Assembly: GCA_031549925.1 (NCBI GenBank)
Contig: JAVBPA010000033.1
Location: forward strand, 13,498-77,497
Length of the DNA stretch: 64,000 nt
Source: Eubacteriales bacterium
GTDB taxonomy: Bacteria > Bacillota > Clostridia > Oscillospirales > CAG-272
Direction: 5' to 3'
The notes under the pieces are model-generated. The model was not told the origin of the DNA, ran no database searches, and saw only the letters and a program-made list of their open reading frames with translations. Below are positions 1-64,000 of this stretch, piece by piece (the first letter of the stretch is position 1; every line of letters starts with the position of its first letter). The position numbers and the translations under genes are program-made.

Positions 1-689
1 TTAGAGGAATTGACAGAGCGGAAATGTCGGATATACGTTCCTACCGGCAAGGCGACCACATGAAAACAATACACTGGAAATTATCGTCAAAAACCCAGGA
101 TTTGCAAGTCAAAGAATACGCGATGAATTCCGGTAAAACTGTTTATATTTTCTGTGATCTCGCTTCTCATTATAATACGGATACGGAAGATGATATATAC
201 TTTGACGATATAAACGAATACGCGGCGGATGGGATAATTGAAATCGCAATAGCAGCCGCAATGCGTGAACTTAAAACTTCGAACGCTTGCAAACTAATAT
301 GGTATGACAGCAGAATTCCGGGCGGAACGAATATATGTTTTATGGAATCCGTTGAAGATATGGAGCGCGGTTTTAAAACATTTACCACTGCGGAATTGTG
401 TCCGCGTGATAAATCCATGACTAAGCTTGTTGCCCTGATAAGTGAAACACAAGGAGTTTCTGTTATATTTGTAACTTCTCTTCTTGATTCCGATCTTATC
501 GACGGTATGGCGGAAGCATCTTCGCTTATAAATAATGTAAGTTCTTCGGGAGCTATTGAATTATATTATTACAATCCGTCAGACCGGATAAAAGACGCGC
601 AAGCCAAACAAAAACATAAAGATGTAGCGGATTCCTGCGCATCCCAGCTTATATCAACAGGAGTTCGGGTTGCGGAAATAAGACTGTAA
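1..689 (+). CDS. DUF58 domain protein (5'-truncated by window)
   Basis: IRSYRQGDHMKTIHWKLSSK..LQVKEY is the DUF58 signature; the frame is open to the window edge; followed by a transglutaminase-like gene. Confidence 0.85.
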   Translation, partial: RGIDRAEMSDIRSYRQGDHMKTIHWKLSSKTQDLQVKEYAMNSGKTVYIFCDLASHYNTDTEDDIYFDDINEYAADGIIEIAIAAAMRELKTSNACKLIWYDSRIPGGTNICFMESVEDMERGFKTFTTAELCPRDKSMTKLVALISETQGVSVIFVTSLLDSDLIDGMAEASSLINNVSSSGAIELYYYNPSDRIKDAQAKQKHKDVADSCASQLISTGVRVAEIRL

Positions 690-752
690 TAACAGATGTA
701 TACAGTGTTTGTTTATTTATGTTGAATTATATATAATATACGGAGTAATGTT

Positions 753-3653
753 TTGGATAACACCATACGTTCTGAAAATATAAAAAACAAAAAGAAAAAA
801 GTAAAAAAAATCAAACCGCCTAAAATGATATATAATGAATTTATATATTCACCGGCGCTGCAAAAAGTTAAACCGGCTGCGGTTGCGGCGGGAATTGTTT
901 TCCGCGCGTTAATTGCGTATGTCATGACAATGGGTTTGATTTTATTTATAAATGACGCTTTTAAAATAAAAATCAATATAACCCTGCTCGCTCTGATAAC
1001 ATTAATACCTGTTATGGTATTTACGCTGATGAGCCTAAAACGTTTATTTTTTATCATCGGAGCTGTTTTAACGGCTGCTGCAGCCGTGGTTGTTTCGGTT
1101 GCTTCAGGAAATATTGTCGGTTTCTGGATGAACAGTGCCGGAACACTTTGGAATCATATACTCGACAGACTCGATTATGTCGGATATAAAATTTCCGAAA
1201 GAGCTTATCTGCCGGTTGATAATACGGTTATATTTACAAACGAACAAACACTGCGGTATATGTTTTACGCAATGATTATTCTTGCGTGCGTATTTTCCGC
1301 AGTTGGATGTTTTTCCATAATCCGCCGGGTCAGAGTGATACCTATAACGATAATGTGCGCAGCTATTATGACTTCGATTTTTACGTATAATTTAAATTCT
1401 TCAAACTGGGGATTTACGCTAGTTATAGTCGCTGTCTGCGGATTGCTTGCCACAAAAATGTACGATTCCATATATAACAGAAGCGCTCCGAAAAAAGATA
1501 TCGGAACAAACAGCATAGATAAAAAATCGATAAAAAACGCCGCTTACGGAGGTTTTGCCGGAGCTGTGACTATGGTTATTTGTTTCCTCGCGCTTTTGCT
1601 GCCTACAATAAGCTGCAGAAATCAATGGGAGACAATTAATTTTATAAGCGAACCGATGGAATTGGGACGTGCTATAGTGCAGTCTGTTATAATAGGGGAA
1701 ACACCTGATATAGATATGGGATTTCTCGGCAATATGGATACGCTTAATTCAAGATCAACCGTAGCGGAAGACCGTAATTTTACCGGTAAACAAATGCTTT
1801 TAGTTTATTCAAGCTATAACATGCCCATGTATTTAAGAAGCTGGGTAGGTTCCGTTTATAACGAAGATTCCTGGAGCACGGTTTCCACTTCAAAAGCCAA
1901 GCAATACACCTCATGGTTTTATGAAGGATTTACACCGGAAATGATAAATTATAATTTCTGGAAATTAATAAATCCTAAACTTGTCAACGTAAACAGTTAC
2001 ACTTCATATTCGAATCATATAGAAGAGGGTTTTATAACTGAAACAGTAGATATTCAAAACTTGAATTCATCAGGTAATTTATTGTTTTTGGGAAATACAT
2101 ATAATCCTGAGTACGGCTTGCTTGAGTTTATGACCGAAGACAAGACGAATCTTTACAAAGGTGAATGGAAATTTTACTACGAAGGTATTGTGACAACGAG
2201 CTGGTTTAATTTCAATAAAAATTACCGTATGATATCATATGTCACATCATACAGACATGAAGATTATGCGAAAACGCTTGATAATAACACAGAGTATTAT
2301 CAGCTGATGAAATATTACATCACACAATACGCTGACATTAAAGCAGGAAGCGCCGAAGCAGATACGGCAATAAATGCCGTGCGTGAAATGCTGGATTACT
2401 ACAATTTGACCTATACTTCTCCGAATGCTTTTGAAAGATATTTAGAACTTAACGAATCAGAGAGACAAAAATTTATTTATGATCATTTTCTGCTTTCCGA
2501 TCACTATCAGGAATTCGTTTTCAATGAATATCTGGAAATTCCGGAAGAAGATGAAAAAACATTGGATGAAATAGCTCTTGAAATTTTAAATAATATAAAT
2601 TATACAGCTGAATCTAATCAGCAAATAATTAAATCGGTAACAAGTGATCCTTCCGACGTAAAAGCGCATCCTGCTCTGGCTTCTTTAAGCCGCCATGATA
2701 TTGTATTAGCAGTTGTGGATTATTTGAAAAATAATTATCAATATACTCTTACTCCTTTGACTCAAACAAATACAAGGATATCAGCTTTGAATTCGTTTTT
2801 GACTAGTACAAAGGAAGGATATTGCGTTCAGTTTGCCACTTCGGCTGCTATGATACTGCGTACAATGGGAATCCCTACACGTTATGTAGAAGGTTATCTC
2901 GTTAATAATTTAGCATACGATAAATCGGAAGACCGCTTGGCAAAATACCGCGGTATAGTTCATGATTACAATGCTCACGCCTGGATAGAAGTATACATGG
3001 GATCGGTGGGTTGGATGCTTTATGAAACAACTCCCGATTATTACAGCGATTTGTATGAACCTTATTCGTCATCACAGGGATCTGTCAGCCCGAGTTATAA
3101 TATTCCGACTCTCGAAACAGCTCCGGAAACCGAAGAGCTGGAAGATGAGACAATTGATGAAGAATCCGAAAAAACCGAATTTGATTTCCGTGCCATAATT
3201 GTTATAGTTATTATAATCGGAGTACTCGGATTGCTTTCGATACCGATATATGTTATAATGAAAATGCGTGATAAATCCATAAGAGCATTTGAAAAACGGT
3301 ATGAACTGATAAACCGCGCTATGAGAGCTCAGCTTGAACCGGAAGAAATGCGTGAAATTGCACGCAAGTTAAATGATTATATATGGCAGTTCCACAATGT
3401 CGCGAAATGCTTGCCTGAAAACGGTGAAATGCCGAATGAATATGCGTTACGCGTCGATGATTCGATAAATGATTCGCTTTTCAGTTTTAATGATATTCTG
3501 TCATATATGAACTGCGAGGAATTCGGATACGGAATGGCGCGCTGGCAGCTGCGCGAAGCCGCGGAATATACAGAAATATTATGGAATAAACTGTACGGCA
3601 GTCTTTCGCGTTTTAAACAATTTAAATACCGTCATATTAAGCGCGTTATTTGA
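753..3653 (+). CDS. Membrane protein with transglutaminase-like (TgpA-type) domain
   Basis: N-terminal TM helices; GYCVQFATSAAMILRTMGIPTRYVEGY and AHAWIEVY...WMLYETTP (Cys-His-acid triad); C-terminal TM; TTG start uncertain. Confidence 0.85.
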   Translation: MDNTIRSENIKNKKKKVKKIKPPKMIYNEFIYSPALQKVKPAAVAAGIVFRALIAYVMTMGLILFINDAFKIKINITLLALITLIPVMVFTLMSLKRLFFIIGAVLTAAAAVVVSVASGNIVGFWMNSAGTLWNHILDRLDYVGYKISERAYLPVDNTVIFTNEQTLRYMFYAMIILACVFSAVGCFSIIRRVRVIPITIMCAAIMTSIFTYNLNSSNWGFTLVIVAVCGLLATKMYDSIYNRSAPKKDIGTNSIDKKSIKNAAYGGFAGAVTMVICFLALLLPTISCRNQWETINFISEPMELGRAIVQSVIIGETPDIDMGFLGNMDTLNSRSTVAEDRNFTGKQMLLVYSSYNMPMYLRSWVGSVYNEDSWSTVSTSKAKQYTSWFYEGFTPEMINYNFWKLINPKLVNVNSYTSYSNHIEEGFITETVDIQNLNSSGNLLFLGNTYNPEYGLLEFMTEDKTNLYKGEWKFYYEGIVTTSWFNFNKNYRMISYVTSYRHEDYAKTLDNNTEYYQLMKYYITQYADIKAGSAEADTAINAVREMLDYYNLTYTSPNAFERYLELNESERQKFIYDHFLLSDHYQEFVFNEYLEIPEEDEKTLDEIALEILNNINYTAESNQQIIKSVTSDPSDVKAHPALASLSRHDIVLAVVDYLKNNYQYTLTPLTQTNTRISALNSFLTSTKEGYCVQFATSAAMILRTMGIPTRYVEGYLVNNLAYDKSEDRLAKYRGIVHDYNAHAWIEVYMGSVGWMLYETTPDYYSDLYEPYSSSQGSVSPSYNIPTLETAPETEELEDETIDEESEKTEFDFRAIIVIVIIIGVLGLLSIPIYVIMKMRDKSIRAFEKRYELINRAMRAQLEPEEMREIARKLNDYIWQFHNVAKCLPENGEMPNEYALRVDDSINDSLFSFNDILSYMNCEEFGYGMARWQLREAAEYTEILWNKLYGSLSRFKQFKYRHIKRVI

Positions 3654-3768
3654 AACGGAAAAAAATTGTTTTACAGGATTTTTAACCAAAAAATGTTTAT
3701 GTAATTGAAAATCGTTTACATAAAATAATTTTGCAAAACTATTATGTAAGAAGAGAATAAATTATTGT

Positions 3769-4137
3769 ATGAAACCTAATGAAATGAGTGTTCAGGCACT
3801 TGCGTATCTCGGCGATGCGGTTTTTGAATTAACAGCGCGGGAAAAAGCGATTAGCTCCGGCGTATATGAAATCGGAAAGCTGAATGAAATTGTAAAAAAT
3901 TATGTAAAAGCAACAGCTCAAAGCGAAGCTGTCGGAAGGCTTGAACCTCATTTAAACGAAGAAGAAATTTCCGTTTATAAAAGAGGCAGAAATTATCACG
4001 GTACATCACTACCCAAAAGCGCGACAGCCGGAGAATACCGCCGTGCTACCGGTCTTGAAGTATTATTTGCTTTTCTTTATTTAAACAACAAGCACGAAAG
4101 ATTGAACCAATTATTTGACATAGCATTTAACGGATAA
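3769..4137 (+). CDS. mrnC: Mini-ribonuclease III
   Basis: ALAYLGDAVFEL, YKRGRN and YRRATGLEVLFAFLYL motifs; 122 aa with no dsRBD. Confidence 0.9.
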   Translation: MKPNEMSVQALAYLGDAVFELTAREKAISSGVYEIGKLNEIVKNYVKATAQSEAVGRLEPHLNEEEISVYKRGRNYHGTSLPKSATAGEYRRATGLEVLFAFLYLNNKHERLNQLFDIAFNG

Positions 4138-4242
4138 ATAAATTCCCGTATAAACTATAGCAAGGCAAGTAAAATGTCAATGAAATATAACACAACAATA
4201 TATTGAAAATTATGATAAAAAATATAAAAAGGGGATGTCAAT

Positions 4243-5199
4243 ATGTATTATATCGGAATCGACCTTGGCGGAACAAATATCGCAGCTGGAATTGTAAATG
4301 AAAATTGGGAAATTATAAAAAAGGGAAGCGTACCTACGGGAGCGGAAAGAACCCCTGTTGAAATAGTCGATGATATGGCTGCTCTGATTAATAATTTGAT
4401 TTTGGAATCTGATATTTCCTATGATGAAATCGCAGGAGCCGGGATTGCTTCTCCCGGAACAGTGAACAAAGCAACCGGTTCCGTGGCTTATGCAAATAAT
4501 CTTCCTTTCCGCAGCTTCCCGATATGTTCTTTGCTTAAAGAACGCACTCATTTGAAAAATGTATTTATTGATAACGATGCAAATGCCGCCGCATTGGGAG
4601 AAGCGGTCGCGGGTGCAGCTAAAGGCTCAAGCTGTTCCGTTATGATAACTCTGGGAACGGGAGTAGGCGGAGGTATAATAATAGACGGCAAGGTTTATTC
4701 CGGATTTAATTATGCGGGAGCTGAGCTTGGACATATAGTCATAGTACACGGCGGCGAAAAATGTTCTTGCGGAAGATGCGGCTGCTGGGAAGCTTACAGC
4801 TCTGCTACTGCCCTTATCCGAATGACAAGAGAAAAAATGCTTGAAACAAAAGATACTGTCATGTGGTCGATGTGCGAGGACAGTATCGATAAAATAAGCG
4901 GAAAAACAGCGTTTGCGGCAGCAAGAAACCAGGACAGGGCAGGCAAAGAAGTAGTTGATGAATATCTTTCGTATTTGGCTTGCGGACTTACCAACATATT
5001 AAACATATTCCAGCCTGAAATTTTGTCTATCGGCGGAGGAATCTCAAACGAAAAAGATAATTTGATAGTTCCGCTTGAAAAATTAATCCGTGCCGAAGAA
5101 TACGGCGCAAGCGTGGTAGACAGACCGTTTACTAAAATAAAAATCGCAGAATTACGCAATGACGCCGGAATAATCGGAGCTGCCGCATTAGTTTTATAA
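4243..5199 (+). CDS. ROK family sugar kinase (glucokinase-like)
   Basis: GIDLGGT, NDANAAALGE, GTGVGGG, ELGH, CSCGRCGCWE. Confidence 0.9.
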   Translation: MYYIGIDLGGTNIAAGIVNENWEIIKKGSVPTGAERTPVEIVDDMAALINNLILESDISYDEIAGAGIASPGTVNKATGSVAYANNLPFRSFPICSLLKERTHLKNVFIDNDANAAALGEAVAGAAKGSSCSVMITLGTGVGGGIIIDGKVYSGFNYAGAELGHIVIVHGGEKCSCGRCGCWEAYSSATALIRMTREKMLETKDTVMWSMCEDSIDKISGKTAFAAARNQDRAGKEVVDEYLSYLACGLTNILNIFQPEILSIGGGISNEKDNLIVPLEKLIRAEEYGASVVDRPFTKIKIAELRNDAGIIGAAALVL

Positions 5200-5317
5200 A
5201 AAACATACAAATTATAATTTAAAACAATATATTTAACAAAGGTTGATTCCAGTGCTACAATTTTCATTAAGTATTTTAAGTTATTATTTTCTATAAAAAT
5301 TATTAAACAAATATAAA

Positions 5318-5358
5318 ATTACCGAAACTTTTATCTATTGGTTTCGGTAATAATTTTT
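5318..5358. terminator. Probable bidirectional intrinsic terminator between convergent genes
   Basis: ATTACCGAAAC (5318-5328) pairs with GTTTCGGTAAT (5341-5351); A/T-rich flanks. Confidence 0.6.
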
Positions 5359-5453
5359 TATCTTTTAATATTTTTCAATAAGAAAATAAGGCAATCGTCA
5401 GCCGATAACTACCGTATTTTTATCATTATATAATATTTTATAATATTTTTCTG

Positions 5454-6311
5454 TTATATTAATTCATCTTGAATTTTCGGATTACATAAAAACGAAGTAT
5501 AACCGCAGGCAGTTAATTTTAAAAATGCTTTTGACGCTTTTTCATTATCATAAAAAATACCGAAAACAGAAGGACCGCTTCCGCTCATACAAACACCCGC
5601 CGCTCCGCATTCAAGCATTATATTTTTTATTGTTTTGTCATATTCAGATACGATCTCAAAAGCATTATACAATTCTGAAGCTATATTTTTTATATTTAAT
5701 TCGGTTATGGCTTTTTGCATTTTATCTATGCTTTTTATTTCGCGGTTTTGTTTTTTATCAAGCTCTGAAAAAGCTTGCTTTGTTAAAATACGTTTTTTAT
5801 CGATTGATATAACTATGTAACACATGGGAATACCGGTATATTTAATATATTTATCGCCTGTTCCGTATATATAACATGTTCCTCCGACAATACAAAAAGG
5901 CACATCTGAACCGATTTTACTTCCGAGTAAACAAATTTGTTCTTCTGTTAGTGATGTATCATATAATTTATTAAGAGCTATCAGAGCTGAAGCAGCATTT
6001 GAGCTTCCCCCTCCGAGACCTGCCGCGGCAGGTATTTTTTTTTCTAAATTAAAAACCGCTCCGCCTTTTATATTGAATTCGGAAAAAAACAATTTCGCGG
6101 CTTTAAGAATTAAATTACAATCATCTGTCGGAAGAGTGGAATCATCGCATGTTAAAGTTATTTCGCTTTCCGTTTTATTTACGTTCAGCGTATCGAAAAG
6201 ACTGACAGACTGCATAAAGCTTTCTATATTATGATAGCCGCTTTCCAGCAATTCATGAATTTCCAAAAACAAATTTATTTTTGCGTATGAATAAATCGTT
6301 ATATTGTCCAA
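5454..6311 (-). CDS. ispE: 4-diphosphocytidyl-2-C-methyl-D-erythritol kinase
   Basis: AKINLFL, KKIPAAAGLGGGSSNAA, GSDVPF, MSGSGPSVFG. Confidence 0.93.
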   Translation of the reverse strand: MDNITIYSYAKINLFLEIHELLESGYHNIESFMQSVSLFDTLNVNKTESEITLTCDDSTLPTDDCNLILKAAKLFFSEFNIKGGAVFNLEKKIPAAAGLGGGSSNAASALIALNKLYDTSLTEEQICLLGSKIGSDVPFCIVGGTCYIYGTGDKYIKYTGIPMCYIVISIDKKRILTKQAFSELDKKQNREIKSIDKMQKAITELNIKNIASELYNAFEIVSEYDKTIKNIMLECGAAGVCMSGSGPSVFGIFYDNEKASKAFLKLTACGYTSFLCNPKIQDELI

Positions 6312-6508
6312 TCGTACTTTATCTCCTTGGATTTATTGATAAACGATAATATTTTATTATAAAACAAACAATTTGTCAATATATATACAAAATAAAGATA
6401 TAAATTAAATATTACAAAAAATCTTAAAATATTCCGCTCCTTTTTTGGTTTTCAATGGATTTATTATAAAGCATTTACATTACAAGAATTATAAAATACT
6501 GATTCGTT

Positions 6509-6536
6509 ACTTTTATCGGAGTAGTGCATATTATAT
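6509..6536 (+). promoter_or_regulatory. Putative mother-cell (sigmaK/sigmaE-type) promoter
   Basis: AC (6509-6510), 16 bp, CATATTAT (6527-6534); the same TGCATATTATAT 12-mer lies upstream of spoVM. Confidence 0.45.
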
Positions 6537-6576
6537 ATCAAGGGTCGTATTAAAAATATTTATCGGAGCTTAAATT

Positions 6577-6798
6577 ATGACAAGATGTATAATAACAACA
6601 AGCACTATAACAATAGCATTGCACGGACAAAAAATATTAGGAGATTATGCGGTGGGATCTACATTGGTTAAATTGAGCAGCAACGAAACGAAGCAAGGAT
6701 GCGCGCACGGAATTCAAGTAAATTGTTCATCGGTTGATGCCGCCAAAAATATACTTGACCGTCACGGAGTTAAATATACAACGGTGATATATAAATGA
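6577..6798 (+). CDS. DUF3343-like small protein
   Basis: 73 aa with S.T.A....K.L and GC..GI pattern; overlaps the start of the cysteine desulfurase gene. Confidence 0.65.
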   Translation: MTRCIITTSTITIALHGQKILGDYAVGSTLVKLSSNETKQGCAHGIQVNCSSVDAAKNILDRHGVKYTTVIYK

Positions 6799-7934
6799 TT
6801 TATTTTGATAATGCCGCAACATCATATCCCAAGCCTCCGGAAGTGCTTCGGATAATATATAAAACGATGACCGAATACGGCGGAAATCCCGGGAGAAGTT
6901 CTCACTCCCTGTCTCTTGCGGCCGCTAAAATGGTTTATCAGTGCCGTGAAAGTATCGCGGAGCATTTTGGCGGAAATCCGGAAAACGTAGTATTCACATA
7001 CAATGCGACCTACGCTTTAAATATTGCAGTAAAATCAGTTGCCGGAAAATACGGCAGAATATTAATATCAGATATAGAACATAATGCCGTTTACAGACCG
7101 GTAACCGCTTTGACTCGAACAGGATTAGGCTGCGATATTTTCCATGTCAGCGATAATTCTGATGAAACAATTAAAAATTTTTGTGATAAATTATGCGGTG
7201 AAACAAAAATAGTTGTTGTTAATTTAAGTTCGAATGTATGCGGATTGTCGGTTCCCGCAGATAAAATCGGGCAGCTTTGCAGAGAACGCGGTATCATTTT
7301 CATAGCTGACGCTTCTCAGTGTGCCGGAAGCAAAAACATTAATATGGAAAAATGCTGTATCGATATATTATGCGCTCCTGGTCATAAAGGCTTGATGGGG
7401 CCTCAGGGATGCGGATTTGCGGTTTTCGGTTCTGCTTTTTCCGGTGAAAACGCTGCGAATTTAAAAACTTTCGCGGAAGGCGGGAGCGGTTCGGCTTCAC
7501 TTGAAAGAACTATGCCTGCATTTTTACCGGAGAGACTCGAGGCCGGAACTTTGTCAACTCCTGCGATAGCAGGGCTTTTGGCAGGGCTTAATTTTGTGAA
7601 GCATATCGGTGTAGATGAAATTGCGGATCATGAAAAAAAATTATTTATACGGGCAAATGAAATGCTTTACAATACAAACGGGGTTACCGTATATGTTCCG
7701 CAATGTTCCGGTTCGATTTTATTGTTCAATATAGAAGGCGTATTACCGTCGGAAGCGGCTGAAGTGTTCGACAGTGATAATATATGCGTAAGAGCAGGTT
7801 ATCATTGCGCTCCTCTTCCCCACAATATGCTGAAAACAGGGAAGAACGGAGCAATAAGAGCAAGCTTTGGAGCATATAACCGCTTATCGGAACTCGATTC
7901 ATTTTATCGTGTCGTAAAAAAACTTATTAAATAA
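6795..7934 (+). CDS. Cysteine desulfurase family (class V PLP) enzyme
   Basis: IYFDNAATS, GNPGRSSH, APGHKGLMGPQG, EAGT, VRAGYHCAP. Confidence 0.9.
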   Translation: MIYFDNAATSYPKPPEVLRIIYKTMTEYGGNPGRSSHSLSLAAAKMVYQCRESIAEHFGGNPENVVFTYNATYALNIAVKSVAGKYGRILISDIEHNAVYRPVTALTRTGLGCDIFHVSDNSDETIKNFCDKLCGETKIVVVNLSSNVCGLSVPADKIGQLCRERGIIFIADASQCAGSKNINMEKCCIDILCAPGHKGLMGPQGCGFAVFGSAFSGENAANLKTFAEGGSGSASLERTMPAFLPERLEAGTLSTPAIAGLLAGLNFVKHIGVDEIADHEKKLFIRANEMLYNTNGVTVYVPQCSGSILLFNIEGVLPSEAAEVFDSDNICVRAGYHCAPLPHNMLKTGKNGAIRASFGAYNRLSELDSFYRVVKKLIK

Positions 7935-7962
7935 TTTCCAAGCATTTGCAGTTTGAATTTTG

Positions 7963-7990
7963 TCAGTATTGTGAATTCAGTATTGTGAAT
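7963..7990. repeat. 14-bp tandem duplication TCAGTATTGTGAAT x2
   Basis: Exact copies at 7963-7976 and 7977-7990. Confidence 0.85.
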
Positions 7991-8042
7991 AATGTATAAA
8001 AATAAATACCATTGAAAAAAGAAGCTTTCCTGTAATATTTTT

Positions 8043-8072
8043 AAAAAGAAGATCGTAGGAGATCTTCTTTTT
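8043..8072 (+). terminator. Intrinsic terminator hairpin
   Basis: AAAAAGAAGATC-gtagga-GATCTTCTTTTT. Confidence 0.7.
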
Positions 8073-8115
8073 CTTGTTACATTTAGAAATCAACATGCTT
8101 TAATATTTATTATAC

Positions 8116-8144
8116 TTGATTTATTGATAACAGTAATATATAAT
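8116..8144 (+). promoter_or_regulatory. sigmaA promoter
   Basis: TTGATT-17 bp-TATAAT ahead of the 8177 gene. Confidence 0.6.
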
Positions 8145-8176
8145 TAAAATAAGAAATACCGAAAGGGGATTATATA

Positions 8177-8956
8177 ATGACAAACAGAAAATCTATATAT
8201 CTTGACTGTATCGGCGAAGGAACTATGGAGCAAAAGCTTGAAGCCGCTAAAAAAGCGGGTTTCGCGGCAGTGGAACTGCCTACTATCGAAGAAGATAAAC
8301 GCGCTGAAGTAAAAGAGTTATTTGCGAAATACGAGCTTATTTGCCCTTCAATTATGACAAGCGGAGCCTGGAATTTTCCTGCGACATCTCCTGATCCGAA
8401 CATAAGGGAAAAAAGCGCTGAATGTTATATAAAAGCAATAGACACTGCGGTATATATGGGATGTGATACAATATTGACTGTTCCCGGCGGACTTAACTCT
8501 GAAATTACATATGAAATAGCTTGGGAAAACGCGCCTAAAACGCTTTCTGCCGTATTGCCGTACGCAAAAGAAAAAAATGTAACTATGGCAATTGAGAATG
8601 TATGGAACAAATTTTTAATCAGCCCCCGCGAAATGGTTCAATTTATTGATCAATTCAATTCCGAATATGTAGCTGCTTATTTTGATATAGGAAACATTGT
8701 ATTTTACGGTATACCGCAGCATTGGATAAAATCCCTTGGCAAACGCATAAAACGCGTACATATAAAGGGATTTTCTATGTCAGGCTTTTCGGGTTTTACA
8801 TGGTCTTCTCTGCCTCAGTCCACAATCGACTGGAAAGCTGTTAATAATGCGCTGAAAGAAGTCGGATATAATAGCTGGATAACCGCAGAGCTTGGTCCTG
8901 ATGAGCGGGGACTCGAAGCGATTGCAAAAGATATCGACGATATTTTAAATCTGTAA
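8177..8956 (+). CDS. Sugar phosphate isomerase/epimerase (xylose-isomerase-like TIM barrel)
   Basis: GFAAVEL, MAIENVWNKFL, YFDIGN, RVHIKG, WITAEL metal ligands. Confidence 0.85.
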   Translation: MTNRKSIYLDCIGEGTMEQKLEAAKKAGFAAVELPTIEEDKRAEVKELFAKYELICPSIMTSGAWNFPATSPDPNIREKSAECYIKAIDTAVYMGCDTILTVPGGLNSEITYEIAWENAPKTLSAVLPYAKEKNVTMAIENVWNKFLISPREMVQFIDQFNSEYVAAYFDIGNIVFYGIPQHWIKSLGKRIKRVHIKGFSMSGFSGFTWSSLPQSTIDWKAVNNALKEVGYNSWITAELGPDERGLEAIAKDIDDILNL

Positions 8957-8962
8957 TTAATT

Positions 8963-10213
8963 ATGATAAGCGCTAAACCGAACGGATTTACAAGAAACGA
9001 AGTGGAAGCGGCTGCGGCCTCTTCAATATCCGGTAAAAGCTTAAAAAAAGTATTGCTGCTCCCTCCGGATTATACCCGTATGTATTCGGGAGCAGGGATG
9101 ATAACCGCTGTTTATTATAAATTATTATCGCAATTCGCGGAAGTTGACGTTATGCCCGCGCTCGGAACACATGTTCCGATGACTAAAAATGAAATTGAAA
9201 TCTTTTTTGAGGGAGCTGTACCTCCGGAACGTATAATTTATCATAATTGGCGGACGGATGTTGTAAAAATCGGAACAATACCGGCTGAATTTGTAAGTGT
9301 TGTTTCAGAGGGATTGGTTAATACAAAAATTGATGTCGAAGTTAACAAACGTATCATTGACCCAAGTTATGATTTGATAATTTCAATAGGGCAGGTAGTT
9401 CCCCATGAAGTTGTAGGCATGGCAAACTATTCAAAAAATATATTTGTCGGCTGCGGCGGTTCTTCGATGATAAACAGTTCCCATATGCTCGGGGCTTTTT
9501 ACGGCATGGAAAGAATAATGGGTAAGGATTTTTCGCCGGTCAGACGTGTTTTTGACTACGCGGAGGAAAATTTTTTGTCAAATGTACCGCTTTTATATGT
9601 ATTAACCGTTACTACAAACAGAGGAGACGATATCTCACTCCATGGAATGTGGTTCGGCCGCGCAAGATCGGATTTTGAAGAAGCGGTTGCTCTCAGTCAG
9701 GAAAAAAATCTTACTTATTTAGATAATCCGCAAACAAAAATTATAGTAAATTTGGATGAACGTGAATTTAAGAGTACTTGGCTCGGAAATAAAGCAATAT
9801 ACCGTACCAGAATGGCTATAGCTGACGGAGGAGAACTTATTGTATTGGCTCCGGGAGTTAATAAATTCGGAGAGGACTCCGAAAATGACCGATTGATACG
9901 TAAATACGGTTATGTCGGACGTGAAACAGTATTAAAACTTGTCAGTGAAAACGAAGACCTGCGTAATAATTTGTCGGTCGCCGCACATTTGATTCACGGT
10001 TCTTCAGACGGAAGATTTTCTGTTACATATGCCTCGAAACATTTGACGCGGGAAGAAATTGAAAATGCGGCTTTTTTGTATATGCCGTACGATGAAGCTA
10101 TTGTTAAATATTCTGTAAAATCATTATGCGAAGGATATAATACGCTGCCGAACGGTGAAACGGTTTATTATATTTCAAATCCCGCGCTTGGATTATGGTC
10201 GGTGCGAAAATAA
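8963..10213 (+). CDS. Lactate-racemase (LarA/DUF2088) superfamily protein, probable sugar-acid 2-epimerase
   Basis: LLPPDYTR, ALGTH, IIYHNW, VVPHEVVGMANYSKNIFVG motifs typical of LarA homologues. Confidence 0.8.
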   Translation: MISAKPNGFTRNEVEAAAASSISGKSLKKVLLLPPDYTRMYSGAGMITAVYYKLLSQFAEVDVMPALGTHVPMTKNEIEIFFEGAVPPERIIYHNWRTDVVKIGTIPAEFVSVVSEGLVNTKIDVEVNKRIIDPSYDLIISIGQVVPHEVVGMANYSKNIFVGCGGSSMINSSHMLGAFYGMERIMGKDFSPVRRVFDYAEENFLSNVPLLYVLTVTTNRGDDISLHGMWFGRARSDFEEAVALSQEKNLTYLDNPQTKIIVNLDEREFKSTWLGNKAIYRTRMAIADGGELIVLAPGVNKFGEDSENDRLIRKYGYVGRETVLKLVSENEDLRNNLSVAAHLIHGSSDGRFSVTYASKHLTREEIENAAFLYMPYDEAIVKYSVKSLCEGYNTLPNGETVYYISNPALGLWSVRK

Positions 10214-10233
10214 AATACCGGAGGGTTTTTGGA

Positions 10234-10824
10234 ATGGAATATTATATAAAAAAAATGCCGGAAATTGATTGGGACAAAGCTGAAACAGCATTGATTTCTT
10301 TATATAAATGGGATAAATCATATATGCCTCATGCTTGTGCAAAACTAATTTGTACGGATAATTCTCTTCATGTACGCATTATATGCGAAGAAGAAAATCC
10401 CAAAGCGGTATATCATAATTTTTTTGATCCGGTATACTGTGACAGTTGCCTGGAATTTTTCTTTTCGCATAAAAAGGATTATAAATATATAAACTGTGAA
10501 ATGAATTCTCTCGGAGCGTCATTAATAGCTGTAGGCTACGGCCGTAATGATCGAGTCCGTATAGATAAATTAATTACGCCCCCGTTAGTTAAAGCATCGA
10601 GAGAAGGGGAAAATTGGTGTGTTGAAGTGACATTTACACTTGATATGTTGAAAATATTATTAGGTGATGATGTTTCGTTCGATACGGGCAGTGTTTGGTA
10701 CGGAAATTTTTATAAATGCGGAGATAAAACGGAAATTCCTCATTATGGTATGTGGTCGGAAGTCGGAACAGAAAATCCCGATTTTCACAGACCCGAATAT
10801 TTCGGAGAATTAATAATTATTTGA
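10234..10824 (+). CDS. Carbohydrate-binding family 9-like protein
   Basis: PVYCDSCLEFF, YINCEMN, GNFYKCGD, PDFHRPEYFG; start moved to ATG 10234 behind GGAGGG. Confidence 0.8.
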   Translation: MEYYIKKMPEIDWDKAETALISLYKWDKSYMPHACAKLICTDNSLHVRIICEEENPKAVYHNFFDPVYCDSCLEFFFSHKKDYKYINCEMNSLGASLIAVGYGRNDRVRIDKLITPPLVKASREGENWCVEVTFTLDMLKILLGDDVSFDTGSVWYGNFYKCGDKTEIPHYGMWSEVGTENPDFHRPEYFGELIII

Positions 10825-10947
10825 TTATTTTTTTACCGGTTTGAAAGTATTTTATTACCTAAAACAAATTATAATAAAAATAAACAAACAGATTATTTTA
10901 AATCTTAATTATTATTTTCATTAAACAAGAAAAGTATAAGGTAAATT

Positions 10948-12762
10948 ATGAAAAAACTTATTTCTTATGAAAACAGTAAAATAACATCGGGATTTTGGGA
11001 AAAGAAGCAAAGACTAGTCCGTGATGTGTCATTAAAAGCAGTATATGACCGTTTTAGCGAAACCGGGCGTTTCCGTGCTTTTGACTTTTCATGGAAAGAA
11101 GGAGAACCGGATAGGCCGCACATTTTTTGGGATTCGGATGTGGCAAAGTGGCTGGAAAGCGCGGCTTATGTTTTGAATGGAGAAAAAAATCCGGAAATCG
11201 AAGCTGTTTGTGATAGTATCATAGAGAAAATCGCCGCTCATCAGGAAAAAAACGGATATTTTAATATATATTTTACCGTCGTTGAACCGGAGGCTCGTTT
11301 TACGCGCCGTACAGATCATGAATTGTATTGCGCGGGGCATCTTATCGAAGCGGCTGTCGAATATTATAAAGTTACGGGTAAAAAACTTTTTCTTGACTGC
11401 ATGTGTAAATATGCGGATTATATCGAAAAAATTTTTAAAATTAAAGGAAATAAATATTTTTCAACTCCCGGACATGAAGAAATCGAATTGGCTCTTGTAA
11501 AACTCCATGATATAACGGGGGAAATGCGGTATCTTGAACTTGCTAAATTCTTTATTGATAAAAGAGGATGCGAAGAAGAAGCAAATTACGGCTGGGCTCA
11601 AGCTTCATATAATCAAAGTCACCTTCCTTGCCGCGAACAAAAAACCGCAGAAGGACATTCTGTACGGGCAGTTTATCTGTACAGCGGAATGGCTGACATA
11701 GCTTATAAATACGGAGACGAAGCTTTAAAACAAGCTTGCCGTGATTTATTTGAAAATATAATTAATAAAAGAATGTATATCACCGGAGGTATAGGTTCAA
11801 CCCGAGTGGGAGAAGCTTTTACTATAGATTACGATCTTCCCCCGGCGACAGCTTATACCGAAAGCTGCGCATCGATAGGACTTGCGTTGTTTGCACGCCG
11901 TATGCAGCTGCTTTATACGGATTCGGTTTATGCGGAAATCATTGAAAAAATAATATACAATGGATTTTTGTCGTCAATATCACTGGACGGTAAATCATTC
12001 TTTTACGAAAATCCGCTGGAGATATTACCGGAATTGCACAAGGTACGCGGTGAAATCCATTATCCGTCGTCTAGACGCTCAGAGGTTTTTGATTGTTCCT
12101 GCTGTCCTCCGAATATAACGAGATTCATGGCTTCTGTTGCGGATTTTCTTTATACGGCTGACGATGAAAATAATACTGTTTATCTCCATCAATTCATGAA
12201 CAGCGATACAAAATTTATTCTTTGCGATAAAGAAGTGAAAATATCTCAGAAAACATCATATCCGGAAAACGGAATTGTGAAAATAAATTACAGCGGACCC
12301 GAAGCGGTTTTAGCCGTAAGAATTCCCAGTTGGTCAAACCGTTATGAAGCGTTCAAAAATCCGGATGGCTATGCTTATTTTAATGTTTTTGACGGTTTTG
12401 AATTTGAGTTTGATTTCGCCCCTCAGGTGCGTTTTATCGAGGCTGATCCGCGTGTAACAGGCTGCGAAAACCGTTGCGCGGTTTCATACGGTCCGGTTAT
12501 ATATTGCATGGAGGGAATAGACAATATATCTCCTTTGCGGGATATAAGGCTTGATAGTGATATACCATGCGAATTTGAATATAATAATTCGCTTGATGTA
12601 CAAACATTATGTTTTACGGCATACCGGCGTAAATTTGAAACAAATAAATTATATTCTTTAAATAAATTACCCCTTGAAACAATAAAAGCCCGGATGATAC
12701 CATATTATTCTTTTGCAAACAGAGATTACAGCGAAATGGTTGTATGGTGTTTGACCAGATAA
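10948..12762 (+). CDS. GH127 beta-L-arabinofuranosidase-like glycosidase
   Basis: DSDVAKWLE, HELYCAGHLIEA, GHEEIELAL, GHSVRA, YTESCAS, CSCCPPN (Zn/Cys catalytic set of GH127). Confidence 0.92.
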   Translation: MKKLISYENSKITSGFWEKKQRLVRDVSLKAVYDRFSETGRFRAFDFSWKEGEPDRPHIFWDSDVAKWLESAAYVLNGEKNPEIEAVCDSIIEKIAAHQEKNGYFNIYFTVVEPEARFTRRTDHELYCAGHLIEAAVEYYKVTGKKLFLDCMCKYADYIEKIFKIKGNKYFSTPGHEEIELALVKLHDITGEMRYLELAKFFIDKRGCEEEANYGWAQASYNQSHLPCREQKTAEGHSVRAVYLYSGMADIAYKYGDEALKQACRDLFENIINKRMYITGGIGSTRVGEAFTIDYDLPPATAYTESCASIGLALFARRMQLLYTDSVYAEIIEKIIYNGFLSSISLDGKSFFYENPLEILPELHKVRGEIHYPSSRRSEVFDCSCCPPNITRFMASVADFLYTADDENNTVYLHQFMNSDTKFILCDKEVKISQKTSYPENGIVKINYSGPEAVLAVRIPSWSNRYEAFKNPDGYAYFNVFDGFEFEFDFAPQVRFIEADPRVTGCENRCAVSYGPVIYCMEGIDNISPLRDIRLDSDIPCEFEYNNSLDVQTLCFTAYRRKFETNKLYSLNKLPLETIKARMIPYYSFANRDYSEMVVWCLTR

Positions 12763-12790
12763 AAATTTTATAATCGGTTATATAAAAATC

Positions 12791-13132
12791 ATGAAAAAGA
12801 AAAAAAGATCTTCGGACGAAGATGACGACGGACGTGTTATTGCCAATATGGATGTCGAAGGAATGCCTTGGAATTCACAGGGAATGTCCTGGCGTTTCGG
12901 ATTGAACGGTTTTATAAAAAAACAAAAAAATAAAAAATCAGATTCGGCAGATTTAAAAGATAATTATGGAGCGGAAATTGATAAAAACATTTCCGCTCCG
13001 CCTCCGTTAAGCAAAAGAGAAACTTTATTTATTATCTTTCATTCTGTTTTATCCGGATTGACTGTTGCTGCAATATTCGGAACCGCAGGGTTTTTGTTTA
13101 TACTGTTTTGTGTGAAGGTTTGGTTTGTATGA
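12791..13132 (+). CDS. Hypothetical membrane protein
   Basis: DDDGRVIANMDVEGMPW N-terminus and one C-terminal TM helix. Confidence 0.7.
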   Translation: MKKKKRSSDEDDDGRVIANMDVEGMPWNSQGMSWRFGLNGFIKKQKNKKSDSADLKDNYGAEIDKNISAPPPLSKRETLFIIFHSVLSGLTVAAIFGTAGFLFILFCVKVWFV

Positions 13133-13587
13133 AATCCGGTATAATTTTTATAATTTCAGTTTTATTAATATTTATTGTATTATTGGGTTCCGTAATATTT
13201 TTAATAGCATATAATTATGATTTTAATACTTATGAACTTGATGTTATAAATGGTATAGCTTACGGAATCGAAAACGACTGCGTATATATTAAATTAAATG
13301 AACATAATAAAAAGTTAAGTAGCTTCGAATCGGAATCAATCAGAGGGATATTAACCATTACTGAAAGAAAAAAAACTTCTCTTCCGCATAAATTAAATGA
13401 ATCCCGGCTGCCTGATATAATCTTTGAAATCGAAGAGATTATGAATGTCAGAATCATAAAAAATGATAAAAATACCGACAGTGTTTATATGGTTGCAAAA
13501 GTATACGGAAAAGAAAGGGTTTTCTTAATAAACGATTACAGAATATATGAAAGAGCGGAAGAATTCTTTTTTTCACAAAATAATTGA
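13129..13587 (+). CDS. Hypothetical protein with N-terminal membrane anchor
   Basis: ATGA overlap with the upstream stop; hydrophobic N-terminus. Confidence 0.65.
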   Translation: MKSGIIFIISVLLIFIVLLGSVIFLIAYNYDFNTYELDVINGIAYGIENDCVYIKLNEHNKKLSSFESESIRGILTITERKKTSLPHKLNESRLPDIIFEIEEIMNVRIIKNDKNTDSVYMVAKVYGKERVFLINDYRIYERAEEFFFSQNN

Positions 13588-13690
13588 TAAAAATATTTTT
13601 ATTTTATATATTTATTGTATTTGCAAATAAAACAAAAATATAATAAAAATCTAAAACTGCAAAATATGAGGATTAATCAAAAAAAAACTA

Positions 13691-13719
13691 TTGACAAAAT
13701 ATTTTTAATATGATATAAT
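13691..13719 (+). promoter_or_regulatory. Strong sigmaA promoter of tRNA pair
   Basis: TTGACA-17 bp-TATAAT with TG extended -10 and A-tract upstream. Confidence 0.85.
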
Positions 13720-13756
13720 ACAACTCGCGTCGGTAAAAAAGAACACTTTTGCGTAT

Positions 13757-13833
13757 GGCGGAATAGCTCAGCTGGCTAGAGCAATCGGTTCATACCCGAT
13801 AGGTCGTGGGTTCAAATCCAACTTCCGCTACCA
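13757..13833 (+). tRNA. tRNA-Met(CAT), elongator type
   Basis: GGCGGAATAGCTCAGCTGGCTAGAGC...TTCATAC...GGTTCAAATCC...TTCCGCTACCA; 77 nt, encoded CCA, paired G1-U72. Confidence 0.92.
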
Positions 13834-13838
13834 TATAA

Positions 13839-13913
13839 GGCCCGTTGGTCAAGAGGCTAAGACACCGCCCTTTCACGGCGGTAACAGGGGTTCGATTCCC
13901 CTACGGGTCACCA
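13839..13913 (+). tRNA. tRNA-Glu(TTC)
   Basis: GGCCCGTTGGTCAAG...CCGCCCTTTCACGGCGG...GGTTCGATTCC...CGGGTCACCA; 75 nt. Confidence 0.95.
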
Positions 13914-13922
13914 TATATATTT

Positions 13923-13949
13923 AAATCGAGGGTTGCGCCCTCGATTTTT
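13923..13949 (+). terminator. tRNA operon terminator
   Basis: AAATCGAGGG-ttgcg-CCCTCGATTTTT. Confidence 0.85.
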
Positions 13950-14024
13950 ACTATTCTAACTTATGATGATAATACTTTATTTAAAGATTTACAGGCTGAT
14001 TTTGTTATAAACGTTTTGTTTTTA

Positions 14025-14066
14025 AATCAATGATTTTAGAATCAATGATTTTAGAATCAATGATTT
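14025..14066. repeat. 15-bp tandem repeat AATCAATGATTTTAG x2.8
   Basis: Units at 14025, 14040 and 14055 (partial), each with the AATCA-A-TGATT dyad. Confidence 0.85.
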
Positions 14067-14261
14067 CATGGATTCAATTTTTTATTGAAAATCATTTCTG
14101 TCAAATCTATTTTTAAAAATTATATTTTATAAATTAATAATATCATAAAAATCGGAGGTGGTTTGTCCTTAAAAATATATTTGTAAAAAATTAAGAATAT
14201 CTGTTTTTATTTTTTGTCTTAATATGTTTTTAATTTTATATATTTAATAGGGCTCATAGCA

Positions 14262-15659
14262 ATGATTAATATTTATTCAACTAAACATATGATTAAACCA
14301 ACGTTTTGCAGAGGTGAAATACCTTCTACAAAAGAAGCTTATAAAAATTTAGCGAGAATTGCGCTGCCTTCTGTCGCAGAAATGGTTTTGGCTAGCTTAA
14401 TAGGTTCGGTTGATACAATGATGGTGGGCAATTTAGGAGCTTCCGCTATTGCCTCCGTAGGCTTGACGGGACAACCGAGAATGCTTTTGTTATCGATATT
14501 TTTTGCGATAAATATGGGGCTTACCGCGGTTATATCAAGAAGAAAAGGCGAAGAAAGACGCGAAGACGCCCAATCCACGCTCCGCTATATGATGGTGATT
14601 ATTTTTATAATATCCATCGTTATCAGTATCGCAGCTTTAATTTTTACCGAACCGCTGATGAAATTATCGGGTGCGATACCAGGCGAAACTTTAGAGGGGT
14701 CTATAATATATTTTCGTATAATGATTATATCGGTTCCGATAAACGCTCTTACAATGTCAGTAACAGCTTCCCTCAGGGGTATTGGAAATACTAAAGTTAC
14801 GATGTATGTAAATACGATTTCTAATATTATAAATATAATTTGTAATTTTTTATTGATTGAAGGAAGATTCGGATTTCCCAGACTTGAACTGGCGGGAGCG
14901 GCGCTGGCATCTGTTATCGGAATGGCTGTCGGTTTTATTTTATGTATTGTTGTTATATTCAATAAAGATTGTTATTTATACATATCTCCGAAAAATTCCT
15001 GGATTCCTAAAATAGATAAAGTACGTCCTGTTTTAAAAGTCGGAGGAAACGCTGTCTTAGAACAAATCGCACTTAGGATAGGATTTTTTATATTTGCCAA
15101 AATGGTAGCCGGACTTGGAACCGATAATTTCGCGACTCATCAAATTTGCATGCAATTTTTAAATATTACGTTTACTATAGGAGACGGAATCGGAGTTGCT
15201 GCGACTAGTCTGGTGGGTCAAAACATGGGAAGAGAACGGCCGGATGTTTCAATGATATACGGTAAAGTTGCCCAGCGTGCGGCTTTAACGATTTCCCTTG
15301 TCCTGGTTGCTGTAATTATTGCGTTCCGTGTTCCTTTTATAAAATTATTCAATAATGAACCGCATATTGTAGAACTCGGTTCACAGGTTATGATAATTGT
15401 CGCGCTGTTCCAGCCTTTTCAAACTTCGTCTGTCGTTATATCAGGCTGCCTGCGCGGGAGCGGAGACACTAAATATGTCGCCCTTATCATGCTAATCTGT
15501 ATAACATTTATACGTCCATTTGTATGTTATATGAATTTAAATGTTTTCAATTTGGGACTTGTCGGCGCTTGGGCTGCCTCTATGTTAGATATGATTATAA
15601 GAATGGTTGCGGTTTATACACGTTTTGCCAGTTTTAAATGGGCTAACATAAAAGTATAA
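14262..15659 (+). CDS. MATE family efflux transporter
   Basis: IALPS, VDTMMVG.LG, LRGIGNTK, FPRLELAGAALAS, LVGQNMG, LRGSGDT; about 12 TM helices. Confidence 0.92.
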   Translation: MINIYSTKHMIKPTFCRGEIPSTKEAYKNLARIALPSVAEMVLASLIGSVDTMMVGNLGASAIASVGLTGQPRMLLLSIFFAINMGLTAVISRRKGEERREDAQSTLRYMMVIIFIISIVISIAALIFTEPLMKLSGAIPGETLEGSIIYFRIMIISVPINALTMSVTASLRGIGNTKVTMYVNTISNIINIICNFLLIEGRFGFPRLELAGAALASVIGMAVGFILCIVVIFNKDCYLYISPKNSWIPKIDKVRPVLKVGGNAVLEQIALRIGFFIFAKMVAGLGTDNFATHQICMQFLNITFTIGDGIGVAATSLVGQNMGRERPDVSMIYGKVAQRAALTISLVLVAVIIAFRVPFIKLFNNEPHIVELGSQVMIIVALFQPFQTSSVVISGCLRGSGDTKYVALIMLICITFIRPFVCYMNLNVFNLGLVGAWAASMLDMIIRMVAVYTRFASFKWANIKV

Positions 15660-15737
15660 TTTTTGTACGATTGTTTAATACACCTTATGTATTTATATGA
15701 AATTTATCCAAAAAGTAAATATTATATAAATAAACTA

Positions 15738-15766
15738 TTGATTTTTATTATATAATATGTTATAAT
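15738..15766 (+). promoter_or_regulatory. sigmaA promoter (copy 1)
   Basis: TTGATT-17 bp-TATAAT with TG extended -10. Confidence 0.7.
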
Positions 15767-15793
15767 AATATTGATATTTTGGAGGTGGTATAT

Positions 15794-15922
15794 ATGTATA
15801 CGACAGTTATCATTACGAGCAGAATTGCAGCCGCGCAAACTGCCGATATATTTTCATTAACAATCGTTTTATTGGCAATTGCTGCCGCTGTTGTTTCCGT
15901 ATTACTAAAAAAAAATAAATAA
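15794..15922 (+). CDS. Unannotated 42-aa membrane microprotein made of a QTAD sorting signal (MYTTVIITSRIAAAQTADIFSLTIVLLAIAAAVVSVLLKKNK)
   Basis: GGAGGTG RBS at 15781-15787, ATG 15794, TAA 15920-15922, own promoter, clear similarity to the C-terminus of 16001-16783. Confidence 0.8.
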   Translation: MYTTVIITSRIAAAQTADIFSLTIVLLAIAAAVVSVLLKKNK

Positions 15923-15937
15923 ATTATAAATATTCTA

Positions 15938-15966
15938 TTGATTTTTTTTATATGTTATGTTATAAT
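15938..15966 (+). promoter_or_regulatory. sigmaA promoter (copy 2)
   Basis: TTGATT-17 bp-TATAAT with TG extended -10, exactly 200 bp after copy 1. Confidence 0.7.
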
Positions 15967-16000
15967 GAACGCACCATAATAAAAAGGAGAAAAATCTGTT

Positions 16001-16783
16001 ATGAAAAAAGCAATTAGTCTTTTAACCGTTGCAATAATGGTAATATTTACTTTCGCATTGACAGTATCAGCAGCTGGTCCGGCAGTAATTTGGGATTTCA
16101 CAGACAGCGCAAACGCTCTTATTTACAATGCGGACGGCACTTATCTCGGTTCCGGCACACCTAATAATATCAACCTTGCTTATGATGCAACAGAAAAATG
16201 TATCAAAGGTGAAATTATCGGAGGCGACCCTTACTTCCAGATGCCTTTAATAGATCCTACATTACAGGCAGAAAGCAATGCATTTATAAAAGTAAGTTAT
16301 AAAATATTGGGCGCTACATCCCCGGCATGTTCATTCTATTTTACAACTGATACAATATCCTGGTCAGAAGATGGTTCAATGCAATGGGCAATAGACGGCG
16401 ATGACGAACAATGGACAGAACAAATTGTCGATATGTCCGGTTCCGCAGGTTGGGCAGGTCTCGTTGATAAACTCCGTTATGACCCGCTTTCACAAGGTGA
16501 AGACGGACAAGTTATCTACATTAAGTACATAGCAATATTTGCTTCTGAAGCAGATGCAACCGCATTTGATTTCACAGCATACAAAACACCGGCAGCAGCA
16601 GAAACAACAGCTCCCGCAGAAACAACAGCAGCTGTTGAAACAGAAGCAGCAGACACAGCAGCAAATACAACAGCTCCGGCAACAACACCGGCAGTTCAAA
16701 CAGCGGATATATTCACAGTTTCCATAATTGTTCTTTCTATGGCTTCCGCAGCAGGCGTTGTATTAACAAAGAAATCCAAATAA
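16001..16783 (+). CDS. Secreted cell-surface protein with Thr/Ala/Pro linker and C-terminal AVQTAD sorting signal
   Basis: Signal peptide ending VSA; aromatic-rich globular domain; AAETTA/PAETTA repeats; AVQTADIF-TM-KKSK tail. Confidence 0.85.
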   Translation: MKKAISLLTVAIMVIFTFALTVSAAGPAVIWDFTDSANALIYNADGTYLGSGTPNNINLAYDATEKCIKGEIIGGDPYFQMPLIDPTLQAESNAFIKVSYKILGATSPACSFYFTTDTISWSEDGSMQWAIDGDDEQWTEQIVDMSGSAGWAGLVDKLRYDPLSQGEDGQVIYIKYIAIFASEADATAFDFTAYKTPAAAETTAPAETTAAVETEAADTAANTTAPATTPAVQTADIFTVSIIVLSMASAAGVVLTKKSK

Positions 16784-16815
16784 TTAAAAATATTAATTGC
16801 GCTAATAGATAACAT

Positions 16816-16850
16816 AAAGCATGGATCGTAAAAATCCATGCTTTTTTATT
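16816..16850. terminator. Bidirectional terminator
   Basis: AAAGCATGGAT...ATCCATGCTTTTTT between convergent genes. Confidence 0.8.
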
Positions 16851-16863
16851 TTGCTTATTATAT

Positions 16864-17880
16864 TTATTTGTCGTATAAATGACATAAAACAATATGACCG
16901 TTTTCATGTTTTAAGGCAGTAGGTACTTCTTTTTTACATTTATCCATGCAGTGACGGCATCTTGTATGAAATTTGCAACCCGGCGGAGGATTTACAGGAG
17001 AAGGAATATTTCCTTCAAGAATTATTCTGTTCATTTTTTTGTTTATATCCGGAATCGGAATAGCACTGAGCAGAGCTTGCGTATAGGGGTGAAGCGGATT
17101 TTTGAATATTTCTTTTTTAGGTCCGAATTCTATAAGAGAACCTAAATACATTACTCCTATAGTATCAGAAATATATTCAACGACCGATAAATCGTGCGAA
17201 ATAAAAAGATATGTCAGTTTATACTGCGTTTGTAAATCTTTTAATAGATTTATAATTTGAGCTTGTATTGAAACATCAAGAGCGGAAACCGGTTCATCGC
17301 ATACGATAAATTCGGGATTTAAAGCAAGAGCGCGTGCGATACATATTCTTTGCCGCTGACCTCCTGAAAATTCGTGAGGATAGCGGTCCTTATGATATGA
17401 TTGTAAACCGCAGTTTGTCATAATTTTTGAAATATGTCCGGAATATTCGCTTTTAGTTACAATACTATGTTCTCGAACTGCTTCTCCTATTATTTCTCCT
17501 ACCGGAAGGCGGGGAGATAAACTGGAATAAGGATCCTGAAAAATTATTTGCATTTTCGGACGTAATTTATTTAAATCGTTTTTGTTCAATTTATAAACGT
17601 TTTGACCCGCAAAAAAAACATCGCCTCCGGTTTTTGGTGTCAAACGCAGTATGGAACGTCCGACGGTAGTTTTTCCGCATCCGGATTCTCCGACAAGACC
17701 CATGGTTGTTCCGCGCGGAATAGAAAAAGTAATTCCGTCTACTGCCCGGACATAATTCGATACTCTTGAAAATAAACCGGTTTTTATCGGAAAATATGTT
17801 TTTAAATCTTTTATATCAAGTAAATTATTGGGATCGGGGGTTGTGGGATTTAAATTATAATTTTCATTCTTCTTCGCCAT
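16864..17880 (-). CDS. oppF: Oligopeptide-type ABC transporter ATPase
   Basis: [32 protein letters not shown]. Confidence 0.9.
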
Positions 17881-17902
17881 AATATATATTTAACCTTTCC
17901 CG

Positions 17903-19102
17903 TTATCCGTTATCCGAAATAATGTTTTTTTGAGTGGCGTGGTTATAGCAGGAAACATAATGCGTTTCATTTAATCTTTTTTCAATTGGATATAAACCTT
18001 CGCATATATCGGAACACCTGTCGCATCTGTCTTTAAAATAACAATAATTCGGCATGTTAACCGGATTCGGCACTTTTCCGGGGATATTGTACAAACGATC
18101 AATTTTTTTAGATAAAACCGGTTTTGAATTCATTAACCCTATCGTATAAGGATGTTTCGGATCATTGAAAATATCTGCCGCAGTCCCTCTTTCAATAACC
18201 CTCCCGGCATACATAACAACTACAAAATCAGCCATTTCCGCAATAACGCCCAAATCATGAGTAATGAGCATAATACTGCTGTTTGTTTTATCTTTTAAAT
18301 TACGGAGCAATTCCAATATTTGAGCTTGTATAGTTACATCAAGCGCGGTCGTCGGTTCGTCCGCTATTATAAGATGAGGGTCGCAGGACAAAGCCATAGC
18401 AATCATTATACGCTGTCTCATACCGCCCGATAATTCGTGGGGATACATTTTATAAACCCCTTCGGCATTGGCTATACCGACAGTTTTAAGCATGTTAACA
18501 GAATGTTCGTGAACAGCTTTTTTAGTCATTTCCGAATTATGCAGTGAAATAACTTCATCAAGCTGCATTCCTATTTTGAATACGGGATTCAAGCTTGTCA
18601 TTGGTTCCTGAAAAATCATGGATATTTTATTTCCGCGTATTGTTTGTATTATTGAATTAGGAACACGTGTCAGATCATAAACAATATCGCCCGTATCAAA
18701 CCGGATAGAGCCTTCGGTAATCTGCCCCTGCGGACGCTGCAATAAATGCATAAGTGAAAGGCTGGTAACAGATTTACCGCATCCGGATTCACCTACTATA
18801 CCTACTGTTTTTCCTCTTGGAATATCAAAAGAGACTCCGTCTACCGCTTTTACAATTCCTACGTCGGTATAAAAATACGTATGAAGATTATCGAATTCAA
18901 CGATATTATTGGAATTTTTCATTGAAGTTATATATTCTTCCGAAGGAATCTTTTTGCGGTTACGCATCTTCTCAAAATATTTTATTGATATATGATTGCT
19001 TTTTGTGATGGCTCTGGATTCTTTCGCACTCAGATAATTTGAATTACCTGTTTTTTCTTCTTTTATTTCTTCTGTATTGTTTTTAATTTGTTTTTCCGAC
19101 AT
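17903..19102 (-). CDS. oppD: Oligopeptide-type ABC transporter ATPase with N-terminal extension
   Basis: GESGCGKS, FQEPMTSLNP, LSGGMRQR, ADEPTTALD. Confidence 0.9.
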   Translation of the reverse strand: MSEKQIKNNTEEIKEEKTGNSNYLSAKESRAITKSNHISIKYFEKMRNRKKIPSEEYITSMKNSNNIVEFDNLHTYFYTDVGIVKAVDGVSFDIPRGKTVGIVGESGCGKSVTSLSLMHLLQRPQGQITEGSIRFDTGDIVYDLTRVPNSIIQTIRGNKISMIFQEPMTSLNPVFKIGMQLDEVISLHNSEMTKKAVHEHSVNMLKTVGIANAEGVYKMYPHELSGGMRQRIMIAMALSCDPHLIIADEPTTALDVTIQAQILELLRNLKDKTNSSIMLITHDLGVIAEMADFVVVMYAGRVIERGTAADIFNDPKHPYTIGLMNSKPVLSKKIDRLYNIPGKVPNPVNMPNYCYFKDRCDRCSDICEGLYPIEKRLNETHYVSCYNHATQKNIISDNG

Positions 19103-19110
19103 ATGGATTC

Positions 19111-20922
19111 CTACCGTTTCATTTTTGGGTCAAATGCGTCACGTAAACCGTCGCCTATAAAATTAAATCCGAGAACTGTAATTAAAATTAAAAATCCTGC
19201 CGGAATCCAGACGAACAGATAATTTGTCATAACAAAGCTGTCGTTAACTGCGTTTACAATATTTCCCCACGAGGCATACGGATATTTTACACCCAAATTT
19301 AAAAATGAAAGTGTCGCTTCCGTTAAGATTATTCCTCCGAGTCCCATTGTGGCGTATACAATTAGCTGAGGGATAACATTTGGTATCAAATGCTGAAATA
19401 TTTTTCTTGTTGTAGATATTCCCAGTGCTTCCGCCGCTGTCATAAATTCCTGTTCGCGGAGCGACAATATTTGGCCGCGTACAACCCTTGCTATGCCTGT
19501 CCAGCCCGTTACGCCGAGTATTACCATTAATAGATATATACGCAGCGCAGCGCTTACTTTCAATGTGCTCATGACAGAGCCGAGTATTAAATAAAGCGGG
19601 ATATTAGGTATACAATTTATTGTATCGACAATCCTCATTATAACAGTGTCAATCCATCCGGTGAAATATCCGGAAATACCCCCCATTATAACACCGATAA
19701 ATATTTCTATAAATATTACAACGAAACCGATTGTGAGTGATATTCTGCCGCCGTACATCAAGCGGGTTAACAAGTCCATTCCGTAACCGTCCGTTCCCAC
19801 CGGATGTTTTATACTCGGCGGAGCAAAAACGTCAAGTAAATCCACAGCGTCTATAGTCCGTATTACAAATTCCATGTCTTTGCGTTCAATCGTATAGGTT
19901 GTTTCATTACCGTTTGTATCAGTGTATATAAAATCGCTTGCCCCCGCTTTTAAAGCTTTGTCGAATTCATCTCGGAAAGCTATTGAAATAGTTATACTTT
20001 CCGCTATCGGAGTAACAAGCAGATTAGTGATATCAGCATAATTTATTGCTTCTCCGTTTCCCGTATCCTTTGATATTACTGTTTTATTTTCTTTTGTAAT
20101 AAAATTATACGAAACACCGTTTAACGAAAAATTATTTTCATTCCGTGACAGAGCTATTTCTGCGGCGAGAGCTGTATCATAGGATATTGTTTCATTATTA
20201 TCATAAGGGGTAAATATATCTTTCGACAATAGAACGGTATCTATTTTTTTATAAATATAAGAGGAACGTTTTGAAAGAAAAACGTAATATTCATCGTTTT
20301 GATAATTAAAAGACGCTCCGCTTTCTCCTTCTTTGACTATCTTATCCGCTTCCTCAATAAAATCCTCGTTTAAAGATGAAGTTGAAAGAGGTGTATAACT
20401 AGTTTTACCCGCGACAGTAACAAACGAAGCGATTTTTATTTCTTGAAATAAATAATATGTGTCCTCAGATATTTTTTCGATATAATAAACGATTTCATCG
20501 TTGTCAATTTTTGCGCTGAAATTATTTTGGTTGTTGTTCAAGCTTAATATGAACGTAGCTTTCGCTATCGAGTTGAAATTATAACCTTCACGGATCAGAT
20601 AGTAATAATTTTCATTATAAGTAGCTCCCGCATAAATTTTAGGTTCATTTTCAACTTTCATAAATTGCTGTGTTTCTGTATACGGAGAAATTATCGGTCC
20701 TAAAAATGAAAATAAAAACATTGCGATTATGATAATAAGCCCTATCATCGCTAAACGGTTTCTGAAAAAACGTTTTAACACAAGCATGGAAGGGGACAAA
20801 ACTTTTATCCGGTTTTCATCGTCAAGCGCAGGATGAGATACTTTTTTTGTTGATTTGTTTTTATTTAAATCTACATTTTTATTATTTTGGTTGTCTTTTG
20901 AATGACGGTCGTCTTTTTTCAT
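19111..20922 (-). CDS. oppC: Oligopeptide-type ABC permease with large extracytoplasmic insertion
   Basis: OppC N-terminal RFFRNRLA; HPVGTDGYGMD; EAA-loop EFMTAAEALG; GDGLRDAFDPK. Confidence 0.9.
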   Translation of the reverse strand: MKKDDRHSKDNQNNKNVDLNKNKSTKKVSHPALDDENRIKVLSPSMLVLKRFFRNRLAMIGLIIIIAMFLFSFLGPIISPYTETQQFMKVENEPKIYAGATYNENYYYLIREGYNFNSIAKATFILSLNNNQNNFSAKIDNDEIVYYIEKISEDTYYLFQEIKIASFVTVAGKTSYTPLSTSSLNEDFIEEADKIVKEGESGASFNYQNDEYYVFLSKRSSYIYKKIDTVLLSKDIFTPYDNNETISYDTALAAEIALSRNENNFSLNGVSYNFITKENKTVISKDTGNGEAINYADITNLLVTPIAESITISIAFRDEFDKALKAGASDFIYTDTNGNETTYTIERKDMEFVIRTIDAVDLLDVFAPPSIKHPVGTDGYGMDLLTRLMYGGRISLTIGFVVIFIEIFIGVIMGGISGYFTGWIDTVIMRIVDTINCIPNIPLYLILGSVMSTLKVSAALRIYLLMVILGVTGWTGIARVVRGQILSLREQEFMTAAEALGISTTRKIFQHLIPNVIPQLIVYATMGLGGIILTEATLSFLNLGVKYPYASWGNIVNAVNDSFVMTNYLFVWIPAGFLILITVLGFNFIGDGLRDAFDPKMKR

Positions 20923-20937
20923 TAAAAATAACCTCCG

Positions 20938-21924
20938 TCAATTAATATGGACACGCGGATCTACAACCGCATATAAAATATCCGCAATTAAGGTGCCTAC
21001 TTGCGTCAGAATTGCCATGAATAACAAATAAAACATAGAGAAAGGAATATCTCCGCTCATTATACAGTTATAAGCGGTAAAGCCGATACCCGGAATCGAA
21101 AACAATTGTTCGATAATCATTGCTCCGGCAAAAAGACTCGGTAAAGTACCGCCCAATATAGTAACAACAGGAATCATCGTGTTTCGGAAAGCGTGGCGGT
21201 TTATAACGATTTTTTCCGGCAATCCTTTTGCTCTTGCGGTTCGGATATAATCGGAGTTCAAAACTTCAAGCATGTTTGTCCTTGTATAACGCATCAAAAA
21301 ACCTATGCTGACAATTGTTAATGTCGCGACTGGTAATATATAGTGAAGCATTACATCAAGGAATTGCCCTCCGGCGGTAAGTTGAGTATAGAAACGCCCT
21401 ACTTTCCCGTTAAGCGGAAGCCAGCCGAGTTTTACGGCAAAAAGTAATTTTAAAACGGTTGCAAAGAAAAATGAAGGCAATGATATACCTACCAAGGCAA
21501 AAACAGTAACCGAATAATCAATTTTACTGTATTGTTTTCTTGCCGCCATAATTCCGAGCGGAATCGATATTGCCACTTCTAAAATCATAGTGGCAAGGCC
21601 CAGCCAAAATGAATCCCATATAACAGCTTTAAACTTTTCTGTGACAGGCATATTATAAGCCCAGGAATCACCGAAATTTCCTTTTAAAGCATTGCCAAGC
21701 CATTTAAAAAATCCGGTTATAGGATCAGAATCGATGTTATACAAGCGATTTAATTGGGAAAGACATTCGGTATAGCTTTTAGCTCCCGGTTTTGATGACA
21801 TTTCACGGGCTTTCGCTTCAACGAATGAAGTCGGAAGGCATCGCATAATCGTATATATAACAATAGAAACAAGAAATAAAATCAGAATTGTAAGCAGTAT
21901 ACGGCGTATCAGAAATTTCCACAT
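20938..21924 (-). CDS. oppB: Oligopeptide-type ABC permease
   Basis: FLIRRIL, GNFGDS, DYIRTARAKGL, ADILYAVVDPR. Confidence 0.9.
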   Translation of the reverse strand: MWKFLIRRILLTILILFLVSIVIYTIMRCLPTSFVEAKAREMSSKPGAKSYTECLSQLNRLYNIDSDPITGFFKWLGNALKGNFGDSWAYNMPVTEKFKAVIWDSFWLGLATMILEVAISIPLGIMAARKQYSKIDYSVTVFALVGISLPSFFFATVLKLLFAVKLGWLPLNGKVGRFYTQLTAGGQFLDVMLHYILPVATLTIVSIGFLMRYTRTNMLEVLNSDYIRTARAKGLPEKIVINRHAFRNTMIPVVTILGGTLPSLFAGAMIIEQLFSIPGIGFTAYNCIMSGDIPFSMFYLLFMAILTQVGTLIADILYAVVDPRVHIN

Positions 21925-22236
21925 AATTGACCTATAAAAATATATTTAAAATTGAGATGATTATCAACAATTAATATTGATTATTAAAATTATATTATAA
22001 AAATAAATCCTTTTATTTAATTATAAGCAGATAAATTATTTCTTTCGTGTTAATATTTTATCTAAATGTAGATTGTTTCGGAAATATAATACATAATATA
22101 TATAATTATACACAAGATATTTTAAAATAAATAGCTTATAAAAATAGAATAGGGTATATTTTATCTATAAATTCCATTTAAATAGTATACATAATAATAA
22201 TTAATTTGCAATATTTATTTTTTGGCAATAAATTTA

Positions 22237-22282
22237 ATCAAGTCCAACAAACTATTTAAAACAACAGAATGTCGGACTTGAT
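22237..22282 (-). other. Stem-loop in oppA-oppB intergenic RNA
   Basis: ATCAAGTCCAACA / TGTCGGACTTGAT gives a 13-bp stem on the minus-strand RNA with one G-U pair. Confidence 0.6.
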
Positions 22283-22311
22283 ACTTAATATTTGATACTT
22301 GATACTTGATA
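22277..22311. repeat. 7-bp tandem repeat (CTTGATA) x5, imperfect
   Basis: cttgata cttaata tttgata cttgata cttgata. Confidence 0.75.
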
Positions 22312-22357
22312 TCAAATACTCAAAAAATAATTACAAACTAATATCTATATTGAAAAA

Positions 22358-24784
22358 TTATTTTGCGATTTCGTTTACTTCCAAAAGTTCAATATCGTTT
22401 GCCCAGCCCCAATATGTCGTAATATCAGGGGTGATTGTATCGATAACAATTCTTTCAGAGCTGAATATAATTATATTTTGTCTTTGATAAATTGGTATTT
22501 CACATGCCCAGTCAATGATAATATCAAGACAACTCTTATAAGTGGATTTTCTGTAATCCTGATCGGAGTTCATACGCGCGTCTACAATTAATTTGTCAAG
22601 AGTCGCATCGTTTATATGATAATGATTAGAACCGCTTCCGCTGTCGGAAATACCGGAGCTGTGATAGACCTGATACATATCGGGATCAATTGTTGCGCCC
22701 CATGCTGCAACCCAAAGTTCCTGAGTTCCCGCATCAAGACGTTCCCACAATAAACCGGAATCAGATAAATCGTTTATTTCAAGAGTAATACCTATATTTT
22801 TAAATGCTGCTGATGCGTTTGATATTACCTGGAAGCTGGGGTGATCTCCCTTGCCGTCTCCCGGAATTAATATTTCGTAAGAAAGCTTTGTTCCTTCGGG
22901 AGCCGCTGTAAATTTTTTGCTTGCTTCATCGTAAGTGAATCCTGCAGATTTCAAATATCCGATTGCAGCTGTCAAAGCTGCCGCATATTTATCTTCCGCA
23001 CTCATTGTATCTGTGTAAATATCTTTTCCGTCAACATCTACTGAAAAAGCAACTTTATAATCAGGATCAGATTTTTGAGGAGCAGCCCATGATGTGTTTG
23101 AAATAGGATAATTTATAACCGATGCAGCATCTCCGTAAAAGCTGTTTATTGCTACATCGCGGTAAACGGAAATTACAGTTGCTAAACCCTTACGTAAATT
23201 TTTTGATTCTGTTGATGAAGAATTGCTTCCGACGCGTACTGTATCGGAATTCAATCCTATATAACCATATCCTAAGTTATCGACGGCATTTGTTGTTATT
23301 ATATTACCGGTGATATCTCCGTTGTTTATTTTGCGTATTTCATCAAATTTCGATTTTGAACCGCTCGGATTTGATATATCAGCGTCGCCTGATTCAATAG
23401 CCGTGATTTTATCTGCTTCAAGCATTTCCTTGTATTGCAAGAAAGCTATTTTCGGACAGCCCTTATAATAGTTTTCATTTGCTTCATAATAAACTACTTC
23501 GTTTTTGTATTCTATAAATTTATAAGGACCCGCACCCATCGGAGCAGATGTTTTTAATGCAACATTGGATAAATCGCCGTAGTCGTGACCGAACTTATTG
23601 TTTTTATAATCGTATTTATCGGTTTCGCCGTAGTAATGAAGCGGAGCAATTTGTATTCCGCAAATTGAATAAATAGCGGAAGCTTCAAAGCCTTCTGTCG
23701 TAACTTCAACTGTATATTGTCCTGTTTTCTTAATACCTTCTATATTCGGTATTCCGTCAGCGCTCATAGATTCATCTTTTGAACCGTATTCCGAAATGAA
23801 TCTAAGATTTGCTGTTCCGAGAACATCTGTTTCATCGGCTTTTTCGGTATCCCAATATAAAACCGGATCTCCGCCGTAAGAAGTGTAGCATTCATTATAA
23901 TAATCTTCAAGGGTCGGATATGATGATTTTAAATCATAAGATTTTCCGTTGACAGCCGTCACAAAGTTACCGGATTCATCCAAATCACCGTATCCCCATG
24001 TGAGCATACCGAAAGCAACTCTAAGACCTTCGTTATCTTTTATTTCATCAGGAGTTTTGTCCAATAATGCGGCATAATCTTCCAAATAATTTTCTAAGCA
24101 GTGATCTATAATAGCTTGAATATCTTCCATCCAAACTTCCTTTAAAGTATTCCAATAGGAGGTTTGAACAGCTTCTGTCCAAGAATCATTTGCCGACCAT
24201 TTGTGATCAGCTCCTGCTTTGAATATATCGGTTGTATATTGTTCATATTTTTTATAGACTTCATCTGACGTTTGTGTCAAATAATTTTTAAGACCTATTA
24301 TTTTATATGATGAAAGAGTAGTAGCTCCTACATATGACGGATCAAGATATACATAGTAATTAAAAATAATATCATCAGCGGTCATTTCGGTGCCGTCTGA
24401 AAATTTAACGCCTTTTTTCAAGGTTATCTTATATGTCGTTTTATCGTCTTCCTGGTTAACCTTAATATCCGAAATACCGGTATATTTGTACGGTGTTCCG
24501 TTATATGAAACTGTTTCCCCTCTTATCGAATTGTAGATTATTCCTCCAACGCGATCCGTTGTTAAAAGAGATAATTGCGTCATACCTACGATATCCATAT
24601 CGTATGCGGTTTCGGCAAAAAACGGGCTGAATTTTAAACTTAATTTGTCGGTTGCCACGACAAGCGGAGTCGTTATAGTCGGAGCTGTCGCAAGTTTTGT
24701 ACATGATATAGACATTGAAGCGATCATTATAAAAACGATAGCCAAAGTAAATATCTTAACATAGCTTTTTTTGATTTTCATCAT
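22358..24784 (-). CDS. oppA: ABC substrate-binding lipoprotein, family 5 (enlarged)
   Basis: Lipobox SISC; LKKGVKFSDG..MTADD, PMGAGPYKF; heads the opp operon. Confidence 0.88.
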   Translation of the reverse strand: MMKIKKSYVKIFTLAIVFIMIASMSISCTKLATAPTITTPLVVATDKLSLKFSPFFAETAYDMDIVGMTQLSLLTTDRVGGIIYNSIRGETVSYNGTPYKYTGISDIKVNQEDDKTTYKITLKKGVKFSDGTEMTADDIIFNYYVYLDPSYVGATTLSSYKIIGLKNYLTQTSDEVYKKYEQYTTDIFKAGADHKWSANDSWTEAVQTSYWNTLKEVWMEDIQAIIDHCLENYLEDYAALLDKTPDEIKDNEGLRVAFGMLTWGYGDLDESGNFVTAVNGKSYDLKSSYPTLEDYYNECYTSYGGDPVLYWDTEKADETDVLGTANLRFISEYGSKDESMSADGIPNIEGIKKTGQYTVEVTTEGFEASAIYSICGIQIAPLHYYGETDKYDYKNNKFGHDYGDLSNVALKTSAPMGAGPYKFIEYKNEVVYYEANENYYKGCPKIAFLQYKEMLEADKITAIESGDADISNPSGSKSKFDEIRKINNGDITGNIITTNAVDNLGYGYIGLNSDTVRVGSNSSSTESKNLRKGLATVISVYRDVAINSFYGDAASVINYPISNTSWAAPQKSDPDYKVAFSVDVDGKDIYTDTMSAEDKYAAALTAAIGYLKSAGFTYDEASKKFTAAPEGTKLSYEILIPGDGKGDHPSFQVISNASAAFKNIGITLEINDLSDSGLLWERLDAGTQELWVAAWGATIDPDMYQVYHSSGISDSGSGSNHYHINDATLDKLIVDARMNSDQDYRKSTYKSCLDIIIDWACEIPIYQRQNIIIFSSERIVIDTITPDITTYWGWANDIELLEVNEIAK

Positions 24785-25011
24785 TGTCCTCCTGTATTAT
24801 TTATTATTTGTTTGTATAATTTTCCTCATAGTATTATATCATAGCAAGAAATAGTTGTCAACAAAATAAAATATAAAATGAATTATTAATTAAGAAATAT
24901 TGTTTTAATTATTATGGGAATATTATTTTATTTTTATTTACTTGATGTCTTTTATATGATATAATGCGTCTGACAATGATAATTTAATATAAGAGAGGAT
25001 AATGTGGTTTT

Positions 25012-26475
25012 ATGATAAAATACGATATCGGTCTTGTAGGACTTGCCGTTATGGGTGAAAATCTGGCTATTAATATTGAGTCAAAAGGTTTTTCGGTAGC
25101 GGTTTATAACCGTACTGTTTCAAAAGTCGACGATTTTATTTCCGGACGGGCCGAAGGTAAAAACATCGGAGGAGCGGCTTCGCTTGACGGTCTTGTTTCG
25201 ATGCTGAAAACTCCTCGTAAAATATTACTTATGATAAAAGCGGGCGATCCTGTAGATGAAATGATAGAAACTTTATTACCTATTCTTGATAAAGGCGATA
25301 TTATTATAGACGGCGGAAATTCACATTTTCCGGATACTTCCCGAAGAACCGCTTATGTCGAATCAAAAGGCTTGCTTTATATAGGTACGGGAGTTTCCGG
25401 CGGAGAAGAAGGCGCGCTGCTTGGTCCTTCGATGATGCCCGGAGGATCACCCGCGGCATGGGAGCATGTTAAACCTATTTTACAGGCTGTAAGCGCGCAA
25501 ACTGATGATGGATTTCCCTGCTGCGATTGGGTCGGAGAAGGAGGAGCCGGTCATTTTGTTAAAATGGTGCATAACGGTATAGAATACGGTGATATGCAAT
25601 TGATTTGCGAAACTTATGATATTATGCGCGGCGCATTGGGTATGAGTGCACCGGAAATGTATGAGGTTTTCGCTAAATGGATGAACACTGAACTTGACAG
25701 TTATTTAATAGAAATAACAAGAGATATTCTTGCTTACCGTGATTATGACGGAGAACCGCTGGTAAACAGGATTCTTGACACGGCAGGCCAAAAGGGAACA
25801 GGGAAATGGACCGCTATATCAGCTCTTGACGAAGGAGTTTCTCTTACATTGATAGCGGAGGCTGTTTATGCGCGTTGTCTTTCTGCGATGAAAGAGGAAA
25901 GAGTTTATGCTTCCGGTTTGTTAAAAAGCGGTATAGAAAACAAACCGATGTATTCTGAAGAAGAAAAAATAAAATTATTGGAAACATTACGCGGAGCCTT
26001 GCTTGCCGCGAAAATAATTAGTTATGCTCAAGGATATGCTCTTATGCGGTCGGCTGCCAAAACATACGGCTGGAATTTAAATTACGGAGGTATAGCCCTG
26101 ATGTGGAGGGGCGGTTGTATAATACGTTCTGTATTTTTAGGCAGAATAAAAGAAGCTTACGATAGAAATCCTTCGCTTACAAATTTATTGCTTGATCCGT
26201 ATTTTACACAAAAAATAAACGAACTTGCTCCGTCATTGAGAGAAGCGGTTATAAACGGCGTAAAATGCGGAGTATCAATACCGGCTTTTTCGGCGGCTCT
26301 TTCATATTTTGACGGTTATAGGAGTGCGAATCTTCCGGCAAATCTTCTCCAGGCGCAGAGAGATTATTTCGGAGCTCATACATACGAGCGCGTTGACAAT
26401 CCCAGAGGGAAATTTTTTCACACAAACTGGACAGGTCACGGAGGAACAACCGCCGCCAGTGAATACACGGTTTAG
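25012..26475 (+). CDS. gnd: NADP-dependent 6-phosphogluconate dehydrogenase
   Basis: GLAVMG.NL, SGGEEGA, KMVHNGIEYGDMQ, GQKGTGKW, QAQRDYFGAHTY. Confidence 0.96.
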   Translation: MIKYDIGLVGLAVMGENLAINIESKGFSVAVYNRTVSKVDDFISGRAEGKNIGGAASLDGLVSMLKTPRKILLMIKAGDPVDEMIETLLPILDKGDIIIDGGNSHFPDTSRRTAYVESKGLLYIGTGVSGGEEGALLGPSMMPGGSPAAWEHVKPILQAVSAQTDDGFPCCDWVGEGGAGHFVKMVHNGIEYGDMQLICETYDIMRGALGMSAPEMYEVFAKWMNTELDSYLIEITRDILAYRDYDGEPLVNRILDTAGQKGTGKWTAISALDEGVSLTLIAEAVYARCLSAMKEERVYASGLLKSGIENKPMYSEEEKIKLLETLRGALLAAKIISYAQGYALMRSAAKTYGWNLNYGGIALMWRGGCIIRSVFLGRIKEAYDRNPSLTNLLLDPYFTQKINELAPSLREAVINGVKCGVSIPAFSAALSYFDGYRSANLPANLLQAQRDYFGAHTYERVDNPRGKFFHTNWTGHGGTTAASEYTV

Positions 26476-26583
26476 TTTGTGTTTTTAAACTACCAAAACT
26501 ATTAAAACAGTATTTTTTGCGGATATATGGATTTTTAATTATTATTTAAAATATTAAATAAAATAACACGGAGTTAAAATAAA

Positions 26584-27963
26584 ATGCAAAAACCTAATAT
26601 TCTTTTTGTTTTTTCGGATCAGCAAAGATGGTGCGACTTAGGTTTCCGCAATCCGGATATAATAACCCCAAGACTTGATCAATTCGCCCGTGAAGGAACA
26701 TCGGTAAGCAATTTCTATTCCAATTGTCCGGTTTGTGTTCCGGCGAGAGGAACACTGCTGACGGGACTTTATCCCAAAAAACACGGAGCTATAACAAATG
26801 ATTTCCGCGTATACAACGAAACCAGATCAATAGCCAATGTTTTAAATGAAAACGGGTATGATACCGCTTATATAGGTAAATGGCATCTCGGAGGAGTTCC
26901 GAGAGATCAATTTATCACGGAAGAGAAACGTCTCGGATTTAAATATTGGCGGGGTTGCAATTGTAATCACCATTATTTAAAATCATATTATGATGACAAC
27001 GATAATGTACGTCACGCGGAAGAAGGATATGAACCGCGTATTCAAACCCGCTTAGCACTCGAATATCTTGATTCAACCGAACGCGGTAAACCTTTTGCTT
27101 TGTATCTTTCGTTCGGAACACCGCATGATCCTTATGAATTTGTTCCTCAGGAAACGCGTGAATTATACAATCCCGAAAATTTTACGCTTAGGAAGAATGT
27201 TTCGTTCCCGGCATTGCGTTCTCAAACCATAAAATTCGACGAAACCAATATGAGATCACAGATTCAAGGTTATTTTGCACACATTACCGAGCTTGATAAC
27301 GCTATGGGCGCGCTGCTTGATAAACTGGACGAAATTGGAGAAGCGGAAAATACAATCGTCATATATACATCAGATCACGGAAATATGCTTGGTTCACACG
27401 GTTATACCGATAAACAGCTTCCTTATGAGGAATCGTCACGTATCCCTTTTATAGCCCGTTACGGCAAAAAGCTGAAAGGCGAAAAGGGGAGTATATCAAG
27501 CTTGGTGGATTTAACACCGACTATTCTTTCGCTTGCGGGAATTGATATAACAAACGAAAAATTTGACGGAAAAGACCGCTCTGCTATGCTGCTGGGTGAA
27601 GAGGACGGAGGAGGGGCATATTGTGTCGAATATATCCCCTGTCATCAGGCAACGCTCAGAGGAAGCGGTGAATGGCGTTTGCTCAGATACGGAGACTATA
27701 AGATAGTACGCGGCCCGTATAAAAATTCCGATGAAAATGAATGGGAAACCGAACTTTATGATTTGAAAAATGATCCGTATGAATTAAATAATGTCGCAAA
27801 AGATGAAAAATACAAAAATATTTTAGACGATATGATATTCCGAATAGACGGCGAAGTGGCGAAACATGACGCATACCAAACATGGACAGAATTTATCCGC
27901 AAAAACGGTTATACGGAATTTTGGAATGAAAGCCAGAAATATTTCGGGCTTGAAGGGCTTTAA
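26584..27963 (+). CDS. Cys-type sulfatase, cytoplasmic
   Basis: KPNILF..SDQ, CVPARGTLLTG (CxPxR), GKWHL, SDHG; no signal peptide. Confidence 0.92.
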   Translation: MQKPNILFVFSDQQRWCDLGFRNPDIITPRLDQFAREGTSVSNFYSNCPVCVPARGTLLTGLYPKKHGAITNDFRVYNETRSIANVLNENGYDTAYIGKWHLGGVPRDQFITEEKRLGFKYWRGCNCNHHYLKSYYDDNDNVRHAEEGYEPRIQTRLALEYLDSTERGKPFALYLSFGTPHDPYEFVPQETRELYNPENFTLRKNVSFPALRSQTIKFDETNMRSQIQGYFAHITELDNAMGALLDKLDEIGEAENTIVIYTSDHGNMLGSHGYTDKQLPYEESSRIPFIARYGKKLKGEKGSISSLVDLTPTILSLAGIDITNEKFDGKDRSAMLLGEEDGGGAYCVEYIPCHQATLRGSGEWRLLRYGDYKIVRGPYKNSDENEWETELYDLKNDPYELNNVAKDEKYKNILDDMIFRIDGEVAKHDAYQTWTEFIRKNGYTEFWNESQKYFGLEGL

Positions 27964-28043
27964 GATTAACTTAAAATTTAGATTCGAAACAACAGTTTAT
28001 AATATAAAAAACCTAAAAGGATTTATATTATATCATATATTGT

Positions 28044-28799
28044 TTAATTTGTTTGCTTCGGTTTTGATTGTCTTTGTTTTTTTGCGGGCTGCTCGGATTT
28101 TTTGATTTTTTGGAAATCCACAAGCTCGTGAAAAGAATTGATAACGTCGCAAAGTCCTCCTACAGCTCCGATAAGTCCGAGTTTTACCGCTTCCGAACCG
28201 TCAATAATACTTCCGATATCGGTTGCGATTTCGTCCGTTCGCATCATAAGCGTACGAATCGCTTCCGGATCGGCTTTTGAATGTGCTCCGATAAATGAAA
28301 GTATACGTTCCTGCATTTTACTGAAAAAATAATAAGTTTGAGGAGCGCCGATAACTGTTCCGTTAATACGTACCGGATGGAGCGTCATTGTGGCGGTCGG
28401 AACAATAAAAGATCGTTTTGCTGATATGGCAAGCGGAACTCCGATAGAATGTCCGCCTCCGAGAACAAGCGAAACCGTAGGTTTTGTCATGGACGCAATC
28501 ATTTCTGCTATTGCTAGTCCGGCTTCAACATCTCCTCCTATAGTGTTTAAAACGATTATAAGACCATCGATCGATTCATCCAGTTCTATTGCGATAAGGA
28601 GCGGTATCACATGTTCATATTTAGTGGTTTTGTTACCGCTTCCGAGAAGATAATGACCTTCAATTTGACCGATAACAGAAAGGCATTGCAGTCTGAGTCC
28701 CCCTCCGACAGCCGTGATTGTACCGTTTTTGATGACATTTTCTATTTGAATTTCCTGTTCTTTTATCTCGAGTTCCTGATTCTCTTGTTCGTTTATCAT
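28044..28799 (-). CDS. tepA: ClpP-like protein TepA
   Basis: IGQIEGH, TTKYEHVIP, LNTIGGDVEAGLAIAE, GGGHSIGVP, HPVR; start placed at ATG 28799 behind GAGGT. Confidence 0.88.
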   Translation of the reverse strand: MINEQENQELEIKEQEIQIENVIKNGTITAVGGGLRLQCLSVIGQIEGHYLLGSGNKTTKYEHVIPLLIAIELDESIDGLIIVLNTIGGDVEAGLAIAEMIASMTKPTVSLVLGGGHSIGVPLAISAKRSFIVPTATMTLHPVRINGTVIGAPQTYYFFSKMQERILSFIGAHSKADPEAIRTLMMRTDEIATDIGSIIDGSEAVKLGLIGAVGGLCDVINSFHELVDFQKIKKSEQPAKKQRQSKPKQTN

Positions 28800-28893
28800 G
28801 AAAAACCTCATTTATTTAATAATTCGCATATAATTTTTAATATAAATATAGTATAATATCTATTATAAAAATTATACTTGGAGGATTTTTTTA

Positions 28894-29469
28894 ATGGCAA
28901 ATAAAGTTTTGGTTGAAACATCGGCAAGACATGTTCACTTGACGGATTCGCAGGTTGAAGCGCTGTTTGGAGCGGGTGCGAAATTAACAAATAAAAAAGA
29001 ATTAAGCCAGCCCGGACAATACGCCTGCGAAGAACGCGTGACAATAATCGGACCCAAAAAATCGATAGCGAATGTTATAATATTAGGGCCGACTCGTCCC
29101 GCCGGGCAAGTTGAAATTTCATTTACAGACGCCCGCACGCTCGGAGTTGACGCGCCTGTCCGTGAAAGCGGAAAAGTTGAAGGAACACCCGGAATTAAAC
29201 TTGTCGGACCGGCAGGAGAAATTGATTTAGAACAGGGTGTTATCATAGCGAAACGTCACATTCATACAAATCCGGAACAAGCTGCTGAAATGGGTGTTTC
29301 CGATAAACAAATTGTATGCTTGAAAATAGAATCCGAACGCACTACTGTATTCGGCGATGTTCTGGTTCGCGTAAGTCCGGATTTTAATACTGCGGTTCAT
29401 ATTGATACGGATGAATCGAACGCCGCCTGCGCTTTCGGCAAATGCTACGGGGAAATAATAGTACAATAA
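28894..29469 (+). CDS. pduL: Phosphate propanoyltransferase/PduL-type phosphotransacylase
   Basis: SARHVHL, LSQPGQY, QVEIS.TD, AKRHIH, HIDTDESNA. Confidence 0.92.
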   Translation: MANKVLVETSARHVHLTDSQVEALFGAGAKLTNKKELSQPGQYACEERVTIIGPKKSIANVIILGPTRPAGQVEISFTDARTLGVDAPVRESGKVEGTPGIKLVGPAGEIDLEQGVIIAKRHIHTNPEQAAEMGVSDKQIVCLKIESERTTVFGDVLVRVSPDFNTAVHIDTDESNAACAFGKCYGEIIVQ

Positions 29470-29567
29470 ATTTTTTGCGGTATGCGAATTCAAAGCGGTA
29501 ATTTCAAAATCAGCGGTTTCGTAAGAAGTTTGATAAAAGATAAAAATACCTCTTCTTTTATTCCGGA

Positions 29568-29595
29568 ACAAACATCTGTATTTTGCATATTATAT
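29568..29595 (+). promoter_or_regulatory. Putative sigmaE/sigmaK-type promoter of spoVM
   Basis: AC (29568-29569), 16 bp, CATATTAT (29586-29593). Confidence 0.5.
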
Positions 29596-29656
29596 TAACG
29601 TATACTACCGAACGTTGATATATTCATATGTATGTAATGAGGAAGGCGTTATTTTT

Positions 29657-29737
29657 ATGAAAATTGTTATAGTAAAATCACCGGCTTTTTTCCGTCCGTT
29701 TTTACGGAAATTATTCAAAATAAAAAAGAAAAAATAA
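29657..29737 (+). CDS. spoVM: Stage V sporulation protein M (26 aa, MKIVIVKSPAFFRPFLRKLFKIKKKK)
   Basis: 26-aa amphipathic peptide with Pro9, GAGGAAGG RBS, mother-cell-type promoter and own terminator; not in the ORF track. Confidence 0.8.
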   Translation: MKIVIVKSPAFFRPFLRKLFKIKKKK

Positions 29738-29774
29738 TTACTTGTATATTTTTTACATAACAAAATTATTTTAC

Positions 29775-29800
29775 CGCCGGCATTGCCGGCGATTTTTTCT
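29775..29800 (+). terminator. spoVM terminator
   Basis: CGCCGGCA-t-TGCCGGCG followed by ATTTTTT. Confidence 0.75.
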
Positions 29801-30041
29801 TTTTTTGGCTATTTTTTTAATTCAATGTAAAATCACAATTTTAATAAATAATTTTCTTTTAAATGTTTTTACAAAGGAAATAATAAAAAAATCCGGAAAG
29901 AATTTTAATGTAAAAAGAGAATGTGGACTAATTTTTAATTCTGTTTAAAACACTTGTAATAAATAGACAAAACTGTTATACTGTCATATATCTGTATACA
30001 AGATTTATTTTTGATTAAAATAAATGGAGAATATTTAAAAC

Positions 30042-31340
30042 ATGAAAACATCCCGCATAAAAAAAGCGATAGAAAACGGTTTATTTGATAATATATTCAA
30101 AAATCTTTATGGTGAAGATTTGATTTTATATCAGTGTGCCCGATATAAAAATGCTGTTATTTCATTTGAAAATATATACGGCAATGCGGGAGAGGATTCC
30201 GATGTCTCCGTTTTTTCCGTACCGGGCAGAACAGAAGTATCAGGAAATCATACCGATCATAATAACGGTTGTGTTCTTGCGGCTGCCGTTAATTTGGATA
30301 TAATAGCGATAGCTCAAAAAACAGATGATAATATTATCAGGATTAAAAGCGAAGGTTTTTGTGAAGATATAGTTTCGCTTGACGATATTAAAATACGTGA
30401 TGATAAAAAATTTACATCAGCCGCTATAATTGCGGGTGTTTGCGATGGATTTATGAAAGAAGGGTTTTTGACAGGAGGCTTTAACGCTTATACAACAAAT
30501 GATGTCGCTAAAGGTTCCGGATTATCTTCTTCCGCCGCTTTCGAAGTTATGTGCGGTAATATCTTAAACCATTTATATAATAATGCGGCTGTTTCCGCTT
30601 CTGTTATTGCGAAAATTTCTCAATACGCCGAAAATGAATACTTTGGAAAACCCTGCGGACTTATGGATCAAACAGCCTGTGCCGTGGGCGGATTTGTCGA
30701 AATCGATTTTTTCGATTCTAAAAATCCTGTTATAAATAAAATGTCGTTTGATTTGCAAGAAGCCGGTTATAACCTGTGTATAACGAATACGGGAGGAAAC
30801 CATGCCGATTTAAATGATGATTACGCTTCGGTTCCTGCCGAAATGAAAGCGGTTGCCGATTATTTCGGAAAGAACACTCTCCGCGGAATTGAAATGAACG
30901 ATATTTTGCAAAACATACAAAAATTAAGAGAAATAAACGGTGACAGAGCGATACTTCGCGCTTTACATTTTATTAATGAAAATAAGAGGGTAAACTCTCA
31001 AGCGAAAGCTTTGCGCAGCGGAGATTTTTCCGCGTTTCTTGACGAAGTTAACGCTTCCGGAAAATCAAGCTTTATGTGGCTGCAAAATGTTTATACAACT
31101 AAAAATATAAAAGAACAAGGAATATCTCTGGCATTGGCGATTTCAGAAGCCGTTCTTTCTGATTCGGGAAAAAAATACGGAGTCAGAGTACACGGCGGAG
31201 GATTTGCCGGAACTATAGCCGCTTTTGTACCGAATGAATACTGTTTGGAATATAAAAAAGAAATGGAATCAGTTTTCGGTCAAAATACATGTATGACTTT
31301 AAAAATCCGCGAAGCCGGAGCTATAAAAATCGATTTATAA
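30042..31340 (+). CDS. galK: Galactokinase
   Basis: PGRTEVSGNHTDH, GSGLSSSAA, GKPCGLMDQ, RVHGGGFAG. Confidence 0.88.
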   Translation: MKTSRIKKAIENGLFDNIFKNLYGEDLILYQCARYKNAVISFENIYGNAGEDSDVSVFSVPGRTEVSGNHTDHNNGCVLAAAVNLDIIAIAQKTDDNIIRIKSEGFCEDIVSLDDIKIRDDKKFTSAAIIAGVCDGFMKEGFLTGGFNAYTTNDVAKGSGLSSSAAFEVMCGNILNHLYNNAAVSASVIAKISQYAENEYFGKPCGLMDQTACAVGGFVEIDFFDSKNPVINKMSFDLQEAGYNLCITNTGGNHADLNDDYASVPAEMKAVADYFGKNTLRGIEMNDILQNIQKLREINGDRAILRALHFINENKRVNSQAKALRSGDFSAFLDEVNASGKSSFMWLQNVYTTKNIKEQGISLALAISEAVLSDSGKKYGVRVHGGGFAGTIAAFVPNEYCLEYKKEMESVFGQNTCMTLKIREAGAIKIDL

Positions 31341-31404
31341 AAATATTATTGTGTTTTTTATACAAATTTATTTATTGTTGAATATGGCATAAGAAAGAAT
31401 TCAA

Positions 31405-31818
31405 ATGAAAAAAAATAAAAAAAACCGAAATATAATAAAAAATAATAATTCAAACCAAAGTAAAGCTAAAAGAATGAAAGCTCTTAAAAGGATTGGATTA
31501 TTAATAGTTTCTTTTATTGTGATTTACGGAATATATCATGCTTTTAATATAATGCAGATAAAAATTATCGTTTATTTTTATTATGCTGTTCTTTTTATAT
31601 CCCTGATTGCTTTTATTGTTTTGAACAGAGGAATTGATACAAAACTTCCCGAATATGACGAACTTCCGGATGATTGGGATAATGAAAGAAAAAATATATA
31701 TCTGCAGACAGAAACAAAAAAACGAAATATCGGACAAAAATTTATGTATGTTATAATACCCATTTTAATCACATTCGGCGTTGATCTTGTCTTAATGAAC
31801 TTTTTTGAAAATAAATAG
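31405..31818 (+). CDS. Hypothetical membrane protein (3 TM)
   Basis: Open frame in operon context with hydrophobic segments. Confidence 0.65.
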   Translation: MKKNKKNRNIIKNNNSNQSKAKRMKALKRIGLLIVSFIVIYGIYHAFNIMQIKIIVYFYYAVLFISLIAFIVLNRGIDTKLPEYDELPDDWDNERKNIYLQTETKKRNIGQKFMYVIIPILITFGVDLVLMNFFENK

Positions 31819-31835
31819 AAGCAGTAGTTATATAT

Positions 31836-32639
31836 ATGACAATAATTGATAAAACAGAAGACTGTTCATATCCGGAAGTATGGACGCTTTTTTCCGGAAG
31901 CAGCGGTAACAGCGTTTATATAAAACACGGAGATACGAAAATTTTAATTGACGCTGGAATGGCAGCTTCCTCCGTCGAAGCTTCTCTTAATAAAATAGGA
32001 GCTTCACTAAAAGAAATAGCGGCGATATTTATAACGCATGAACATTCCGATCACATACGAGGAACCGGAGTTATCGTTCGGAGATATAACAAGGGTATTG
32101 AAGTTCACGCAGCTTCTCCTACTTCAGATTTCATTGAATGCGGAAACGGTAATTTAAAAGTACATACACCCCAATATGAATACAGCATTGGATCCCTTGT
32201 AATATCTTCATTCAGAACCCCGCACGACAGCAGTATGAGCGTCGGTTACGTCGTAAGAGGAGAAGGAGGGTTTTCAGCCGCGGTCGCAACTGATTTAGGA
32301 TGTATTACAGATAATGTTTTAAAAAATCTTGTGAGATGTAATAATGTAATTCTGGAATCAAATCATGATATTGATATGCTGATGAGAGGACCTTATCCTC
32401 AGAATTTAAAGAGGCGTATAATGTCAAGAAACGGCCATTTATCAAATGCGGAATGTTCGGAGGTTGTCTGCGCTCTTTCACGCAGCGGAGTTGAAAATAT
32501 ACTGCTCGCACATTTAAGTCCGGAAAATAATATGCCGTCACTGGCGCTTGAAACATCGGCGGCTGCGCTTGAAAAATATAATCTTCGTCATACAACAATA
32601 GGTGTAGCTTCACCCTTTTTACCGACAAGGCTTATATAA
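31836..32639 (+). CDS. MBL-fold metallo-hydrolase (YycJ/WalJ-like)
   Basis: SGSSGN, THEHSDH, ESNHD, GHLSN, HLS.ENN; adjacent to rlmH as is usual. Confidence 0.88.
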   Translation: MTIIDKTEDCSYPEVWTLFSGSSGNSVYIKHGDTKILIDAGMAASSVEASLNKIGASLKEIAAIFITHEHSDHIRGTGVIVRRYNKGIEVHAASPTSDFIECGNGNLKVHTPQYEYSIGSLVISSFRTPHDSSMSVGYVVRGEGGFSAAVATDLGCITDNVLKNLVRCNNVILESNHDIDMLMRGPYPQNLKRRIMSRNGHLSNAECSEVVCALSRSGVENILLAHLSPENNMPSLALETSAAALEKYNLRHTTIGVASPFLPTRLI

Positions 32640-32640
32640 A

Positions 32641-33069
32641 ATGTTTACAATAAATATTGTCGCCGCCGGAGATTTAAAAGAAGAATTTTATCGGGCAGCC
32701 GCCGCGGAATATATAAAAATGCTCTCCGCGTATGCTAAAACCAATATTATTCAAACTTCTGACATTGCAAATAAAATGATTGAAGCAATACCTCATAAAT
32801 CTTATAAAATCGCATTATGTGTTGAAGGCGCGGCTATGCCGTCCGAAGCTTTTGCGGAAAAAATCGAGAAAGCCATGATAAACGGATATTCGTCCGTTAC
32901 ATTTGTTATCGGAGGAAGCGAGGGGCTTGACGAATCCGTAAAAAGCCTTTGTGATATGCGTCTTTCATTTTCACAAATGACTTTTCCCCATAGGCTGATG
33001 CGTATAATACTGCTCGAACAGATATACCGGGCGTTTACAATTATAAACGGAAAAACATACCACAAATAA
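32641..33069 (+). CDS. rlmH: 23S rRNA pseudouridine-1915 N3-methyltransferase
   Basis: FVIGGSEGL, SFSQMTFPH.LMRIILLEQIYRAF, YHK end. Confidence 0.93.
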   Translation: MFTINIVAAGDLKEEFYRAAAAEYIKMLSAYAKTNIIQTSDIANKMIEAIPHKSYKIALCVEGAAMPSEAFAEKIEKAMINGYSSVTFVIGGSEGLDESVKSLCDMRLSFSQMTFPHRLMRIILLEQIYRAFTIINGKTYHK

Positions 33070-33088
33070 AATATCGATAGATTTAAAA

Positions 33089-34720
33089 ATGAATATAATA
33101 AAAAAGATTTCGGGAACATTGACCGCTTTGATTGTAATGGCGGTTATTGCGGCAGCGGTTATATTATATCAAGCCGGTTATTATGATTTTACATTTATTC
33201 CGAGGAACACTTCGGAAAATAAAAACAATTTTGATAACAATGTAACAGCTCAGCCAGAAAAAGAAGAGACATTTTTAACCGAAGGCGATAATTTAAAAGA
33301 TGTTTACGACATTTCAGACATTGAAAAGGAATATTCAGATAATAAAACTAATGATTCAAAAAATTCTGAAACAAAAACTTCTTCCATATCAATACCCTAC
33401 ACAAGCACTCTTGCGTCTCTCGGATATTCTATATCAAGAACGGGTACATATAATTCATATAACTATAAAATCGGACAAATAGAAACCCTGATTAATTTCC
33501 CCAAAATAATAAACAATGAAGACGGACAAAATGTATTATCCGTTTATATGGGTTATATATTGTATAATGACGGAGCTAATATTTCGGCTCTTCTTTCAGA
33601 CGGAACGGTGGCTGTTGCCGGAATCGAAAAACTTCAGCGTACATATTTGCGTGATGCAGAAGGTAATCCGCTTTTTGGTTATGAGGGAAAGTATTACAGG
33701 CTTGTACCAGGAACAAATACAATGGAAGAAGTACAGATTGATCCGCTTTTTGCTCCTTCATTGATATACGACAGTGTATATAAAAATATATCTTTAAATA
33801 AAGTTGGATTATTCCGTTTCTACACGATAGCCGAAGAAGAAAGAAAAATCGATAGCTCAGGAAAAGATATAACCGAAAGCATAGACCATAAATTATCTGA
33901 AGCTGTAAAAGATAACAAAGATATAGAAGATCCTGAAGTATACGCTAAACTTAAAATACCGGATTATACAATAGAATACAGAGACTGTTTACGTTGGGGG
34001 TATACAGATTCACGCGGAAACGTGATCATTGACGCAAAATATTATTATGCTTCAGATTTTGACGAATATGGGTACGCGGTGGTCGCCGAAAGATACGGTG
34101 TCGCTTCTATTATAAATAAAAACGGTTCGGTTGTTGTAAATCTGAATTCCAGAATTTTATATCCGGAAGACAGAAACCGCCGTCCGATATTTGAAAATTA
34201 TTATTTGCCGGAACAAACTGTATCTCCTTCGGATTTCGGGCTTGATATATCCTCAGGATACATCGGTTATTATGAAGGATTGTCTAAAATCGGAATGTTC
34301 AGTTTTGATCACGGATTTATACGTATGCGTTATATGAGATACGATTATAAAAATGAAACCGAAGTTGTACGTGATGAAGAGGTTTTAATAAAGGCTGACG
34401 GAACAAGGTTTAATATTCCAGCGGATTATAAACTTATAGCGTATTCCGATGGGATATTATTGCTCGAAAAAGACGGATTTTACGGATATTTAGATTATAC
34501 AGGTAAATGGATTATCCAGCCTATTTATACATATGCGCAGCCGTTTATGCAGGGGCTCGCGGTTTTAGGCTTTGCCGACGGAAGAAAAGCAATAATTGAT
34601 ACTGAAGGAAATTTGGTTCTTCCCTTTAATTATACTCATATATCTAATGCTTCATCGGGGGTTATCACGGCTTTCGGCGAAGGAAGATGGTATATATTGA
34701 ATATCATGTCCAAATCATAA
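33089..34720 (+). CDS. Membrane-anchored WG-repeat protein
   Basis: N-terminal TM; WGYTDSRGNVII, YGYLDYTGKWII..Y..A.PF..GLA repeats. Confidence 0.8.
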   Translation: MNIIKKISGTLTALIVMAVIAAAVILYQAGYYDFTFIPRNTSENKNNFDNNVTAQPEKEETFLTEGDNLKDVYDISDIEKEYSDNKTNDSKNSETKTSSISIPYTSTLASLGYSISRTGTYNSYNYKIGQIETLINFPKIINNEDGQNVLSVYMGYILYNDGANISALLSDGTVAVAGIEKLQRTYLRDAEGNPLFGYEGKYYRLVPGTNTMEEVQIDPLFAPSLIYDSVYKNISLNKVGLFRFYTIAEEERKIDSSGKDITESIDHKLSEAVKDNKDIEDPEVYAKLKIPDYTIEYRDCLRWGYTDSRGNVIIDAKYYYASDFDEYGYAVVAERYGVASIINKNGSVVVNLNSRILYPEDRNRRPIFENYYLPEQTVSPSDFGLDISSGYIGYYEGLSKIGMFSFDHGFIRMRYMRYDYKNETEVVRDEEVLIKADGTRFNIPADYKLIAYSDGILLLEKDGFYGYLDYTGKWIIQPIYTYAQPFMQGLAVLGFADGRKAIIDTEGNLVLPFNYTHISNASSGVITAFGEGRWYILNIMSKS

Positions 34721-34742
34721 AAATATAAGAGGTATATAAATT

Positions 34743-36176
34743 ATGAAGAGTTTTAGTTCCATATTGGTTTTAATTTTTATGCTGACATGTTTCTTTGCGG
34801 CATCATGTTCTGAAAAAGCGAACGAGACTGATACGACAGCTCCTGTTACAAATGAAATTACAGAGGATATGACTGAACGAATACCTGATGAACTGCCTGA
34901 AATAAATTATGACGGTGATGAAATACGCATATTGACTTCATGCTGGTCAAATAAAGATTTAAATGCTGAAGAACAAACCGCGGATACAATGAACGATGCA
35001 ATCTATGCAAGAAATTTAAAAGTACAGGAGAGATTCAATGTTGTTATCAAACCGGTGCTTGAAAGCGGATCCGAAAACGATTTTGGTCCGGCAATGAACG
35101 CTTTCAGAAAAGCTGTCGCGACCGCCGATGATATTTATCACGCTTTTTATACTATACAGGCAGTTGCGATTACAGACGCTACAAATAATATACTTGTAGA
35201 TTTGTATGAACTTGATAACATAAATTTATCGAAACCATGGTGGGACAGCGGTATTTATGACGTTTGTATCGGAGATAAAGTGTTTTTTGCCACAGGTGCG
35301 ATACATTTATCAACCTCCAGTTACACAACATTGATTGCGTTTAATAAAAATTTGTTCCGCGAATGGAATATAGAATACCCGTATGGGCTTGTATCCGGCG
35401 GGGAATGGAGTTACGATAATTTTATTTCTATAATAAAAGATACCCAGCGTGATTTAAACGGAGATTCTAAAATTGATATAGACAACGATTTATACAGCAT
35501 AGGGGGATGGCAGTACGAAGTCGGATATAATTTTCACACTTCTCTCGGAGGAAATGAAGTAATAAAAAATTCCGAGGGTGAGCTTGAAATAAATATTTTA
35601 AACGAAAATTCTATAAAAGCATTGCAAAGGACAATAGATATTTTCGCCGATTACGGCGGTTTTTATAATAACGTTGAATACGGACGCGACAGAAAACTTT
35701 TTAAATCAAGCCGGCTTTTGATGCTTGACGCCAGGTTTATGGAAATAGAAGCTCTGCGTGATATGGAAGATGATTTCGGTATGCTCCCTCATCCGAGAGC
35801 GGAAGCGGGAGAAGCCGTTTACACTCAGCTTGTAAACAGCAATGTTGCGACGGTTGTGGTGGTTCCTGTAACAAATCAAGATTTGGAAATGACCGGAATA
35901 ATTTTAGAAGCATTGGCTTCTGAATCATATTATGAAATAGTTCCGGTTTACAGTGAAGTTATGCTTAGAATAAAATTAACCCGCGATTCAGAATCCGAAG
36001 AAATGCTCGATTTTATTTGGAATAATAGAACATACCGGTATGGGCTTGAAACATATAATGATGTAATCAGAGACCTTATAGCCAAGAAAGATTATAATTT
36101 TGTTTCAAAATATGAAAGACTAAATACAAAAGCTTTGCGAGAAATAGAAAAAATATCAAAAACATTTAATAATTGA
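34743..36176 (+). CDS. Orphan extracellular solute-binding lipoprotein (sugar type), paralogue 1
   Basis: Lipobox AASC; LSKPWWD, DLNGDSK, DFGMLP, RDSESEEMLD. Confidence 0.82.
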   Translation: MKSFSSILVLIFMLTCFFAASCSEKANETDTTAPVTNEITEDMTERIPDELPEINYDGDEIRILTSCWSNKDLNAEEQTADTMNDAIYARNLKVQERFNVVIKPVLESGSENDFGPAMNAFRKAVATADDIYHAFYTIQAVAITDATNNILVDLYELDNINLSKPWWDSGIYDVCIGDKVFFATGAIHLSTSSYTTLIAFNKNLFREWNIEYPYGLVSGGEWSYDNFISIIKDTQRDLNGDSKIDIDNDLYSIGGWQYEVGYNFHTSLGGNEVIKNSEGELEINILNENSIKALQRTIDIFADYGGFYNNVEYGRDRKLFKSSRLLMLDARFMEIEALRDMEDDFGMLPHPRAEAGEAVYTQLVNSNVATVVVVPVTNQDLEMTGIILEALASESYYEIVPVYSEVMLRIKLTRDSESEEMLDFIWNNRTYRYGLETYNDVIRDLIAKKDYNFVSKYERLNTKALREIEKISKTFNN

Positions 36177-36184
36177 TAATATTT

Positions 36185-36230
36185 AAAACTCTAATTTTTC
36201 TGAAATAATTTTAGAATATTAGAGTTTTTT
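36185..36230 (+). terminator. Intrinsic terminator
   Basis: AAAACTCTAAT...ATTAGAGTTTTTT. Confidence 0.7.
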
Positions 36231-36306
36231 ACTTGATTTCCTGCGGAATTTCCCATCTTTAAACTGTGGTTTATTGGATTCGCAGGATTTTTTTGCTTTA
36301 CATTGC

Positions 36307-36335
36307 TTGACAATTGTAGATGTTGATGATATAAT
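36307..36335 (+). promoter_or_regulatory. sigmaA promoter
   Basis: TTGACA-17 bp-TATAAT with TG extended -10. Confidence 0.8.
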
Positions 36336-36386
36336 AATTAAATATACAAATTATGCGTATTAGGAAGGAAAGGGAGAAAAAATTCA

Positions 36387-39230
36387 ATGAAAGAAAAAAT
36401 AAAATATTATTTTCAGATGAACATTAAACCGGCGGTTAAAAATATATTTTTTAATTTTCGTGCAAATATATTTTTTTTCTGTGTTATTTTTATTCTTCAG
36501 ATAATAATGGGGAGCGTTATATGTGCCCAGTCGTCGAATAAAACCCTTGATGAAAGACGCATAAGAGAAGAATATGATTATCATATATTATTTCGCGGAG
36601 TAAGCCGTTATTGGTCGGAAATGCTGGTTTATTGGGAAGATCGTTATTATATGAGAGGTAACGGCGAATATGAAATTCTAAAATATGAAGAAGTACAAAT
36701 CGGAGGGGAAGAACCCGTTTGGGATTTTTATATAAAACTCAGCGGAGGCCGTGACGAAGAAGACGATTTAAACATAGTTTACTGGGGCTTTATATCACAA
36801 TTTAAAAATGTTGTAACGACTAGTACTACAGATGCGTCAATGTATGTATCACCGCTTTTTTACAAGGATGCCGAATATCGCTTTTCAACATTATTTTTTT
36901 GGATTGTTGAAGAATTAACAAAGCACAAACCGTCTGTCAGCACTATTTTCGGAATTGATGTTCCATATGAAAACAAACCTCTGTTCGGAATATTTTGGAA
37001 TTATTTATATGACAGCGGAGATGTTGTTTTTATCGCAACAATTATAATTTTAATTATAGTTGCTTTTATAATTATGATTATATTATTATCGGTCCGCCAA
37101 AACCATCATAAATTTAATTATGGGATATTTATGACATACGGAGCCGATTCTAAAAAGCTTTTTCATTTAGCGGTTTGGGAAACATTGCTTGTTATCGGAA
37201 TAACTCTTATTCCTGCATATATAATGGCAGCTTTTATAAATATGCTGCTTCACTTTTCATCTTCTATCGGATATATAATTAAACTTGATGGAATAATCAT
37301 AACATTTATACTAACAGTTATGATAACGCTGGCAGCTCAGTTTATAACGGTTAAAAAAATGGCGAAACAACAAATAATTACACTTTTATACGCCGAAAAT
37401 AATTCTAACATGGTATCTTCCCCGCGTATGTCATTCGAATTTTATGGACTTAAATTTCCTCTTAAATATGTTGCTTATTCATTTTGGCGTTTTAGGAAAT
37501 ATTATATTCCTTTGGTTATTACGGCTGCAGGATATTGTGCTATATTTGTCTGCGGTATATATTTTACTTTTATGTACACAAACGCATTAAATTCGTCTGT
37601 TGAACCTCAGTTTACAATTACTATTCCGGCTACAGACTGGTATGATTACAATTATCTTGTTAAAGAAAAATTATTTGAAATAAACGGAGTTACCGATGTA
37701 GTATCCGAAATCAGTTCGATAGCTTCTGAAGTGGTTTCCCACATAGTTGTTGATCGAAAATTGGTAATGAAGGGAAACGGATTTACAAATGTTGTAAATG
37801 ATGAAAACTCAATGGCTACTAACGATTTTACCTATATCGCAGCGGATAAAAATATAGCTGACAGATTAAAAAATAAATTCGGAGAAGAAGCAATTGAATT
37901 TATCAACGACGAGAATTCTGTAACTGTTTCATTCACTAAAAACGAAATAAGGCAACTTGACATAAAAATAGGAGATAAAATAAAAATTGCAGATTTTATA
38001 GAAGCAAAAGGCGGAATAGATTTAGCTGATGATAATACAAAAATTTTGGAACAGCAGCTTTTGCAATATGATTTCAATTATGAAATATTTACAGTTTCTT
38101 CCGTTATAGAAGAAGAACGAACCGACAGCGCAATGCGTATTTATATAAATTATAATAAATATATGGAAATTGCGGGGGATACGAGAGCCGAACTCTTTTT
38201 ATCATTTGTTGCATTTAATCACGAACAAATCCGCGAAGCATATTTTCCGGTCGGAGAATATTACGAAGAGTATGTAGAGTATTATTTGTACACTGAAAAT
38301 AACCAGGAAATCGCTGCTGTAACGGATGTCACGTACCATACAACAGATGAATACGAATTATACGGACTTGAAAAAAAACCTTATACAGGAGATATAAACG
38401 CACCTCTTTTATATGAAAATAATATTATATTATCACGCTGTATAAACGGCAATAACGCATTGTCGGTTACGGTGGGAGATAAGATTAATATTGCGGTAAT
38501 AAATACAATAGCAAATTATCCGGACTCCTCGCTTACGGGGCTTGACAGACTGGAAAACCAAATATATAATAATGAATATGAATTTATGTCTTTTACCGTA
38601 GGCTGTATAATCGACGACCCGGATTCAAAAACTCTTGATATTTATTTTTCGCCTGATTCATATAAAGAAATAACCGGCAATTCGCAGCAATACGAAAATA
38701 TTTCGGTATATACCGACACAGGCAAAACCGATGTAAACTCTATATTTAATGATATCCGTCAATGGGGATATTTCTTCGGCAATTCTTCGATAAAGAATCA
38801 TAATACTTCGTTTAAAGCGGAAATGGAAAAAAACTATAATTATACTGGTTATATGATCATGATTTCCGCTGCGCTCGTTATAATAAGTATACCCGGAATA
38901 ATATATACGCAGCTTTTGTTTTATTATAAAAGAAGAGGTGAAATTAAATTGCTGCGGGTATACGGAGCTGTTGATTTTTCAATTAAAAAGCTTTTTTATT
39001 ATGATTTTATAATATATTCGTTATTGACGATAACTGTTTATCCGGTTTTTATAATTATTGGAATTATAAATATATTCAACGCGGCCCGCGGAATGGGAAC
39101 AATGCTGGCTTCATTTGAATTTCCTTTAGTTACATTTATATTGGGAATTGTTATATTAATTGCAGAAGGAATAATTTCGATATTACTTCCATATTTGATA
39201 TCTGAAAAAAATAATGATTACAAATTATAA
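36387..39230 (+). CDS. FtsX/MacB-like ABC permease
   Basis: Two FtsX-type TM modules (YGIFMTYGA..K.L and RRGEIKLLRVYGA) with large extracellular loops. Confidence 0.75.
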   Translation: MKEKIKYYFQMNIKPAVKNIFFNFRANIFFFCVIFILQIIMGSVICAQSSNKTLDERRIREEYDYHILFRGVSRYWSEMLVYWEDRYYMRGNGEYEILKYEEVQIGGEEPVWDFYIKLSGGRDEEDDLNIVYWGFISQFKNVVTTSTTDASMYVSPLFYKDAEYRFSTLFFWIVEELTKHKPSVSTIFGIDVPYENKPLFGIFWNYLYDSGDVVFIATIIILIIVAFIIMIILLSVRQNHHKFNYGIFMTYGADSKKLFHLAVWETLLVIGITLIPAYIMAAFINMLLHFSSSIGYIIKLDGIIITFILTVMITLAAQFITVKKMAKQQIITLLYAENNSNMVSSPRMSFEFYGLKFPLKYVAYSFWRFRKYYIPLVITAAGYCAIFVCGIYFTFMYTNALNSSVEPQFTITIPATDWYDYNYLVKEKLFEINGVTDVVSEISSIASEVVSHIVVDRKLVMKGNGFTNVVNDENSMATNDFTYIAADKNIADRLKNKFGEEAIEFINDENSVTVSFTKNEIRQLDIKIGDKIKIADFIEAKGGIDLADDNTKILEQQLLQYDFNYEIFTVSSVIEEERTDSAMRIYINYNKYMEIAGDTRAELFLSFVAFNHEQIREAYFPVGEYYEEYVEYYLYTENNQEIAAVTDVTYHTTDEYELYGLEKKPYTGDINAPLLYENNIILSRCINGNNALSVTVGDKINIAVINTIANYPDSSLTGLDRLENQIYNNEYEFMSFTVGCIIDDPDSKTLDIYFSPDSYKEITGNSQQYENISVYTDTGKTDVNSIFNDIRQWGYFFGNSSIKNHNTSFKAEMEKNYNYTGYMIMISAALVIISIPGIIYTQLLFYYKRRGEIKLLRVYGAVDFSIKKLFYYDFIIYSLLTITVYPVFIIIGIINIFNAARGMGTMLASFEFPLVTFILGIVILIAEGIISILLPYLISEKNNDYKL

Positions 39231-39244
39231 TTTGGAGGCGGCAT

Positions 39245-40312
39245 ATGTACAAAAATGAATACAGCGATATTCAATATTTAAAAAAAATCCCCAAAAAACC
39301 TGATTTTAATGCTTTGCTTGAAGTTATAGCAAAAAAACCTTCATCTAAACCTCGATTGTTTGAATTTTTTTTAAATGATGAATTATATAATGCTTTTTCT
39401 GATCCGCAAGATTATCAAGACATTGGAGATTGGTACCTGCGTCATTATTTAAGAAGTTTATCCGCTTATAAAAACGCCGGATATGATTATGTAGTGGTCG
39501 GAGGCGCGGGATTCGGTTATCCGAGAAAAGCTTCTCCTCACAGTGATCGTTCGTACTCTTTGAATGAAGTTGTTACTATCGCAAACCGAGAAGATTTTGA
39601 AAATTATAATTTTATGAATCCCGAAAATGAAAGTTATTATAAAATATACGATGATATAAAACCCTATCTCCCGGATGGTATGAAAGTTATAGGTCAGCAG
39701 CCCGGCGGATTGCTCGAAAATGTAATGGCTCTTTGCGGGTATGACGACTTGTGTTATAATTTATATGACGATACCAAACTGGTATTTGATATTTTTGATA
39801 CAATAGGAAAAAGTCTGATAACTTATACGAAACATATTGCGGAAAAAGAAAGCGTCGGTGCTATGATACTCAATGATGACTGGGGGTTTAACACGCAAAC
39901 GATGCTTGGACACGCCGATATGCGTAAATATGTTTTGCCTTATTTTAAAGAAATGATAAAAGTTTGCCATGATAACAACAAACCCGCAATTTTACATTCC
40001 TGCGGTAATTTGGCGGAACTATATGAAGATTTAATCGATATCGGACTTGATGCAAAACATTCATTTGAAGATGTTATTTGCCCGATTGAAACAATGTATG
40101 ACAAATACCGTTCCCGCCTTGCTTTGATGGGTGGAATAGACGTTAATTACATATGTGTAAATTCTTGTGAGGATGTTTACAAACGCACATTAGCTATGAT
40201 AGATAAAACTGTTTCCGGAGGAGGATGGGCGGTTGGTACAGGAAATTCTGTTCCATATTATGTTCCAAGCGGAGCTTATTGTTCAATGATAGCGGCAGCG
40301 CTTACTTATTAA
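39245..40312 (+). CDS. Uroporphyrinogen decarboxylase (URO-D)/methyltransferase family protein
   Basis: NDDWG, ILHSCG, HSFED, LMGGID, GTGNSVP. Confidence 0.85.
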   Translation: MYKNEYSDIQYLKKIPKKPDFNALLEVIAKKPSSKPRLFEFFLNDELYNAFSDPQDYQDIGDWYLRHYLRSLSAYKNAGYDYVVVGGAGFGYPRKASPHSDRSYSLNEVVTIANREDFENYNFMNPENESYYKIYDDIKPYLPDGMKVIGQQPGGLLENVMALCGYDDLCYNLYDDTKLVFDIFDTIGKSLITYTKHIAEKESVGAMILNDDWGFNTQTMLGHADMRKYVLPYFKEMIKVCHDNNKPAILHSCGNLAELYEDLIDIGLDAKHSFEDVICPIETMYDKYRSRLALMGGIDVNYICVNSCEDVYKRTLAMIDKTVSGGGWAVGTGNSVPYYVPSGAYCSMIAAALTY

Positions 40313-40451
40313 TTTTTTGATAAAAAGTCTGTAAGACTTTCAATATTTTTCATTTCAAAATTATAGTGAATATGACACAAATAACGTTTTTTGCGGAGCT
40401 TTTTACGAAAAAAAGCGACCGTACCTCCGTACCCTGTATTTTATCAACAAT

Positions 40452-40485
40452 AAAAGTCTGCCTTTGTTCTCAGGCAGACCTTTTT
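40452..40485. terminator. Bidirectional terminator
   Basis: AAAAGTCTGCCT-ttgttctc-AGGCAGACCTTTTT between convergent genes. Confidence 0.75.
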
Positions 40486-40505
40486 ATTTATAATTTAAAA
40501 TTACA

Positions 40506-42452
40506 TTAACCTTCAAAGAAACAATCAACGTATCTTTCAACGCTTTCATGTATGAAATAATCAGGTTTTGCATCCTCAACATATGACATTGCGTTGGAAA
40601 GTCCGGCACTCTGTCCTGCCATTGTTAATTTGCTGAAATGTTCCGGAAGGAAAGGATACATGAAATATGTAAAAGAATCTCTCATAAATACCGCTGTCGG
40701 TAATTCAGAATTGTTTACGGTAGTTATCATTTCGTTAAAATAGTCATTGAAAACCGGAGAGAAAGCAGGAGTATAATTGCGCGTACATTCGTATGTGGTT
40801 TCAGAACCGTTGCTGTTGCCGATACCAAGGAATGATACCAAATCTCCTCCGTCACGTTTGATTTCTTTTACATTGAATTTGTCAAGTCCGTAAGGAGCAG
40901 CGTCGGGGAAGTCTACGGCTATCGCTTCCATTAATTTCACATAACCGAAATACGCACCGTATGTATTCCAGTGAGTGTCGGTTTGGAAATAAAGCTTACC
41001 GGTTGATTTTTGAGAAATTAAATAATCTTCCAGATCAATTAATATAATATCCGGATTGTCCATTTTTTTGACTAAGCGTACTATTTGTCTCATTTTGGAA
41101 TCATCGGATTTTTTTGAGTTAACCCATTGATCCGTAGCGGTTTCCGGATAAATTGTTAAGTTGTTGGGCGCTATTAAATATATTAATTTCGTATCCTTGC
41201 CGCTTAATTTGCGAACTTTTTCAAGACGTTTTTCCATTACCTTTTGAAGGGCTTTCAATTGATCGTCATTATATAAATTAGTACCTAAAAAGTCTGCAAT
41301 CGTCTGCGGATAGTGAAGCTGTGATAATTTGCCTACATAAACATCAACGGAGCGTTTTTCATATTTTATTTTTACTTCAACAGAATCGCTTTCCTGCTTG
41401 CCTTCAGCTTTCGCTTTTACAGTCAAAGTCATTTCTTTTTCGGAGGAAGTTACTTTAACAGATGTAAAAAATCTATTGTTTTGAGGTAATACTTCAAACT
41501 CTCCGCTTCTCGGACTGTTTACAATAATAGTAGCTCCGCTTTCGCAAGTTCCCGATATACAGACATTCCCATTTGATATCGTGCATTTAGCTGAAATTAT
41601 AGGCTTGTTTGTTTTAGGAAGCTCAATTGCGGTTGTTTCGGGGGCTTTTGTTGTTTCCGCTGCTTTCGTTGCGGATTCTTTTACTGTTACGGTAGATGTA
41701 TCAAAAACCCCGTTCGAACTTTTTGCCGTAATTGTAGCTGTTCCGGCGCTGATAGCTGTAACTTTAAAGCCGTTTATTTTTGCAACACCGGTGTTAGACG
41801 AAGTCAGTATAACCGACAAATCATCCGCGTTTGCCGGACCGACTGAAGGATTATATGTAAAGCTTTCTCCGATTGAAAGCGTTATTTCCTTTTTATCAAG
41901 CGTAACAACAGTTACGGGAATGGCTTTTTTTGCAACTGTAACATTGCAAACCGCCGTTTTTCCGTTTGATGTAGAAGCGGTTATGACAGCGCTTCCTTCT
42001 CCTGCCGCAGTAATTTTTCCGTTTTCATCCACTGCCGCTGCTGATTTATTAGATGATGAAAATGTTACCGCTGTTTTTTCGGCGTTATCGGGAGATAACT
42101 TGTATGTAAGAGAAAATGTATCTCCGATATTCATGTTAAGAGATGTTTTGTCAAGTGATATAGCTGTTACGGCGGCAGCCGCTGTTGTTTCCGTGGTTTT
42201 GGTTGTTTCCGGAGCATTTGTTGTAGTTTCAGGATTTACGGTTGTTTCGGATTCTTCTGTTATTTTTTCAGTATCAGTTTCAGGAGCTGATGAATCGGCA
42301 GCTGATGAATCATCAACCGTAGTATCCGAGGGTATTGCATCGGTTAAGTCAAGCCCTGTTGTTGGGTCGTCCATTTTTTGACATGCAGCAAATATACACG
42401 CTGTAAACATTAAAAATACAAGTGTTAACGCTATCGCCGTATTTTTTTTCAT
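40506..42452 (-). CDS. Lipoprotein with Ig-like (Big_2) repeats and AlgX/AlgJ/DHHW-type SGNH O-acetyltransferase domain
   Basis: Lipobox FAAC; two Big_2 repeats (ISLDK.SL.M.IGD.F.L...SS...A.VD..G.ITA...G.A.ITA); LYFQTDTHWNTYGAYFGY, GDL, MRDSF, ESVERY. Confidence 0.8.
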   Translation of the reverse strand: MKKNTAIALTLVFLMFTACIFAACQKMDDPTTGLDLTDAIPSDTTVDDSSAADSSAPETDTEKITEESETTVNPETTTNAPETTKTTETTAAAAVTAISLDKTSLNMNIGDTFSLTYKLSPDNAEKTAVTFSSSNKSAAAVDENGKITAAGEGSAVITASTSNGKTAVCNVTVAKKAIPVTVVTLDKKEITLSIGESFTYNPSVGPANADDLSVILTSSNTGVAKINGFKVTAISAGTATITAKSSNGVFDTSTVTVKESATKAAETTKAPETTAIELPKTNKPIISAKCTISNGNVCISGTCESGATIIVNSPRSGEFEVLPQNNRFFTSVKVTSSEKEMTLTVKAKAEGKQESDSVEVKIKYEKRSVDVYVGKLSQLHYPQTIADFLGTNLYNDDQLKALQKVMEKRLEKVRKLSGKDTKLIYLIAPNNLTIYPETATDQWVNSKKSDDSKMRQIVRLVKKMDNPDIILIDLEDYLISQKSTGKLYFQTDTHWNTYGAYFGYVKLMEAIAVDFPDAAPYGLDKFNVKEIKRDGGDLVSFLGIGNSNGSETTYECTRNYTPAFSPVFNDYFNEMITTVNNSELPTAVFMRDSFTYFMYPFLPEHFSKLTMAGQSAGLSNAMSYVEDAKPDYFIHESVERYVDCFFEG

Positions 42453-42473
42453 AGATATTATAACTCCGTTTTT

Positions 42474-43373
42474 TTATTTGGAAATTGTAAATAAGTTAAT
42501 ATTGCTGTATCCGGTTATGGCAGTTTCAAAAAAGTCAGTTGCTACAGAATAAACAGAGTGACCGTTTTCATATATTTCCACCCGCATAATAATGGAGGTT
42601 TCAAGAGATATAAAGTATTCTTCTCTTTGAGTAAGATCACTGTAACCGAATGAAACCGAATAAAAACTGTTATCGGAAGTTCTGAGCAGTGCGATATCAG
42701 GTTCGGTAATATCGGAGCTTTCAAGAAGCGTTTTAATTGATGAGAGAGAAGGAATACCCGCTTCGCTTTCTAGCGTAAAATTTTCGTTTACATTGTATAT
42801 CCTCGTTCTTTTATTATTTTCTGTACCGTAGCTTGTTATACTGATTTCACTGCCGTCACATATAATTAATTTTGACAATGAGCCTGTTTCGTCATATTGT
42901 TCTATCCGGTAGTTATTATCCTGCCGCCAGATTTTGTTTTTGTAAAAGAGAGTTTTTTCTTCCGATTTATAAGTCACGGTATTGTAAAGAGTATATTCAT
43001 TTGCATGGGAACTGTTTTTAAAAAATTCTATGATATCTTCAGGGGTAATGAATCTGCTTAGATAAACCTTATCAGTTGATTTATTGTTTTTTAATGCTTC
43101 GTATATTTCTCCGTCGTCACCTGGTATAATTTCTGTAATTTCATTGTCAAGATGTAACAGCTTTGTTATGAAACGAGGAATTTCAATCAATCCATTGTTA
43201 TATAAAATAACTTCAAAAACCGCAAATATTAACACGGCAACCACGATAATCGATATTATTGATAATACCGTCATGCGTTTGTCGTGTTCTAATTTTTTAT
43301 CTAAAATAACCAGGGGATTATTTTCATCTGAATTTTTGCTGCTTTTATTGTCTGATTGATTGTCATTGTTCAT
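42474..43373 (-). CDS. Hypothetical protein with single TM anchor and extracellular domain
   Basis: Operonic position; one hydrophobic helix near the N-terminus. Confidence 0.7.
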   Translation of the reverse strand: MNNDNQSDNKSSKNSDENNPLVILDKKLEHDKRMTVLSIISIIVVAVLIFAVFEVILYNNGLIEIPRFITKLLHLDNEITEIIPGDDGEIYEALKNNKSTDKVYLSRFITPEDIIEFFKNSSHANEYTLYNTVTYKSEEKTLFYKNKIWRQDNNYRIEQYDETGSLSKLIICDGSEISITSYGTENNKRTRIYNVNENFTLESEAGIPSLSSIKTLLESSDITEPDIALLRTSDNSFYSVSFGYSDLTQREEYFISLETSIIMRVEIYENGHSVYSVATDFFETAITGYSNINLFTISK

Positions 43374-43382
43374 TTAGTATTT

Positions 43383-44552
43383 TTATTTTTTATTTATATT
43401 TTCCGTTATATTTTCGTTCTGCAGTTCTTTTATTTCTTCTAAGACGCTTTCACTATTTGGTATTTGAAGCGTTTCGTTTTTAATATTTAAATTGGATTGA
43501 GTAAAATTTATCCCCGCAAGCTCACGTGTTTTCGGGTTTTTAATCATGAAATAATTTATAATAAAAACGGAAAATCCTGCTATTATAATTATTCCTGCGC
43601 GAATCATATCTTCGCTTGTAAACATGACCGCTGATGTACCGAGAATCCCGCAAACCGAATACAGTATACCTACAGATTGTTTCTGGTTAAAACCAAAATC
43701 TATAAGTTTATGATGAATATGCCCTCTGTCGGGAGCAAACGGATTCTTTCCGTGTAAAATACGTCTTAAAAACGAAAAAACAGTTTCAAAAAGCGGAAAT
43801 CCGAATATTGATAAGGGAATCATAAACGAAAGTATTGTATGTGTTTTAAAAAGCCCTTGAAGTGATAGTATCGAAAGCGTATAACCTAAAAACAAAGCAC
43901 CGGTGTCACCTATGAATATTTTTGCCGGATTTGTATTGAACGGCAAAAATCCAAGGCATGAGGCTGCTAAAATTCCTGTAAGCAAAGTTATTTCAGGATT
44001 TTCACCCAGCATTATAGTGCATAGAAGAAGCGAAAATGAACATATAGCCGAAATACCGCATGATAAACCATCAAGACCGTCAATTAAATTTATAGCGTTT
44101 GTAAGTCCGACGATCCAAATGATTGTAACCGGTATTTCAAAAATCCCAAGGGTTATATAATTGCCGAATAAATTTATAAATGAAATTGTCAAACCCTGAG
44201 AAACAGCTACAAAAGCTACTCCTATCTGAACCACAAATTTTATCAGTGCGCGGAGTCTGAAAATATCATCGAGTATACCGAGTACTACGATAATAAGACC
44301 GCCGAACCATAAAGCAAGCAGGGAAGGGGTTACATCGCAAAAAACCATTGTGGATACTGAAAAACCTATAAAAACAGCAATTCCGCCCAGTCTCGGGATA
44401 GGTTTGTTATGCATTCTTCTTTCATCTTTAGGAACGTCAATCGCCCCTAATTTATACGCAAGGACACGCGCAGCCGGAGTCATTGTAAACGATATTAATC
44501 CGGCGCAAAGCATGGCTACCAATAGGTATATATAATTAATTTCCATAAGCAC
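43383..44552 (-). CDS. Undecaprenyl-phosphate GlcNAc-1-phosphate transferase (WecA/TagO, MraY family)
   Basis: PIPRLGG, GILDD, NAINLIDGLDGL, IFIGDTG, DRGHIHH. Confidence 0.9.
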   Translation of the reverse strand: MLMEINYIYLLVAMLCAGLISFTMTPAARVLAYKLGAIDVPKDERRMHNKPIPRLGGIAVFIGFSVSTMVFCDVTPSLLALWFGGLIIVVLGILDDIFRLRALIKFVVQIGVAFVAVSQGLTISFINLFGNYITLGIFEIPVTIIWIVGLTNAINLIDGLDGLSCGISAICSFSLLLCTIMLGENPEITLLTGILAASCLGFLPFNTNPAKIFIGDTGALFLGYTLSILSLQGLFKTHTILSFMIPLSIFGFPLFETVFSFLRRILHGKNPFAPDRGHIHHKLIDFGFNQKQSVGILYSVCGILGTSAVMFTSEDMIRAGIIIIAGFSVFIINYFMIKNPKTRELAGINFTQSNLNIKNETLQIPNSESVLEEIKELQNENITENINKK

Positions 44553-44560
44553 CCTATTTT

Positions 44561-45583
44561 TTACTTTATTTGTATAAATCCTACTTTTTTATAAACCTTC
44601 GCGAGAGTTTTATTAGCCTGTGTTTTAGCGTTTTCAGAACCTTTTTTCATAATCGTTTCAAGATATGCTTTGTCGCTTATTATACGGCTGTAATTCGCTT
44701 GTATTTCAGCAAGAGAATCCGCTACGGTTTCTCCGACAGCCGTTTTAAAATCGCCGTAACCTAAACCATTAAATTCCGATTGTATTTCATCATCCGTTTT
44801 GCCCGTGATGCATGAATATATGTTCATTAAATTGCAAATACCGGGTTTATCTTCGCTGCGGTAAATGCCTGAACCCGAATCTGTTACCGCACGGCGGAAT
44901 TTTCTTATTATATCATCTCTGCTGTCGAGGATTGCTATATAAGAATTTATGTTTTCATCTGATTTTGACATTTTTGAGGTTGGGTCGGCAAGTGACATAA
45001 TTTTCATTCCGGTCGGAGGAATGTATCCCTCAGGAATAACAAATGTATCGCTGTATACTGTATTGAATCTTTCCGCTATATCCCGGGCTATTTCAATATG
45101 CTGACGCTGATCCTGACCTACCGGAACGACGTGTGCCTGATATAATAAAATATCGGCAGCCATGAGAGATGGATAAGTGAAAAGTCCGGCATTAATATTA
45201 TCGGCATTTTTTTGGCTCTTATCCTTAAATTGCGTCATTCTCGAAAGTTCACCGAACATAGTATAGCAATTTAATACCCAAGCGAGTTCCGCGTGCGCGC
45301 TTACATGGCTTTGTACAAACAAAATACACTTTTCCGGATCAATTCCGCAGGCAATATATAAAGCAAGAGCTTCATATGTATGACGGCGAAGCTCCGCCGG
45401 AACTTGCCTTACCGTTATTGCGTGCATATCCACTACGCAATAAATGCAGTTGTATACATCCTGTAGACAAACCCAGTTTTTTATTGCCCCGAGATAATTA
45501 CCCAGTGTCAGTATTCCGCTGGGCTGGATACCTGAAAAAACAGTTTTCTTTTGATTTGATGTTTCAATATTATTGACTTCCAT
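44561..45583 (-). CDS. trpS: Tryptophan--tRNA ligase
   Basis: FSGIQPSG.LTLGNY, YPSLMAADIL, VPVGQDQ, KMSKS. Confidence 0.96.
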   Translation of the reverse strand: MEVNNIETSNQKKTVFSGIQPSGILTLGNYLGAIKNWVCLQDVYNCIYCVVDMHAITVRQVPAELRRHTYEALALYIACGIDPEKCILFVQSHVSAHAELAWVLNCYTMFGELSRMTQFKDKSQKNADNINAGLFTYPSLMAADILLYQAHVVPVGQDQRQHIEIARDIAERFNTVYSDTFVIPEGYIPPTGMKIMSLADPTSKMSKSDENINSYIAILDSRDDIIRKFRRAVTDSGSGIYRSEDKPGICNLMNIYSCITGKTDDEIQSEFNGLGYGDFKTAVGETVADSLAEIQANYSRIISDKAYLETIMKKGSENAKTQANKTLAKVYKKVGFIQIK

Positions 45584-45620
45584 TTATTTAAATAGTTCCC
45601 TTACATCTAAATTTTAATAT

Positions 45621-46946
45621 TTATTTTTCTTTATCGTTATAAAAATACCATCTTCCGTCAGAGCTGCGGATCCGTTTTCCTCCTCCGAGAAGTTCGCGGT
45701 AATTTATCGCAACATGACGGAAAGCTGATGCATACATTTCAATGTATTCCGGTATAAATTTTTTAAACCAGGGTATCGAAAATATATCAAGATTCTCCGT
45801 TTTAGGTAAAACATCGAGAACCCTTACATCTCTATCCGCAAATGCCACTCTTTCAGGTGAACCTAAATTTAAAAGATCAAAATTTTTGAAGATGTTATGA
45901 GTATGGAGAGGGAAGTTTCCTCCGGGCCAGGTTTGGAATCCTTCCGCTCTGACAGCTTCGCAGAACCGCGCGAGCGGCAGTCCTTCAAGTTCGTCCGAAA
46001 TGTATCGTCCGTGCGCGCAATACCATCCTGCCATCGTAGATCCTTCGGCTTCGTTTGTTCGGTGAGAACGCAAACCCGGAACACCTTCAAGCAAGTCCCA
46101 AAAATAATTCATCGCATGTCTAATCTCCGCGCAGCGTTCGTCATAATATTTTAATTGGACGCGTCCCATAGCCGAACACGTTTGGTTTACTCTGCCCTTC
46201 ATTCCTCCGAGAGGAAGATTGAAATAAGGTCTTAAATATTCCGTTGTAATATATTTTTCGTTGTTGCGTTCGTAATGTGAATACGCAAGCGAACGGTCGT
46301 AAATTTCTTTGTCGTTCGTTACGAGAATCCCCATTTCTCCCGTGGCAAATGATTTCCCGCTCATTAGAGACATTGCTCCCGCATTTCCTATTGTACCGAG
46401 TTTGCGCCCTTTATAATATCCTCCCTGCGCGTGGGAGACATCCTCTATTACTTTTAAATTATACTTTTTCGCAATTTCCATAATGGAATCCATATCGCAG
46501 GGATGTGCGAGGTAATGAACAGCCATAATAGCTTTTGTCCGAGGTCCGATACAACGTTCTATGTCACGCGGATCAATACAAAAGCTTTCATGTTCCACAT
46601 CCGCGAAAACTACGGTAGCGCATAAATTAAAAGCTTGTATACAACTTGCCCAATAGGTTTTTGAAGGACATATAATTTCATCGCCTTTTCCGAGACCGCA
46701 GCCAAACATAGCCGCTTGCAGCGAAAGCGTGCCGTTGCAATAACCTATGGCATAATCAGTTCCTATCCAATCCGCAAATTCCCTCTCGAATTTTTCTGTT
46801 ACATCAATTCCAGACATAGCTCCCCGGCGAAGTACTTCAAGGACGGCTTCTTCATCTTCCGCAGTTATAATAGGCCATCGGAAAAGCTCTTCCGGAACCG
46901 GTTTGTTTATTATCGGTTTAGAACCGTTTATCGCAAGCTGAGGCAT
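45621..46946 (-). CDS. DegT/DnrJ/EryC1/StrS PLP aminotransferase
   Basis: FEREFA, NGTLSL, VIEDVSHAQG, SLMSGKS..TGEMG. Confidence 0.88.
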   Translation of the reverse strand: MPQLAINGSKPIINKPVPEELFRWPIITAEDEEAVLEVLRRGAMSGIDVTEKFEREFADWIGTDYAIGYCNGTLSLQAAMFGCGLGKGDEIICPSKTYWASCIQAFNLCATVVFADVEHESFCIDPRDIERCIGPRTKAIMAVHYLAHPCDMDSIMEIAKKYNLKVIEDVSHAQGGYYKGRKLGTIGNAGAMSLMSGKSFATGEMGILVTNDKEIYDRSLAYSHYERNNEKYITTEYLRPYFNLPLGGMKGRVNQTCSAMGRVQLKYYDERCAEIRHAMNYFWDLLEGVPGLRSHRTNEAEGSTMAGWYCAHGRYISDELEGLPLARFCEAVRAEGFQTWPGGNFPLHTHNIFKNFDLLNLGSPERVAFADRDVRVLDVLPKTENLDIFSIPWFKKFIPEYIEMYASAFRHVAINYRELLGGGKRIRSSDGRWYFYNDKEK

Positions 46947-47096
46947 AAAAATATCCTCCCCACAATAGTTAAATTTTTAAATAAACTTAAAAAATCTAAT
47001 TTAAAAATTATTATCTAAACAAATGCATAAATTAACTGTAAAATCTATACATTTTTCAATTGATATACAGCTTTAAATAGAAAAGCTTTATTTTAA

Positions 47097-48581
47097 TTAA
47101 TCATTGTGTATTTCTTGTATTTGTTCGATAAACTTTTGAATATCGGAATCGATTGATTTCAATTTAGAAGCATAAAGTGAAGAAGCACCCTTTTTGCTTT
47201 CGTTTATAATTTCATAGTCTCCGGTGAATTGTCCGAAATTATAAACTATTCCTATATCGAATATACGATTTTCAAAAATTATATCAAGCATTGTTTCAGA
47301 TTCGTTGTCGCGGATAGATTTGCCTTTAAGAGCCTTATCTATATAAACAGGCTGAACCATTTTCTGTGAAAGATACGCCCATTCTTCTATTATTATCGAT
47401 GTTCTTTCAAGATCAGAAGCGGTTATCGGAATAGCCATGAGACCTGCGGTATGAATACTGACTAACGAATAATATCTGTTTTGTTCTTCCGAATATTTCG
47501 GTATAGGCAAAATTCCGAATTCGGTATCGGATGCTCTCATAGTGGTTATATCGTCGAGTCGGGTCCAGAAGAATAAGCCGTGTCCGTTTTCAAAAAGTTT
47601 TCTGTATTCGTTATCATCTGTCGCTTTTGCCGCTCCCGTCCCGCTGTGATGGTTGTAGAATGTATCTTTATTGTTCATCATAGCAACGATTTTATCTGTA
47701 ACGTTATAACTGTACTCGTTGTCGAAATTATAAACAGGCATATCGTCCGTGTCTTTTACAGCAAATCTTGCACCGGCACCGTTATAAAAAGATGTCGGAA
47801 CATCACGTCCGCCGATAAATCCCCAAACATCGTTAAGAGTCATTTTCCCGTCGCCGTCGATATCGGAAGCCGCCGTGGTGTAGAGTGAATTCATTTTATC
47901 AAAAGTCCATTTGTTGTCTTTAACTATGTAATACATATCCGGCAATGTATTGTTTTCTGCCAATTCCTTGTTGAAAGTTATAACCGCCGTTGCGTCTTTA
48001 TCGATTAGATTAATAGCGGAAGCGCATAAGTAGAGTTTTCCTCCTATAGATAAATCTTCAACAGCTCTTTGATCCCACCAGGGCATCGATAAATCAGCGT
48101 GGGGAAGTTCATTGAAATCGATATAATACCCTGCGGTTATCAAAGAAGGAGATTCAACGGTACGCGCATATACAAGATCATAAGCATCATCATCGGATGT
48201 TATAAACTTTTTAACTATACTGGGAACATCGCTGAATGTCTTATTTTCAAGGGATATTGTAACGTTATATTTTTCAGCTAATGCTAAATTTCTTTCGTAA
48301 ACGGAATCTTTTAAAACATCGCCTGTAGCGGATTCGGCATAAATATCTTTATCCAGTCTTGATTCCCAACCTACCACAAACCAATGAAGTACACGGAAAT
48401 CATAACCTTCATAATTAACATCATGGTTTGGAGGTTTTAATTCTGTTTCGGTATCTGCCGAAATAAATCCCGCGGTGTTTGTGGCTTCTCCCACTTCATG
48501 AGGAGTTTTAGCGCATGAAACCGCAGATACCAGTAAAATTAATAATACCAAAAAAGCAGATATAATTTTTTTGCCTCTCAT
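47097..48581 (-). CDS. Orphan extracellular solute-binding lipoprotein, paralogue 2
   Basis: Lipobox AVSC; LSMPWWD, DIDGDGK, FGILPIPKY, RDNESETMLD; start placed at ATG 48581 behind GGGGGGA. Confidence 0.82.
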   Translation of the reverse strand: MRGKKIISAFLVLLILLVSAVSCAKTPHEVGEATNTAGFISADTETELKPPNHDVNYEGYDFRVLHWFVVGWESRLDKDIYAESATGDVLKDSVYERNLALAEKYNVTISLENKTFSDVPSIVKKFITSDDDAYDLVYARTVESPSLITAGYYIDFNELPHADLSMPWWDQRAVEDLSIGGKLYLCASAINLIDKDATAVITFNKELAENNTLPDMYYIVKDNKWTFDKMNSLYTTAASDIDGDGKMTLNDVWGFIGGRDVPTSFYNGAGARFAVKDTDDMPVYNFDNEYSYNVTDKIVAMMNNKDTFYNHHSGTGAAKATDDNEYRKLFENGHGLFFWTRLDDITTMRASDTEFGILPIPKYSEEQNRYYSLVSIHTAGLMAIPITASDLERTSIIIEEWAYLSQKMVQPVYIDKALKGKSIRDNESETMLDIIFENRIFDIGIVYNFGQFTGDYEIINESKKGASSLYASKLKSIDSDIQKFIEQIQEIHND

Positions 48582-48895
48582 AAAAATTCCCCCCATAAAA
48601 CACTTTCATATAATTTTAATAAAAAATTATTTTTTACGCACATTTTATAAATATATGCATATAAATAAGCATATATAAAACTATATTATAACATTATTGC
48701 TTTTTATGTCAACATTATTTGCGTGAAAATTTTTCTGATGAATAATAAAGATTGGGTTTTATGATAATCTGTTTGATAAAATCATTATAAAATATACTTT
48801 TATTAAATTTATTGATTTCCTGAAGATTGTATTATAATAAATTTCAATATTAAACGCTTAAAAAATTAAAGTACCATTAATATAATTAATATTTT

Positions 48896-49639
48896 CTAGT
48901 AATTATCAATATGACTGCGCTGTATAGCTCCGAAAATTCTGTGTTTTAAACCCCGGTATACAGAGTCAGACTCTAAATTGCGGAGCAGTTTTTTTATTTT
49001 TTCCCTTTCGGTATGACCATCCTCTGGACATACGCTTTTTATTTGAGGTATATTTTGATTTTTCGAAACGAAATGTTTAATTTCTTTTTCCGGAGTATAA
49101 ACAAGCGGACGTATCATCGTAATATCTTTGCGGCTCAGGTATGTCATCGGAGCAAATGTTCCGATTCTTCCTTCGTGAAATAAATTCAGCATAAAAGTTT
49201 CGACAACATCGTCAAAATGATGACCCAAAGCCAATTTATTGCAGCCAAGAGCCACAACTGCGTCGTGTAAAGCGCCTCGTCTCATACGGGAACATAAAGA
49301 ACACGGGTTTGATTCTTTTCTTATGTTAAATATTATTTCGGCAAGCTGAGTTTTTATGATTTTATAAGGAATCGATATTTCATCGCAATATTGTTTCATC
49401 GGTTCAAAATCCATTTCGCCTATTCCGGCTGATCCGAAACCCATGTCTATAGTAACGGCGAATAAATCGAATTTTTTGGGGTAAAACATTCGCATAGCTT
49501 CGAGAACACAAAGTAAAGTTCCTGAATCCTTGCCTCCCGAAATTCCGACCGCAATACGGTCTCCTTCTTCTATCATTTGATAATCGTCAATTGCTCTGCG
49601 TGAATAACTGAGAAGACGTCGTATATCGTTATATTTCAT
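48896..49639 (-). CDS. ttcA: tRNA 2-thiocytidine biosynthesis protein
   Basis: PP-loop SGGKDS, PCSLCSRMRRG, LGHHFDD, IRPL. Confidence 0.88.
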   Translation of the reverse strand: MKYNDIRRLLSYSRRAIDDYQMIEEGDRIAVGISGGKDSGTLLCVLEAMRMFYPKKFDLFAVTIDMGFGSAGIGEMDFEPMKQYCDEISIPYKIIKTQLAEIIFNIRKESNPCSLCSRMRRGALHDAVVALGCNKLALGHHFDDVVETFMLNLFHEGRIGTFAPMTYLSRKDITMIRPLVYTPEKEIKHFVSKNQNIPQIKSVCPEDGHTEREKIKKLLRNLESDSVYRGLKHRIFGAIQRSHIDNY

Positions 49640-49896
49640 TTATAATATCCGTCCCGGCGGTAATAAAATAAAAATAGAAGCATATATTTTACAGTAGAAC
49701 AACTTTAAAATTTACCAAAAAAAGCTTTATTGTATACATTTCGGCAAATAAAAAACGGGAATATTATTACGGCTTTTATTTGCGTTTATGAAGCGGAGCT
49801 TATTTATTTTTATCAAACGGATTATTTTAAAGTTGGATTGCTGTTTTTTATATAAAGTAATTAATATTATTAATAATAAGTTTAGGTGGTAGAATA

Positions 49897-50454
49897 ATGC
49901 CGGTAAAAATATATCTTGATGCGGGACATAATCCCGTAAATCCTAACGCGGGAGCCGAAGCAAGAGGCATACGCGAGCAGGATGTTACATTCGATATTAC
50001 TTTAAGAACCGCGGTATTGCTTGATACAAACCCGAATTATGAAGTGCGTCTTTCACGTCCGACCCCTGATATTATTTTGGGAACGAACAATGTGACGAGT
50101 TTAGCGGCGCGGACAAATGACGCAAATTCCTGGGGCGCCGATTATTTTATTAGTATACATACAAATACATCGTCATTCGAAACGGCTACGGGAAGCGAAT
50201 GTTTTGTTTATTCGGTAAACAGTCCGGCTTACGGACTGGCGGAATCAATACTGACAGCACTTAACGAATCCACGGGACTTCCCACAAGGGGAGTTTTTAC
50301 AAGACCATCTTTGTATGTATTAAGAAAAACCAATATGCCGGCAGTACTTGTTGAACTTGGATTTATAACTAATCCATACGATTCTGCGCTTTTAACGACA
50401 CAACCCGAACTCTTTTCACGCGGGCTTTATGACGGAATCATAGCTTATACATAA
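49897..50454 (+). CDS. N-acetylmuramoyl-L-alanine amidase (Amidase_3), catalytic domain only
   Basis: IYLDAGH, E.D, FISIHTN, LYVLR, AVLVELGFITN; no signal peptide or binding domain. Confidence 0.9.
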   Translation: MPVKIYLDAGHNPVNPNAGAEARGIREQDVTFDITLRTAVLLDTNPNYEVRLSRPTPDIILGTNNVTSLAARTNDANSWGADYFISIHTNTSSFETATGSECFVYSVNSPAYGLAESILTALNESTGLPTRGVFTRPSLYVLRKTNMPAVLVELGFITNPYDSALLTTQPELFSRGLYDGIIAYT

Positions 50455-50468
50455 ATCAATCGTATAAT

Positions 50469-51332
50469 TTAGTATACTATTTCGCTTATTATTTCATAGG
50501 GGACTTTATTTTTTTCTGCGTATTTCTGTGCCGTGCTTCCTTTTGTTGTGTAGATTTTCGCATTAGGTGAATTGTAAAACAATCCTTCTCCGATTTCGGT
50601 AACTGTTGAAGGAATATACAGAGCGGTTAGGGAAGAACAAGCAGAATAAGCATATTCACTTATTTTTTTTATCTGCGGCGGTATTTTTACTTCTGTCAGA
50701 GCGGTGCAGCCGTAAAACATACGCGCGGTTATTTCTGTTGTGCTGGAAGCGAATACCACACTTTTCAAATTAGTACATCCTGAAAAAATATAATCTCCAG
50801 CCCGTATAATGTTTTCCGGAATAACAATCGTTTCAATTTGCGTGTCGGCAAGCGAATATTTTCCGAAATTTTCGAGTACCGCCGGAAGAACCACTTCTTT
50901 TAGCCCGCTTCCGCGAAGCGCTTCCAAACCAAAAGCCTTTACGCCGGGCATATTAAGAACCGTTAAGTTTTCGCATTTCGCGAAGGCTTTGTTGTCAATG
51001 TTTAAAACGGTCATAGGCAGAGTTACCGATGTAATGGTTGTGTTTCCGTAAAACGCGTTTTTACCTATACTGATAACCGGAACTCCTTCATATTTTTCAG
51101 GAACCGAAACTACAGCTCCTCCGCCGGTATAAGAAGTTATTTCCGCGTAATCAGCATAAACGTTATATATAAACGCTCCGTCTGTCGAAGTTGAAACAAG
51201 CCGGGCGTTATCCGGAAGCGGCGATGTTGTGGTAACAGACGCACTTTTTTTCTCTTCATCTTTGCATGATGCGAAACTTGTAAAAACCGTAAGCAATACC
51301 AAAAAAGATATGATAATTTTTATTTTACCCAT
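50469..51332 (-). CDS. BspA-type leucine-rich-repeat (LRR_5) lipoprotein
   Basis: Lipobox FASC; IG..AF..C..L..V.LP repeats; start codon uncertain. Confidence 0.85.
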   Translation of the reverse strand: MGKIKIIISFLVLLTVFTSFASCKDEEKKSASVTTTSPLPDNARLVSTSTDGAFIYNVYADYAEITSYTGGGAVVSVPEKYEGVPVISIGKNAFYGNTTITSVTLPMTVLNIDNKAFAKCENLTVLNMPGVKAFGLEALRGSGLKEVVLPAVLENFGKYSLADTQIETIVIPENIIRAGDYIFSGCTNLKSVVFASSTTEITARMFYGCTALTEVKIPPQIKKISEYAYSACSSLTALYIPSTVTEIGEGLFYNSPNAKIYTTKGSTAQKYAEKNKVPYEIISEIVY

Positions 51333-51672
51333 TATTAAATTTAAGCTACCTCCGAATAAAAACATATATAAACCGTACTATAATGGATTCGTAATTTTTA
51401 TAAAATACCGATTGTTATTATTCTACACTTTTATTTTTATTTTTTCAATAATAAACTGTAAAATAAAACAAAGCTTGTAAACATTAATGATAAAATAATT
51501 ATGTGAGGCGAAAATCTTACAAATATTATGTTAAATATGGAATTATTTTTTTAAAGTACTTGAAATTTTTAATATACTATTATATAATTGTAGACAACCC
51601 TAGCAAAAATTATTAATAAATAAGGAGCATCCAATAACTCTCTTATTTTGAAAGAAAGGAAAACAAAAAACT

Positions 51673-52620
51673 ATGAAAAAGATCACAGCGTTTGCATTAG
51701 TTTTGTTTATGATTTTTTCTATTGCGGCATGTACCGGTAAAAGCGGAGATCTTACTATAACAACAGGCGGAACAGGAGGATCATATTATCCTCTCGGCGG
51801 CGCAATGGCGACTATTTTTAATGATAATATAGAAGATATCAATGTTACTTCAAACTCCTCGGGCGCTTCTGTCGAAAATGCCCGCCTGCTTAATAAGAAA
51901 GAAGCGGATTTTGCTATATTACAAAACGATGTTCTTGATTATGCATACAACGGAATAGAATTATTTAAAGATGACGAACCTCTTAAAAATTTAGCGGCTA
52001 TCGCATCATTATATCCCGAGGTTATCCAAATAGTAGTTGCGGCTGACAGCGGAATAAATTCCATTGAAGATTTAAAAGGCAAAAAAATATCGGTAGGCGA
52101 CAGCGGAAGCGGAACAGAAGCAAATGCACGCCAGATACTCGATATATACGGAATTTCCTACACGGATTTCAGTGTTAACTATCTTTCATTTGCCGAATCA
52201 TCAACAGGCGTACAAAATATGACTCTTGACGGATTTTTCTGTACAGCCGGAGTTCCGAATCCCTCTATCATAGAACTCAATACCGCGCGTAAAATTAAAA
52301 TACTTTCCCTTTCAAGTGATAAATCCGACGCTTTGATTGCAAAATATCCTTATTATTCGAAATATACAATTGAAAACAACGTTTATGATAATGTTGCTCT
52401 TGCGGATACTGTTGCGGTAAAAGCTACGTTTGCCTGCCGTGCGGATCTTGATGAAACTACGGTATACAATATCACAAAGACATTATTTGAAAAACAAGCG
52501 GATCTTGCCGCAGCAAACGAAAAAGCTTCCGGCATAAGCACGGATAAAGCTCTTGACGGTGTATCAATACCCCTGCATCCGGGAGCAGAAAAATATTATA
52601 AAGAAATCGGAATAAAATAA
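51673..52620 (+). CDS. TAXI family TRAP transporter solute-binding lipoprotein
   Basis: TGGTGGSYYPLG, GASVEN, LYPEVIQ, GSGTE, PLHPGA. Confidence 0.92.
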   Translation: MKKITAFALVLFMIFSIAACTGKSGDLTITTGGTGGSYYPLGGAMATIFNDNIEDINVTSNSSGASVENARLLNKKEADFAILQNDVLDYAYNGIELFKDDEPLKNLAAIASLYPEVIQIVVAADSGINSIEDLKGKKISVGDSGSGTEANARQILDIYGISYTDFSVNYLSFAESSTGVQNMTLDGFFCTAGVPNPSIIELNTARKIKILSLSSDKSDALIAKYPYYSKYTIENNVYDNVALADTVAVKATFACRADLDETTVYNITKTLFEKQADLAAANEKASGISTDKALDGVSIPLHPGAEKYYKEIGIK

Positions 52621-52621
52621 T

Positions 52622-53167
52622 TTGGCTTCGATAAAACGGAAAACAATCCGTTCAGCGGTTATTATAATAATAATTGTTGCCATTTTTATCGCTGCTCTAT
52701 CAATACCGGTGACGTCTAGAATGGTGATAATCCACGACGGCGTCACCGTATTATCATTTAATGCGGAAAATGGAAGCAAGTTTATAATTCGCTATTGTCA
52801 TTCTGTTAACCGTTCCGATGTTTCGGATACAATCGAAATAACCGGAAATACATTAACCGTCCGTTCATCGCTGTTTTCATCATTCGGAGCGGGAATTCCT
52901 GTCGCGGATGATAAAGCGGGAGAAATTATCACAGTAACAGAAGAGGGACTTTTGCTGTCGGGAATTGATATGGAATATCCTTTTATATCGCTTTATTGCG
53001 GTTCGTTTGCCAATCACCGGATTATTGCAGAAAACCAGGAATACAATTTAAGCGATATCTTCGGCGTTTTGGAACGAATTGAAATAAAGATCAAAAAAAT
53101 AAGCATTTATAGCTATATTATGTCAAATTGGAGAAGAAATACCTATGCCAAAAATGAAGAAAAATAA
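52622..53167 (+). CDS. DUF1850 protein of TAXI-TRAP operon
   Basis: F.I.Y.HSV, FGAGIP; lies between the TAXI SBP and permease; TTG start uncertain. Confidence 0.78.
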   Translation: MASIKRKTIRSAVIIIIIVAIFIAALSIPVTSRMVIIHDGVTVLSFNAENGSKFIIRYCHSVNRSDVSDTIEITGNTLTVRSSLFSSFGAGIPVADDKAGEIITVTEEGLLLSGIDMEYPFISLYCGSFANHRIIAENQEYNLSDIFGVLERIEIKIKKISIYSYIMSNWRRNTYAKNEEK

Positions 53168-55400
53168 AACGGACAATATAAAAAATAAACCGGACAAACC
53201 GGAAGTAAAAATTGATACACAGAGTATGACGGAAGAAGAAATTTCCAAATTGCAATCTCAGCTTGATGCCGAAGAAGTTTTGCGTAAATATGACCGTGAA
53301 TCGGCAACACGTGATAAACTTCCGAAACCTCTTACCTTTATTATTGGGATTATTCTCGCGGTTTTTTCAGTATTCCAGCTTTATACAACGGTATTTACAA
53401 TTCCGTCCCGCCTTTTAAGGGTATTTCATCTTTTATTTGTATTGGTTTCTGTCTTTTTATTATATCCTGCCGCAAAGAACGGCCGGCGTGACCGTGTTCC
53501 GTGGTATGACTGGTGTCTTATCGGAATAACTTTGATTGTTATGCTTTATATTCCGCTGCGGTATGATTATGTTATATCAAATATAGGTAACTATGGAATA
53601 ATTGAGACAATCATCGGTGTTGCCGGTATATTGCTTGTTGTAGAAGCATGCCGGAGATGCGTCGGTATTCCGATAATAATAGTTGTAGGTGCGTTTTTGT
53701 TATATTCTTTATTCGGTAATCTGGTTCCCGGAACATTTGGACACCGCGGATATTCGTTTGCCAGAGTTGCGAGCCACATGTTCTTTACGACAGAAGGAAT
53801 ATTCGGAACTCCGCTGGGAGTATGCGCTACATTCATCTTTCTTTTTATTTTATTCGGAGCTTTTTTGGAAAAAACCGGTGTTGGAAAATTATTCATTGAT
53901 TTTTCGAACGCAATTGCGGGTAAATATTCCGGAGGTCCCGCTAAAGTAGCCGTTATCGCAAGCGCTTTGCAGGGAACAGTATCAGGTTCTTCCGTCGCAA
54001 ATACTGTAGGAACAGGATCTTTTACCATCCCCTCAATGATTAAACTTGGATATAAGCGTGAATTTGCGGGGGCAGTGGAAGCTGCCGCTTCTACGGGAGG
54101 ACAAATAATGCCGCCCATAATGGGAGCTGCCGCTTTCTTAATGTCGGAAATAACAGGATATAAATACAGTGAAATTATATTGGCGGCAATAATACCGGCT
54201 ATATTATATTTTACCGGGGTTTTGATTTCTGTTCATCACGAAGCTAAAAAAAATAATTTGACAGGTATGCCCAAAGACACGATCCCGGGTTTTATTTCAA
54301 TTATACGCGAGAGAGGACATTTGATTCTTCCGCTTGTGTTTATAATATATATCCTTTCTATAGGGATGACACCGGCTTATGCGGCTCTCGGAGCAATACT
54401 AACTGCTCTTATGACATACAGTTTAAAATATTGGTCTTTTATTCCATCAATTTTCATTGTGATCGGCTTCCAAATTGGAATGAAAATTCAGATGTGTTCT
54501 CTTATAGCAATTGGAATATGGTTTTTTATTTGTATAATTCGTATGATTGTTACAGGGAAAAATGTTTCCGGTTCTGCAGTTTCTTTTTCGAATTCGATGA
54601 AAGCTTCTGTTAACAAAGGACTTGGTTTTCCTCCTTCGGAAATTTATGAAGCGTTAAAAACCGGAGCTAAAGGTGTTCTTGCGGTTGCGGTCGCTTGTGC
54701 TATGGCAGGTATGATTGTGGGTTCGGTTACTCTTACCGGATTGGGAATGAAATTTGCGACAGGGCTCGCAAGTCTTGCAGGCGGTAATTTATATTTAATG
54801 CTGTTCTTTACCATGCTTGCTTCTCTTGTACTGGGAATGGGTGTTCCTACGACAGCCAATTACCTGATAACATCAACGATATGCGCTCCGGCTATAATAT
54901 CTATGCTCGTAAATATGGGGAATCTTGACGCTCCCACTAAAGCAATAACAATAAGCGCGCACTTGTTTGTTTTCTATTTCGGAATAGTTGCGGATATAAC
55001 ACCTCCCGTCGCTTTGGCGGCAATGGCGGGGGCTGCCATTGCTAAGGGCAATCCTTTTAAAACCGGTGTAAACTCCACCAAAATAGCAATAGCCGCTTTC
55101 ATTGTACCTTATATTTTTGTATTAAATCCTCAAATGCTTATGATTGATACCACACCTTTAGAGGTTATTTCGGTAATAATTACATCGGTTGTCGGTATGT
55201 ATGCGCTTTCAGGAGGACTCACTGGATTTATAATAGATAATAATAAATGGTATGAAACTATCTTGCTTATAGGCGGAGGACTCGCTTTGATACAACCTGG
55301 TATTATAACCGATATCATTGGTTTTTCCTGCGCAGCAGCAGTTATATTACTTCAATATTTCAGAAAAAAGGCAAAGAATACAAAAAAGATAATAGCTTGA
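53145..55400 (+). CDS. TRAP 4TM/12TM fused permease
   Basis: GGPAKVAV, GSSVAN, EAAASTGGQIMPPIMGA, LGMGVPTTA, ADITPPVALAA. Confidence 0.92.
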   Translation: MPKMKKNKTDNIKNKPDKPEVKIDTQSMTEEEISKLQSQLDAEEVLRKYDRESATRDKLPKPLTFIIGIILAVFSVFQLYTTVFTIPSRLLRVFHLLFVLVSVFLLYPAAKNGRRDRVPWYDWCLIGITLIVMLYIPLRYDYVISNIGNYGIIETIIGVAGILLVVEACRRCVGIPIIIVVGAFLLYSLFGNLVPGTFGHRGYSFARVASHMFFTTEGIFGTPLGVCATFIFLFILFGAFLEKTGVGKLFIDFSNAIAGKYSGGPAKVAVIASALQGTVSGSSVANTVGTGSFTIPSMIKLGYKREFAGAVEAAASTGGQIMPPIMGAAAFLMSEITGYKYSEIILAAIIPAILYFTGVLISVHHEAKKNNLTGMPKDTIPGFISIIRERGHLILPLVFIIYILSIGMTPAYAALGAILTALMTYSLKYWSFIPSIFIVIGFQIGMKIQMCSLIAIGIWFFICIIRMIVTGKNVSGSAVSFSNSMKASVNKGLGFPPSEIYEALKTGAKGVLAVAVACAMAGMIVGSVTLTGLGMKFATGLASLAGGNLYLMLFFTMLASLVLGMGVPTTANYLITSTICAPAIISMLVNMGNLDAPTKAITISAHLFVFYFGIVADITPPVALAAMAGAAIAKGNPFKTGVNSTKIAIAAFIVPYIFVLNPQMLMIDTTPLEVISVIITSVVGMYALSGGLTGFIIDNNKWYETILLIGGGLALIQPGIITDIIGFSCAAAVILLQYFRKKAKNTKKIIA

Positions 55401-55492
55401 TTTATTATTTAACAGCTTTATTTTTATAAATAATTCCACTATAACAGAAAGCAGGTATATTAAAAATTAAATAAAAAGGCAGGTAAAAAATT

Positions 55493-56935
55493 ATGTACAA
55501 AAAAGTTACGGCTGTTTTTATAATATTAGTAATGCTTTACTTAACTGTTTCTGGTTGTGCTGATAATAAAAAAGAGCAGTTACAGCAAAGCACAGTCGCG
55601 GAAGAATCGGGGCAATCTGAAATATTGTCAGATAATCTTCCGGAATTTAATTTCGAAGAACACACATTTAAAATTTTGGTTCGTAATTCCGATGAATCCG
55701 TATCCGATGTTTGGGCAGAAGAATCAAGCGGTGATTTGATGGAAAACGCTATATACAACCGAAATTTAAAAATAAGTGAGCGTTTTAATATATCCATCGA
55801 AGCTATTAGAAGTTCACATGATAATTATGAAACAGATGCTTTGAAATTGATTTTAGCAAACGATGATGTTTATGATTTAATTTGTCCTCATGCCCGGGCC
55901 GCATTTGTATACGCAATGGAGAGAACTTTGCTCGAATGGAATACAGAGCTTGAATATGTTGATCTTGATAAACCTTGGTGGGCGCAGGATGCGAAGGAAA
56001 ATTTATCTGTTGCCGGAAAGCTATATTGTATGACGGGAGATATAAGCTTCGTAAACTTCGGTATGGCAACATGTATGGTTTTTAACAAGAATTTATTCGC
56101 AAATTCTAATATAGCAGCTCCGTATGACGATGTACGCAGTAATAAATGGACTTTTGACAAATTCAACGAAACTATAAAAATGGGTTTTATAGACTTAAAC
56201 GGAAACGGTAAAACGGATATTGAAGTGGATCAATTCGGATATATGACCGGTTGGTGGGGAGGTCCGATACAAGTTTTATACAGTGCAAACGAACGTACCG
56301 TTAAAAAAGATGAATCTGACATACCTTATCTGTCTTTAAACAATGAGCGTGTTATAGATTTGTATGAAAAATATTTTAATATGGTCAGCAATGATTACGC
56401 ATACCAAATAGTCTCCGATTCCAGCGATGAGGCAAAAAACGCATTTAAATCAAACAAATTGTTAATATGGGATATTGTTTTTCGGGATATTATATCTTTA
56501 CGTGATATGGAAGTTGATTTTGGTATTATTCCTTGGCCGATGTATGATGAATCTGTCGGAAAATATTATAGTAATGTAAATGCTTTCAGCCCTCTGTATA
56601 TCGTTCCGGTTACAGCTTCTGATCCGAGCCGCACAAGCGTTATACTTGAGGCATTGGCTTTTGAAAGTCATATTTCAGTTATTCCTACATACTATGAAAC
56701 AGCTTTGAAAACAAAACATACGCGGGATAATGAATCTGCCGATATGCTTGATATCATAAAAGACGGAAAACTCTACGATTTCGGCTATTATACTGATGCC
56801 GTCGGTATATTTAGCAGTACAGGCAGGCTTTTGGCGGAGATGACTTCAAAAGATTTTGCATCTTTTTATTCGAAAAATGAAAGAGCTTCACTAAAAACAC
56901 TAGAAAAATTCGTGAAAATATTCACAAATGAATAA
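55493..56935 (+). CDS. Orphan extracellular solute-binding lipoprotein, paralogue 3
   Basis: Lipobox VSGC; LDKPWW, DLNGNGK, DFGIIPWP, RDNESADMLD. Confidence 0.82.
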   Translation: MYKKVTAVFIILVMLYLTVSGCADNKKEQLQQSTVAEESGQSEILSDNLPEFNFEEHTFKILVRNSDESVSDVWAEESSGDLMENAIYNRNLKISERFNISIEAIRSSHDNYETDALKLILANDDVYDLICPHARAAFVYAMERTLLEWNTELEYVDLDKPWWAQDAKENLSVAGKLYCMTGDISFVNFGMATCMVFNKNLFANSNIAAPYDDVRSNKWTFDKFNETIKMGFIDLNGNGKTDIEVDQFGYMTGWWGGPIQVLYSANERTVKKDESDIPYLSLNNERVIDLYEKYFNMVSNDYAYQIVSDSSDEAKNAFKSNKLLIWDIVFRDIISLRDMEVDFGIIPWPMYDESVGKYYSNVNAFSPLYIVPVTASDPSRTSVILEALAFESHISVIPTYYETALKTKHTRDNESADMLDIIKDGKLYDFGYYTDAVGIFSSTGRLLAEMTSKDFASFYSKNERASLKTLEKFVKIFTNE

Positions 56936-56985
56936 AAAATAAGGTTTTAACAAAGTTTACACAAATAATAAAACTTAAAAAACAT

Positions 56986-57020
56986 GCTGCGGTAATTTGT
57001 ATTTTACCGCAGCTTTTTTT
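56986..57020 (+). terminator. Intrinsic terminator
   Basis: GCTGCGGTAA-tttgtattt-TTACCGCAGC followed by T7. Confidence 0.85.
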
Positions 57021-57150
57021 AGCTTTTCCGATAGCAGTATAAAGGGGAAAATTTACAAATTAATTTGATGTAAAGAATAAGAAACGGAATATATTTTTTA
57101 TAATGAAATATCTATAGCTGAATTTTTGTTATTAAAAATCATTTTTTCTA

Positions 57151-57203
57151 TTGACATAAGTAGATAATCTATGTATAATGATAAGTAGATAATCTACGTA
57201 TAA
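57151..57203 (+). promoter_or_regulatory. sigmaA promoter overlapped by two dyad operators (probable PadR autorepression)
   Basis: TTGACA 57151-17 bp-TATAAT 57174; ATAAGTAGATAATCTAYGTATAA at 57156 and 57181, each with TAGAT-A-ATCTA. Confidence 0.8.
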
Positions 57204-57216
57204 AGAGGTAATAAAT

Positions 57217-57564
57217 ATGGCTAAAGAAAATAATGCGGCGTCTGGAAACATATCAATGTTAATATTAAAATTGCTCGAAGAAAAAGATATGTACGGCTAT
57301 CAGATTATAGAAGAGCTCGCCCGCCGGTCGGAAAATGTTTTTCATTTAAAAACAGGAACTCTGTATCCGATTTTGCATAACCTTGAAAACGAAGGAATAG
57401 TTCTTTCTTACGAAGAAAATGCCGATAATCAGCGTGTGCGGAGATATTATCAATTAACAAGTCATGGCAGGGGACTGCTTGCAAAAAAGCAATTTGAATG
57501 GAGAGAATATACAAAAGCCGTAAACAGGATAATGGAAAGAGGTACAAATTATGTTCTCGCATGA
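57217..57564 (+). CDS. PadR family transcriptional regulator
   Basis: LILKLL...DMYGYQII, GTLYPILH.LE..G, RRYYQLT..G. Confidence 0.92.
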   Translation: MAKENNAASGNISMLILKLLEEKDMYGYQIIEELARRSENVFHLKTGTLYPILHNLENEGIVLSYEENADNQRVRRYYQLTSHGRGLLAKKQFEWREYTKAVNRIMERGTNYVLA

Positions 57565-58935
57565 TTTGATAGAAGAATACACAAACACCATTTGTCAGCA
57601 AATACGGTGGAAAAAAGCGCGTTTCCGTGTATCTGAAGAAATGACAAACCATATAGTTGATTTGCGGGATTTATATATGGAGCAGGGAACAGACGAGGAA
57701 ACCGCGACAAAAAAAGCTATTGCGGAAACCGGTGACGCTGTAACTATAGGTATACAGTTCGACAGGATTCATCGGCCGAAACTTCAATGGGGAATGCTTT
57801 TAGCTACGGCAATACTTTTAATTTTTGGTATTTTAGTAAGGCTTTTTATTTTCAATGATGAAGATAGAATCGGTTTAATTTCTATCAGATTGATTTGCAC
57901 GGGAATAGGTATTGCGGGTTTGTTAGCAGCGTATTTTACCGATTTCACAATAATAGGTAAATACCCTAAAATAACATATATTAGTATTACTTCGGTTTCG
58001 ATTATATTGATCATTTTATCTCGTAAAATAAACAGCATGAAATTTTATGCCGGGTATGTTCAATATATTGTTTTGCTTTTTCCTCTGGCTTTTTCGGCAA
58101 TTGTCTTTGTTTTAAGGAACAAAGGATATTTAGGTATTATTTTATGCGGATTGGTTTATACATTTTCTTGTTATGTTGCGTTTTATATTTCGTCAATATC
58201 GGGTTTATTGCATTTTCTAATAATCGGAACAACGATTTTATTAATAGCAATTTATAAAAAATGGTTTGGACTTAAAAAAATATATGGATTTTTAGTTTTT
58301 ATTCCCTCTGTTTTGATGACATGCTTGCTTTTTCTACAACTTCAATCATACGGAGCATGGGAACGTTTAAAAATTATTTTTAATCCTGCCTCAGATCTTC
58401 TCGGTGCCGGTTATATAGTAATGATGATAAAGAAATTAATAAACGGAGCAGTTTTTTTGGCAGAGGAAATATCCCCGAAGAATATTTAACCAAACTTCTA
58501 GAACCTTATCCGTTTTATTATTCGGAGCTTTTACTGACAGCTTTAATATCGCTTTTAGGTTGGATTGCATTTATCGTTATTTTAAGCGTTTTATTATTTT
58601 TCGCAATAAAAGGATTTATACTCTGCTTCAAACAAAAAAGCAGTTTAGGGTTATTTGTTTCCTTTGCGATTATGATGACTTTTTGTATGCAGGTTTTTAC
58701 TTATGTAGTATATAATCTTGGTTTTTTCTTTATTACTCCGATTTCACTTCCCCTTATTTCATATGGAAATACGGCAATGATAATTAATCTTGTTTTAATC
58801 GGTTTTATGCTTTCGGTATTTCGGACAGGTGATGTCGTAAGAGACAAAAAATATCCGGATATTTTGAAAAACAATAATTTTATATCTTGGTCTGACGGAA
58901 AATTAACATTCAACTTTAAATTTAAAACACAATAA
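57551..58935 (+). pseudogene. FtsW/RodA/SpoVE (SEDS)-like membrane protein with permease-prefix domain, split by a frameshift at T7 (58452-58458)
   Basis: N-terminal EEM..HI.D....Y...G....A...AI...GD; adding one T gives AVFFGRG...LGW and runs in frame into 58672-58935 carrying LPLISYG. Confidence 0.8.
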
Positions 58936-58963
58936 ATAATAAAGAATAGATTTATAATAAAAC

Positions 58964-59024
58964 AAAAAAAGCTGCGGTATGTCAATTAAGTAATTAAAAA
59001 GACATAGGTTTCCGCAGCTTCTTT
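58964..59024. terminator. Bidirectional terminator
   Basis: A7-GCTGCGG...CCGCAGCTTCTTT with inner TATGTC/GACATA pairing, between convergent genes. Confidence 0.75.
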
Positions 59025-59085
59025 GATAGTATTACATTGCTAAATAAATAAGTAAACAATCTTAAAACAAAATAATAATATGTTT

Positions 59086-59844
59086 TTATGCTCCGCGTTT
59101 TTTTATCAATTTGGTGGAAAATTCCACGTCTTCATCTGATATTTCATATGATCCGCCGCTGTAACGCGCTCCTGTGTACAAATTACATAGCTTTTCTTGA
59201 TCAGCATCGGCAGAAAAAGCTTTTTTTAAATCCTCAACCGTTGTTACAGGACGGTATTTATATCCGGTTTTTATTAATTTTATAACGTATTTTATATATA
59301 AAAAGCGGATTTTTTCGGCATTTGTTTCGAGGTCTTTCCATTTTAATTGATTTTTTAAACTTAAAAAACGTCTGAAAAGATTGGTATTTTCAAGATCAAA
59401 TATAAAACTTTTTTCGTCTTTTCCGGAAACACGCTGTTTTTCAGGAATACCGAAAATTTTACGCAATTGTTTTGCTATTTTGTCAAGCGGAGATTTAATA
59501 TAACGTTCGACAAAACGGTTAAATCTCATTTTGAGTTCATTGCTGACAGTTTTGGGTATGAGTTTACGCAATGACAGAGCTAACAATAGCAGGCAAATTG
59601 TCATTACGATACAAACCAGCTGATAAGGATAACGCAAATTGGGATTATTTAATGTTTCCGGAGTTCTTCCTTTATAATAATATCTGCAAATAGACCATAA
59701 CTGAATTGAAACAGCAGAAGCGATAGCTCGTATTATACATTTCCGTATTACTTTTTTATCCCATGAATGGCGTTTCCAAACAGACAGACGTTCTTCGTTT
59801 GTATTCTTTGCTTTTTTTTCTTTATCCGGGCGCCATGGAGTCAT
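59086..59844 (-). CDS. Hypothetical 2-TM protein, third gene of MoxR operon (C-terminus DUF4129-like)
   Basis: Overlaps the DUF58 stop; IRFLY...LY..ARYS pattern. Confidence 0.65.
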   Translation of the reverse strand: MTPWRPDKEKKAKNTNEERLSVWKRHSWDKKVIRKCIIRAIASAVSIQLWSICRYYYKGRTPETLNNPNLRYPYQLVCIVMTICLLLLALSLRKLIPKTVSNELKMRFNRFVERYIKSPLDKIAKQLRKIFGIPEKQRVSGKDEKSFIFDLENTNLFRRFLSLKNQLKWKDLETNAEKIRFLYIKYVIKLIKTGYKYRPVTTVEDLKKAFSADADQEKLCNLYTGARYSGGSYEISDEDVEFSTKLIKKRGA

Positions 59845-61286
59845 TCATTATCACTCCCATCGTTTGATTCTGTTTCGCTTTCATTTTTATCATCTGTTTT
59901 ATTTTTTAGCATTTTTTCGCGCAAAGCCTGCCGCTGACGTAAATATTCCGTTCTTTCATGAGCTGCGGATATACGGGCCTCGCGTTCAAGACGGCGTTGT
60001 TCGGATGCCTGGTTTTCTTTAGTCTTCTTGTTTTGTTCTTCAATTTCTTGTTGTTCACGCATTAATTTTTCAAGTGCTTGACGGTCTTTTGAATTTTTAA
60101 GACGCTCCATTTCTTCAGCCGCTTCTTCTTCTTTTAGTTTTTGAAGTTCTTTTGCCGCGTGTTCTTCGCGCATTCGTTCTTCATCCTCTAAACGAAGCAG
60201 AGTTATATTATTGCCGAAACGTTTTAAATATGCAATCTGCTCATCCATCGTATCGTTTACATATGGAGTAATAATATAAATTTCTGTATCATTTAAACCG
60301 CTTTTTATATCATGATCCAATATATTGTAAAAAGATATACCGACTTTATGGCGAACCTTCGCCATTTCACGCAAAATTTCCTCAAGATGCGCCTCACCGC
60401 TTTGGATAGGAAACCGTATTTGTTCTTCTCCTGTTATAACACAGCAGTTTGCCGCAAATCCGGCGCGATATCCGTTATAAGCCGCATCACGGATTATCGC
60501 CGATGAAAAAGACAATCCCAACTCCATCATAGCTTCAAATGAACTTGAGGAAATCGGTATTTCGGCATCCGTTTGGAAATTTAAATAAACCATAAATGTT
60601 CTGGATGAACAGAAATCACGGTTGTTCACCTTGAAAGCGGAAAGATTTAATCCTCCGCTTCGTGCGGTTGCTTTAAAGTTTATGCTGTTAAACGAATCCC
60701 CGAAATGATAATCTCGTATACCGTTAAGCGAAAACGGGTCTTTGATAAGCCAGCGGCGTGTGAATGACTCACCCTGGCGGAAACAGTTGGGTTCGTTCAA
60801 ATCGCCCAGCGGAACTATGCGCGGATAAACGTAAAAGTCCGCCGGAGCTTCTATGTATCTTGTTTTTTTATTATAGTAGATATCTACAGTTTCAAGTTTG
60901 TAATATCCTCTTTTGGCGCATTTTATATTATGACGTCGTTTTATTTGCATAAAAGGCATTAAATGAAAGCGGCTGACATAATATTGCATGGCTCTCCGCG
61001 GGTCAATTTCATATTGCTCCATCGGAAGCCCGTTGTAAATATAACCTTCTATATTTACAAAAAATATTGGGAAAGGTGTTGGGTTGTATACCGTTTCAAT
61101 GAGAGTTGTCGTTTCTCCTTCATAAGCCCCGGAATAGGTAAACTCACGCTGGTAAACGATTTTTTGCATCAGATAATCCCGTATTTTCAAAAAAATCAAT
61201 ACAAAGATAAAAAGTATAATCAACACCGACACGACGATTGCCATCGCCGCCCAATTATCGATTAAAAACCGGAGGACAGTCCTCAT
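59841..61286 (-). CDS. DUF58 domain protein with charged C-terminal extension
   Basis: VYPR, GIRDYHFGDSFNSINFKATAR. Confidence 0.85.
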   Translation of the reverse strand: MRTVLRFLIDNWAAMAIVVSVLIILFIFVLIFLKIRDYLMQKIVYQREFTYSGAYEGETTTLIETVYNPTPFPIFFVNIEGYIYNGLPMEQYEIDPRRAMQYYVSRFHLMPFMQIKRRHNIKCAKRGYYKLETVDIYYNKKTRYIEAPADFYVYPRIVPLGDLNEPNCFRQGESFTRRWLIKDPFSLNGIRDYHFGDSFNSINFKATARSGGLNLSAFKVNNRDFCSSRTFMVYLNFQTDAEIPISSSSFEAMMELGLSFSSAIIRDAAYNGYRAGFAANCCVITGEEQIRFPIQSGEAHLEEILREMAKVRHKVGISFYNILDHDIKSGLNDTEIYIITPYVNDTMDEQIAYLKRFGNNITLLRLEDEERMREEHAAKELQKLKEEEAAEEMERLKNSKDRQALEKLMREQQEIEEQNKKTKENQASEQRRLEREARISAAHERTEYLRQRQALREKMLKNKTDDKNESETESNDGSDNE

Positions 61287-61350
61287 TATATATGTATTTT
61301 TCCTCCCTGAAATTTGCTTTGATATTTAGTGGTTATAATTATACAATTTA

Positions 61351-62322
61351 TTATTTGTTTCCGTTCCATCCGAGAGCTGATTCTGTGGGGACGGGAACGC
61401 GATCCAAAATATCTTCAACAATGCTTAAATCAGCGTTTTTACGGATTTTCGCCGATGATGTAAGCATTAAGCGGTGTGAAAGAACCGGTTTGGCGGCACG
61501 TTTTACATCATCCGGAATGACAAAATCACGGTTGGCAAGCGCGGCATAACCTTTTGAAACACGCAGCAAGCTTAAAGCTCCGCGTGGACTTACTCCGAGT
61601 ATAACATTTTCAGCGTTACGCGAAGATTCTATCAGTGTTACTATGTAACTCATGATATCGCGGTGAACATATATATTAGGAAGCTCTTCCTGAACTTTTA
61701 TAATATCTTCTTTAGTTACAACGGTTTGTAGTTTATCAAGAGGGTTTTCAATGTTAAATCTGGCCAAAATATCAATACCTTCTTCATGTGTCGGGTATTT
61801 CATCGCGGTTTTTATGAGGAAACGGTCAAGCTGTGCTTCAGGCAGCGGATAGACACCCATACTTTCAACTGGGTTTTGAGTTGCGACAACCATAAAGGGA
61901 GAAGCAAGGGGATATGTTTTTCCGTCGATAGTAGTTTGCATTTCTTCCATACATTCGAGCAATCCCGCTTGTGTTTTAGGAGTTGCACGGTTGATTTCGT
62001 CTGCCAATACTATGTTCGCGAAAACCGGACCCGGCACAAATTCAAATTCTGTTTTTTTCATATTAAAATAGTTGATGCCGGTAATGTCTGACGGAAGGAG
62101 GTCGGGTGTAAACTGAATACGTTTGCATGAACATTCGATTGAAGCGGCAAGGGTTTTGATAAGCAGAGTTTTTCCCGTTCCCGGAACATCTTCAAGCAGC
62201 ATATGTCCTCTGCAGAACAGAGAAATGAGGAGAAGATCAATAACATCATCTTTACCGACAATAACGCGGCTGATGTTGGTTTTGATTTTCTCGTAAACCG
62301 GATAAATGATATCGTTTGCCAT
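61351..62322 (-). CDS. moxR: MoxR family AAA+ ATPase
   Basis: LLEDVPGTGKT, RIQFTPDLLPSD, DEINRATPKTQ, ATQNP, YPLPEAQLDRF, SPRG. Confidence 0.93.
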   Translation of the reverse strand: MANDIIYPVYEKIKTNISRVIVGKDDVIDLLLISLFCRGHMLLEDVPGTGKTLLIKTLAASIECSCKRIQFTPDLLPSDITGINYFNMKKTEFEFVPGPVFANIVLADEINRATPKTQAGLLECMEEMQTTIDGKTYPLASPFMVVATQNPVESMGVYPLPEAQLDRFLIKTAMKYPTHEEGIDILARFNIENPLDKLQTVVTKEDIIKVQEELPNIYVHRDIMSYIVTLIESSRNAENVILGVSPRGALSLLRVSKGYAALANRDFVIPDDVKRAAKPVLSHRLMLTSSAKIRKNADLSIVEDILDRVPVPTESALGWNGNK

Positions 62323-62330
62323 TTTTCACC

Positions 62331-62370
62331 TCATTAATATTTATTAATATTCATTAATATTCATTGATAT
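62331..62370. repeat. 10-bp tandem repeat TCATTAATAT x4 (imperfect)
   Basis: tcattaatat ttattaatat tcattaatat tcattgatat, abutting the moxR RBS. Confidence 0.8.
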
Positions 62371-62687
62371 ATCTTATAAAATACAGACATTAATTGAATA
62401 TGACTTTGCAGTTAAAAAATTTTAAACCAGTTCATTTTATTTTATCAAATAAAAATCGTATATTTATGGTTTGATTTTTACATCGGAATTCATTATTATA
62501 CTTTTATAATATACAGTAAAGTTTCCATAACCATTATAAAAATTGTTATGCTATACAAAGAATTATAAAAATATAATTATATTTTAATAAAATGACACCA
62601 TTCACCATTATAAATCACAACTTTAAATTTGTAAAGTACATGAATACATATGTTTTAAATATTTACATATAATTAATGAATGTATAT

Positions 62688-62723
62688 TATGGAAATGATA
62701 AAATATATGGAAATGATTAAATA
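62688..62723. repeat. 18-bp tandem duplication TATGGAAATGATWAAATA x2
   Basis: Copies at 62688-62705 and 62706-62723, one mismatch. Confidence 0.8.
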
Positions 62724-62740
62724 ATTAGGAGATAAAAACA

Positions 62741-63250
62741 ATGCGTATGTATTTGGAAGCCGGAAAAATCATCAACACGCATGGTATCAAGGGTGATGTT
62801 AAAATTGAATCATGGTGTGATAGTCCAGCTTCGCTTGCTAAAATAAAAATAATGTATCTCAAAAATAAAGATGAAACTTATCGCGAAATAAAAATAAATC
62901 ACACTTCTGTTTATAAAGATACCGTAATTGCCCATATAGAGGGTATTGACGATATAAACGATGCGCTTGCTTATAAAAATAAAATCATATACGCTAATCG
63001 CAATGATATTCCGTTAAAAGAAGGGGATCATTTTATAGCGGATCTTATAGGGCTTCCTATAATAGATATCGACAGCGGAATTGTCCTCGGAAAGCTGCTT
63101 GACGTTTCAACCGCAGGTGTTCATGATATATACGAAGTTGAATTAAGCGGAGGAGCTGTCGCTTATATGCCGGCTGTTGATGAATTTGTTAAAAAAATCG
63201 ATCTTGAAAACGGAATTTATATCCGCCCCATAGAGGGTCTTTTGCAATGA
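62741..63250 (+). CDS. rimM: Ribosome maturation factor RimM
   Basis: GKIINTHGIKG, DLIGL, PAVDEFVKKID; precedes trmD. Confidence 0.93.
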   Translation: MRMYLEAGKIINTHGIKGDVKIESWCDSPASLAKIKIMYLKNKDETYREIKINHTSVYKDTVIAHIEGIDDINDALAYKNKIIYANRNDIPLKEGDHFIADLIGLPIIDIDSGIVLGKLLDVSTAGVHDIYEVELSGGAVAYMPAVDEFVKKIDLENGIYIRPIEGLLQ

Positions 63251-63924
63251 TATTTAATATTCTTACATTATTTCCGGATCAAGTGAAAAATGTTTTGTCG
63301 GAAAGTATCATCAAAAGGGCTGAAAAAGCCGGAATAATTGAGATAAACGCTATTAATATCAGAGATTTTTCATCCGATAAGAATCGCCGTGTGGATGATA
63401 CACCATACGGAGGAGGATACGGTATGCTTTTGAAAGTTGAACCTATTGCGGCCTGTCACGAATACGCGGTATCTTCTTTTGAAGGTAAAAATTATAAAAC
63501 TATTTTTATGTCTCCCTCCGGAACTGTTTTAACGCAAAAAAAAGCATATGAACTATCGAAGCTTGACGCGTTGGTGATAATCTGCGGTCATTATGAAGGG
63601 ATTGACCGGCGCGCCGTAGATATATTGGCGGACGAAGAAATTTCTATAGGAGATTATATATTAACCGGAGGAGAGCTCCCCGCTTGTATATTAACAGATT
63701 GTGTCGCCAGATTAGTTGACGGAGTACTTTCCGATAAATCATGCCACGAAGAAGAGAGTATATCGAGCGGCTTGCTTGAATATCCGCAATATACCCATCC
63801 TCCGGAATTCCGGGGACACTTTGTTCCCGAGGTATTGCTCGGCGGAAATCATACCGAAATAAAAAAATGGAGAAGAAAAGCTTCAATCAATTTGACAAAG
63901 AAAAACCGTCCGGATTTGATATAA
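63247..63924 (+). CDS. trmD: tRNA (guanine37-N1)-methyltransferase
   Basis: LTLFP, VDDTPYGGG, CGHYEGID, SIGDYILTGGE, LEYPQYT. Confidence 0.95.
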   Translation: MIFNILTLFPDQVKNVLSESIIKRAEKAGIIEINAINIRDFSSDKNRRVDDTPYGGGYGMLLKVEPIAACHEYAVSSFEGKNYKTIFMSPSGTVLTQKKAYELSKLDALVIICGHYEGIDRRAVDILADEEISIGDYILTGGELPACILTDCVARLVDGVLSDKSCHEEESISSGLLEYPQYTHPPEFRGHFVPEVLLGGNHTEIKKWRRKASINLTKKNRPDLI

Positions 63925-64000
63925 CAAAATTTTTTCGAAATTTATTTTGTTCAAAAATATTATTGGATTTAAATCATATTACGAAAAATTAATATGGCAA

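Follow-up and report, generated by a model that had tools for sequence, protein, structure and literature searches.

The DNA analysed here, referred to as the window, is a stretch of 64,000 nucleotides that corresponds to bases 13498-77497 of contig C102 in a genome of 2.65 Mb (termed G000; 129 contigs, 89.9% complete). The G+C content of the window is 35.7%. Its forward strand carries, one after the other, a gene for a MATE efflux transporter, a 42-codon open reading frame (ORF) whose product we call the microprotein, and a gene for a 260-amino-acid surface protein. The genes and elements of this locus, given by their positions in the window, are as follows.

14262-15659, + strand: gene for a MATE efflux transporter (TIGR00797, 279.6 bits; PF01554).
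15738-15766, + strand: promoter P1 of the microprotein gene (TTGATT, 17 nt, TATAAT, with a TG extension).
15781-15787, + strand: ribosome binding site (RBS) GGAGGTG, 6 nt upstream of the microprotein ATG.
15794-15922, + strand: microprotein gene, 42 codons plus TAA, encoding a product of 42 amino acids.
15830-15847, + strand: residues 13-18 of the microprotein, AAQTAD, a copy of the sorting motif of the genome.
15848-15907, + strand: residues 19-38, a hydrophobic helix of 20 residues that is the best-conserved segment of the microprotein family.
15908-15919, + strand: residues 39-42, the basic tail KKNK, predicted to be cytoplasmic.
15938-15966, + strand: promoter P2 of the 260-amino-acid surface-protein gene, a near copy of P1.
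16001-16783, + strand: gene for the 260-amino-acid surface protein, with a signal peptide, a predicted CBM-like β-sandwich, a linker rich in Thr, Ala, Pro and Glu, and a sorting signal.
16688-16780, + strand: residues 230-260 of the surface protein, its sorting signal, to which the microprotein is probably related as offspring or sibling.
16816-16844, two-way: terminator-like hairpin, the sole convincing one downstream of the microprotein and surface-protein genes.

The sequence-only reading of this DNA had proposed that an unannotated ORF of 42 codons is present here, equipped with a strong RBS and a promoter of its own. The ORF and both signals are indeed found at these positions, and the ATG lies 134 nt downstream of the MATE stop codon. 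The term 'unannotated' applies only loosely, as an identical protein of 42 amino acids already resides in the protein collection (P0001) and homologues are recorded as 'hypothetical protein' in NCBI MAG records. No match near threshold was obtained with Rfam over the microprotein locus, and the predicted fold of the mRNA leader is unexceptional (z -0.54).

The promoter of the microprotein gene has a close counterpart in front of the surface-protein gene. The 42-nt block that holds P1 (15725-15766) and the block that holds P2 (15925-15966) are identical at 37 of 42 positions. Promoters of the strict P1 type occur at three sites genome-wide, namely before the microprotein ORF, before the gene for the 260-amino-acid protein and before the gene for a 279-amino-acid paralogue on contig C37. 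A looser form, TATTGA-N16-17-TGTTATAAT, is present at 22 sites in G000 (for example on contigs C2, C12, C44, C55 and C76), several of which directly precede sequences that have the appearance of tRNAs. Because of this number of sites and the location of several before tRNA-like sequence, we consider the looser form to be a strong housekeeping promoter type of the organism, and the microprotein gene is among those that use it. A search for a terminator-like site between the microprotein ORF and the surface-protein gene yielded none.

Transcript assemblies that match the locus are available from an invertebrate-gut metatranscriptome (X2, one RNA run). Contig depths there are 6.7 for the MATE gene, 522 for the surface-protein gene (16011-16704) and 9.7 for the downstream ABC gene, values that derive from assembled contigs and are unfit to rank genes or gauge expression. 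No X2 contig spans 15685-16010, a gap that in contig data carries no information on the microprotein ORF. The contig over 16011-16704 comes from another strain, because four letters differ.

The resemblance that first drew attention to the microprotein is that to the C-terminus of the protein encoded next to it. Over residues 10-42 the peptide is 48% identical to the tail of the 260-amino-acid protein, and the codons for the shared QTAD differ between the two genes at synonymous sites, as the sequence-only reading had described. To place this likeness in the context of the genome, all open frames of G000 were scanned by composition, and 18 were found to end in a hydrophobic run followed by a basic tail. 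The motif (A/P)(A/V/P)QTxD stands directly before the helix in 10 of the 18, that is, in nine long proteins and in the microprotein, and LPXTG occurs in none of them. In an alignment of 14 tails (A2), the Q, T and D are invariant and each of the two preceding positions is Ala in at least 90%. As judged from these sequences, AAQTxD followed by a membrane helix of 20 residues and a Lys tail is a general C-terminal signal of G000, carried by about 11 secreted proteins. The proposal that the microprotein has the tripartite build of a sorting signal is thus borne out by the genome-wide scan for QTxD-helix-basic tails, since its motif, membrane helix and basic tail are put together in the same way as those of the nine long proteins. 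A profile built from the tails matches 12 frames in G000 (the microprotein included), up to 32 in genome G087 and 26 in genome G166; the signal is therefore much expanded in g88, the genus of these two genomes.

When the microprotein is held against the parts that make up a sortase substrate, it has some of them and lacks others. The Thr-containing recognition motif before the helix is there, with AAQTAD at residues 13-18 as on the nine long proteins, and so is a helix followed by at least two C-terminal basic residues (20 residues, then KKNK). A Sec signal peptide is absent, as the motif Gln is preceded by only 14 residues, in which there is a single Arg but no extended hydrophobic core, and no room is left for a passenger domain in a protein of 42 amino acids. 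Cleavage of the N-terminal tail by signal peptidase was considered and seems unlikely; the small residues before the Gln are the AA of the motif itself, and the length of the hydrophobic stretch is insufficient. Curated anchor models fail to recognize the peptide, which has no match in Pfam and whose sole NCBIfam match, Loki-CTERM, scores 15.6 bits and falls below the cut-off of 19.9 bits.

The sequence-only reading had also raised the matter of which sortase is present. G000 encodes two sortases, both of class B (TIGR03064, 183.2 and 156.6 bits with a cut-off of 153.75), on contigs C7 and C21, and class B is the sole sortase class in this genome. The LPXTG anchor family PF00746 was found nowhere in G000. 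An exosortase was considered as the processing enzyme and set aside, since none was found in the 89.9%-complete genome. Orthologues of the C7-type sortase, full-length and with 36-57% identity, are present in 13 sampled genomes, and the catalytic residues His243, Cys337 and Arg345 are invariant in all 14 sequences. All four of the other genomes that carry the microprotein have such an orthologue (49-57% identity). In a sample of 151 genomes of the family, a sortase is present in each of the 27 genomes with at least three tail matches, compared with 99 of the 151 overall, a co-occurrence that is circumstantial because the genomes are related to one another and sortases are common in the family anyway. 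From this co-occurrence we infer that a class B sortase may be the enzyme that cleaves AAQTxD.

The neighbouring 260-amino-acid protein belongs to no Pfam or NCBIfam family. Its AF2 model (mean pLDDT 70.6, pTM 0.65) has strands over residues 29-180, and the best Foldseek matches of this model are of the CBM4, CBM29 and CBM86 types (E about 1e-5, target-normalized TM 0.61-0.65), so that the domain models as a CBM-like β-sandwich. Several paralogous copies of this domain are encoded in G000, three of them in a row on contig C109 and others on C62 and C37. Orthologues of the protein occur in G087 and G150. No close orthologue was found in the genome-contig collection, and metagenome contigs yielded two distant relatives with 26-27% identity.

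Homologues of the microprotein are few. A search of 5.8 billion proteins with the single peptide returned the peptide itself and nothing else, and an order-level sample of 401 genomes, 25 of them from the family itself, gave no convincing match. A peptide search of 150 other genomes of the family revealed short frames in another genus that are 61% identical to the microprotein, as against 48% for the tail of its neighbour in the window. A profile search for short frames then identified members in five of 401 family genomes: G000, G087, G166, G063 and G150. In the 5.8-billion-protein collection the profile picked up 12 proteins of 42-58 amino acids (from NCBI, ENA, JGI and Logan). When 1.84 billion cluster representatives were searched exhaustively with HMMER, five matches reached E≤0.001, all of 42-46 amino acids and none of them long. 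Scans of 185,579 species genomes confirmed the microprotein in G087, G166 and G063 only. Other short frames that matched the tail or peptide profiles were discarded as out-of-frame chance matches, contig ends or masked stretches. The resulting family comprises 14 sequences of 39-58 amino acids, from G000, four other genomes of the family and metagenome proteins, and is very narrow, being conserved in a few uncultured gut Clostridia. Conservation of the ORF, which the sequence-only reading had left to be checked, is thus documented both in related genomes and in protein collections.

The genomic contexts of these homologues provide further information. In G087 the MATE gene is followed by an ORF of 46 codons and then by a gene for a 248-amino-acid orthologue of the surface protein, and the order of MATE, microprotein and surface-protein genes is thereby kept in a second genus. 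In G166 an orthologous MATE gene likewise lies upstream of the small ORF (47 codons), and the next gene encodes a protein of 72 amino acids with a sorting signal. In G063, which represents a third genus, the gene for a 49-amino-acid homologue stands alone, flanked by rpe and lepA; its promoter is of the same type, and it has an RBS and a terminator. The homologue in G150 has 39 amino acids, lacks both the Gln-Thr and the basic tail, and does not adjoin the surface-protein orthologue of that genome. At all five loci that were examined as DNA the microprotein gene has its own promoter and RBS, purine-rich sites being present upstream of the starts of the orthologues as well, and at none of the five is there a sortase gene beside it. 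The claim that the microprotein is paired with a surface protein that bears a QTAD-type signal holds at three of the five loci and fails at the other two, so that the pairing is not universal. What related genomes have at this position is the small ORF again, and not the full-length paralogue that would have marked the ORF of the window as a deletion remnant.

Two of these genomes also encode other small proteins of note. The 72-amino-acid protein of G166 (L037:1722-1940, on contig C53 of that genome) consists of a signal peptide, a stub of about 20 residues and an APQTED sorting signal, and nothing else; as it has no cargo, both genes of that locus are cargo-less. In G150 (L038:2170-2514, - strand, contig C114), an ORF of 114 codons upstream of the gene for the CBM-like orthologue encodes one membrane helix followed by an extended series of repeats rich in Cys and Asp.

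The pattern of substitutions points to selection at the level of the protein. For the two congeners G087 and G166, the 30-codon core differs by 16.0 changes at 23.2 synonymous sites and by 5.0 changes at 66.8 non-synonymous sites, which corresponds to a dN/dS of 0.04. Between genera the synonymous sites are saturated, and pN is 0.26-0.37. When the DNA of the window is aligned with that of G087 and G166, the promoter block and the core of the ORF are conserved, with changes at third codon positions, and the spacer after the MATE stop codon cannot be aligned. Codon comparison thus demonstrates purifying selection on the microprotein gene in its reading frame, and the protein-level conservation that the sequence-only reading had suspected from the synonymous QTAD codons is upheld on firmer ground. 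We have little doubt that the microprotein gene is a real gene.

Alignment of 13 members defines which parts of the microprotein are under constraint. Residues D18, F20, S21, I24, L27 and A28 are invariant, and Q15, S17 and I25 are conserved at 90% or more. The segment A-Q-T is kept in 10 of the 13. Counted over all 14 members, the motif Thr is retained in 11; its replacements yield Q-S-S-D in two members and G-A-S-D in one, the latter of which also lacks the basic tail. The fourteenth member of the family has H-T-S-D. Because the Thr is replaced in these three sequences, such members at least do not need cleavage by sortase. The distance from the Asp to the first basic residue is exactly 20 residues in all 13 proteins from the collection, and nine of 13 members carry a KKPPRG-like cytoplasmic tail that is absent from ordinary tails. 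The N-terminal stub is the least conserved part and varies in both sequence and length.

The orientation of single-pass membrane proteins can be predicted by the positive-inside rule. The 13 collection proteins have three or four Lys or Arg residues in the C-terminal tail and between none and two in the N-terminal tail. Since the N-terminal tail is short and nearly free of charge of this kind, and the C-terminal tail is rich in Lys and Arg, the microprotein is predicted to insert N-out/C-in without the help of a signal peptide.

We consider it very likely that the microprotein derives from a sorting signal. Over the 22 positions that follow the Asp, pairs of microproteins are identical at 10-18 positions (mean 12.7, 10 pairs), compared with a mean of 6.4 for microproteins paired with 21 tails of long proteins (105 pairs). 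The closest of these long-protein tails are the three neighbour tails, with 9-12 of 22 positions identical. Between G000 and G087, the microproteins share 16 of the 22 positions and the neighbour tails 14, and so the helix of the microprotein is not much more constrained than that of an orthologous anchor.

How the microprotein of the window relates to the other members was addressed with a tree of 38 tails and microproteins over 30 columns. Ten microproteins group together in this tree (SH-aLRT 92), and the peptide of the window has no firm place, lying near tails of the neighbour type. One clade that unites all 13 microproteins is not rejected (p-AU 0.38 with a quick tree and 0.23 with a careful one), but the tree does not recover it. 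The window's peptide shows its highest identity, 67%, to the microprotein of G087. Based on this identity and on the conserved position we favour the view that the microprotein of the window is orthologous to those of genus g88, although an independent origin, or conversion by the tail of the neighbour, is possible.

Taken together, these features hint that the microprotein may be a helper or regulator of cell-surface anchoring of a kind that has not been described. The explanation that we find best overall, with a probability of roughly one in two, is that it is a membrane microprotein that arose from a duplicated sorting signal and mimics this signal towards the class B sortase pathway. The functional part of the proposal, action on the sortase pathway, stands at odds of even or slightly below. 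According to this model, the C-terminal sorting signal of the neighbouring CBM-like surface protein would have been duplicated to give a stand-alone single-pass membrane microprotein. The product would insert N-out/C-in without a signal peptide, and its motif would be exposed on the outside of the membrane, just where a translocated sortase substrate has it. Because conservation extends over the motif, the helix and the cytoplasmic tail but not over the N-terminal stub, function would lie in the part that is retained in the membrane. As a mimic of a sorting signal, the microprotein could engage the class B sortase pathway as a pseudo-substrate or as a regulator of sortase. Alternatively, it could serve as a ready-made 'cleaved anchor peptide', like those that signal sortase activity in streptococci.

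The main rival explanation holds that the microprotein is a real small membrane protein whose function has nothing to do with sortase, for instance as an accessory subunit within the MATE transporter or some other membrane complex, and that its sorting-signal shape is a relic of its origin. We regard this as rather unlikely, though deserving serious weight. It would account for the order of MATE gene and small ORF that is kept in G087 and G166, for the loss of the motif Thr in three of 14 members, and for the conservation of the helix together with the family-specific KKPPRG-like tail (nine of 13), features that ordinary sorting signals do not need. What it leaves unexplained is why A-Q-T-(A/S)-D should be kept in 10 of 13 members despite lying outside the helix. 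A role tied to the MATE transporter in particular fits poorly with the strong promoter that the microprotein gene has for itself, 134 nt from the MATE stop codon, and with G063, where the gene lies between rpe and lepA and has no MATE gene beside it.

It is improbable that the microprotein is simply a minimal sortase substrate. The 'minimal wall-anchored peptide' that the sequence-only reading had listed among the possible roles is disfavoured on the same grounds, namely that the stub, which is the part that would become attached to the wall, shows the weakest conservation, both of sequence and of length, and the part that would be discarded is the most conserved. The missing Thr in three of 14 members points in the same direction, even though the motif, helix and tail are complete in the microprotein, N-out insertion is predicted, and the 72-amino-acid protein that adjoins the microprotein in G166 indicates that cargo-poor substrates exist at this locus.

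Less probable still is a non-functional remnant, left open by chance after tandem duplication of the surface-protein gene and an internal deletion. Both the promoter and the tail are duplicated beside the presumed parent gene, as this history would predict, and the failure of the first single-peptide search to find a homologue seemed to agree with it. Nonetheless, the reading as a remnant is largely refuted by conservation: the short ORF with its RBS and promoter is conserved in three genera and recurs among metagenome proteins, the dN/dS is 0.04, and stand-alone copies are located away from any parent gene.

Type I toxin-like peptides are about 40 amino acids long with one helix and a basic end, and the microprotein has this size and shape, but a toxin-like or pore-forming hydrophobic peptide is a very remote prospect given the constitutive promoter of consensus strength and the strong RBS, the lack of a convincing antisense promoter (the sole minus-strand site inside the ORF scores 9/12), the lack of an Rfam match over threshold or a special leader fold (z -0.54), and the conserved chromosomal position of a single-copy gene.

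A mimic of the sorting signal, which we prefer to these alternatives, can be compared with several systems that have been characterized. Two papers give NPQTN or NPXTG as the motifs of class B sortases and (S/P)PXTG as the motif in Clostridioides difficile (PMC4155245, PMC11987632). Class B sorting signals and the microprotein have a common build, consisting of a short motif that contains Thr, a hydrophobic helix and a basic tail. Between NPQTN and AAQTxD, however, the Gln-Thr is common and nothing else; AAQTxD has neither the Asn and Pro nor the Gly of the class B signals, and no Pfam or NCBIfam anchor model matches it. A sortase substrate, as defined in these papers, has a signal peptide and a passenger, and the microprotein has neither.

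SafA is a small membrane protein of Actinobacteria that binds the housekeeping sortase and protects it; it is encoded directly downstream of the sortase gene and does its work through an exoplasmic FPW motif (PMC9282373). Like the microprotein, SafA is a conserved small membrane protein with a single pass, and it acts on the sortase pathway, as we propose for the microprotein. It differs in that the microprotein has no FPW, is encoded on contig C102 with the sortases on C7 and C21, and resembles the tail of a substrate.

A second parallel is found in Streptococcus gordonii, where anchor peptides of LPXTG adhesins that are retained in the membrane (C-peptides) are reported to be sensed by the histidine kinase SGO_1180 and in this way carry information on sortase activity (PMC11326707). 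A membrane-retained remnant of a sorting signal of this kind has its counterpart in the conserved half of the microprotein. The C-peptides are by-products of the processing of full-length adhesins, whereas the microprotein is a signal with a gene of its own. The ESM Atlas contains a cluster of proteins of 44 amino acids, 88% of them with PF00746 (score 0.85); short entries of this 'LPXTG anchor only' kind are a weak lead, since the score is under 0.9 and they may be fragments of genes. Neither a stand-alone gene for a sorting signal nor a signal of the AAQTxD type came up in a full-text literature search. What would be new in the present case is that a sorting signal has become a separate gene.

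A broader form of the proposal, which we put forward tentatively and consider doubtful as a whole, would combine all of these elements. The independent, strongly expressed gene for a signal without cargo would be older than the split of several genera and would encode a dedicated part of the sortase pathway, either a pseudo-substrate that tunes the class B sortase or an anchor remnant that feeds a feedback circuit in the membrane. AAQTxD, for its part, would represent a class B sortase signal of a new type, which up to about 30 proteins per genome would use in this family of uncultured gut Clostridia.

Sortase pathways attract research both as drug targets and as tools for protein engineering. 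To our knowledge, hardly anything has been learned about their regulation in the cell. A conserved gene that consists of a sorting signal only would lend itself naturally to a role as pseudo-substrate or feedback element, of a kind that is undescribed in the full-text literature searched. The AAQTxD motif would also matter in its own right, as an unrecognized sorting motif that no curated model detects, which means that the surface proteomes of these gut fibre-degraders are under-annotated. If the microprotein does derive from a sorting signal, as is very likely, it also illustrates clearly how part of a larger gene can give rise to a microprotein that selection then maintains.

The region upstream of the locus contains another pair of small frames. 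At 12791-13587, between a GH127-like gene (10948-12762) on the 5′ side and the MATE gene on the 3′ side, two overlapping ORFs encode products of 113 and 159 amino acids, each with a hydrophobic segment.
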